Part shown: one piece after another, positions 1-32,332 of the stretch
How the letters are laid out: each line of letters begins with the position of its first letter
How positions within the stretch are numbered: position 1 is the first letter of the stretch
IMG/VR virus record: IMGVR_UViG_3300032318_000443
Location: 1 to 32,332 of that record
DNA length: 32,332 nt
Direction: 5' to 3' (one strand)
Origin: a virus
Taxonomy: Duplodnaviria > Caudoviricetes
Notes under the pieces: generated by a model
What the model was told of the DNA's origin: nothing
Database searches by the model: none
What the model saw: the letters and a program-made list of their open reading frames with translations, nothing else
Position numbers and translations under genes: made by a program

Positions 1-123
1 CAGACATGGATTAACTCCAAGAATAAACCCGATGAACCCATCGGTAGGTTAAATCTATTAGAAACTGTTTTTCGATAGTTGTCAACGAGGTCCCATCGGT
101 ACGCCAGGAATGGCCGGCTGCTC
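1..123. repeat. Terminal direct repeat, left copy (circular assembly overlap)
   Basis: 1-123 (cagacatggattaactcc...ggccggctgctc) is identical to 32210-32332; the portal 3' end and scaffold 5' end join across it. Confidence 0.97.
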
Positions 124-2328
124 AATTGGCTGCGGCTGCATTTCTTGCGCTGCAAACTGCGCCATCATCTGGTCATCCATCTGGGGGTTAGTCATTGGCT
201 GCTGGGCAATCTGCATTTCTTGCTGCAAGAATGGCGAGTCATTCATATTGACTTCGCTCTCAGCAAACGAGGCCACCATGTCTTGCTCCATATCCCTGCG
301 GGTCATTTCTTGCTGCAGGGCGCGAGTGTCCATGCCTTTTAATAACAGTTTGGTAATAGCGTCTAACTCAGTTTTATTTTGGTCGGTAATCGCCTTGAGG
401 TTAGTCTGATTGACTTTGGCCTCATTGATGGTCTCGGTGTTGTACGCCCTAGAGGTAACATCCATCAACTTGCGTTTGGTTGCGCCTTCCTCTTTCATCT
501 TCTGCACATCGGTCTGGTGCTGCAGGTTCATGGTCAAGGCCGCAATCTGCTGCTGCATATCGGCAACCATCTTCTGGCTGGCCATTAGCTGCATCTGGAC
601 CTGTGGCGGAATATCCGATTTCTCATCAATTTGGGACATTGGGTTCATGGCTGCCAGGCGGTCAGCAATCACATCCGCGCCCGGAAAGTCCATGTTGCGG
701 AACACTAAGTCTCCGGCAGCCTGGAACAATTCTGGGTTGGCCTGCAATAGCGGAATCATGGACTCGACTGCCTCTTGGCGCTTGGATTGATAGCCAGGGC
801 CGGTGTCCATGTAAACATCGTATTCGCCCACGGTTACATCATTCAGAATCTTCTCGGCACCGCTTTCATCTACAGCGCGCTGGTTAATCGTTACCATTTC
901 GGGCTGGTTATCGTAACCAATAATCCGCATTACGCGCTCTTTGTCGTAAATCTTGGGGATTAGGTCTAGGATTACGCGCCCAGTTTGCTTAAGGGAGCGG
1001 GTCAGATTGTCGTAATAATGGAAGTTCGACATATCAATCTGCATCTGCTGGCCGCGGATTGCCTTACCAGACATATTGCCTTGAGCCAGCATATTTGGGT
1101 CAAATATCCCCACCACGGTCTGCAGGTCATTATTGATAGCGCTTGTGGCCTCCACAATTCCGGCAGCTGGTGGCTCTGGCTGCAGCCGAGTTGGTACGGG
1201 CGCGGGCTGGCCTTCAATGTCTTTTTGCTTGTAACGCAATACAGGCGTGGCCTTGATATTAGCCAAGTTCCATTCATTCTCATGGCCCTCATCTTGGCCT
1301 TCTGCCAATAGCCATTTGGCCTTGGGCGCGAGAGCCACAGACTCAGTCAGAGCGGTACGCCAGTAGTTGTACATCCGCTGCGGGTCTTTAGCCATGCGCA
1401 CAATGCCGTACTTCTTGCGCTTATCGTCAACCACCAGCTGCTGGCCATAAACCGGCACGATAGGAATATATTTACCTGGCCAAGTCGATTCCTCGAGGAT
1501 TTCCATGCCGGTCAACTTAGCCCATTTAATGGTTTTGCGCATCGTTTCGCGCTCGGCCACCACCTCAATGCCGGCTGCCATCATCATTTCTGCGCTGGGG
1601 GCCTCATCTTTATAGACTTGCGTACCATCGGAAAGCATAAGCAGCTTGGTCTTTTTGCGCTCGGTGTACCACCATTCAGCTATCCGGATGTCATCCTTCA
1701 TAATCCAGTCAGCATCTGCATCGCCTGTACCGCGCATATTAAAGTTGCCGCCATCATCTGCGTTAGGGTATTGAGCCTTAAAGTCCTTTTTGCTCATCAC
1801 CTCAGTAATCAGGCATGACTCGGCATCCGAGCCGTCTGGCATCTGACTGTTAGGGTCAAAGTAAACGGTAAATGGGTTCGCAATCGGCTTAATGTAGATT
1901 TCTTGGTCAAACGAGTCTGGGCGCGTGTAATCGGTAATGACCCGCCAGTAACCCCAGCCCATGCGCACGGCAAACTCAAAAGCCGTATCGTAGGCGGTAT
2001 CTGCGTCCGAATTGACCTCAATATGCTTAAAAATGCCAGTCAGGATGTCCGCTACCTTTGCGTTGGCAGCCGAGTTCATCGAATGCGCTTTCATGCGGGG
2101 GCGCGCCTGGCGCTGCTGATTACAGACTTGGCGGATAAAGCCATCTAGCTTATTGATAGTCAGGCAGGGTCTAGCCTCTAAGTTGCGGGAGTTCTGCACC
2201 TCAACTGGCCATTGGTCTCCAGATGAGAACTTTAGGTCATCCAGGGCATCCTGGCGATTGTAAGAGTCCGCATCATTGGCGAATCTCAAGAATTTTTGTG
2301 CGTCTTGTATACGCTGGTCGTTTGCCAT
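82..2328 (-). CDS. Portal protein, P22 gp1-like
   Basis: ~748 aa directly after TerL; motifs FSSGDQW, RPCLTINKL, KDPQRMYNYW, SGKAI, NDVTVGEYDV..DTGPGYQSKRQEA; Q/M-rich C-terminal tail. Start placed at ATG 2328 (MANDQ) just after the TerL stop. Confidence 0.95.
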   Translation of the reverse strand: MANDQRIQDAQKFLRFANDADSYNRQDALDDLKFSSGDQWPVEVQNSRNLEARPCLTINKLDGFIRQVCNQQRQARPRMKAHSMNSAANAKVADILTGIFKHIEVNSDADTAYDTAFEFAVRMGWGYWRVITDYTRPDSFDQEIYIKPIANPFTVYFDPNSQMPDGSDAESCLITEVMSKKDFKAQYPNADDGGNFNMRGTGDADADWIMKDDIRIAEWWYTERKKTKLLMLSDGTQVYKDEAPSAEMMMAAGIEVVAERETMRKTIKWAKLTGMEILEESTWPGKYIPIVPVYGQQLVVDDKRKKYGIVRMAKDPQRMYNYWRTALTESVALAPKAKWLLAEGQDEGHENEWNLANIKATPVLRYKQKDIEGQPAPVPTRLQPEPPAAGIVEATSAINNDLQTVVGIFDPNMLAQGNMSGKAIRGQQMQIDMSNFHYYDNLTRSLKQTGRVILDLIPKIYDKERVMRIIGYDNQPEMVTINQRAVDESGAEKILNDVTVGEYDVYMDTGPGYQSKRQEAVESMIPLLQANPELFQAAGDLVFRNMDFPGADVIADRLAAMNPMSQIDEKSDIPPQVQMQLMASQKMVADMQQQIAALTMNLQHQTDVQKMKEEGATKRKLMDVTSRAYNTETINEAKVNQTNLKAITDQNKTELDAITKLLLKGMDTRALQQEMTRRDMEQDMVASFAESEVNMNDSPFLQQEMQIAQQPMTNPQMDDQMMAQFAAQEMQPQPIEQPAIPGVPMGPR

Positions 2329-2330
2329 AA

Positions 2331-3602
2331 TCATCCCATCCATGATCCAGCCGGCTGTCGCACGGCTTGTTTTGCTACCGATTTACGGGGCTCATTTACC
2401 ACTAATCCAAGATATTTAAACGCATCTGCGCCGTGGGAATAAATGTCGTGCAGCGGCGTTTTACTGAATTGCTTGGTATCTGGGTCCACATCATATCGGT
2501 AATGTCTTAAACATTGTAATCCTTGATGGCAATTTTCTCTATCAAAATAACACTTATTGAATATTGTTCTGGCCGCATTGATTGAGTCCGCAGTTGGGGT
2601 TCTAGGCACAATCTGCACCTTATATCCGGCTGCTCTGACAATGTCGGCAATCGAGCGCCCGGCAGCTGCCAAAGTTGAATTCTCAGCATCATGCGGCAGC
2701 CAGATGGTGTCATAGTGATAGCCGTACTTCTGCATCTCGGCCATGTAATAAGACATGGTCTTTTGACTATCCTCCATGTATCGGACCAATCTGATCTCAA
2801 AGCCTATAAATTGGACGAACCAAATGGCCGTATTATCCGACCAGCCAAGGTCAAAAACCGCGTGGACGGGTTTAATTGGGTCGTATGGAACGCGGGTAAT
2901 GCGCTCCTCTAAGTCAGCGCGGGTTATCTCATTGGCAAATACCGCTCCATCAACGGTCTTACGGCAAATGCCTTCCCAAACGGTGTTGTAGGCCTCGGTG
3001 TCCCGCATCTGTAGGTTATCCTTCTCCTCCCGCAAGGTCATAGGAAACCAAGGGTTATCGCGCCAGGTAATCTTTTGGACTATTGCGTTGGTAGGCGGCG
3101 CCAGTACAAAGCGCTGGTAGGTGTCATCGGTCTCTAATTCTGGATTAAAGGTAATCCATATCTCGGAGTTGTCCGCACGGATGGTTGGGATTAAGACATT
3201 CCAGCTAGATTTAGAAACTGTCTGCGCCTCCTCGACCCAACAGATATTGACTCCCTCAAATGACTTTACATTGGTAATGTTGTTTTTTAGGCCAATAAAG
3301 AAGAATTCAGACCCATTTTTACCCTTGATGCTGGTCTGGGTGACATCGTAAAAGGATTGCAGGCCAAGACTGTCAATCTGGTCTGTCAGCAGCTTATGTA
3401 CAGAATCTTTGATCGAGACTTGAAACTCTCGGGCGCAAAGAATGCGGATGGGGTCTTTGGCTGCCTTGATCAATAATGCTCTGGCAACTCCCCAAGACTT
3501 AGCGCCTCCGCGCCCACCGTACAAAATCTTATATCGTTTGGGCTCAAACAGAAAAGCCAGTTTTACAGGGAATTCGGCGTTAGCTACTGCTGTTTCAAGC
3601 AT
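2331..3602 (-). CDS. terL: Terminase large subunit (PBSX-like family)
   Basis: Walker A-like YGGRGGAKS, Walker B CWVEEAQ, ITFNP coupling motif, nuclease FDLGWSD and C-terminal HDIYSHGADAFKYL. Confidence 0.96.
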   Translation of the reverse strand: MLETAVANAEFPVKLAFLFEPKRYKILYGGRGGAKSWGVARALLIKAAKDPIRILCAREFQVSIKDSVHKLLTDQIDSLGLQSFYDVTQTSIKGKNGSEFFFIGLKNNITNVKSFEGVNICWVEEAQTVSKSSWNVLIPTIRADNSEIWITFNPELETDDTYQRFVLAPPTNAIVQKITWRDNPWFPMTLREEKDNLQMRDTEAYNTVWEGICRKTVDGAVFANEITRADLEERITRVPYDPIKPVHAVFDLGWSDNTAIWFVQFIGFEIRLVRYMEDSQKTMSYYMAEMQKYGYHYDTIWLPHDAENSTLAAAGRSIADIVRAAGYKVQIVPRTPTADSINAARTIFNKCYFDRENCHQGLQCLRHYRYDVDPDTKQFSKTPLHDIYSHGADAFKYLGLVVNEPRKSVAKQAVRQPAGSWMG

Positions 3603-3864
3603 CTTGCGGTTTTACAAACATGACTTGAATACCAGACAGCAGCGGAGTTCCATCGGAGTTCTCGACCTGGTTGGTCTGAACAGCTTTACCATCGAGCCGG
3701 TCAATAATCTCTTTGACTGCCCAGGCCTCGCCCATCTCTGCTTGTGTGATCAGTTGACCCACAATTTTCTCAAGTCGATGCGGTTCTTGCGTCAGCGCCT
3801 TGCGGAGTCTGTCGTAAAACATTTTGCCTTTGACGGCATTAGTATTTCCTATTGGTGCGGCCAT
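3595..3864 (-). CDS. terS: Probable terminase small subunit
   Basis: Immediately upstream of and overlapping terL; N-terminal APIGNTNAVKG and DRLDGKAVQ motifs typical of small TerS-like proteins; start chosen at ATG 3864. Confidence 0.7.
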   Translation of the reverse strand: MAAPIGNTNAVKGKMFYDRLRKALTQEPHRLEKIVGQLITQAEMGEAWAVKEIIDRLDGKAVQTNQVENSDGTPLLSGIQVMFVKPQDA

Positions 3865-3917
3865 AGTGATTAACTCAATCAATAAGTTCCAGTAGCATAA
3901 TAATAAATCGTTTCTTC

Positions 3918-3953
3918 TTGTTTGTGTTAATGTTATTTGGTAAACTGTTTATT
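3918..3953 (+). promoter_or_regulatory. Putative sigma70 promoter for the plus-strand cassette, overlapped by a palindromic operator
   Basis: TTGTTT (3918-3923), 17 bp spacer, TAAACT (3941-3946) with extended TG; overlaps GTAAACTGTTTATT (3940-3953). Confidence 0.5.
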
Positions 3954-3965
3954 GAAAGGTAAGAG

Positions 3966-4172
3966 ATGTCCGGTAATGAAATTGTAAAGTTGGCTAGAGC
4001 GGCTGAGATTGGTTTAACTGGTAAGCGGTTCTGTGGCAGTTGTCAGTCTATGCAGTCTGCAGCACTTGGCGCAATGACTGAGGGTAAGAAAGTAAACCGG
4101 TGGCAATGTGTTACTTGTTCTAATCGCAAGAGTAGGCGTAAATATCAAACAAAGGGAGAGGGCGATGCGTAG
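3966..4172 (+). CDS. Small basic zinc-ribbon-like protein
   Basis: 68 aa with CGSC...CVTC and a basic C-terminus; AAAGGT-type RBS upstream. Confidence 0.7.
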   Translation: MSGNEIVKLARAAEIGLTGKRFCGSCQSMQSAALGAMTEGKKVNRWQCVTCSNRKSRRKYQTKGEGDA

Positions 4173-4485
4173 ATGGTTCGGTTGTTTACTGTTTGTACCG
4201 ATGTTAGCCTCGGCTGCGTCTATAGCCACCATGCCCAATGAGGGCGGAGGCAAAATAGTATTGACGGACGATGTATGTAAGGTAGACGGTAAGGTTTACA
4301 ACAAACTAAACCGAGCCTACAACTACACCACCTCTGGCCATAGTAGTGAGGGCTGCTTTTATGTGGAAGATGAAACCGTTGTGGTTATTTGGAATACTTC
4401 TGTTGGGGTCCGCACGATGCGTTATCCCGCAGAAAACTTTACTCTTATCAACAGAAAGCAGTCTGGAGCGAGGTTTGGGACATGA
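4165..4485 (+). CDS. Secreted/periplasmic hypothetical protein
   Basis: 106 aa from ATG 4165 (GGAG upstream); signal-peptide-like MRRWFGCLLFVPMLASA; two further Cys. Confidence 0.7.
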   Translation: MRRWFGCLLFVPMLASAASIATMPNEGGGKIVLTDDVCKVDGKVYNKLNRAYNYTTSGHSSEGCFYVEDETVVVIWNTSVGVRTMRYPAENFTLINRKQSGARFGT

Positions 4486-4553
4486 AAATCATTAAATCGC
4501 AGTTTTGGCATATCCTTCAACGCGAAATAGCAGCTAGAAAGGCCAAAAAATGA
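4482..4553 (+). CDS. 23-aa micro-ORF MKIIKSQFWHILQREIAARKAKK (not in ORF track)
   Basis: ATGA overlaps with both the upstream stop (4483-4485) and the downstream start (4550), filling the gap exactly; GAGG upstream. Confidence 0.6.
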   Translation: MKIIKSQFWHILQREIAARKAKK

Positions 4554-4828
4554 CTACTTTTACGACAGAGGACAGGATATTGGCCGAAAAGGACGGATCA
4601 TTGACCTTTAATGTAGAGCCCATTCCTTTTGCTGGGTTGGTGACCATTACTGATAATGTGCCTGCTTATACAGATTTGTATCTTTATTTGTCAAAAGACC
4701 AAAGTATTGGCTTTACTGCAGAGTTTGAAATGCTTACTGGTGAGCAGCGGCTGGCGGTGCTTAATCGCACGATGGACCTTATCATGGCCAAGACCGGTCA
4801 GGTTATCGACTCTTTGGAAGTCCAATGA
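4550..4828 (+). CDS. Hypothetical protein
   Basis: 92 aa, coupled by ATGA overlap; converges on and overlaps the end of the 514-aa gene. Confidence 0.7.
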   Translation: MTTFTTEDRILAEKDGSLTFNVEPIPFAGLVTITDNVPAYTDLYLYLSKDQSIGFTAEFEMLTGEQRLAVLNRTMDLIMAKTGQVIDSLEVQ

Positions 4829-6347
4829 ACATTTCTAATGGGTCTTGGGTTGGTTTCTTACCAATAAACTGCATTAATGGGTCACCAAATATATCGCCGA
4901 ATTGGGTATATGAAACGGTCTCATCACGGGGGACATCAAGACCATATTGGTTAAAGCGCTCTGGCTTACCTGGTCTCCCGTTTTCATACATGGTTCTCTC
5001 GTACTGTTCCGCAAATGGGTAATTAGCCCTTCGCTCCTCCATAGACAGCTTTTCTCTGGTCTGAGTTAGTCTTGACTCGGCCTCACCAGCCAAGCGCTTG
5101 TAAGCCTCAACATCTGACATATTTTCAAATGTTTTTTTCTTTTCCCCTAGTTCTCGGAACTTACGCGCAGCCTCATCGGTCTTTTTGATCTGCGTCATAG
5201 CCCGTTTCTGGGCGTTTTTAGCATCCCGCAGGTTGTCGTAAGGCAGGTTTTGATACTTTGCCTCAGATGAAATGCTACGGTCTTGAATGTATTGTGCCGC
5301 GCCCCTAAACCATTCGTCTCTGGCTGCGCCTGGCTTTTTAGGTTGTGGGCCAGCCTCGCGGCGGTAATCGTTGCCGTACTTATACCAATCGGATAGATTG
5401 TAAATAATCCTTGGTTTAATGTTGTCTCGGGTCGCAATATCACCAAGCCGAATCATATATTCTGATCTGGCAGCTGCGCCGTACTCATCCCAATATTTAC
5501 GGTTAATAGCAAACGGGGTGGCCAATGGCGCTAATTCAGACTTAATCTGGGCATTAGCAATCAGTTTTGCAGATTCTGGACTACCGCCGCGCCCAAAGTT
5601 TTCGGTCTTTTGAATGGCGTGTTGGATTTCATGCAGCAAAGTTGACCTGGCTGCATTGGCTTGGTCATCCAAGGATTGGCCAGCATAAGTTGCGCCGCCA
5701 GTAGTAACTAATTTTTTACCTTCATCAAATGAGCCGCGAATGTCTTGGCGGTTTTCTTTCGCAATCCTTAGATTGTTTACAAGGTTTGGATAAGCCTCCT
5801 CTAAGGCATCATGCCTAAATACAGAGGTCAATCTGGCATTTTGCGGCTGCATTATTTGTTCGTACCTTGACGGCAATTTGCTCATGTCCAGTACAGCGCC
5901 GGTGTCTGGTATCTCCTGGCGCCACTTCTGATCTAAGCCGCGGGCCGTCATGGTTTCGCGCCAAATGTCAGCTGGTCGCGCCCCAGCTTTCTCCATTTCT
6001 ACGGCTTTTTCGTAATTTGCTTTATTCCAAGCAGATGACTTAGGTCCGATAAACATACCCAGCGCATTTGCCGGAGCCCCTCTACTGGCTGCAAATCCAC
6101 CACCGGCCACATTCATACCAACATTTAATGCCTCTTGCGGGGTAATTTCTTCGCCTTGGAGCGCTCGGTATGGTGTTTCTATCGCTTTAACGATGTCAAC
6201 CAACATCTGTGGCGCCACCCAATCTTTGTAATTAATGGGTTTACCAAAAACAGACCCGCGCCCCTCAGATGGCAAACTATTAGCTGGCCGCGGCAGAATA
6301 GATAGCCGCTCAACATTGGGGTCAAATCTGTCTGACAGCCGTGCCAT
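4803..6347 (-). CDS. LPD23-like (large polyvalent protein-associated) domain plus zincin-like HExxH metallopeptidase protein
   Basis: IWRETMTARGLDQKWRQEIPD, HDALEEAYP, STLLHEIQHAIQKTENFGRGGSP and YKRLAGEAESR motifs resemble LPD23-associated proteins. Confidence 0.75.
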   Translation of the reverse strand: MARLSDRFDPNVERLSILPRPANSLPSEGRGSVFGKPINYKDWVAPQMLVDIVKAIETPYRALQGEEITPQEALNVGMNVAGGGFAASRGAPANALGMFIGPKSSAWNKANYEKAVEMEKAGARPADIWRETMTARGLDQKWRQEIPDTGAVLDMSKLPSRYEQIMQPQNARLTSVFRHDALEEAYPNLVNNLRIAKENRQDIRGSFDEGKKLVTTGGATYAGQSLDDQANAARSTLLHEIQHAIQKTENFGRGGSPESAKLIANAQIKSELAPLATPFAINRKYWDEYGAAARSEYMIRLGDIATRDNIKPRIIYNLSDWYKYGNDYRREAGPQPKKPGAARDEWFRGAAQYIQDRSISSEAKYQNLPYDNLRDAKNAQKRAMTQIKKTDEAARKFRELGEKKKTFENMSDVEAYKRLAGEAESRLTQTREKLSMEERRANYPFAEQYERTMYENGRPGKPERFNQYGLDVPRDETVSYTQFGDIFGDPLMQFIGKKPTQDPLEMFIGLPKSR

Positions 6348-6490
6348 TATTTTTTCTTCTTTTTGGTTGCAGCCTCACGCTTAACCGAGTACGCAATGGC
6401 CACGGCCTGCTTGACCGGCTTACCTGCAGCAATCTCGGCCTTCACATTCTTTTGGAATGCCTTTTTACCAATGTCTTTGATGAGCGGCAT
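6347..6490 (-). CDS. 47-aa very basic protein (not in ORF track)
   Basis: MPLIKDIGKKAFQKNVKAEIAAGKPVKQAVAIAYSVKREAATKKKKK; TAATG coupling at both ends; the KQAVAIAYS motif is familiar from phage small proteins. Confidence 0.85.
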   Translation of the reverse strand: MPLIKDIGKKAFQKNVKAEIAAGKPVKQAVAIAYSVKREAATKKKKK

Positions 6491-6657
6491 TACTTTTTCT
6501 TTGCAGTTTTAGCCGATTCCTTAAAGGCCTTGGCAGTTGGCGCGCCCTTAGTGCCTGGGCTGCGCATCTTCTCAGGAGTCTTTCCAGCAGCCTTTTGGCG
6601 CTCGATCCTCTCCCTTTTTGCGTGGATATTGCTGTAGAGGCCGGGTTTAGTAGCCAT
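6490..6657 (-). CDS. 55-aa very basic protein (not in ORF track)
   Basis: MATKPGLYSNIHAKRERIERQKAAGKTPEKMRSPGTKGAPTAKAFKESAKTAKKK; TAATG coupling at both ends. Confidence 0.85.
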   Translation of the reverse strand: MATKPGLYSNIHAKRERIERQKAAGKTPEKMRSPGTKGAPTAKAFKESAKTAKKK

Positions 6658-7118
6658 TACGCACCATGCACAATTGCAAAGTTAATGATGACTGCCTCAG
6701 ACAATGCGCCGCCTGTCATGTTACGCAGGGTAATTACTGCGGAGCCCGCTGCCATGCTTGAGATATAAGTTGTGTAAGCTGCTGCAGTACCGCCACCAGA
6801 CACATTGACAATAATTGCGTCTTTTGTGCCGATTGTGGAGTTGGTCAATGTAAATGACACGGCGGTATTGGCTGCTAGTTCCGCACCGTTCATTGTGATA
6901 CGGCCAATGCTATTGTTTAGTGTTACGCCGCCAGTCTTAGCACCAGATTGGGTAACCGCGCCGCTTGCAGATGCGGTGTAACCAATTTCGCTACTTGCAT
7001 AAACGGTTGTGCCTACTACGGTTGACGGTGTAGATGCCCCGATTGGGGAGTTATCTACTGAACCGCCTACGATTTGTTGATCTTCGTAAGCTACACCGAT
7101 TGATTTTGAATTTGACAT
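6657..7118 (-). CDS. Probable virion structural protein (fibre/decoration-like)
   Basis: 153 aa, G/S/T/A-rich beta-type composition; AAAGGA RBS; shares an IG-x-S/T-TP motif with the long tail fibre. Confidence 0.6.
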   Translation of the reverse strand: MSNSKSIGVAYEDQQIVGGSVDNSPIGASTPSTVVGTTVYASSEIGYTASASGAVTQSGAKTGGVTLNNSIGRITMNGAELAANTAVSFTLTNSTIGTKDAIIVNVSGGGTAAAYTTYISSMAAGSAVITLRNMTGGALSEAVIINFAIVHGA

Positions 7119-7134
7119 GATTAATTCCTTTTAG

Positions 7135-7419
7135 TTAACAGTTCCAATTTTTAAGAGATGCTGCTTTTCGGGTAGGCCTACCCTTTTCATCCTTCATTGG
7201 CCCAGGCATTCCGCTCATCCGCGCACAAAAAGACTTTTTACGACCTTCGTCAGCTTTTGTTTTAGGGTTTGGAGCAGGTGCTTTAAGGTTTGCATTATTT
7301 TTTGCATTGTATTCCGCCCTTCCTTTTGCGGTCAGTCCCGCGCCCTTTTCGGCTGGGTTGTAATTCTTACCCTTACCGGTAGTGGTGCGCGCAATCGGTT
7401 TGTTAGTGGTTTTGGGCAT
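7135..7419 (-). CDS. Basic protein, DUF6321-like
   Basis: 94 aa from ATG 7419 (GGAGG RBS); GLTAKGR...NLKAP...RKKSFCARMSGMPGPMKDEKGRPTRKAASLKNWNC. Confidence 0.75.
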   Translation of the reverse strand: MPKTTNKPIARTTTGKGKNYNPAEKGAGLTAKGRAEYNAKNNANLKAPAPNPKTKADEGRKKSFCARMSGMPGPMKDEKGRPTRKAASLKNWNC

Positions 7420-7705
7420 TATCTGCCTCCACGAAACAAACATCCTTCCAAGACATAACGATGAGTTCCTCGCCATCAATCTCAAAGCGAGGGTAAGACA
7501 GGTAATCTTCCATGCCGCCAAATCGGATGCGCTGCCCAATCTCAATGGGGTTTGGAATGAGCCTGCCCTTCTTATCAATCTCGCCAGGACCCACGGCCAG
7601 TACCTCGCCGATATTAGGTAACTCATCCATGATGACTTCAATCACCTGGCTTTTGACCCGCTCAATGGGTCTTACAACAATTCGGTCACGCAGAGGTCGT
7701 ATCAT
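7403..7705 (-). CDS. groES: Co-chaperonin GroES-like protein
   Basis: 100 aa from ATG 7705: MIRPLRDRIVVRP, GEVLAVGPG, EIDGEELIVM..KDV. Confidence 0.88.
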   Translation of the reverse strand: MIRPLRDRIVVRPIERVKSQVIEVIMDELPNIGEVLAVGPGEIDKKGRLIPNPIEIGQRIRFGGMEDYLSYPRFEIDGEELIVMSWKDVCFVEADNAQNH

Positions 7706-7889
7706 TTTTTTTGCGCCTTTTGGGTGCCGGTACGGGTATGGATGCCAACTCCTCACAAATCGGCAGCGGCTTTGCATCGACTTTATGCTCACCGCACCAC
7801 ATTCCGGCCTGTTTGGTTACTGACTCAGGGTAGCGCCGGCAATGGCCAAACTGCGTACCTTGAAAAAATAAACAGTTTCCGCAATTCAC
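7686..7889 (-). CDS. Small Cys-rich metal-binding protein
   Basis: CGNC..F...GHCRRYP...WCGEH; GTG start overlapping the upstream TGA. Confidence 0.7.
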   Translation of the reverse strand: MNCGNCLFFQGTQFGHCRRYPESVTKQAGMWCGEHKVDAKPLPICEELASIPVPAPKRRKKNDTTSA

Positions 7890-8059
7890 TTCTGGTACAT
7901 TTCGCCAGAATTGTTTGTGGCCATCTTGGTATCGCGACCCTTCATAGTCATTTTTTCGCCCATTGGCTTGTTTTTGCCTTCTTGCATCACGGCATTTTTG
8001 GTCTTTTCTTTGCGACCTGGATTGTCATTACAGTCTTTTGGGCAGTCAAATGTGTTCAT
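7886..8059 (-). CDS. 57-aa hypothetical protein (not in ORF track)
   Basis: MNTFDCPKDCNDNPGRKEKTKNAVMQEGKNKPMGEKMTMKGRDTKMATNNSGEMYQK; AAAGGA RBS; GTGA overlap with the next gene. Confidence 0.7.
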   Translation of the reverse strand: MNTFDCPKDCNDNPGRKEKTKNAVMQEGKNKPMGEKMTMKGRDTKMATNNSGEMYQK

Positions 8060-8070
8060 TTTGGTTTCCT

Positions 8071-8427
8071 TTAGGAGAGTTGTTGCAGTTTGTACAGCAG
8101 AGAATTAATTAAATCCAGAATTTCGTCAATAGTATTCTGTAATTCGGAGTCTTTTGGCAAGTGTTTTCTGTTTTGATCCACATATTTTTGTAGCGCTTTA
8201 AAGTACCGCACAGGGTCTTTATCAATCTCAAATTCTTCCTCGAATTCGTCTAATGGGCCATATCGACCCATATACGATTCTACCAGCCGGTCAACCAGGT
8301 CTGGGACGGCGTTATAGTATTTTGCCAAGGCCTTATGCTGCGAATAGCTTTTGGTCTGCCAATGCTGCAGATGCGCGCAAGTCGCAGAATTAAGTAATGC
8401 CAGCGAGAATGCTTCGATGTCTTTCAT
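8071..8427 (-). CDS. Ferritin/Dps-like four-helix protein (DUF5856-like)
   Basis: HLQHWQTKSYSQHKAL..YY......DRLVE matches the Dps HW...H...D..E pattern; C-terminal ELQNTIDEI...LYKL. Confidence 0.78.
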   Translation of the reverse strand: MKDIEAFSLALLNSATCAHLQHWQTKSYSQHKALAKYYNAVPDLVDRLVESYMGRYGPLDEFEEEFEIDKDPVRYFKALQKYVDQNRKHLPKDSELQNTIDEILDLINSLLYKLQQLS

Positions 8428-8663
8428 AATTCCTTCAAACAGTACATATTAATGACCTTTGGCCCTGTTATTTTATCTGCCTTTGCGCCTTTTGTGGCAA
8501 CAATTTTATTTTGTTGATGCACTAATTTCCATAATATCGCTTTAATGGAATGGGGTTTGGCCAGCAATTCATTGGCAATCTCTGCCTGGGTCATATTGGG
8601 TCTTTGCTCAAGCAAGGCCAAAATATCTTGCGCAAGCCGGGGTCGGCGTTTTAGTTTTTTCAT
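8424..8663 (-). CDS. Winged helix-turn-helix DNA-binding protein
   Basis: ILALLEQRPNMTQAEIANELLAKPHSIKAILWKL. Confidence 0.7.
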   Translation of the reverse strand: MKKLKRRPRLAQDILALLEQRPNMTQAEIANELLAKPHSIKAILWKLVHQQNKIVATKGAKADKITGPKVINMYCLKEL

Positions 8664-8675
8664 AATAAACAGTTC

Positions 8676-9035
8676 CTATAAGACCTTTACTTTTACCATA
8701 CCGCCCTTTTGCTGGCTAAATTTGTATGTGCAATTAATGCGTTTATCGTTAATCTTCCAGGCATCAGCCAGACCGTCTTGACCAGCTTTAAATGCTGCAA
8801 TCATGTTGTCTTGATCTCGCGCCCGGTTGTCTGGCTGGTAAAACTCAACTTCCAAGAAAATAGGGCCTTCCTCCGGTATTGGCAGCGGGTGTTGCATAGC
8901 CAAGATGCGGACCGCAAACCGGTACTTTTTTTTGGCAGCTGCTTGCGGAGCCCAATGCCCAGAGTAATTGGGGCTCAGTTCCTTGGGCGGCCAGGGCAGA
9001 CTAAGTCTATCGGAGGAGTTTTTGGATTGTGTCAT
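8676..9035 (-). CDS. rusA: RusA-like Holliday junction resolvase
   Basis: LPWPPKELSPN, FYQPDNRARDQDNM...K...DGLADAWKINDKR. Confidence 0.82.
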   Translation of the reverse strand: MTQSKNSSDRLSLPWPPKELSPNYSGHWAPQAAAKKKYRFAVRILAMQHPLPIPEEGPIFLEVEFYQPDNRARDQDNMIAAFKAGQDGLADAWKINDKRINCTYKFSQQKGGMVKVKVL

Positions 9036-9264
9036 TGAGTACGCTTAATTCAGTTTTCTTTAATACATTCCAGATGGACCTGCGGCCATGTATACCGTTG
9101 TGGCTGCCTTGATGACAGTCCTTACAGAGCGGTATACAGATGTACTGGAGGCCTTGTTCGATGTGGTGGGCATCACTAGGGCCTGCAGCATCGCAAACGC
9201 CACAAGATAGGGTTTTGACGGTTGCAAGATATTTCCTTTGCGCGGCATTCAACTTGTTGTTCAA
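9007..9264 (-). CDS. HNH-like zinc-binding protein (Ref/DUF968-like)
   Basis: CGVC...DAHHI...IPLCKDCHQG..GIHG. Confidence 0.7.
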   Translation of the reverse strand: MNNKLNAAQRKYLATVKTLSCGVCDAAGPSDAHHIEQGLQYICIPLCKDCHQGSHNGIHGRRSIWNVLKKTELSVLNDTIQKLLR

Positions 9265-9998
9265 AATAGCGTCTCCTGTTCAACTTGCACAAAGTTCCAT
9301 GTAGCAGGAGCATTGTGAGCCTCTATTCTGGATCGCATTACTTGCGCTCTGGCCTCTTTTGTTGGCGGCGGGTAATTGCCGTTTTTCCAATGTTTATCAA
9401 TTCCTACATTTCTGCCGATATTAGTGCTATCTGTTGAACTAAATGGAAATTTAGTAAACACTTCTGGGTCCAGCATTCTAAGCCCATGCAATTTGCAAAT
9501 TGGCCGACCCATATCATCACAAATTACCCGCATAGCCGCGCCCATCCTTGACCACCAAGCATTGGTGCCAACTGTGGCGTATTCGCCAGAACTACCTAAA
9601 GAAACCCGTACATAAGTATTTGCCAGCTGCTCTAGTCTTTCTAAAGACTCATGCAAATGCCATACCGGAGAGCCAAACCAATAAGGCAATGGGCAATCTT
9701 TAAGCAAAGCATCATTGTCAGCTTCGGCGCCATCAATCACATCTGGAATAACGGCAAAATCGCAAGATGGAACTTTTTTAAGATTTAAGGCCCAATCGTA
9801 AAATTGAGTCCAATCTTTTATAGGTTTATCTGACTTCCAAGCGCTAAACGCGCCGTTGTCTAATGCAAAAGACTGGCAAACCTCTATTGCCGTGCCAACC
9901 TGGTCAGGATGCGCAAAAGACACAAATGCATGACCAGCTTGTACCGCATAGTTGGCAACCGTAGCCGGTGTTATTGGTAGGCCGTGATAGTGAATCAT
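9261..9998 (-). CDS. TGT/DpdA-like TIM-barrel protein (putative base-exchange DNA-modification enzyme)
   Basis: FALDNGAFS (cf. TGT DSGGF), IPDVI, PVWH, KLHGLRM, FSSTDSTN (cf. second catalytic Asp motif). The CDS is secure; the function is inferred. Confidence 0.6.
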   Translation of the reverse strand: MIHYHGLPITPATVANYAVQAGHAFVSFAHPDQVGTAIEVCQSFALDNGAFSAWKSDKPIKDWTQFYDWALNLKKVPSCDFAVIPDVIDGAEADNDALLKDCPLPYWFGSPVWHLHESLERLEQLANTYVRVSLGSSGEYATVGTNAWWSRMGAAMRVICDDMGRPICKLHGLRMLDPEVFTKFPFSSTDSTNIGRNVGIDKHWKNGNYPPPTKEARAQVMRSRIEAHNAPATWNFVQVEQETLF

Positions 9999-10375
9999 GC
10001 AGCCTTAACCGATCCGCGTAGCACGGCAACTTTAAACAGATAAGGCTGTTCAAATTGGGACTCAAATATGCCCAATTCTTTGCCTTTAGCCACAATACCG
10101 GGCCATGATTCGTGCCATTCTTTGCCGTCAACCACGCCAGGCAGGGTTACTTTTAATTCGTCAGACCAGCGCTCCTGACGCAGCCAAGTCGCTGGGTAGC
10201 ACACGAACTGGCCATCATTCTTGCGCCATTGATCCGAGCGCATCTGCTGCCGAATAGCATCCAATAGTTCTGGCAGCGGTGGCCGAATAGATTGGGTCTG
10301 AGTCCATGCCTTACGCGCATCGCCTTTGGCCACGCGGCGCGGATACAGTTTCCAAAATTCATCAAAGTCTGTCAT
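9995..10375 (-). CDS. Phage replication-protein C-terminal-like domain protein
   Basis: FDEFWKLYPRRVAKGDARKAW...YPATWLRQERWSDE is typical of the C-terminal domain of phage replisome organisers; here it is stand-alone (126 aa). Confidence 0.7.
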   Translation of the reverse strand: MTDFDEFWKLYPRRVAKGDARKAWTQTQSIRPPLPELLDAIRQQMRSDQWRKNDGQFVCYPATWLRQERWSDELKVTLPGVVDGKEWHESWPGIVAKGKELGIFESQFEQPYLFKVAVLRGSVKAA

Positions 10376-10475
10376 TTTTAGTTACCCAAAGAATAAGTCC
10401 AACAAGTATTGCAACAATCAAAATAAACCAAGACAACTCAATAGCGAGTTGTGCCTGGATTGAATTGGTGTTCAT
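10362..10475 (-). CDS. 37-aa single-pass membrane peptide (not in ORF track)
   Basis: MNTNSIQAQLAIELSWFILIVAILVGLILWVTKNDRL; ATGA overlap with the upstream gene. Confidence 0.6.
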   Translation of the reverse strand: MNTNSIQAQLAIELSWFILIVAILVGLILWVTKNDRL

Positions 10476-10744
10476 TCGTCCGCCCGGCCTCGAATGGCGT
10501 TAGCGATATGATCTTGTTCCATACCGTTAAACCAAGCCATTTCCGCAATCTTGGCGCATTGTTCGCGCTCGTAATCGGCTGCGCGTTTGATGGATTTAAC
10601 CAGTTGATCTCTGGCTATTCCTTTAAATTCCTCTAGGAAATTGTTTGTAAAACATTCAAATTGAGTTTCGGTGGCCGACCATTTTTTATTGGCCTTAACC
10701 ATTCCACATTTCAAGGCAACTTCTTCGATGTCATCTAAGGTCAT
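10472..10744 (-). CDS. Hypothetical protein
   Basis: 90 aa, strong AAGGAG RBS; EREQCAKIAE...IANAIR motif common in phage small proteins. Confidence 0.8.
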   Translation of the reverse strand: MTLDDIEEVALKCGMVKANKKWSATETQFECFTNNFLEEFKGIARDQLVKSIKRAADYEREQCAKIAEMAWFNGMEQDHIANAIRGRADE

Positions 10745-10764
10745 TTTTGTTCTCCTTCTTGCAG

Positions 10765-10793
10765 AGAATAAATGATTAGGAAATAGTTTGCAA
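10765..10793 (-). promoter_or_regulatory. Putative sigma70 promoter for the leftward middle operon
   Basis: Minus strand TTGCAA (10793-10788), 17 bp spacer, TATTCT (10770-10765), just upstream of the AAGGAG RBS of 10744. Confidence 0.65.
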
Positions 10794-10809
10794 CTAAGGA
10801 TTTGTTGGT

Positions 10810-11050
10810 TAATTTTGTTTATAGGTTACCCAAGGGGTGGAAACATCCACCTCAATCCCAGAGTTGCCTCCCAGATAACGCATGACGCAGCGATTCATTC
10901 ATTAAGAGTCTTGTCCCACCACTTTCCTCTTAACTATTCTGATCCCTCGCTGACAGGCCAGAACCCAAACACGGGGTGCAATGCTGGGTGTCTTTTATTC
11001 CGCGCAGCCGATTCAAGCCCTTTACTATCGTGCGGAGTACGGTCAGCTGG
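10810..11050 (-). ncRNA. Candidate structured RNA, domain 2
   Basis: Multiple helices: GCTGAC/GTCAGC, TCCGC/GCGGA, ACCCA/TGGGT, TTAAGAG/CTCTTAA, CAGCGA/TCGCTG, GAG-GCAA-CTC GNRA hairpin, GGTGGA/TCCACC; no credible ORF. Confidence 0.5.
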
Positions 11051-11051
11051 C

Positions 11052-11212
11052 AACAAAAAACCCCAAATCCTTGGGTGGTGCGGCCTTGGCGGGCATCCTT
11101 GGAATAAGTCCTCTTTAGATCAAATGACCAATTCCAAGCATTTTTCGCACCACCGAAAAATTCGGGGTTGCTGATCTTAAAGAGATTCCAACAAGTGCCA
11201 CCTTGCTGACAT
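11052..11212 (-). ncRNA. Candidate structured leader/antisense-type RNA, domain 1, ending in a terminator-like U run
   Basis: 5' hairpin CAGCAAG-GTGGCA-CTTGTTG; 24-bp stem 11169-11146 / 11082-11059 with three G-U pairs and one mismatch; inner stem CTTGGAAT/ATTCCAAG; GCC-CGCCAA-GGC hairpin; then TTTTTT. Confidence 0.65.
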
Positions 11213-11216
11213 AGCC

Positions 11217-11225
11217 ATGTTACCA
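11217..11225 (-). promoter_or_regulatory. Putative extended -10 promoter for the structured RNA
   Basis: TG-G-TAACAT on the minus strand, ~8 nt upstream of the first hairpin; no good -35. Confidence 0.45.
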
Positions 11226-11268
11226 CAGATAAATCATGGTGTATTGACTAAAAAACAACGCCATTTTC

Positions 11269-11309
11269 TAAGTGTTTACCCTAGTTTTATAGGTGGTTTC
11301 CCTAGTTTT
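11269..11309. repeat. Tandem imperfect direct repeat (operator/iteron-like)
   Basis: taagtgtttaccctagtttt (11269-11288) and taggtggtttccctagtttt (11290-11309); 21-bp period. Confidence 0.7.
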
Positions 11310-11331
11310 GATAAAAAAAGCAATAAATGTG

Positions 11332-11360
11332 TTGAGAAATGCAAATAAACAGTTTACTAT
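11332..11360 (+). promoter_or_regulatory. Early rightward sigma70 promoter with overlapping palindrome
   Basis: TTGAGA (11332-11337), 17 bp spacer, TACTAT (11355-11360); TAAACAGTTTA palindrome in the spacer/-10; 5' hairpin CGGTC/GACCG at 11368-11385. Confidence 0.75.
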
Positions 11361-11404
11361 TCATCTACGGTCAACTTCCAGACCGGACAAAAAGGAGAAT
11401 TAAC

Positions 11405-11719
11405 ATGAAATACACAGTACACCAAATCAACTTGTCAGATGACCAATACGCTGCTCATCGCGAGACATACCTAAACACAACATTCCACCCATCTGTTAAA
11501 GCAATTTTGACTGCGCAAGATTTATATAAGCCAGTTGCGGTAATCAAGGCCGGATCATTAAACGATGTTTTTCGTATCGGCAACATGGGCAATCATCCAG
11601 ACATTAAAAGACTTAATGAGATGCACTCACTTTCAGTTGGTGATGTAATTGTTGACGAAACAGGTCACGCAGTTTTTGTTGCACCAATCGGTTTTAAATC
11701 AGTTCACGCTTGGAACTAA
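11405..11719 (+). CDS. YodL-like domain protein
   Basis: 104 aa from ATG 11405 (AGGAG RBS); YTVHQI...Y..V.....LNDVFRIGN...MHSLSVGDVIV......FVAPIGF. Confidence 0.7.
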   Translation: MKYTVHQINLSDDQYAAHRETYLNTTFHPSVKAILTAQDLYKPVAVIKAGSLNDVFRIGNMGNHPDIKRLNEMHSLSVGDVIVDETGHAVFVAPIGFKSVHAWN

Positions 11720-11756
11720 TTAACGGGGCTACGGCCTCATTTATCGGAGAGAATAT

Positions 11757-12050
11757 ATGAACCCAATCGACATCCAAATCACTCAAGTTGACCGCCTTGG
11801 TTTGTTGTTAGCACAAATCGCTGACCTGACCAAAGAGGCAGACACCATCAAAGACCAACTCAAAGAGGCAGCTACCGCTGGTGGCCCATCCTCTTACGAG
11901 GGCAATCTGTACCGCGCAACCGTTGTGGCCAGCAATCGCCAGGTTGTGGATTACAAAGGCCTTGTTGCTGACCTCGGCGTTACCGATGAGCAGCTGCAGA
12001 TGTTTACCAAAATCACCGCAGTATTTGCAGTAAAAACTGTTAGCCGTTAA
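11757..12050 (+). CDS. Hypothetical early protein
   Basis: 97 aa, GGAG RBS; coiled-coil N-terminus DRLGLLLAQIADLTKEADTIKDQLK. Confidence 0.8.
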   Translation: MNPIDIQITQVDRLGLLLAQIADLTKEADTIKDQLKEAATAGGPSSYEGNLYRATVVASNRQVVDYKGLVADLGVTDEQLQMFTKITAVFAVKTVSR

Positions 12051-12056
12051 TTAACC

Positions 12057-12081
12057 GGAGGGGTTCGCCCCTCCATTTTTT
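12057..12081 (+). terminator. GC hairpin with TTCG loop and T-run (terminator/attenuator)
   Basis: GGAGGGG-TTCG-CCCCTCC-ATTTTTT. Confidence 0.65.
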
Positions 12082-12092
12082 GGAGAGAAGAA

Positions 12093-12350
12093 ATGGAAGA
12101 TACGCAAGCATTACATCACCAGCAGCAGTTGGAGCAGCAAGAAAGATTAGCGCAGCCAGTTTACTGCGACTACATCGCCAACATAACTAAAAAAGCCTTA
12201 AACGCTAAAGACCCATTGGCAATCATTATGGGCGCGGGTCCTGTCTTTTATGACTTGAGCCCAGAGGGTCATTTTCGTAGTACCAAAAAGGAGTTGTTCG
12301 TCATTGACTGTAATGCCCGTCATTACAAAATAACCGTGGAGGAAGTATGA
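12093..12350 (+). CDS. Hypothetical protein
   Basis: 85 aa, GGAG RBS, HQQQLEQQE N-terminus. Confidence 0.8.
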   Translation: MEDTQALHHQQQLEQQERLAQPVYCDYIANITKKALNAKDPLAIIMGAGPVFYDLSPEGHFRSTKKELFVIDCNARHYKITVEEV

Positions 12351-12574
12351 AAGATACCAAAATCAATCTAGTTGCAAATCATTTAATCACCAAACGCAAA
12401 ATAACCAGCTGGGAGGCAATCGAGCGCTATCACGCCACGCGCTTGGCGGACATTATTTATGTACTCAAGTCCGAGGGTTGGGACATCATGACCGAGATGG
12501 TCAAGCAAAACGGTGTACGGTTTGCGGTCTACCGTTACATCTCCGCGCCCCGCAAAGGGAGAAAAGCAGCATGA
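12347..12574 (+). CDS. Helix-turn-helix protein (HTH_39-like)
   Basis: HL...RKITSWEAIERYHATRLADIIYVLKSEGWDI...A.Y. Confidence 0.8.
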   Translation: MKDTKINLVANHLITKRKITSWEAIERYHATRLADIIYVLKSEGWDIMTEMVKQNGVRFAVYRYISAPRKGRKAA

Positions 12575-12699
12575 GAAAAACGAACTTTGAGGCCAATAAA
12601 TGGCAGCGCAATGTGTTTACTAAAAAAGAATCGCCTTGGATGGAGGCCTTGGCTGCAGTAGGTTTTGTGGTGTTTTGTTTACTTTTACTGTTTATTTAA
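12571..12699 (+). CDS. 42-aa membrane-anchored peptide
   Basis: MRKTNFEANKWQRNVFTKKESPWMEALAAVGFVVFCLLLLFI; ATGA overlap; GGAG upstream. Confidence 0.65.
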   Translation: MRKTNFEANKWQRNVFTKKESPWMEALAAVGFVVFCLLLLFI

Positions 12700-12710
12700 T
12701 TGGAGAGAAT

Positions 12711-13256
12711 ATGCAAAAAATAGCAACCGCATTAGTCAAAGCGCAAAAGGCCTTTGGTCCAGCGCTTAAATCGTCCACCAATCCACACTTCAAATCACGC
12801 TATGCCGACCTGGCTGCTTGCGTTGAGGCGGTGATTGATGCCCTTAACGAGAATGGAATTGCCTTGGTTCAGCACTCGCACGAATGTGCGGATGGAATCA
12901 TTATCGAGACCATTTTTATCCATGAGTCTGGCGAGATGATTTCTGGCGGCAAACTCCATGTGCCGGCTACCAAACAGGATGCCCAAGGGTACGGGTCAGC
13001 AATGACTTATGCCCGCCGGTATTCGCTCCAGGCGGCGTGTGGCATTGCCCCAGAGGACGATGATGGCAACAATGCATCTCGCGCCAAGCCCAAATCAACG
13101 CGCACTAAAGCCGAGATTGAGGCCTTAATTACCGCAACTACCAGTTCCGATCAGCTAACAGCTACTTGGAAAACATTGGCAGCAGACGAGCGCGAATTAG
13201 TGCGTGACTTGGCAGCTAAACATAACGACAAACTAAAAGGAGAGCAAAGTGCGTGA
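12711..13256 (+). CDS. erf: ERF-family single-strand annealing protein
   Basis: NPHFKSRYADL, IHESGE, AQGYGSAMTYARRYSL..ACGIAPEDDDGN; start ATG 12711 after GGAG. Confidence 0.93.
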   Translation: MQKIATALVKAQKAFGPALKSSTNPHFKSRYADLAACVEAVIDALNENGIALVQHSHECADGIIIETIFIHESGEMISGGKLHVPATKQDAQGYGSAMTYARRYSLQAACGIAPEDDDGNNASRAKPKSTRTKAEIEALITATTSSDQLTATWKTLAADERELVRDLAAKHNDKLKGEQSA

Positions 13257-13896
13257 ACCAAACCCATTTCAACAAGACGGAACCTGGTGGAATGACCGCC
13301 TCGGTAAGTTAACCGGTTCTAGGATGGCTGCGGCCATGAACTTCTTAAAGTCTGGCAGGGAGTCAAGTGAGCGCGAGAACTTGCGCTACGAGATTGTGGC
13401 CGAGCGCATTACCAACACTTTTGCCGACAAATACATGACCTCGGATATGCAATGGGGAGTAGACCAGGAGTGCGCCGCTAAAGAGGCCTTTGAGACCCGT
13501 ACCGGCCTTATGGTCACCGATGTTGGCTTTGTTGACCATCCCAGCATTGACCATTGCGGCGTGAGCCCAGATGGGTTCGTGTCCGATGGCTGCTTGATCG
13601 AGGTCAAATGCCCTAAGACTAAGACCCATATGAAGTATGTGGCCAACCAGGTTATTCCAGACGATTACAAACCACAGATGCTGCTGCAGTCGGCCTGCAC
13701 CGGTAAGGATGTCTGGTTTGTGTCCTACGACCCGCGCATGGGTGAGGGTAAAGACTTGTTTATCAAGAAATACACACCGACCCCAGAGGAGTTGGCCGAG
13801 GTCAATGCAGCTGCCGAGAAGTTTTTGGCCGAATGCGATGCACTTTTTGACTTTTTTAATGACGAATCGAATTACTTTGATAAAGGGAGTTTTTAA
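13249..13896 (+). CDS. YqaJ/lambda-type exonuclease
   Basis: WWNDRLGKLTGS, MQWG...E..A, GVSPDG, IEVKCP, Y.PQM..Q, FVSYDPR. Confidence 0.93.
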   Translation: MREPNPFQQDGTWWNDRLGKLTGSRMAAAMNFLKSGRESSERENLRYEIVAERITNTFADKYMTSDMQWGVDQECAAKEAFETRTGLMVTDVGFVDHPSIDHCGVSPDGFVSDGCLIEVKCPKTKTHMKYVANQVIPDDYKPQMLLQSACTGKDVWFVSYDPRMGEGKDLFIKKYTPTPEELAEVNAAAEKFLAECDALFDFFNDESNYFDKGSF

Positions 13897-14297
13897 TGTT
13901 AATGCTCGGATTAGCCCGCTTGGGCAATGAACCAGAAGTTCGCTATACGCCAGATGGTAAGGCCATCATGGATTTATCCTTGGCATTTTCTTATGGTCGT
14001 AAGGTCGATGGTAAGCAGCCGACCCAATGGGTCAATGGCACGATGTGGGGAGACCGCTGCGAGAAACTAAAGCCGCATCTTGCCAAAGGCCAGTTGTTAT
14101 TCGTCAGTATGACAGAGCCGCACATAGAAACCTATAAGCGCAAGGATGGCTCCGAGGGCGTAAATCTGAGGGCTAGGGTGGGCGAATTAGAGTTCGCTGG
14201 ACCCAAACCCGACTCTCAGCCAGAAACGCCCCAAAGCGCCGGAAAATACCCTTCTCGGTCATATTCCGGTTCCATTGATGATGACAACCCATTCTAG
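13896..14297 (+). CDS. ssb: Single-stranded DNA-binding protein
   Basis: RLGNEPEVRYTPDGK, TQWV, acidic C-terminus DDDNPF. Confidence 0.92.
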   Translation: MLMLGLARLGNEPEVRYTPDGKAIMDLSLAFSYGRKVDGKQPTQWVNGTMWGDRCEKLKPHLAKGQLLFVSMTEPHIETYKRKDGSEGVNLRARVGELEFAGPKPDSQPETPQSAGKYPSRSYSGSIDDDNPF

Positions 14298-14306
14298 GAG
14301 GGAGAT

Positions 14307-14561
14307 ATGAAAATGATCATAGCCGGGGTTTGTTTGGTGTTTTTTAGTGGCTGCGGCATTTTGCCGGATAAGCAGGCCATGCCAGAGCAGCAGCTGATAG
14401 TCGATGACAAGGTTCATTCCATGAGCCGTCTTGAGGTTGTGACGGCCATTCAAGATTGCCAGGTAGCCAAGACCAGAGCGGTGGTGATTTACGCCAAGCG
14501 CAAGGTCGGCGGCATGACTAGGGATATTGTCGTGGATGTCTCATGCGCCCCGCTTTACTGA
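14307..14561 (+). CDS. Lipoprotein
   Basis: MKMIIAGVCLVFFSG-C lipobox; GGAGG RBS. Confidence 0.75.
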   Translation: MKMIIAGVCLVFFSGCGILPDKQAMPEQQLIVDDKVHSMSRLEVVTAIQDCQVAKTRAVVIYAKRKVGGMTRDIVVDVSCAPLY

Positions 14562-14716
14562 TTGTAGGCGCAGTTTTGTTGTTTTTGGGGCATCTGGAGG
14601 CCGTTCACGATGCATATCGTGAGGGTTACATGGATGCCATCATTTACGAAAAAAAGAGCCCCACCAAAAAGGTAGGGCCAGAGGACATAAAGGAGGTCAA
14701 AGAAACCTACATATAG
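14543..14716 (+). CDS. 57-aa protein with N-terminal hydrophobic segment (not in ORF track)
   Basis: MRPALLIVGAVLLFLGHLEAVHDAYREGYMDAIIYEKKSPTKKVGPEDIKEVKETYI; fills the gap up to the converging endolysin stop. Confidence 0.55.
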   Translation: MRPALLIVGAVLLFLGHLEAVHDAYREGYMDAIIYEKKSPTKKVGPEDIKEVKETYI

Positions 14717-14720
14717 TGTA

Positions 14721-15149
14721 TCACGCGTAAGGACGAGTCCCGCTGCGATCAATAATCAATGCCTGCTGCCGAGGTTTATCCTCTGGGTTGTTAGGGATTG
14801 AGATATGGGTCCAGCGGTCAAACTCGCGAATGACCTGGTCATATCCAATGCCAGCAGCCCGAACCGCCTTGACCACCTCATCTGGGGTCATGCCTGGGAC
14901 TCGAATGTCGGCTGCGCACCCAATTCGGTGCTGGCTGGTGTCCCGCGATCCAACCGCATCATTGACCTGCTTGCATCGAAATGCCGAGTTAATCATTACG
15001 GGTTTACCGCCTAAAACGGTCTTAACATCTTCCAAAAACGCAGCCAGGCGTACAAGGTTGGCCATCTCCGAGGCGTTGGGCGTATTGTCAAATTGACGGT
15101 GATCCGTATGGGTCAGTTCGTCAAGGGTGAAATGTGGACTGAGGTTCAT
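14721..15149 (-). CDS. Endolysin, peptidase M15A (D-Ala-D-Ala carboxypeptidase-like)
   Basis: LSPHFTLDEL, INSAFRC..VN.AVG....SQH..GCAAD, DQVIREF..WTHIS. Confidence 0.92.
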   Translation of the reverse strand: MNLSPHFTLDELTHTDHRQFDNTPNASEMANLVRLAAFLEDVKTVLGGKPVMINSAFRCKQVNDAVGSRDTSQHRIGCAADIRVPGMTPDEVVKAVRAAGIGYDQVIREFDRWTHISIPNNPEDKPRQQALIIDRSGTRPYA

Positions 15150-15652
15150 TTTTTCATCATCTCCTGTATTTCTTTGTTTTTGTCTTTACTGCCCTGGCTT
15201 GATCCAAAGTAAAAAGACAACACTTGGCCAGCTGAACTGGTAATAAATCCAAGCGCAAAAATAACCATTTGCTGCTGGTCGGTTGGCACATCACGGAACA
15301 TTAAAATAGCGATAAATAGAAATGCAAGAGTTACCGTGCCGAGCGCCAAAATAGGCACTACGGACTTATCCAGCTTGGTAGCGTGTTCGCTTGTGGCTAC
15401 GGTTGCATATGCCTGGCGCGCAGAATCACGGTCTGCAGCCTCTAATTTGGCGTACTCAAGGTCTAATTCTTTTAGTTTTAAGGCCATCTCAGGGTTGCCG
15501 GTAAGCGCTTGGGTTACGCCCTCTACGGTAGCGTCATCAATCCCTAGCTTAGAAGCGATCCAGCCCACAGCAGCGCCGCCAGCAGGGCCAGCAACAGCAG
15601 TAGCCAAGACAGGAGCAACACCTTTAAGAAGTCCAATTAATGTGTCCATCAT
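15146..15652 (-). CDS. Holin-like membrane protein (3TM GTA-holin-like)
   Basis: AP.LATAVAGPAGG N-terminus, DRDSAR, two TM segments, C-terminal FYFGSS; adjacent to the endolysin. Confidence 0.7.
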   Translation of the reverse strand: MMDTLIGLLKGVAPVLATAVAGPAGGAAVGWIASKLGIDDATVEGVTQALTGNPEMALKLKELDLEYAKLEAADRDSARQAYATVATSEHATKLDKSVVPILALGTVTLAFLFIAILMFRDVPTDQQQMVIFALGFITSSAGQVLSFYFGSSQGSKDKNKEIQEMMKK

Positions 15653-15909
15653 TTTTTGTTTCTTTCCTCTAATAATTTAACTCGCACATGAAGTTCGTGT
15701 ATTTCTTTATAAATTTCTTCTCTGATTTTTGCCCGTTTTTCTGCAGAAATTGGGCTGTCAGTTGGTACGCCTTCGCTCGTAATTAAAGCTGGCATCTTGC
15801 CCTCAATTTGAGTTAGGCGTGTTTGAAATGAAGATACTTGGCCGAGCAGCCACGCTATACAGGCAACTAAGATTGGAATAACCGCCTTTAGCACATCTTG
15901 CATATTCAT
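15649..15909 (-). CDS. Membrane-anchored coiled-coil protein (lysis region)
   Basis: N-terminal TM (AVIPILVACIAWLLG), C-terminal ELHVRVKLLEE. Confidence 0.7.
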   Translation of the reverse strand: MNMQDVLKAVIPILVACIAWLLGQVSSFQTRLTQIEGKMPALITSEGVPTDSPISAEKRAKIREEIYKEIHELHVRVKLLEERNKK

Positions 15910-16365
15910 TTAAAACGCTCCCAAAATAAACTTGAGCCACAGAGTCACAATCAATGCAGCCATAAAACACCAAAACTGTACCCGCCTTACTGCCTTTAAA
16001 TCATGCTGGAATTCTTCGTTATTCTTGCGTTCCATGTTTTCAATGTCCAGCTTAATCTTAAGCAGCGCATCCCACTCTTTGGCACCGTACTGCTTTACAA
16101 ACTTAATCTTTAAATCAGCCTCCTCATCGGAGATTTGTTTCTTTCGTTTCCATTCTTCAAGCGCTTTTACCAGCGCCCGCTCCTTCTTAAATTCTGCCTC
16201 TCGCCGAGCCCGTATGCGCTCTTGCGCTTTCTGCTGGGCTACATCGACTGCGTCTTTCTGTATGTTTTCAATCTGTTTACTAACAGACTTACCCGCCTCA
16301 CGGGCAGAATCCAGCCCAGAACTAAGCCCCTTTGCTCCTTCTGACAAACCCAACAAATCTGACAT
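15910..16365 (-). CDS. Coiled-coil protein with C-terminal TM
   Basis: 151 aa, charged helical body, C-terminal FWCFMAALIVTLWLKFILGAF. Confidence 0.7.
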   Translation of the reverse strand: MSDLLGLSEGAKGLSSGLDSAREAGKSVSKQIENIQKDAVDVAQQKAQERIRARREAEFKKERALVKALEEWKRKKQISDEEADLKIKFVKQYGAKEWDALLKIKLDIENMERKNNEEFQHDLKAVRRVQFWCFMAALIVTLWLKFILGAF

Positions 16366-16371
16366 ATATCA

Positions 16372-16545
16372 TCATTTTTTGATTCTTTGCCATAGGTCGA
16401 GTATCGGCGTTGAGTTGATTTCTCTCCAGCCAATAGAGACGCAGGCAAACATAATAAATAGGAAGAAAGCAAACAAGACCGAAAAAATTAAGACCGCAAA
16501 AAACGCAATAAATATAGCAAACACATTAAGAATGGTTATTAACAT
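16372..16545 (-). CDS. 57-aa very hydrophobic membrane protein (not in ORF track)
   Basis: MLITILNVFAIFIAFFAVLIFSVLFAFFLFIMFACVSIGWREINSTPILDLWQRIKK; starts right after the upstream TAA. Confidence 0.65.
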   Translation of the reverse strand: MLITILNVFAIFIAFFAVLIFSVLFAFFLFIMFACVSIGWREINSTPILDLWQRIKK

Positions 16546-16761
16546 TTATTCAGCCATTAACATAATAATTAACAGAAACAAAATGAATGCAACATATACG
16601 CGCTTGGCCCAATATTGACGATTTAAGATGCGCGGGTCTTGAATTAGGTAACTCTGCAACTCCAGCATATCTTCGTCACGCTCAATGTATTTTGGCCTCA
16701 ATGGGTTTAGATAGTATTCAGAACCTATCTTTATTTTCCCATTGTTATATGGCACATCCAT
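16546..16761 (-). CDS. Small protein with C-terminal TM
   Basis: 71 aa; PYNNGKIKIG..Y motif; VYVAFILFLLIIMLMA. Confidence 0.7.
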   Translation of the reverse strand: MDVPYNNGKIKIGSEYYLNPLRPKYIERDEDMLELQSYLIQDPRILNRQYWAKRVYVAFILFLLIIMLMAE

Positions 16762-17015
16762 TACTTATCCGCTTTATCGTTTAGCCGGTCAAAAAATGAG
16801 GCCATGATGCTTTCCAGCTTATCAAACCGTGCTGCCATCTCTAGGCGCACTTCTTTTAAATCATCTCTGCGCACATAAATTTCTGGCAGGTCTTTTTCAA
16901 TCTGGTGTATATCTCTGCGCAACTCTTTTACCGAGTCCCAAATTTCTCGAGCAAACCAGCCTATGGATGCAACAACACATCCCAGGCCAATATTGATGAT
17001 AGTCTGCCATTCCAT
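16761..17015 (-). CDS. Membrane-anchored coiled-coil protein (holin/antiholin-like)
   Basis: N-terminal TM, IWDSVKEL..D...IE..LP..YVRRDD, C-terminal KADK. Confidence 0.72.
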   Translation of the reverse strand: MEWQTIINIGLGCVVASIGWFAREIWDSVKELRRDIHQIEKDLPEIYVRRDDLKEVRLEMAARFDKLESIMASFFDRLNDKADK

Positions 17016-17016
17016 A

Positions 17017-17742
17017 TTAGGTTTTCATGATGTAGCAAAGCGCATAGTAAGGAGGAATATTAGCGTTAGTTCCGCTTACACCAGCAGAATTAACTGTTGT
17101 CGTAATGTTTGCAGATGCGGATGCTGTATTTGCTGATCCAGCTTTAACAACTGAAATAGTAATAGGTCCACCGCTAACAGTATCTGATGAAAGTCCAAAA
17201 TTTGTATTATGGACATGGCCAGAATCAGTTGATGTAGCGGTATGAGTATGGCTTACAACAACAGAATCCGCAGAACCTCCTGTTGCATTTACTGCGTAGG
17301 TAGAGCCAGCACCAACTACAAATCGGTCTCGCAGGTCTGGCGTGCCATTCGATCCATTACATAAAACATATCCAGCCGGGATTGAACCAATAGAGCCAGA
17401 CCATAAGAAAATGCCTCCAGCGGGAATTGGGGTTGCTGGTGGAGGTGATGCGCCAATGATTCCGTACAAATTGTCATAAGTTTGGATAGTGACATTGGCA
17501 GCAGTTGTTAAAACAAATTTATAAAAAAATCCCGCTGTTAACCAAATAGTAGATGGCGGGCGGCCATCGGTTCCCAAAATGATGGGATTGGTATTAGCAA
17601 TTAAACCGCTGGAATCGGTATAGGTAGCAAGCGGCGTAGTTGATCCGGCCTGATAGGTAAAAATCTTACCAGCGTTTAATGGCAGGCCATCGTTGTTAAA
17701 AAACTGAAAACCATTGCCTATGGGGGATAGATTGACTGCCAT
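17017..17742 (-). CDS. Short tail fibre: P22-tailspike-like head-binding N-terminus plus collar domain
   Basis: QFFNNDGLPLNAGKIFTYQAGSTTPLATYTD...NTNPIIL...GR; IPAGYVLCNGSNGTPDLRDRFVVGAG; HTH/HVH; NIPPYYALCYIMKT. Confidence 0.85.
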   Translation of the reverse strand: MAVNLSPIGNGFQFFNNDGLPLNAGKIFTYQAGSTTPLATYTDSSGLIANTNPIILGTDGRPPSTIWLTAGFFYKFVLTTAANVTIQTYDNLYGIIGASPPPATPIPAGGIFLWSGSIGSIPAGYVLCNGSNGTPDLRDRFVVGAGSTYAVNATGGSADSVVVSHTHTATSTDSGHVHNTNFGLSSDTVSGGPITISVVKAGSANTASASANITTTVNSAGVSGTNANIPPYYALCYIMKT

Positions 17743-17744
17743 AA

Positions 17745-20144
17745 TTATTTTCCTTTACCAACATCTTTGAGGGGAACCATTTTTTTCTGAGCGCGTTTTA
17801 ATGCAGACTTTTCCGCCATAGCCACGCCCCGTTTTGCGCCATACATACCGCCAACAGTCGCTCCAACTCCAGCGCCTGGCACACCACCAAAAGCGCCGCC
17901 AACTGCTCCGCCTACTGAGGTTCCTAAAGTTCCAAGCAGCGGTGCCGCGCCCAATCGAATTAGATTATGGGCTTGAATAGCTGCGCCAGGATAAGACGGA
18001 TCATACTTAACCAGATGTCCGGCATCATGCAAGTCTTTAACCATCTGCGCCAACTCTTTATCTTCCATTAAGATGCCAAGTTTGCGGTTATTGTCATTTA
18101 GGTATTTTGTAACATTGCCCGCATTCCATTGCCCTTTGTTTTTAGAGCCCTCTTGCAATATGCGATTAGCAAATTGTGCTTTAATCTCAGCTATGGCTGC
18201 ATCCGCTTGAGGCCGTAATTCGTCTGGCATTTCTTTAAGCAGCTTGATTAAATGCCGCTGCTGGTCTACATCCATCCGCTCAATTGTTGAGGCAATCTTT
18301 TCAAACGGTACGGCGCGATTCATGGGTGACTGTGGATCGTAATCCATAATCTTGGCCACGCCTTTTGGATCATCTAACAAACGGGCAATTTTGGTACGAA
18401 TGTCTCTGGCTTTTTTATAAACATCTTGACCGGCAACTTTTGTTACATCATTGTCAATCTTATCTTTAAGACGGCCAATGATGCCAGAACGCTCATTATT
18501 CCAGTTGGAATTAATGTATTTACGCAGTCCTTCGGCTTGTTCTACGGTCATTGGTTTAACTTTGCCGTTAGCATCTAATAAATCATTTTCTTTTAAATGC
18601 GCTTCAACCCCGCGGCGCAAAGACATAAAGCTGTCGTTTACCGTAAAGTTAGAATTTGTATCTAAAAATTTCTGTAGGTCGCTTGGTATAACCGCTGGCT
18701 GCGTTCCAGCTACTTGTTTAGCCTGGGCATACGATTGATCCATTTGTGTTTGCAAAACATTTTTAAAATCATCAAATGGGCGCGTAATCCTTGTGCCACG
18801 GTCATATAAAGAAGTTTCATCAAGGCCTAAAGTTCCGCCAGTACGCTCAATAATCTTTTGGCCAAAGTTTTCCAAGGCCATACGCTCATTTGCTAGTGTG
18901 TCTCTGTAAAGTTGGCCTACGGGCGCGTCTACTTTACTGGTTTGAAACTCGTTAGCGGCAGCAAAGCCATCGCCTAAAATAGATGATTGACGGGCATTTT
19001 CTAAACCAACTCGAGCCAAAATTTGCTTGCGCTGCTCTTGTTCTGGCAGATTTACATTTCCTTTTTGTGCGTACTTTACCTCTGGGAATGGCTGCGTATT
19101 AGTTGGCGCTGGCATTGTTGGGGTTTGCACAACAGGCGCGGGCGGTAATGTCGCAGCGGGTCCGCCTTGTTTCTTTGCTTGCAGTTGCGCTTGAAACTCT
19201 GCATAAGTTACTTTAGGTTTGCCGCCTAAAGTTGGTTCAATTCTTGGCGCCTCTGGGGGTTTTGGTACATTCGTTCCCAAAGCAGTTTCTACTGTTTCCG
19301 CGCCCTTTAATACGCCGCGTTGCACGGCTGGGGCTACTTTTACGCCTCCGCCAGCTGCAATTGTTCCCATCATGTTTTCAATATCGGTTGCTGGCAGGCC
19401 TGTTTTTTCAGCAATCCACGCCGCACCCTTTTGAAAATTCTCTCCAACAAAATTAAATAATCGGCGGGTTGCCTCGCTTTCATATTCGGGCGTTCCGGCC
19501 ACGCCAAATGTTTTGCCCATTGGGGACTCAAATGGCGCAGCGGCTGCCGTACTAATCTCTTTTGCTTGCTCTGGGCTTTTACCGATTGCTCGGGCTCCAG
19601 CGTAAGTTACTGGCTCAACTATGCCTGGCACAACTCCACCAATGGTTGTGTCATAAAAACTAGCAGCTGCACGGCCAAACTGAGTTAATGGGCCTGGCTG
19701 GCTCATATCCTTAATTTTGCCTACTTTTCGCGCTGGGGCTGCAGGCGCTTGGGTTTCAGTTGTTTTGATTTCAGCTGGTTTACCTAAAATCATGTCACCA
19801 ACAGGATCGGCGGAGGTCTGACGCATCTCTGGCTTGGCGGGGGTTGGCTGCGTATTATCTTGCGCTGTTACGGGTGCATTGGTGTATTGCCTGGCCATTG
19901 CTGGCTGCGCACCAGTAGACAAATTAAAAAACTGCTGCCTAATCTCTAAAGGATATGCATTAAATTTCTCTGGCGATGTTAATACTGACTCAAGCAGTTG
20001 TGGGTTTTGACCCATATCAGTAAACCGTTTAATCGCCATTTGCACTTGACTTGGCTGCAAATTTTCAAATCGGAATAAATCTCCAGACGGTTGCTGGGGC
20101 GGCGGTTTTGAGCCACCTAATATAAGTTGGCCAATGTCTTGCAT
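17745..20144 (-). CDS. Probable DNA ejection/internal virion protein (large)
   Basis: 799 aa helical A/Q/G-rich protein with a Gly-rich hydrophobic C-terminus; third gene of the ejection trio by position. Confidence 0.65.
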   Translation of the reverse strand: MQDIGQLILGGSKPPPQQPSGDLFRFENLQPSQVQMAIKRFTDMGQNPQLLESVLTSPEKFNAYPLEIRQQFFNLSTGAQPAMARQYTNAPVTAQDNTQPTPAKPEMRQTSADPVGDMILGKPAEIKTTETQAPAAPARKVGKIKDMSQPGPLTQFGRAAASFYDTTIGGVVPGIVEPVTYAGARAIGKSPEQAKEISTAAAAPFESPMGKTFGVAGTPEYESEATRRLFNFVGENFQKGAAWIAEKTGLPATDIENMMGTIAAGGGVKVAPAVQRGVLKGAETVETALGTNVPKPPEAPRIEPTLGGKPKVTYAEFQAQLQAKKQGGPAATLPPAPVVQTPTMPAPTNTQPFPEVKYAQKGNVNLPEQEQRKQILARVGLENARQSSILGDGFAAANEFQTSKVDAPVGQLYRDTLANERMALENFGQKIIERTGGTLGLDETSLYDRGTRITRPFDDFKNVLQTQMDQSYAQAKQVAGTQPAVIPSDLQKFLDTNSNFTVNDSFMSLRRGVEAHLKENDLLDANGKVKPMTVEQAEGLRKYINSNWNNERSGIIGRLKDKIDNDVTKVAGQDVYKKARDIRTKIARLLDDPKGVAKIMDYDPQSPMNRAVPFEKIASTIERMDVDQQRHLIKLLKEMPDELRPQADAAIAEIKAQFANRILQEGSKNKGQWNAGNVTKYLNDNNRKLGILMEDKELAQMVKDLHDAGHLVKYDPSYPGAAIQAHNLIRLGAAPLLGTLGTSVGGAVGGAFGGVPGAGVGATVGGMYGAKRGVAMAEKSALKRAQKKMVPLKDVGKGK

Positions 20145-21508
20145 TACAAATCACCTGTATTGGTTAATTTGATCAAATTGTTGTATTGACGGAACAAGTT
20201 TTGCCGCTGATTGTCATCCATGCCGCCAAGCAATTTGTTTGTTAATTCCTCGCGTTTTTTAACATCTTTTACATCTCGCGCAATATTCATAATCTCAAAT
20301 ATGCGAGAGTCTGCATTAGCCGACCACATCTGCTGGAATCGTTTAGCGTTGGCATCACCAAATTTCTGGGTGTGGCGCTGCATTCCGGTGGCCATCATAT
20401 CGAGATTGGTAATATCGGCATCGGCGCGGCGAGCAATACTTAGCAATACATCTGGTGGGAAAGTCTCATCTCCGCTTGCCATGCGAATAAGCTGCTGGCC
20501 GCCAACCGTATCTAATGAGCCGCCAACCGCCTTAATATTGGAAATCTGCACATTAGCAAGGTCTTTAGACAATTGTTTATAAGTTGGATCGCCAACAATA
20601 TCGGCAAATTTTCTTTTAACTGCACCAACTGGGCCTGTTTCTGGCAATACCGATTCTTCTTGCAATTTTTGCGCAGTTCTAACAACTTCTTGCAAATTAC
20701 GCCGTGCGGTTGTCAGTTCAGACTGGCGCTGCACTAAACCGTTTCGATATTGGCTGCCTGCAGTACGGTCTGTTTCCTCTTGGGGTAACGCAGCAAACGG
20801 TACGCCTGCTTGACGCACGGGATAAGCCAAAGGCAATCGGCCTACATCCGGCTGCACCATTGATGTTGAAGCGGCGGCTGGAGCAGCTGCTGGTTTTGGC
20901 TGTATTGGGGCAGTCATGTCTTGGGATGTCACGCCTGCGGGCGCTGCGGGCGCCGGTGCGCCAGGCAGTGGCAATGTCGTTACGGTTGCAGGACCACCAC
21001 GGAATATGCCAGACTGACCGCCGGAACTTACGATTTGCGGTGTTTGTAATGCTTGCTGGCCAGATGGTCCAATCTGAGTCTGGATTACATTGTCAAAGTA
21101 TTGGGGCAATCCTTTTGGATCATTTAAGGCAATTTGAGTTGCAGTTGACGCAATTTTTTCTACTACGGCAGCTGGAATACCAAGATTTCGAGCCTTAGTT
21201 TTAATTTCCATCATTGCTTCAACTGCTTTATTTGCATCGCCTGACGATACTCTTGGATCATTTCTGTAGCCGCCCACAATATTCATGAGGGCATCGCTTT
21301 GTTTTTGATCAAATGTAAACGCAGCAGATTGTTCGCCAGTTCGTGCGGTACGCGTTGCAATCTGTGATTGTTCTACCAACTCAGGGAATATTTCCCTTTC
21401 CCGTTGATATGCTTGCGCACCACGGGCCAAACCCACTATTTCCGGCAAACTCATTGTTGTCGGAGGTTTTGCGCTCAAAGAAATGTCTGGTTTTATGTTA
21501 ATTGCCAT
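20144..21508 (-). CDS. Probable DNA ejection protein
   Basis: 454 aa A/Q-rich helical protein following the pilot-like gene. Confidence 0.65.
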   Translation of the reverse strand: MAINIKPDISLSAKPPTTMSLPEIVGLARGAQAYQREREIFPELVEQSQIATRTARTGEQSAAFTFDQKQSDALMNIVGGYRNDPRVSSGDANKAVEAMMEIKTKARNLGIPAAVVEKIASTATQIALNDPKGLPQYFDNVIQTQIGPSGQQALQTPQIVSSGGQSGIFRGGPATVTTLPLPGAPAPAAPAGVTSQDMTAPIQPKPAAAPAAASTSMVQPDVGRLPLAYPVRQAGVPFAALPQEETDRTAGSQYRNGLVQRQSELTTARRNLQEVVRTAQKLQEESVLPETGPVGAVKRKFADIVGDPTYKQLSKDLANVQISNIKAVGGSLDTVGGQQLIRMASGDETFPPDVLLSIARRADADITNLDMMATGMQRHTQKFGDANAKRFQQMWSANADSRIFEIMNIARDVKDVKKREELTNKLLGGMDDNQRQNLFRQYNNLIKLTNTGDL

Positions 21509-21518
21509 GATTTATTCC

Positions 21519-22253
21519 TTACGCTACCGCTACTGGGTTATATATTTGACCTGTGGTTGGGCCTGTAGGCGTTGGCTGCTGGGCAACCGCCTGCGGTCTC
21601 ATAAGGGATGACAAAAATGCCATATTCCCAATATTGCCTGCTGCTCCTGAGTATGCGTTGGCCGCGCCTACAGTTCCGGCTGCTTGTGCAGCTGCTGATC
21701 CAGTCGTTAAGCCGGTTAATTGTGATGCATAATTTTGGCCTGCATTTACGCCAGTATTGACCGCACCTTGGCCCATTCCAGCAATATTTGCTAGGGTGTT
21801 ATAGATATTGCCACGCTCAGTCTGAAAACGACCAAACGCATTTCCATATTCGGTAGATGCTAAATTTTGACCATAATCAGTTAGGGCGCGTAAAGTATTG
21901 CCGCTTATTGCACCGCCTCCAACATTGGCCATGCGCTCAGTAGCCTGAGTGCCAATGCGCTGGCGAAATGCCATGCTAGGGTCTAAATATTGGCTAAATT
22001 GATCTGGTCCAAACTGAGCCGTAAGAAACGGCTTCATGCGCTCAATGTCTTTGAGGGCGGTATAGCCGGTTTCGCGGTATGGGGCTAAATCCTCTCTGGA
22101 TTGCTCATACATAGCCCGTTCATTAGCAGCAGCAGCAGTAGCAGCATCGGCTTGAGTCCTTGCTGCACTTCGAGCCGCATCCGATGTCATCTTAGCGCCT
22201 AAAAGACCTGCTCCGGCCCCTATCGCTATCGCGGTACCTGTTCCTATAGCCAT
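21519..22253 (-). CDS. DNA transfer/pilot protein (P22 gp7-like)
   Basis: Gly/Ala-rich N-terminus, QSREDLAPYRETG, SGNTLRALTDYGQNLASTEYGNAF. Confidence 0.78.
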   Translation of the reverse strand: MAIGTGTAIAIGAGAGLLGAKMTSDAARSAARTQADAATAAAANERAMYEQSREDLAPYRETGYTALKDIERMKPFLTAQFGPDQFSQYLDPSMAFRQRIGTQATERMANVGGGAISGNTLRALTDYGQNLASTEYGNAFGRFQTERGNIYNTLANIAGMGQGAVNTGVNAGQNYASQLTGLTTGSAAAQAAGTVGAANAYSGAAGNIGNMAFLSSLMRPQAVAQQPTPTGPTTGQIYNPVAVA

Positions 22254-22732
22254 TATTCAATTCCCTTCATAAATGTACGCTCCATCGGCTCAAAGCCTGC
22301 CCGACAGTAAACCTTCTCCATTTTTTCTGCCCGCTCATCTTCAAGGGCAATCATAAAAATGGTTTTTGCACCGCGTTCCTTTGACCACAATTGTAAATGC
22401 TTAAACATCTTATTACCAACTCCAGAGCCTCTGGCTGCGGGTGTTAACCACCACCATAATTCTTGTGAAACCTTATGGGACGGGGAAAAATAAAGCGGGT
22501 AGATTATGCCGCCAGTAATCCCTACCACTTCGCCATTCAACTCTGCCAGCAAAATACAGATGTCTGGGTTGTCAATTGCTGACAAAACAAACTCTTTAAA
22601 ACCCTCTGGCTCAAACTCACAAACCCGTTGCATAGGGGAGGCAGCATGAAAATCGGCACTTAATTGCACATAAATTGGCAAATCGGCCTCTACCGCCTCA
22701 CGCACAACAATGGTATTTTGGGGCTCGCTCAT
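22253..22732 (-). CDS. GNAT-family acetyltransferase
   Basis: VREAVEADL, ELWWWLTPAARGSGVG (acetyl-CoA motif A), YCRAGF. Confidence 0.85.
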   Translation of the reverse strand: MSEPQNTIVVREAVEADLPIYVQLSADFHAASPMQRVCEFEPEGFKEFVLSAIDNPDICILLAELNGEVVGITGGIIYPLYFSPSHKVSQELWWWLTPAARGSGVGNKMFKHLQLWSKERGAKTIFMIALEDERAEKMEKVYCRAGFEPMERTFMKGIE

Positions 22733-22947
22733 AGGTTGTAATAAGGTATTTTCTTAGATTCGCCGTTAACGGTAACTTCAATAAACCCTTCTGGGTTTGC
22801 CGGTAAGGTAGCCGATCCAGCGGTGGCCGTTGGTGCGCTAGAAAAGTTCAGTAAATTAAGCAAAAACAACTGCCAGGCGCGGGTTGGCCGCCCCGTGTTA
22901 TCAATTAATGGGCTGGTTGGTAGCCGTTGATTTTGCGGTGTAGACAT
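22729..22947 (-). CDS. Small virion-associated protein
   Basis: PLID.TGRPTRAWQLF; ATAGSATLPANPEGF; directly after the gp10-like gene. Confidence 0.65.
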   Translation of the reverse strand: MSTPQNQRLPTSPLIDNTGRPTRAWQLFLLNLLNFSSAPTATAGSATLPANPEGFIEVTVNGESKKIPYYNL

Positions 22948-24818
22948 TAGTTTTCTCCAGCCTCGGCCTTTAAGTTTGCAGAAATAATGACTGCCTTGAC
23001 GGGGTCCGAAATAGAAACCTCAAAAACCTTATCTCGGGAAAACCCTAAACGCCGCCAAATGGCACGATTTAAGTATTTTCCTTGTTTTCCGATGGTTGTC
23101 CAATACTCATTGGACCAAGTTGAGCCGCCGTCATTAGACCAGCGCAACATAGCCTGGGGGTCATCGCCTTGACCGGTTGATAGTCCAACACCGGGCTGGA
23201 ATTGAATCTGCAACTCATGGAAATATTGGCGCTGCAAGTCGCTAGTAATGTGCGGGGCTCTGCGAACACGGCGGATTGGCTGGCCGTCATCGGTGTAATA
23301 GTTACGGCTTAATTGATAAATCTTGCCGTTTTCGTAGTCTCCAACCAATACTTGCTGGTTAAAGAATGCGCAGCAGTTACCGCGGTGGCGCTCAAATTCG
23401 TTCTGATTATTACGGTAAAGCCATTTATGCCAGAGACCGGTTGTGTTATCGAATGCCCAGGTAAGGCCGTTATCGCCAATTGAGGGAAAAGTCACTACAT
23501 AGACTTCGTGGCCTTCAAGCTGGTAAGTCCAAGCCAAAGCATTGGACACATTCTGATTAACTAAAGTTGTTTCTACCGCATGGGTGGATATTCTCTCTGG
23601 AAAATATCCATTCATACGCACAATCATTGCTTCGCCGCGGTTGTTTTTGGACACATACGCAAACGAATTGCCCATCCGGGACATGGAATATTGCGCTGCA
23701 ATACCTTGCTGGGTGGATGTGCCAGGAATGCGAGTAAAGGGAAATGGCACCGCGCCCGAGTTGATCCAGACTTCGGAGGACATTTCGCCAAGCAAATAGA
23801 CTTCGCGGCGGTCAACAATAATGGACACAAGGTCATCTGGTGAGCCATCTTTACTAGCAAAAGAGAGAGGATCGGTGATTGGACTCAGTAAGTCCGATGC
23901 AGCAAACAGCTGCGAATTGGGTTTGTTATAAACAAAGTAGTTGTCGGTAATATCAACCGTTCCGCCACCTTCAAACGGACCGTCATTGACTGGTAATACA
24001 GTCCAGTTCATGGCAAATATAGTTGTGCTGCTTACCGTCTGCGATGCGCTGACTGTATAAGTTCCTACTCCGCCTGATCCAGTACCAAAGGCCTTAATAA
24101 TCGTGCCATCGGTTACTCCAGTACCATCAATGGTTTGGCCTATCCGTAAAGTTCCGCTAGTGACTGCAGAGACCGTCAGGGTTGTTCCCGATATTGCGCC
24201 GGTAACTATTGCAGGCGATGCAACCGAGTTAATAGTGGTGGATGCAACCGTTTGCGAGTTGCTGACCGTGTAAGTTCCAGTTCCGCCGGTGCCAGTCCCT
24301 AAAGCAGTAATAACGGTATTTTGCGATACATTAGCCCCAAAAATAGCTTGGCCAACAGCAATCGTTCCGCTTAAAACCGAGGTAACCGTCAAAGTTGTAG
24401 ATGATATTGATCCGGTAAATGTTGCTGCAGATGGATTAGAGATAAACCATGTGTATCGGTAGGTTTCGTCCACGATGTAGACATTTATGCCGTTATCCAC
24501 AATACCAACCAAACCGGTGGCGGTATTCATCTGGCCAATTATTTTGGGCGTGTAATCCGACTCCATCACATATACAAAGTCACCGCAAACAGTAACGACT
24601 TGCGTACCGCCGGATAAAGTACGAATACCCCGCACTTCCTCTTGATTGGGCAGAATAGCTACCGTCTCAAGCCCAGGCGTTGGATAAAGCGCCATGATGC
24701 CGCGGTCACCTTGCGGTTTAGTTGGGTCTATCTCTGGGAAAAAATTAATGCATTCCTGGGCATCCTGATAAATAGAGGGTGCCTCGTAAGCTGCGCCAAC
24801 AAATCCGAAATCAGGCAT
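22947..24818 (-). CDS. Tail hub / packaged DNA stabilization protein (P22 gp10-like)
   Basis: [63 protein letters not shown]. Confidence 0.9.
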
Positions 24819-25783
24819 TAAAAGCCTCCGGTCAGAATCCAGCCGGCATCTGCTCGTTTGCCTACAATCAATGAGTCATCAAATCGCGCTACCTGCATTG
24901 GTCTCATATTGGTGCGCTTGATAGTTGCCTTGGCATGGCCTGCAAAGCCATTAATCATCTGTATTTGCGTTGGGCTGGCTTTTCCATACATCGGCATCAA
25001 CCGCTCTGCTAAACACCATCTGAGAGCCATTATGTAGCCTTGCGGGATAACGATTTCATCATTAATGGAAGTAAAGCGCTGGAATAGCGTATCGGCAAAG
25101 ATATGCATCTCACCTTGGGATGGATTTGGCCAAACTGTAATCGTTCCCAAAGACTCGCCTGGCTGGTAGTACAGGGCGCGAGGCCAAGGTCCATTAAGGG
25201 TTTTTAAGCCAATCAACTCGTAGTTTTCTAGGTTGAGAATGGTAATTGGGTAATCAAGGCCGCCGTTCAAAATAGGCTGGCCATTAGAGTTAGTGTTTAC
25301 CCTTACAAATGCTGAGTTGATAGACAGAGGGCGCTCGTAATATGCATTAATAGTCGTACTGGCCACGGTCTGGGATATGTTGACCGTGTAAGTACCGTCC
25401 GAGTTCACATTACCGCCTGCGCCCGTTTTAAATCCAGTTATCTTAGTTCCAGATGCTACGCCGCTGCCGGTCAGGGTCATGCCCAAGGCAATAGCGCCGT
25501 CTGATACATCGGTAACCGTTAAAGTTGTGCCGCTGATTGAGCCGGTAATTGTGCCATTGATCTGGCCGCCAGCGCCGATGGTGTATTGAGTCTGGCCTGC
25601 AGTCAGGGTAAATATAATTTCGGTCTTGTAAAAGACCATCATCTGCTCGTTTGACCATTGGTCAACCATGTCATTGAGCATATCGAATGCATCTTGCGCG
25701 TCCGCTGGAGCGGGGGTTTCACCAGCCTCCAGAGCCCCAATGTCTTTTAGGGCGCGGGAGATGATGTCGATTGGTTGTGTCAT
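24818..25783 (-). CDS. Head-tail adaptor (P22 gp4-like) with inserted domain
   Basis: [19 protein letters not shown]...[13 protein letters not shown]; [19 protein letters not shown]. Confidence 0.8.
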
Positions 25784-26091
25784 ATCGTCACCTTAAATGT
25801 GTCCACGGCCCAGGGCGGTTTAGTTGTTATTTCTAAACTAAGCGCATCCAGCTGCTCTTGTAATCTGTATTTTATAAGATGTTTGCCGTCTTGGGTAGCA
25901 TCTAAATCAAGCCAATGCGCAACCTGGTGTTGGGTTGTATCCTCATCTACCATGTGTTGCGTCAACATTTTCCAGTTTCCCTCAGTCTCTACAGAATGTT
26001 TACCGTCTGTAGCCTTGCACCAATATTTAACGGATTTAAGAACCCCATCAATAATGAGGGTTTCTAGTATTTTCCATTCGTAATTAGTCAT
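25780..26091 (-). CDS. Tail-fibre-associated hypothetical protein
   Basis: MTNYEWKI...V.YW...TDG...C-terminal PPW; follows the fibre genes. Confidence 0.65.
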
Positions 26092-26297
26092 GGCAAAGTC
26101 GCTATAAAAGCATTGGCCTGTTGTTGTGTCATCACATTCCCATCTGCATCTTGCAGTTCTGCACCAGCTAATATTTCTTTTTTAAAGTTTTGGTAGTCGG
26201 TGTTGGCTGGGTCAAATGGGATATAAGCATTATCAGCAGTACGCAAAATCATTTTTGCGTTTTCGCCTGTAAGTATGTTTTTTACAAATTTATACAT
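26088..26297 (-). CDS. Tail-fibre assembly/chaperone-like small protein
   Basis: R..DNAYIPFDPANTDYQ motif; coupled to the fibre stop. Confidence 0.7.
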   Translation of the reverse strand: MYKFVKNILTGENAKMILRTADNAYIPFDPANTDYQNFKKEILAGAELQDADGNVMTQQQANAFIATLP

Positions 26298-29290
26298 TAT
26301 AGTTCCGCACTAGAAGAAATTGATGCAGTTGCACTTGCAGATGCTGTAAAGATAGTGCCAATTCCACTTGAAAAACTTGTGGGGCCTGTAAGTAAAATAG
26401 TTGATGCTGTTGCGCTAGTCTGTGGTGTCGATATGCCGTTGCATTGTTCCGCAACAATGCCTGGGGCATGACGAGCAAATGTAGTAGCGGCAGAAAAAGT
26501 AATAGTAGGTGCTGAACGCAAAGGAGGGTTATAAAAAATACTTCCGCCAGTTGTGCCTGTCCAAGATGAACCCCATCCAAATCCTGCAAAATTTCCGTTT
26601 GATCCTGTTGTGTCTGTCTGAGTTACTATTTGGAAATAGCGTTGGCATAAACTTAACTCAGTACCATACTGTCTGTATTCAAATGAAGTAGCTTGTGTGC
26701 CTACCTCTAGCTGAACTCCAGTTACATACCATGTAGCACCGTTTGTTCCCACTACGGAAACAGAGCTAGTTGGTTGAACTAAATTACCAGCACCCCAAGA
26801 ACCAGCAGTTCCAGTAAATGTAGAGCCACTTCCCAAACCAAAACGAACACCAACTCCATAAGTGTTATCAGTTGTCCATGTACCGCTTGTATCACCAGTA
26901 ATGGTTACTGATTTTTGTTCCCAAGTATTTGCGGCTGAAATTGTGTAACTGAAAACAAAAGTTCTGTTTTGTGCTGCGTTTTCTAATGCACCACCAAAAG
27001 TACCAATTAATGAACTACGAACCCAAAAAGAAATAGTTATAGTTTTAGCATTGGCAGTTCCCCAAGCTAAATCAGCAATATTAAAACCCTCTACAACCTG
27101 TTGCACAAAAAAAGTGTCGCCAGTCAAAACGCTATAAGCAGACGATGAAGTTACACCAAGGTATTTTGTAAAACCAGCAGGAGGTGTAACAGAACCAGCA
27201 TTTTGCTGAACAGTAAATTTGCTGTTTTGTGTTACTTGCCCTGACCATCTATCAAGCGAATACCCACCATTTGTAGTGCTAGGCGTAAAGGAAGCGCCAG
27301 CGTTTCTTTGGTCAATAACCATCGCACCGTTGATTAGACGATTCCGCATGACTGAACTAATCGGTGATACTGAACCACCTTGTGAGTCTGCCATTACATT
27401 AGCAGTAACAGTAGTAAACGCTCCTGTTGTTGGTGTAGTAGCGCCTACTGTACCGTTTAATGCTCCAGCAAAGCCAGTTGAATTTAAAATCCCAGTTGAC
27501 GGATTAAATTGCAGTTTAGTCGATGCAACATTGGCGGTTGAGATATTACCTGTTGTTGCGCTAGTAAATGCTAAATAACGGGTTGCATTGGTTGTTGTGT
27601 CGTCCGCAATAGCCAAGCCATTTGCGTTGGCCTGCCAAGTTGGGGCCGATGCGCCATTGGAGGTCAAAACAAAGCCAGCAGTTCCGGTAGTTCCAGCCAA
27701 TGAAATAGTGTTGTTTACCCGTAAATCGGTAAATGTGCCGGCAAGCGGAGTAGTTCCGCCGATGGCCACATTGTTCATGGTTGATGCGGTTGTTGGGTTT
27801 ACAGTCAGCGCGCCCGCTGGTGCAATAGAGACGCTACCAGTACCAGTTGGGTTAATCTGAATAGCTGAATTAGCGCCATTCATATTGATTGGGCCATCTA
27901 TGGTGACATTAACACCGCCGCCGCCGCCCCATTGCAAACAATTAGACCCGCCGCTAGTCCTTAACGCTCCACCGCCTGATCCGGCGGCATCAAAATTAGT
28001 TCCGACAAAGCCAGTAGTTGCGGTAATGGTTGTGCCGCGAATTGTGTTGGCAGTTGTATTACCGATGGTTGGGGGCGCGGATAAGTCTAATGTGCCGCCA
28101 AGAGTTAAGTTCCCGCTGCTTGTTACTGTTCCAGACAAACTAATGCCAGATACCGTTCCAGTACCGCCTACCGAGGTGACCGTTCCCGTGGTTGGTGTTG
28201 CGTATGTTGGTACGCCACCAGCCAAAGTTAAGACCTGGCCGTTGCTGCCTGCTGCTAAAAATGTTGTTGTTCCCGCGCTACTTTGGTAAGGAATAGAGCC
28301 AGTTGCTCCGCCAGCAAGGTTGGTGGCCGTGGTAGCTGTAGTGGCCGTGGTCGCAGTTGTTGCGGTGGCCGCATTACCCGAAATTGATCCAGTAATTGTG
28401 CTGCTGACCGTTAAGCCAGATAGCGTTCCAACCGCGGTAATGCCCGTATAAGAGCCAGAAATACGCGCAGAATCAATAGTTCCGCTGGTAACTTGGCTGC
28501 CTGCAATCGCAATATTTGTATTGCTTGCGCTAGTAATTTGACCTTGTTGATTAACCGCAATGGCTGGAACTGCAGAGGCCGAACCATAAGTTGCAGCCGT
28601 TACGCCAGTATTGGTGATGTTGAATGTATCGCCACCAGACAGGTTTAGACCAGTACCGGCAAAGTAAACGCCGCCGACTGAAAAGTTATTCCAGGTAATT
28701 GGGGTAACGCCTAAAGTGCCGCCTGGCTGAATAGGACAATAATATGCAGCGCCAGCTTGAGAGCCCTCGACAATAAAAACAAGCGCAGAAATCAACTCAT
28801 CCCATGTATTTGCATCGGGAGAGCGCGTCCATGGTCCTACGGCTGCGTCATAAATACCATTATTCGCTTGATTTGTTTGGTTTTTAACAAGTACGCGCTC
28901 ACCAGCCAACACCGATACCGTATCAATGGTTTGCAAACCAGACAAAGTTATGTTTGCTGTTGTGGCAGCAATAACCGGTTGTTTCCACGAAATGCCCAAA
29001 GCCAAAGAGTCAACATACAGTTTGGTCGTTAAATCGTTATTGCCGACAGGTTGATTGGTTGCACTTGCGGTAGTAAACGCGCCCAAAGCCGGAGTTGTGA
29101 CCCCGATGGTCGTGCTATTAATCGTACTGTTAGTAATGCTTACCCCATCCAAATCAGGATTAGTAGGAGCAAAAAACGGCGTTCCAGCAGGTCCAATTAA
29201 GTTGATGCACTCATAGGGCGGTAAGGGCTCAAAAGTCCCTTGGACCGGCACTATATTGGTTGTTATAGTCTTTGCGGTGTCGTTGGACAT
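26297..29290 (-). CDS. Long tail fibre protein
   Basis: 997 aa G/T/S-rich; TKLYVD, ERVLVKNQT...NGIY, GTVTSV, RNRLINGAM.IDQR, VQLEVG..ATSFE.R.YG.EL.LCQRYF. Confidence 0.9.
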   Translation of the reverse strand: MSNDTAKTITTNIVPVQGTFEPLPPYECINLIGPAGTPFFAPTNPDLDGVSITNSTINSTTIGVTTPALGAFTTASATNQPVGNNDLTTKLYVDSLALGISWKQPVIAATTANITLSGLQTIDTVSVLAGERVLVKNQTNQANNGIYDAAVGPWTRSPDANTWDELISALVFIVEGSQAGAAYYCPIQPGGTLGVTPITWNNFSVGGVYFAGTGLNLSGGDTFNITNTGVTAATYGSASAVPAIAVNQQGQITSASNTNIAIAGSQVTSGTIDSARISGSYTGITAVGTLSGLTVSSTITGSISGNAATATTATTATTATTATNLAGGATGSIPYQSSAGTTTFLAAGSNGQVLTLAGGVPTYATPTTGTVTSVGGTGTVSGISLSGTVTSSGNLTLGGTLDLSAPPTIGNTTANTIRGTTITATTGFVGTNFDAAGSGGGALRTSGGSNCLQWGGGGGVNVTIDGPINMNGANSAIQINPTGTGSVSIAPAGALTVNPTTASTMNNVAIGGTTPLAGTFTDLRVNNTISLAGTTGTAGFVLTSNGASAPTWQANANGLAIADDTTTNATRYLAFTSATTGNISTANVASTKLQFNPSTGILNSTGFAGALNGTVGATTPTTGAFTTVTANVMADSQGGSVSPISSVMRNRLINGAMVIDQRNAGASFTPSTTNGGYSLDRWSGQVTQNSKFTVQQNAGSVTPPAGFTKYLGVTSSSAYSVLTGDTFFVQQVVEGFNIADLAWGTANAKTITISFWVRSSLIGTFGGALENAAQNRTFVFSYTISAANTWEQKSVTITGDTSGTWTTDNTYGVGVRFGLGSGSTFTGTAGSWGAGNLVQPTSSVSVVGTNGATWYVTGVQLEVGTQATSFEYRQYGTELSLCQRYFQIVTQTDTTGSNGNFAGFGWGSSWTGTTGGSIFYNPPLRSAPTITFSAATTFARHAPGIVAEQCNGISTPQTSATASTILLTGPTSFSSGIGTIFTASASATASISSSAEL

Positions 29291-29300
29291 GGTAAATCCC

Positions 29301-29633
29301 TTATTCGTTTGCCACTAATGTCAAATAGAGCGAGTTTGTACCTGACGAAATGCCTTTGATAAAGAAGTTTGGCCGTGGGCAATCAATGATTATTGGCAAA
29401 AACATATTTGGAGCCAGAATAAATGAGCCGCTGCCACCTGTTGACGCAATCGCCGGTGTAGCCATATTGGTATCAGTTGTGCCAAAAGTGATGGCTGCAG
29501 TACCTGTTCCAGTATTAAGGATGGCCACGCGATAAGCCAAGGTTGGCGTATCTGGTATTAATTGCAAAGCAGCTGACGCGGAATTTGTAAGGTCCAACCG
29601 ATAAGTTGGGGAAAGAATCTTTAGGGAGTCCAT
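29301..29633 (-). CDS. Probable virion structural protein
   Basis: 110 aa beta-rich protein at the head of the tail gene block; GAGG RBS. Confidence 0.65.
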   Translation of the reverse strand: MDSLKILSPTYRLDLTNSASAALQLIPDTPTLAYRVAILNTGTGTAAITFGTTDTNMATPAIASTGGSGSFILAPNMFLPIIIDCPRPNFFIKGISSGTNSLYLTLVANE

Positions 29634-29690
29634 GATTATCCTCGAAATAGAGATGTTTAAATTATCCTATGTTTTTGGCTTTTTATACCA

Positions 29691-29730
29691 AAAAAATAAA
29701 AAAAGGCCACCCTCTTTTGGAGAATGGCCC
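29691..29730 (-). terminator. Rho-independent terminator after the capsid genes
   Basis: Minus strand GGCCATTCTC-CAAAA-GAGGGTGGCC followed by TTTTTTTATTTTTT. Confidence 0.88.
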
Positions 29731-29750
29731 TTTTAAAGTCTCATGCGATA

Positions 29751-29990
29751 TTAAGTCGCAATGATACCTTTATTACGCAATGCAACCAAAATACTGTTTA
29801 CTGCAGTTGCAATTTCTGTACCAGTAGCGCTATTGCTGATATTGGTAATAGCGGCTGCTTGAATTACAGGGGTTTTACCGTGAAAAGCCAATTTGTCTGA
29901 TGCGGCACCGGCAATTTGAATACCGTCTGTTGAGTCACCGTTAAAGAGAAAATTGTCTGTTTGGGTAGTTGCTGGTCCTGGATTTGGCAT
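29751..29990 (-). CDS. Probable head decoration/fibre protein
   Basis: 79 aa directly after coat; KLAFHGKTPV.Q, C-terminal NSILVALRNKGII. Confidence 0.65.
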   Translation of the reverse strand: MPNPGPATTQTDNFLFNGDSTDGIQIAGAASDKLAFHGKTPVIQAAAITNISNSATGTEIATAVNSILVALRNKGIIAT

Positions 29991-30008
29991 GATTAGGTTC
30001 CTTTCCTA

Positions 30009-31256
30009 TTAAGCTGCTACGCGGCAGGCGAGTTCTGGGTAAAGCGGAGCCCAGCCGTATAAAACATCTAAACGGGTTGGGATGGAGTCGTTGTTAATGG
30101 TGTATTGACGCACCACACGAATCGACAAGCCATTATCCTTATCGCTTGCACGGCCTGCAAAATGTACGCCGTCAGGCAATTGGAGGTCGGCTGTAGCCAG
30201 GGTAAACGCATTGCGGTGGAATACCAAGTTCTGTGGGCTGACAATACCAGTCTTGTTGAATGGTGTGACAACTGCAGTTGACGAGGTAGACAAAACGCTC
30301 ACATTCTGGAACTGGCCAGCAGTAATAATCGCTGGGGAAACAGTTACAGATGCTGTGCCGCCGGAAGTGATGGTTGTATCGGCAGTAACAACAAAGCTGC
30401 GCAATACATTACCACCGTATGGCTGGCGGTTCTGTGGGTTGACTGCGAACACGCCAGCAATCTGAATCGTATCGCCTTGCTTCAAATTGGCGTTAGCGGT
30501 TGCAGCTGCAATGGTAATGGTCGAGGTTTGAGCCCAGCCAGTTGTCAATGAACCAGTAAATGTTGCTGTGTTGGTTGACAATGTTGCGGTTGCGTAAGAA
30601 CCATAGGTGTGGGACACAATGTTTTGGTCCATATACCAGTTCATACCGATGGTGTCGCGACCCATCATGCCCTTTTCGTACTGACCAGCAATAGTACCTT
30701 GTGGGTTAAAGAGCCCTTTTAAGGAGCCAACAATAGAGGCGCCAGTAAAGGGATCAACCACGCAAGAGCGCTTACCGTCACGGGGAGCGCCTTCACCATC
30801 CAGATAAGCCTGGGCGGTCAAGAATGTTGCGATGTCAGATGGAACTACACCAGCTGTACCTACGGTATTAGCTGTGTTGTCTACTGCCATTGTTGTGCCG
30901 TCAAAGTCGATTTTGTTGGCGATTGCAGCAATAGCTGGTTTCAAAACACGGTCCGAGAACATATCTAACGACAAGGACAAGTCCTGAGTCGTAAATTGTG
31001 TGTCCACATGGAACTGTGTTGAGAGGGTTACTGGGGATGAAGTCTCGTTAAAGTCCTCAACATTCAGCGCTGGGCCGGTTGTACCGATAAAACGACCTGG
31101 GCGGCGGACATTGACTGTGTTACCAATCTTTGCACCGACAACCGCAAATTGGTCATCATAGTTACGGTCTACGCGACCAGTAAAGGTCAAACTGTTTTCC
31201 AAGACCATCAACGCCTCGTTGGTGATCATGGAGATGGTTAGCAAATTATTTGCCAT
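30009..31256 (-). CDS. Major capsid protein (P22 gp5-like)
   Basis: MANNLLT, KIGNTVNVRRP, FSDRVLKPA, QNLVFHRNAF.LA, RLDVLYGWAPLYPELACR. Confidence 0.95.
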   Translation of the reverse strand: MANNLLTISMITNEALMVLENSLTFTGRVDRNYDDQFAVVGAKIGNTVNVRRPGRFIGTTGPALNVEDFNETSSPVTLSTQFHVDTQFTTQDLSLSLDMFSDRVLKPAIAAIANKIDFDGTTMAVDNTANTVGTAGVVPSDIATFLTAQAYLDGEGAPRDGKRSCVVDPFTGASIVGSLKGLFNPQGTIAGQYEKGMMGRDTIGMNWYMDQNIVSHTYGSYATATLSTNTATFTGSLTTGWAQTSTITIAAATANANLKQGDTIQIAGVFAVNPQNRQPYGGNVLRSFVVTADTTITSGGTASVTVSPAIITAGQFQNVSVLSTSSTAVVTPFNKTGIVSPQNLVFHRNAFTLATADLQLPDGVHFAGRASDKDNGLSIRVVRQYTINNDSIPTRLDVLYGWAPLYPELACRVAA

Positions 31257-31289
31257 GATAATTCTCCAAATTAATTGTAAGGTTACCCA

Positions 31290-32216
31290 TTACCGAATTT
31301 TCCCTGCGGACCTGGCAGCTTTCCATTGCTGGTAAGTGCCATGAAATTTACGGTCAGCATCTAGCGCAATGTCGCTAGGGTTGCCGCCGGATTTCAGCGG
31401 GTTAATCGGTGCCGGAGCATTAGACTTCTTCGCAACAGGTTCTCTTACGCTCTGTTTAGGAGCTTCTGATTTCTCAAATTTAGCCTCTAAACGCCCGATG
31501 GCACGGAGTTGAGAAGTGATGGATTTATCCGCCAATTCTCGAGCGAATTCTGGATTCTCGGCCAAGTAATATAGGATTTGTGGGCCTACATCACTCTCAA
31601 TAATTGCATCGGTGACCGGTTGTGAAACCGAAACATCACTTGAGGCAATCATTTCCTCGTAATCCGGCATATCTTGTTTCGCAATATCTAGTCGGTCTTG
31701 GAACTTCTGCCGCATCCGCGACTGCTCCTCCTCGACTTTACGAGCCAATTCTGCTTGATCCCGCTCCCGCATCTTTCGATCAGTAGTCCACTCGGCCAGA
31801 GCCTCCGCATACTCTAGGGCATCATTAAATTGCGTTGGGTCTGGTTTGGGGTCTGGCTCATCCGATTTCGGCGGATTTACCTTTGCCTCCATGTCCCTTA
31901 AACGCGCCTCAAGAGCCTCTCGAGCACTACGCTCACGGTCCGCTTCTTGGCGGGCTGCTTCGCGCTGCTTGGTCAGTTCCGAAAACCGCTTTTCAAGTTT
32001 CGGGTTGTGCTTCTTTTCACCTGCTACAGCATCTGTTTCTGCCTCTGGCTCACTCCGGTCTTGCTCAACAACCGGCTCCGCATCCGCGGCCTCAGTTGGA
32101 GTTTCCTGACTGGCTAAACCAAGTTTTTGTGCGTGAAACTCAGCTAAATTCTCACTTGTTACTATGTTGCCGGCTTGTTTCCTTGCCGGTTCCTGTACTA
32201 CTTCTGCGTCAGACAT
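31290..32216 (-). CDS. Scaffolding protein
   Basis: Acidic coiled-coil 308 aa between portal and coat; KRFSELT, GPQILYYLAENPE, AIGRLEA, APAPINPL. Confidence 0.85.
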   Translation of the reverse strand: MSDAEVVQEPARKQAGNIVTSENLAEFHAQKLGLASQETPTEAADAEPVVEQDRSEPEAETDAVAGEKKHNPKLEKRFSELTKQREAARQEADRERSAREALEARLRDMEAKVNPPKSDEPDPKPDPTQFNDALEYAEALAEWTTDRKMRERDQAELARKVEEEQSRMRQKFQDRLDIAKQDMPDYEEMIASSDVSVSQPVTDAIIESDVGPQILYYLAENPEFARELADKSITSQLRAIGRLEAKFEKSEAPKQSVREPVAKKSNAPAPINPLKSGGNPSDIALDADRKFHGTYQQWKAARSAGKIR

Positions 32217-32332
32217 GGATTAACTCCAAGAATAAACCCGATGAACCCATCGGTAGGTTAAATCTATTAGAAACTGTTTTTCGATAGTTGTCAACGAGGT
32301 CCCATCGGTACGCCAGGAATGGCCGGCTGCTC
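32210..32332. repeat. Terminal direct repeat, right copy
   Basis: Identical to 1-123. Confidence 0.97.

Follow-up and report, generated by a model that had tools for sequence, protein, structure and literature searches.

The window, a single contig of 32,332 nt, belongs to a P22-like podophage with recognisable genes for the portal, large terminase and major capsid protein, and since a related contig measures 32,336 nt it is probably a nearly complete genome. Two divergent early operons flank a gap that holds a structured RNA element, with the genes for Erf, an exonuclease and an SSB on the plus strand and a 90-aa ORF, a 126-aa replication protein, RusA and others on the minus strand (Table 1). 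A PHROGs scan of 55 ORFs, two of them shadow ORFs lying across the element, found no primase, helicase, DNA polymerase, integrase or repressor. The two ORFs overlapping the element had no PHROG match, and this, together with indels across the alignments, speaks against the element being coding sequence. Contigs that carry members of the RNA family come from MAG bins that include Burkholderiales and Sulfuritalea, which points to a freshwater betaproteobacterium as the host. The cumulative GC skew of the window is dominated by the signal of the coding strand.

Table 1 Features of the RNA element and its surroundings in the window (helix numbers are those of the alignments)
Feature	Position	Strand	Remarks
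Extended −10 promoter-like site TG-G-TAACAT	11217..11225	-	Read from the sequence; inferred start near 11210
Leader RNA	11055..11210	-	5′ hairpin 11210-11189; terminator-like stem 11169-11146/11082-11059; U6 11060-11055
Family-A structured RNA, ~230 nt	10812..11046	-	Conserved 5′ end to CTATN/A-tract 3′ end (alignments A1, A2)
P1 (11036-11033/11002-10999)	10999..11036	-	Conserved internal loop ACGATAGTAA; common to subfamily B
P1b	11019-11016/11009-11006	-	100% paired, 3/4 pairs compensatory; common to subfamily B
P2 hairpin	10963..10989	-	Conserved CACC in loop (10978-10975); 8/8 pairs compensatory (helices 3-4)
P3 hairpin TCTGG-CC / GG-A-TCAGA	10938..10962	-	6/7 pairs compensatory (helix 6)
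Pseudoknot PK1	10888..10952	-	CAGCGA 10952-10947 with TCGCTG 10893-10888; 97% paired
P4 hairpin	10901..10934	-	7/7 pairs compensatory (helix 8)
Pseudoknot PK2	10836..10920	-	P4 loop GGTGG 10920-10916 with CCACC 10840-10836
Small hairpin 10887-10879 and P5 stem of variable length	10853..10887	-	Helix 9
Conserved 3′ end CACCC-TT-GGG..CTAT(G) and A-tract	10812..10840	-	
Downstream genes' promoter-like site TTGCAA-N17-TATTCT	10765..10793	-	Conserved in window clade
126-aa replication protein	9995..10375	-	C-terminal domain of phage initiators only, without N-terminal HTH or iteron linker

Pattern scans returned relatives of the element (at least 13, 27, 120 of ~160 and 120 of ~300), part of these being chance matches. 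The full window-type element, which we call family A, was found at 208 redundant loci that reduce to 50 clusters at < 88% identity. In the window the covariance model R1 scores 159.5 bits on 11046–10873, and the runner-up site reaches 10.5 bits. Alignment A2, built without structure, holds 39 copies: core sequences from each of the 37 clusters that do not exceed 262 nt, and L125 and L163. The 13 longer clusters are left out. With the hand-drawn structure 88.3% of its cells pair, compared with 65.3% after shuffling, and compensatory changes are seen in 37 of the 42 pairs; the covariation score reaches 0.608, compared with 0.197 for shuffled and at most 0.126 for slid alignments, controls which ignore the relatedness of the copies. 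Covariation among homologues, the absence of which the original prediction had named as counting against it, is present. The other such sign, folding no better than that of shuffled sequences, is what is seen: the region gives − 68.4 kcal/mol against − 70.2 ± 4.5 kcal/mol for the shuffles (z = + 0.40), and the 50 family members have a median z of − 0.3, with 4 of the 50 below − 2. We consider that the covariation outweighs ordinary folding energy and that, judged by comparison of sequences, the conserved structure is real.

All of the helix words quoted in the original prediction were found on the minus strand where it had placed them. Its TCCGC/GCGGA arm is confirmed by covariation as TCCG/CGGA, and so are the ACCCAGCA arm and the TTAAGAG/CTCTTAA arm, whilst the hairpin P3, whose loop is the 5′ strand of PK1, had been missed. 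Copies of a subfamily, B, match R1 over the P1/P1b hairpin at 24–31 bits. The CAGCGA/TCGCTG pairing turns out to be a pseudoknot, PK1, in which all six pairs show compensatory changes in the 39 copies and which RNAalifold recovers as well. It had been predicted to alternate with a GCTGAC/GTCAGC helix, but the latter is paired in 57.8% of cells, below the shuffled value of 63.9%, with none of its 6 pairs compensatory (17 copies), and the switch loses one of its two states for lack of conservation of this helix.

The second pseudoknot, PK2, has the family form of a P4 loop GGTGR pairing with a 3′ YCACC. In the 48 of 50 clusters tested (the remaining two could not be parsed), the fifth pair is Watson–Crick in 46, as G-C in 24 and A-T in 22, where the permuted mean is 24 and a value of 46 was reached in 0 of 5000 permutations. 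The local GGTGGA/TCCACC hairpin of the original prediction (10851–10836) does pair the 3′ CACC, but is one of two partners, competing with PK2 for the CCACC at 10840–10836; a local hairpin of YCACC is found in 33 of 50 members if folding is restricted to the terminal 34 nt, without a shuffle control. The alternative pairing of the 3′ YCACC may give a possible switch. A kissing interaction between the P2-loop CACC and the P4 loop was considered and set aside as unproven: the bases are 99% pairable but nearly invariant, with one compensatory cell, and the fifth pair forms about as often as expected by chance (8 of 48 versus 6.5). The predicted GNRA hairpin is present, but merely caps a longer stem (P5) and varies: its tetraloop is GCAA in the window and GAAA in L001 and L003.

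Upstream of the element lies a leader with a promoter-like site of its own. The extended − 10 site was missed by a consensus promoter scan; in relatives TGGTAATAT occupies its position, and their leaders, 95–165 nt long, begin just after the − 10 box. A terminator-like U-tract is found no more than ~ 45 nt upstream of the element in 36 of the 44 clusters with enough flank. A hypervariable segment of the leader at 11184–11172 is complementary to 11122–11111, inside the terminator-like stem. In the window clade the 21 leader variants have 14 different segments, with a mean cognate complement of 7.0 nt versus 4.6 nt for non-cognate combinations. More widely, 25 parsed leaders have 19 different 5′ hairpin loops, and in 16 of them the terminator stem contains a perfect complement to the loop of at least 6 nt, compared with 4.8% of 586 non-cognate pairings. 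This hypervariable pairing would suit a phage-specific attenuator, and the leader is possibly an immunity or incompatibility determinant. The architecture is widespread and has no match in Rfam. It resembles the C4 RNAs of P1 and P7, the CI RNA of P4, both antisense immunity RNAs, and the rep-leader pseudoknot of IncI/IncB plasmids in that a hypervariable segment pairs with the loop or bulge of a terminator-like stem; it differs from them in having no Rfam match in 10750–11300 and, by eye, no second copy of the target downstream. Two 21-nt direct repeats, 81% alike and kept in relatives, lie upstream of the leader promoter at 11305–11264 and are possible protein-binding sites.

Small shares of three public RNA runs were searched for the element. 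Run X1 gave a 237-nt contig on 10870–11045 and 11055–11105 with a strand switch, and runs X2 and X3 gave an identical 207-nt contig on 10886–11086. No transcript is demonstrated by these, since X2 is probably DNA, the depth is 2–3, and distant matches to other phage genes occur in the same runs.

At gathering score, neither the whole window nor 10750–11300 has a match in Rfam 15 (riboswitches, ribozymes, introns, C4, ARRPOF, PAGEV and GEBRO). In 50,697 phage records blastn found no match to this region of the window, and one of 59 nt to the member L231. The literature, covered mainly as titles and the openings of abstracts, yielded no description of the family. The structured motifs ARRPOF, GEBRO and PAGEV are similar in size (223–349 nt) and in their replication-region context, according to the part of PMC5737381 used here; they differ in being plasmid-borne and have no Rfam match in the window or in 29 related loci. 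Six motifs were absent from the three files searched of a 10,000-candidate viral RNA catalogue (PMC10690425), in which the family may be an anonymous entry. The original prediction of a novel multi-helix non-coding RNA is upheld by the covariation and the absence of an Rfam match, and on this comparative evidence the element is a real, new, widespread and uncatalogued family of structured RNA.

The 126-aa protein encoded downstream matches positions 173–262 of the 276 of phrog_9327 and positions 178–253 of the 383 of phrog_270, and its relatives are mostly ~ 126 aa long in a search restricted to 69–221 aa. Its predicted model (pLDDT 84) has no clear structural match: the top VIA hit, SPP1 G39P (Z = 4.4; 58 residues at rmsd 2.6), scores no higher than unrelated entries, and the DnaD-like 2zc2 gives Z = 3.2; Foldseek and a sequence search of the PDB were empty. 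The protein shares its C-terminal domain, and its position after divergent early promoters, with initiators of the lambda O type (phrog_270, phrog_9327 and gp40 of P19250A). Unlike these, which have an iteron origin inside the gene, it has neither N-terminal HTH nor iteron linker, and a structured RNA lies upstream instead.

This arrangement recurs. Selection on the replication protein gave 80 loci, of which 63 extend 2.5 kb or more upstream; the loci are related (57–94% identity) and not independent. In 60 of the 63 there is one RNA module, 0.5–1.8 kb upstream on the same strand, and the modules are of family A in 32, subfamily B in 5, type C in 3 and type D in 20. Two rows also have a weak 20-bit match to D, in the shared leader. 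Among the exceptions, L523 has another ORF-free stretch and then an HNH-like ORF, a downstream sequence that recurs in L525. In L553 no module was found. In the converse survey, of 146 distinct loci selected on the RNA and having at least 1.3 kb downstream, a rep domain follows in 56, of which 55 consist of the C-terminal domain only and 1 is borderline; the other 90 are without a rep domain in their short flank. No element was found near the full-length initiators of L068, L475, Pseudomonas phage AV001 and Methylophilaceae phage P19250A. There is one counter-example, the phage-like contig L220, where a family-A-like RNA (4875–5047, 50 bits) lies 2.4 kb from a full-length rep on the opposite strand at ~ 6965–7715.

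The modules that occupy the slot are different folds. Subfamily B has only the 5′ hairpin in common with family A and forms its own perfect pseudoknot, 100% paired with 5 of 7 pairs compensatory (alignment A3). Its members include L102, L116 and L166, and L121, L183, L214 and L348 have long insertions in one stem. In the end hairpin of B the G-tract is invariant, and variation is confined to the strand that it pairs with (10 of 11 pairs). The tract served to select many of the B loci; those from the earlier pattern scan, chosen without it, have it too. On either side of the end hairpin a direct repeat of 6–9 nt covaries, in 47 of 49 cases compared with 25% of 1,828 non-cognate pairs. RNA–RNA pairing explains this repeat poorly, and it would suit pairing with the DNA template. 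Type C is Betaproteobacteria-1 (RF02932), which Rfam files as an sRNA and whose name is absent from the main text of PMC5737381. It takes the identical slot, behind the same kind of leader, in the sister phages L018 (2350–2470), L521 (4083–4204) and L552 (4287–4408) at 65–77 bits; it differs from family A in sequence and fold, and the window has no match to it at its threshold of 49.4 bits.

Several further observations concern these modules. Conserved sequence in type C runs ~ 100 nt past the Rfam model and finishes in CACC-AAA-GG, an end like that of family A. Type D (L060, 2030–2260, and 19 other loci) is uncatalogued, ORF-free and conserved, and ends in GGTCTTTGG like subfamily B. A fifth ORF-free module lies behind the same leader in L523, ~ 1.3 kb upstream of rep, and in L055, with the HNH-like ORF directly after it; homing endonucleases may shuffle the RNA slot. 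A further related group (L346, L357, L403, L412, L446 and L449) has GGGTCGAAAGTCCTACGG and the same G-tract end. On a Sulfuritalea contig a B-type element (L223, 4997–5270) sits in a small phage-like island, whose six scanned ORFs gave no match to rep, primase or helicase. In L426, L397, L442, L354 and L392 the G-tract word of B, on the opposite strand, reads as Pro-Pro-Thr-Pro-Gln-Gly-like coding, a stretch that we take to be typical of the linkers of ordinary rep genes; the likeness may be a low-complexity coincidence.

From the fold, the slot and the pattern of one module per phage, which are observed, we infer both that the element is transcribed and what it does. Of the three guesses in the original prediction (conformational switch, ribozyme or replication primer) a primer fits the gene context best, and we lean, by a little, towards an RNA-primed origin resembling that of ColE1 RNA II, which would replace the iterons. 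Transcription would begin near 11210 and pass the terminator at 11060 in only a fraction of rounds, and the hypervariable pairing in the leader would likely set phage-specific control or incompatibility type. The folded RNA would then remain paired with its template around the 3′ G-run, CTAT and A-tract (10835–10812), forming an R-loop; 10812–10840 would be the region of the switch from RNA to DNA. Extension of the hybridised RNA would fall to RNase H and Pol I of the host. The 126-aa protein, which lacks the HTH, would assist in loading the helicase of the host where the strand has been opened, a task that requires no sequence-specific DNA-binding domain.

The idea of such a primer is favoured by the lack of a primase, helicase, polymerase or integrase match among the 55 ORFs, by the slot (one module in 60 of 63 loci, C-terminal domain only in 55 of 56 downstream reps), by the full-length reps of L068, L475 and P19250A that have no element, by the separate promoter that follows the RNA in the window clade, and by the invariant G-tract and covarying direct repeat at the end of B. 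It is weakened by L220, with its element and full-length rep, and by the 90 of 146 loci without rep in the short flank.

The comparison with ColE1 was tested on the record NC_001371. Neither R1 nor the second covariance model, R2, matches ColE1 RNA II, nhmmer is not significant there, and blastn finds no direct homology to ColE1. Within the 6.6-kb plasmid a matrix of the family 5′ end scores highest at 882, in the RNA II sense, with 15.2 bits against 7.8 for the next; with the matrix from all 50 sequences alone the ColE1 origin ranks third. A chain of two motifs picks 882 and 1179 (RNA II sense, origin end), and Markov controls scored as high in 11 of 400 cases with 16 unbiased sequences and in 3 of 400 with all 50, giving p about 0.01–0.03 for a test that was post hoc, chosen after the resemblance had been seen. 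A chain of three motifs is not significant (107 of 300 controls). Both words are largely kept in five further ColE1-type origins, and no motif chain was found in Aeromonas pAsa1 or in the first 4 kb of the 5.4-kb Pasteurella plasmid pIG1. The word GGGTCGG was rejected as a sign of kinship, not being conserved among the six ColE1-type origins. The RNA I model RF00106 matches ColE1 and has no match in the window, where no antisense RNA I-like gene was identified.

Like the ColE1 pre-primer, the phage RNA would be long and folded, with regulation in its 5′ portion, and it has the 5′ word ACTC-N3-ACGATAG (882 in ColE1). Its 3′ end resembles the G-run, CCTATG and A-tract of ColE1 (family consensus GGGGAACCTATG and A-tract; CCTATA in the window), and an origin-binding initiator would be needed in neither system. 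The two differ in the G-run (G3–4 in family A, G6 in ColE1), in length (~ 390 nt for phage RNA and leader versus ~ 550 nt), in the phage leader ending in a sense-strand terminator with internal hypervariable pairing, and in the phage element residing in a tailed phage beside a rep C-terminal-domain protein. Such a mode of working is thus what we propose; the tests run do not place the element within the ColE1 type, and the motif resemblance is a hint. The primer mechanism of ColE1 RNA II is described in the excerpt used here of PMC5043065 and R-loop origins of T4 in that of PMC5333043, and ColE1 replicons are reported from plasmids of five proteobacterial orders in the portion used of PMC8683028.

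A wider proposal we advance tentatively, leaning slightly against it as a whole: that in a large group of small freshwater podophages iteron origins have been replaced by at least four interchangeable pseudoknotted primer RNAs (A, B, Betaproteobacteria-1 and D), which work together with a helicase-loading protein lacking the HTH, are gated by a hypervariable attenuator that sets incompatibility or superinfection groups, and are possibly a compact, deeply diverged branch of ColE1 RNA II.

A cis-regulatory leader, in which PK2 frees a GGGG ribosome-binding site before CTATG and so switches translation of the first downstream gene, is in our view unlikely, though it accounts for several features of the 3′ end. 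GGGGA-N-CTATG resembles a Shine–Dalgarno sequence and start codon, PK2 covaries and competes with the local hairpin, and ATG stands at the CTAT(G) position in 46 of 52 unbiased copies, beginning the rep gene in L111, L217, L249 and L265 and a 64-aa ORF in L047 and L085. The rep-leader pseudoknots of IncI/IncB plasmids provide an analogue. However, 26 of the 36 complete ORFs from the conserved ATG are no longer than 30 aa and apparently unrelated, the window has ATA instead, and subfamily B and types C and D occupy the slot without the conserved ATG. The downstream promoter of the original prediction is indeed present as a promoter-like site, and TTGACA/TATAAT-type sites follow the RNA in other members by inspection. 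Because of the short ORFs, the missing ATG in the window and the separate promoter that is often downstream, translation control would not be the general role.

We favour the element acting as RNA rather than as ssDNA, since G-U pairs are frequent in the family, loops that we take to be GNRA and UUCG tetraloops are present, subfamily B has what is presumably a T-loop-like hairpin, and a promoter and U-tract terminator lie directly upstream on the same strand. These features make it improbable that the element folds on the displaced strand, as a primosome-assembly or single-strand-initiation signal read by the HTH-less rep, PriA or primase. The same slot evidence would agree with such a signal, and plasmid replication motifs may act as ssDNA according to the part used here of Weinberg 2017 (PMC5737381).

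It is likewise quite improbable that the early transcript yields a stable trans-acting RNA (a protein decoy, anti-defence or superinfection-control RNA) linked to rep by shared early timing: the self-contained, compact double pseudoknot between terminator and promoter would suit this, and L220 shows coexistence with a full-length rep, but the one-for-one swapping of four unrelated folds beside the HTH-less rep would be left unexplained. A self-cleaving or processing ribozyme, also guessed originally, we regard as very improbable indeed, for in spite of a double pseudoknot with invariant unpaired nucleotides nothing found points to one, there is no match to an Rfam ribozyme family, and by eye we see no core of the kinds we take to mark hammerhead, HDV, twister, pistol or hairpin ribozymes.

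Whatever its function, this is a widespread and uncatalogued structured RNA family. If it primes replication, the start of replication would be explained in small phages that have a truncated initiator and apparently no polymerase, primase or helicase, the orphan Rfam motif Betaproteobacteria-1 would gain a function, and the RNA modules could supply new orthogonal replicons for Betaproteobacteria. Formation of a persistent RNA II hybrid is still described as speculative in the excerpt of PMC5043065, and for that question the present family, at 230 nt and with dozens of natural variants, two pseudoknots that covary and several interchangeable folds, would make a compact comparative system.

The window also contains a queuine tRNA-ribosyltransferase-like gene (9998–9261), indicating possible DNA modification, a gene of the starvation-inducible-regulator family (8427–8071) and a GroES-like gene (7792–7403). 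An HTH_39 protein is encoded at 12347–12574. The near-palindrome AAAC(T/A)(A/G)TTT occurs both at 10789–10781, in the downstream promoter, and at 11354–11346, in the region of the divergent promoter, which suggests a shared operator.
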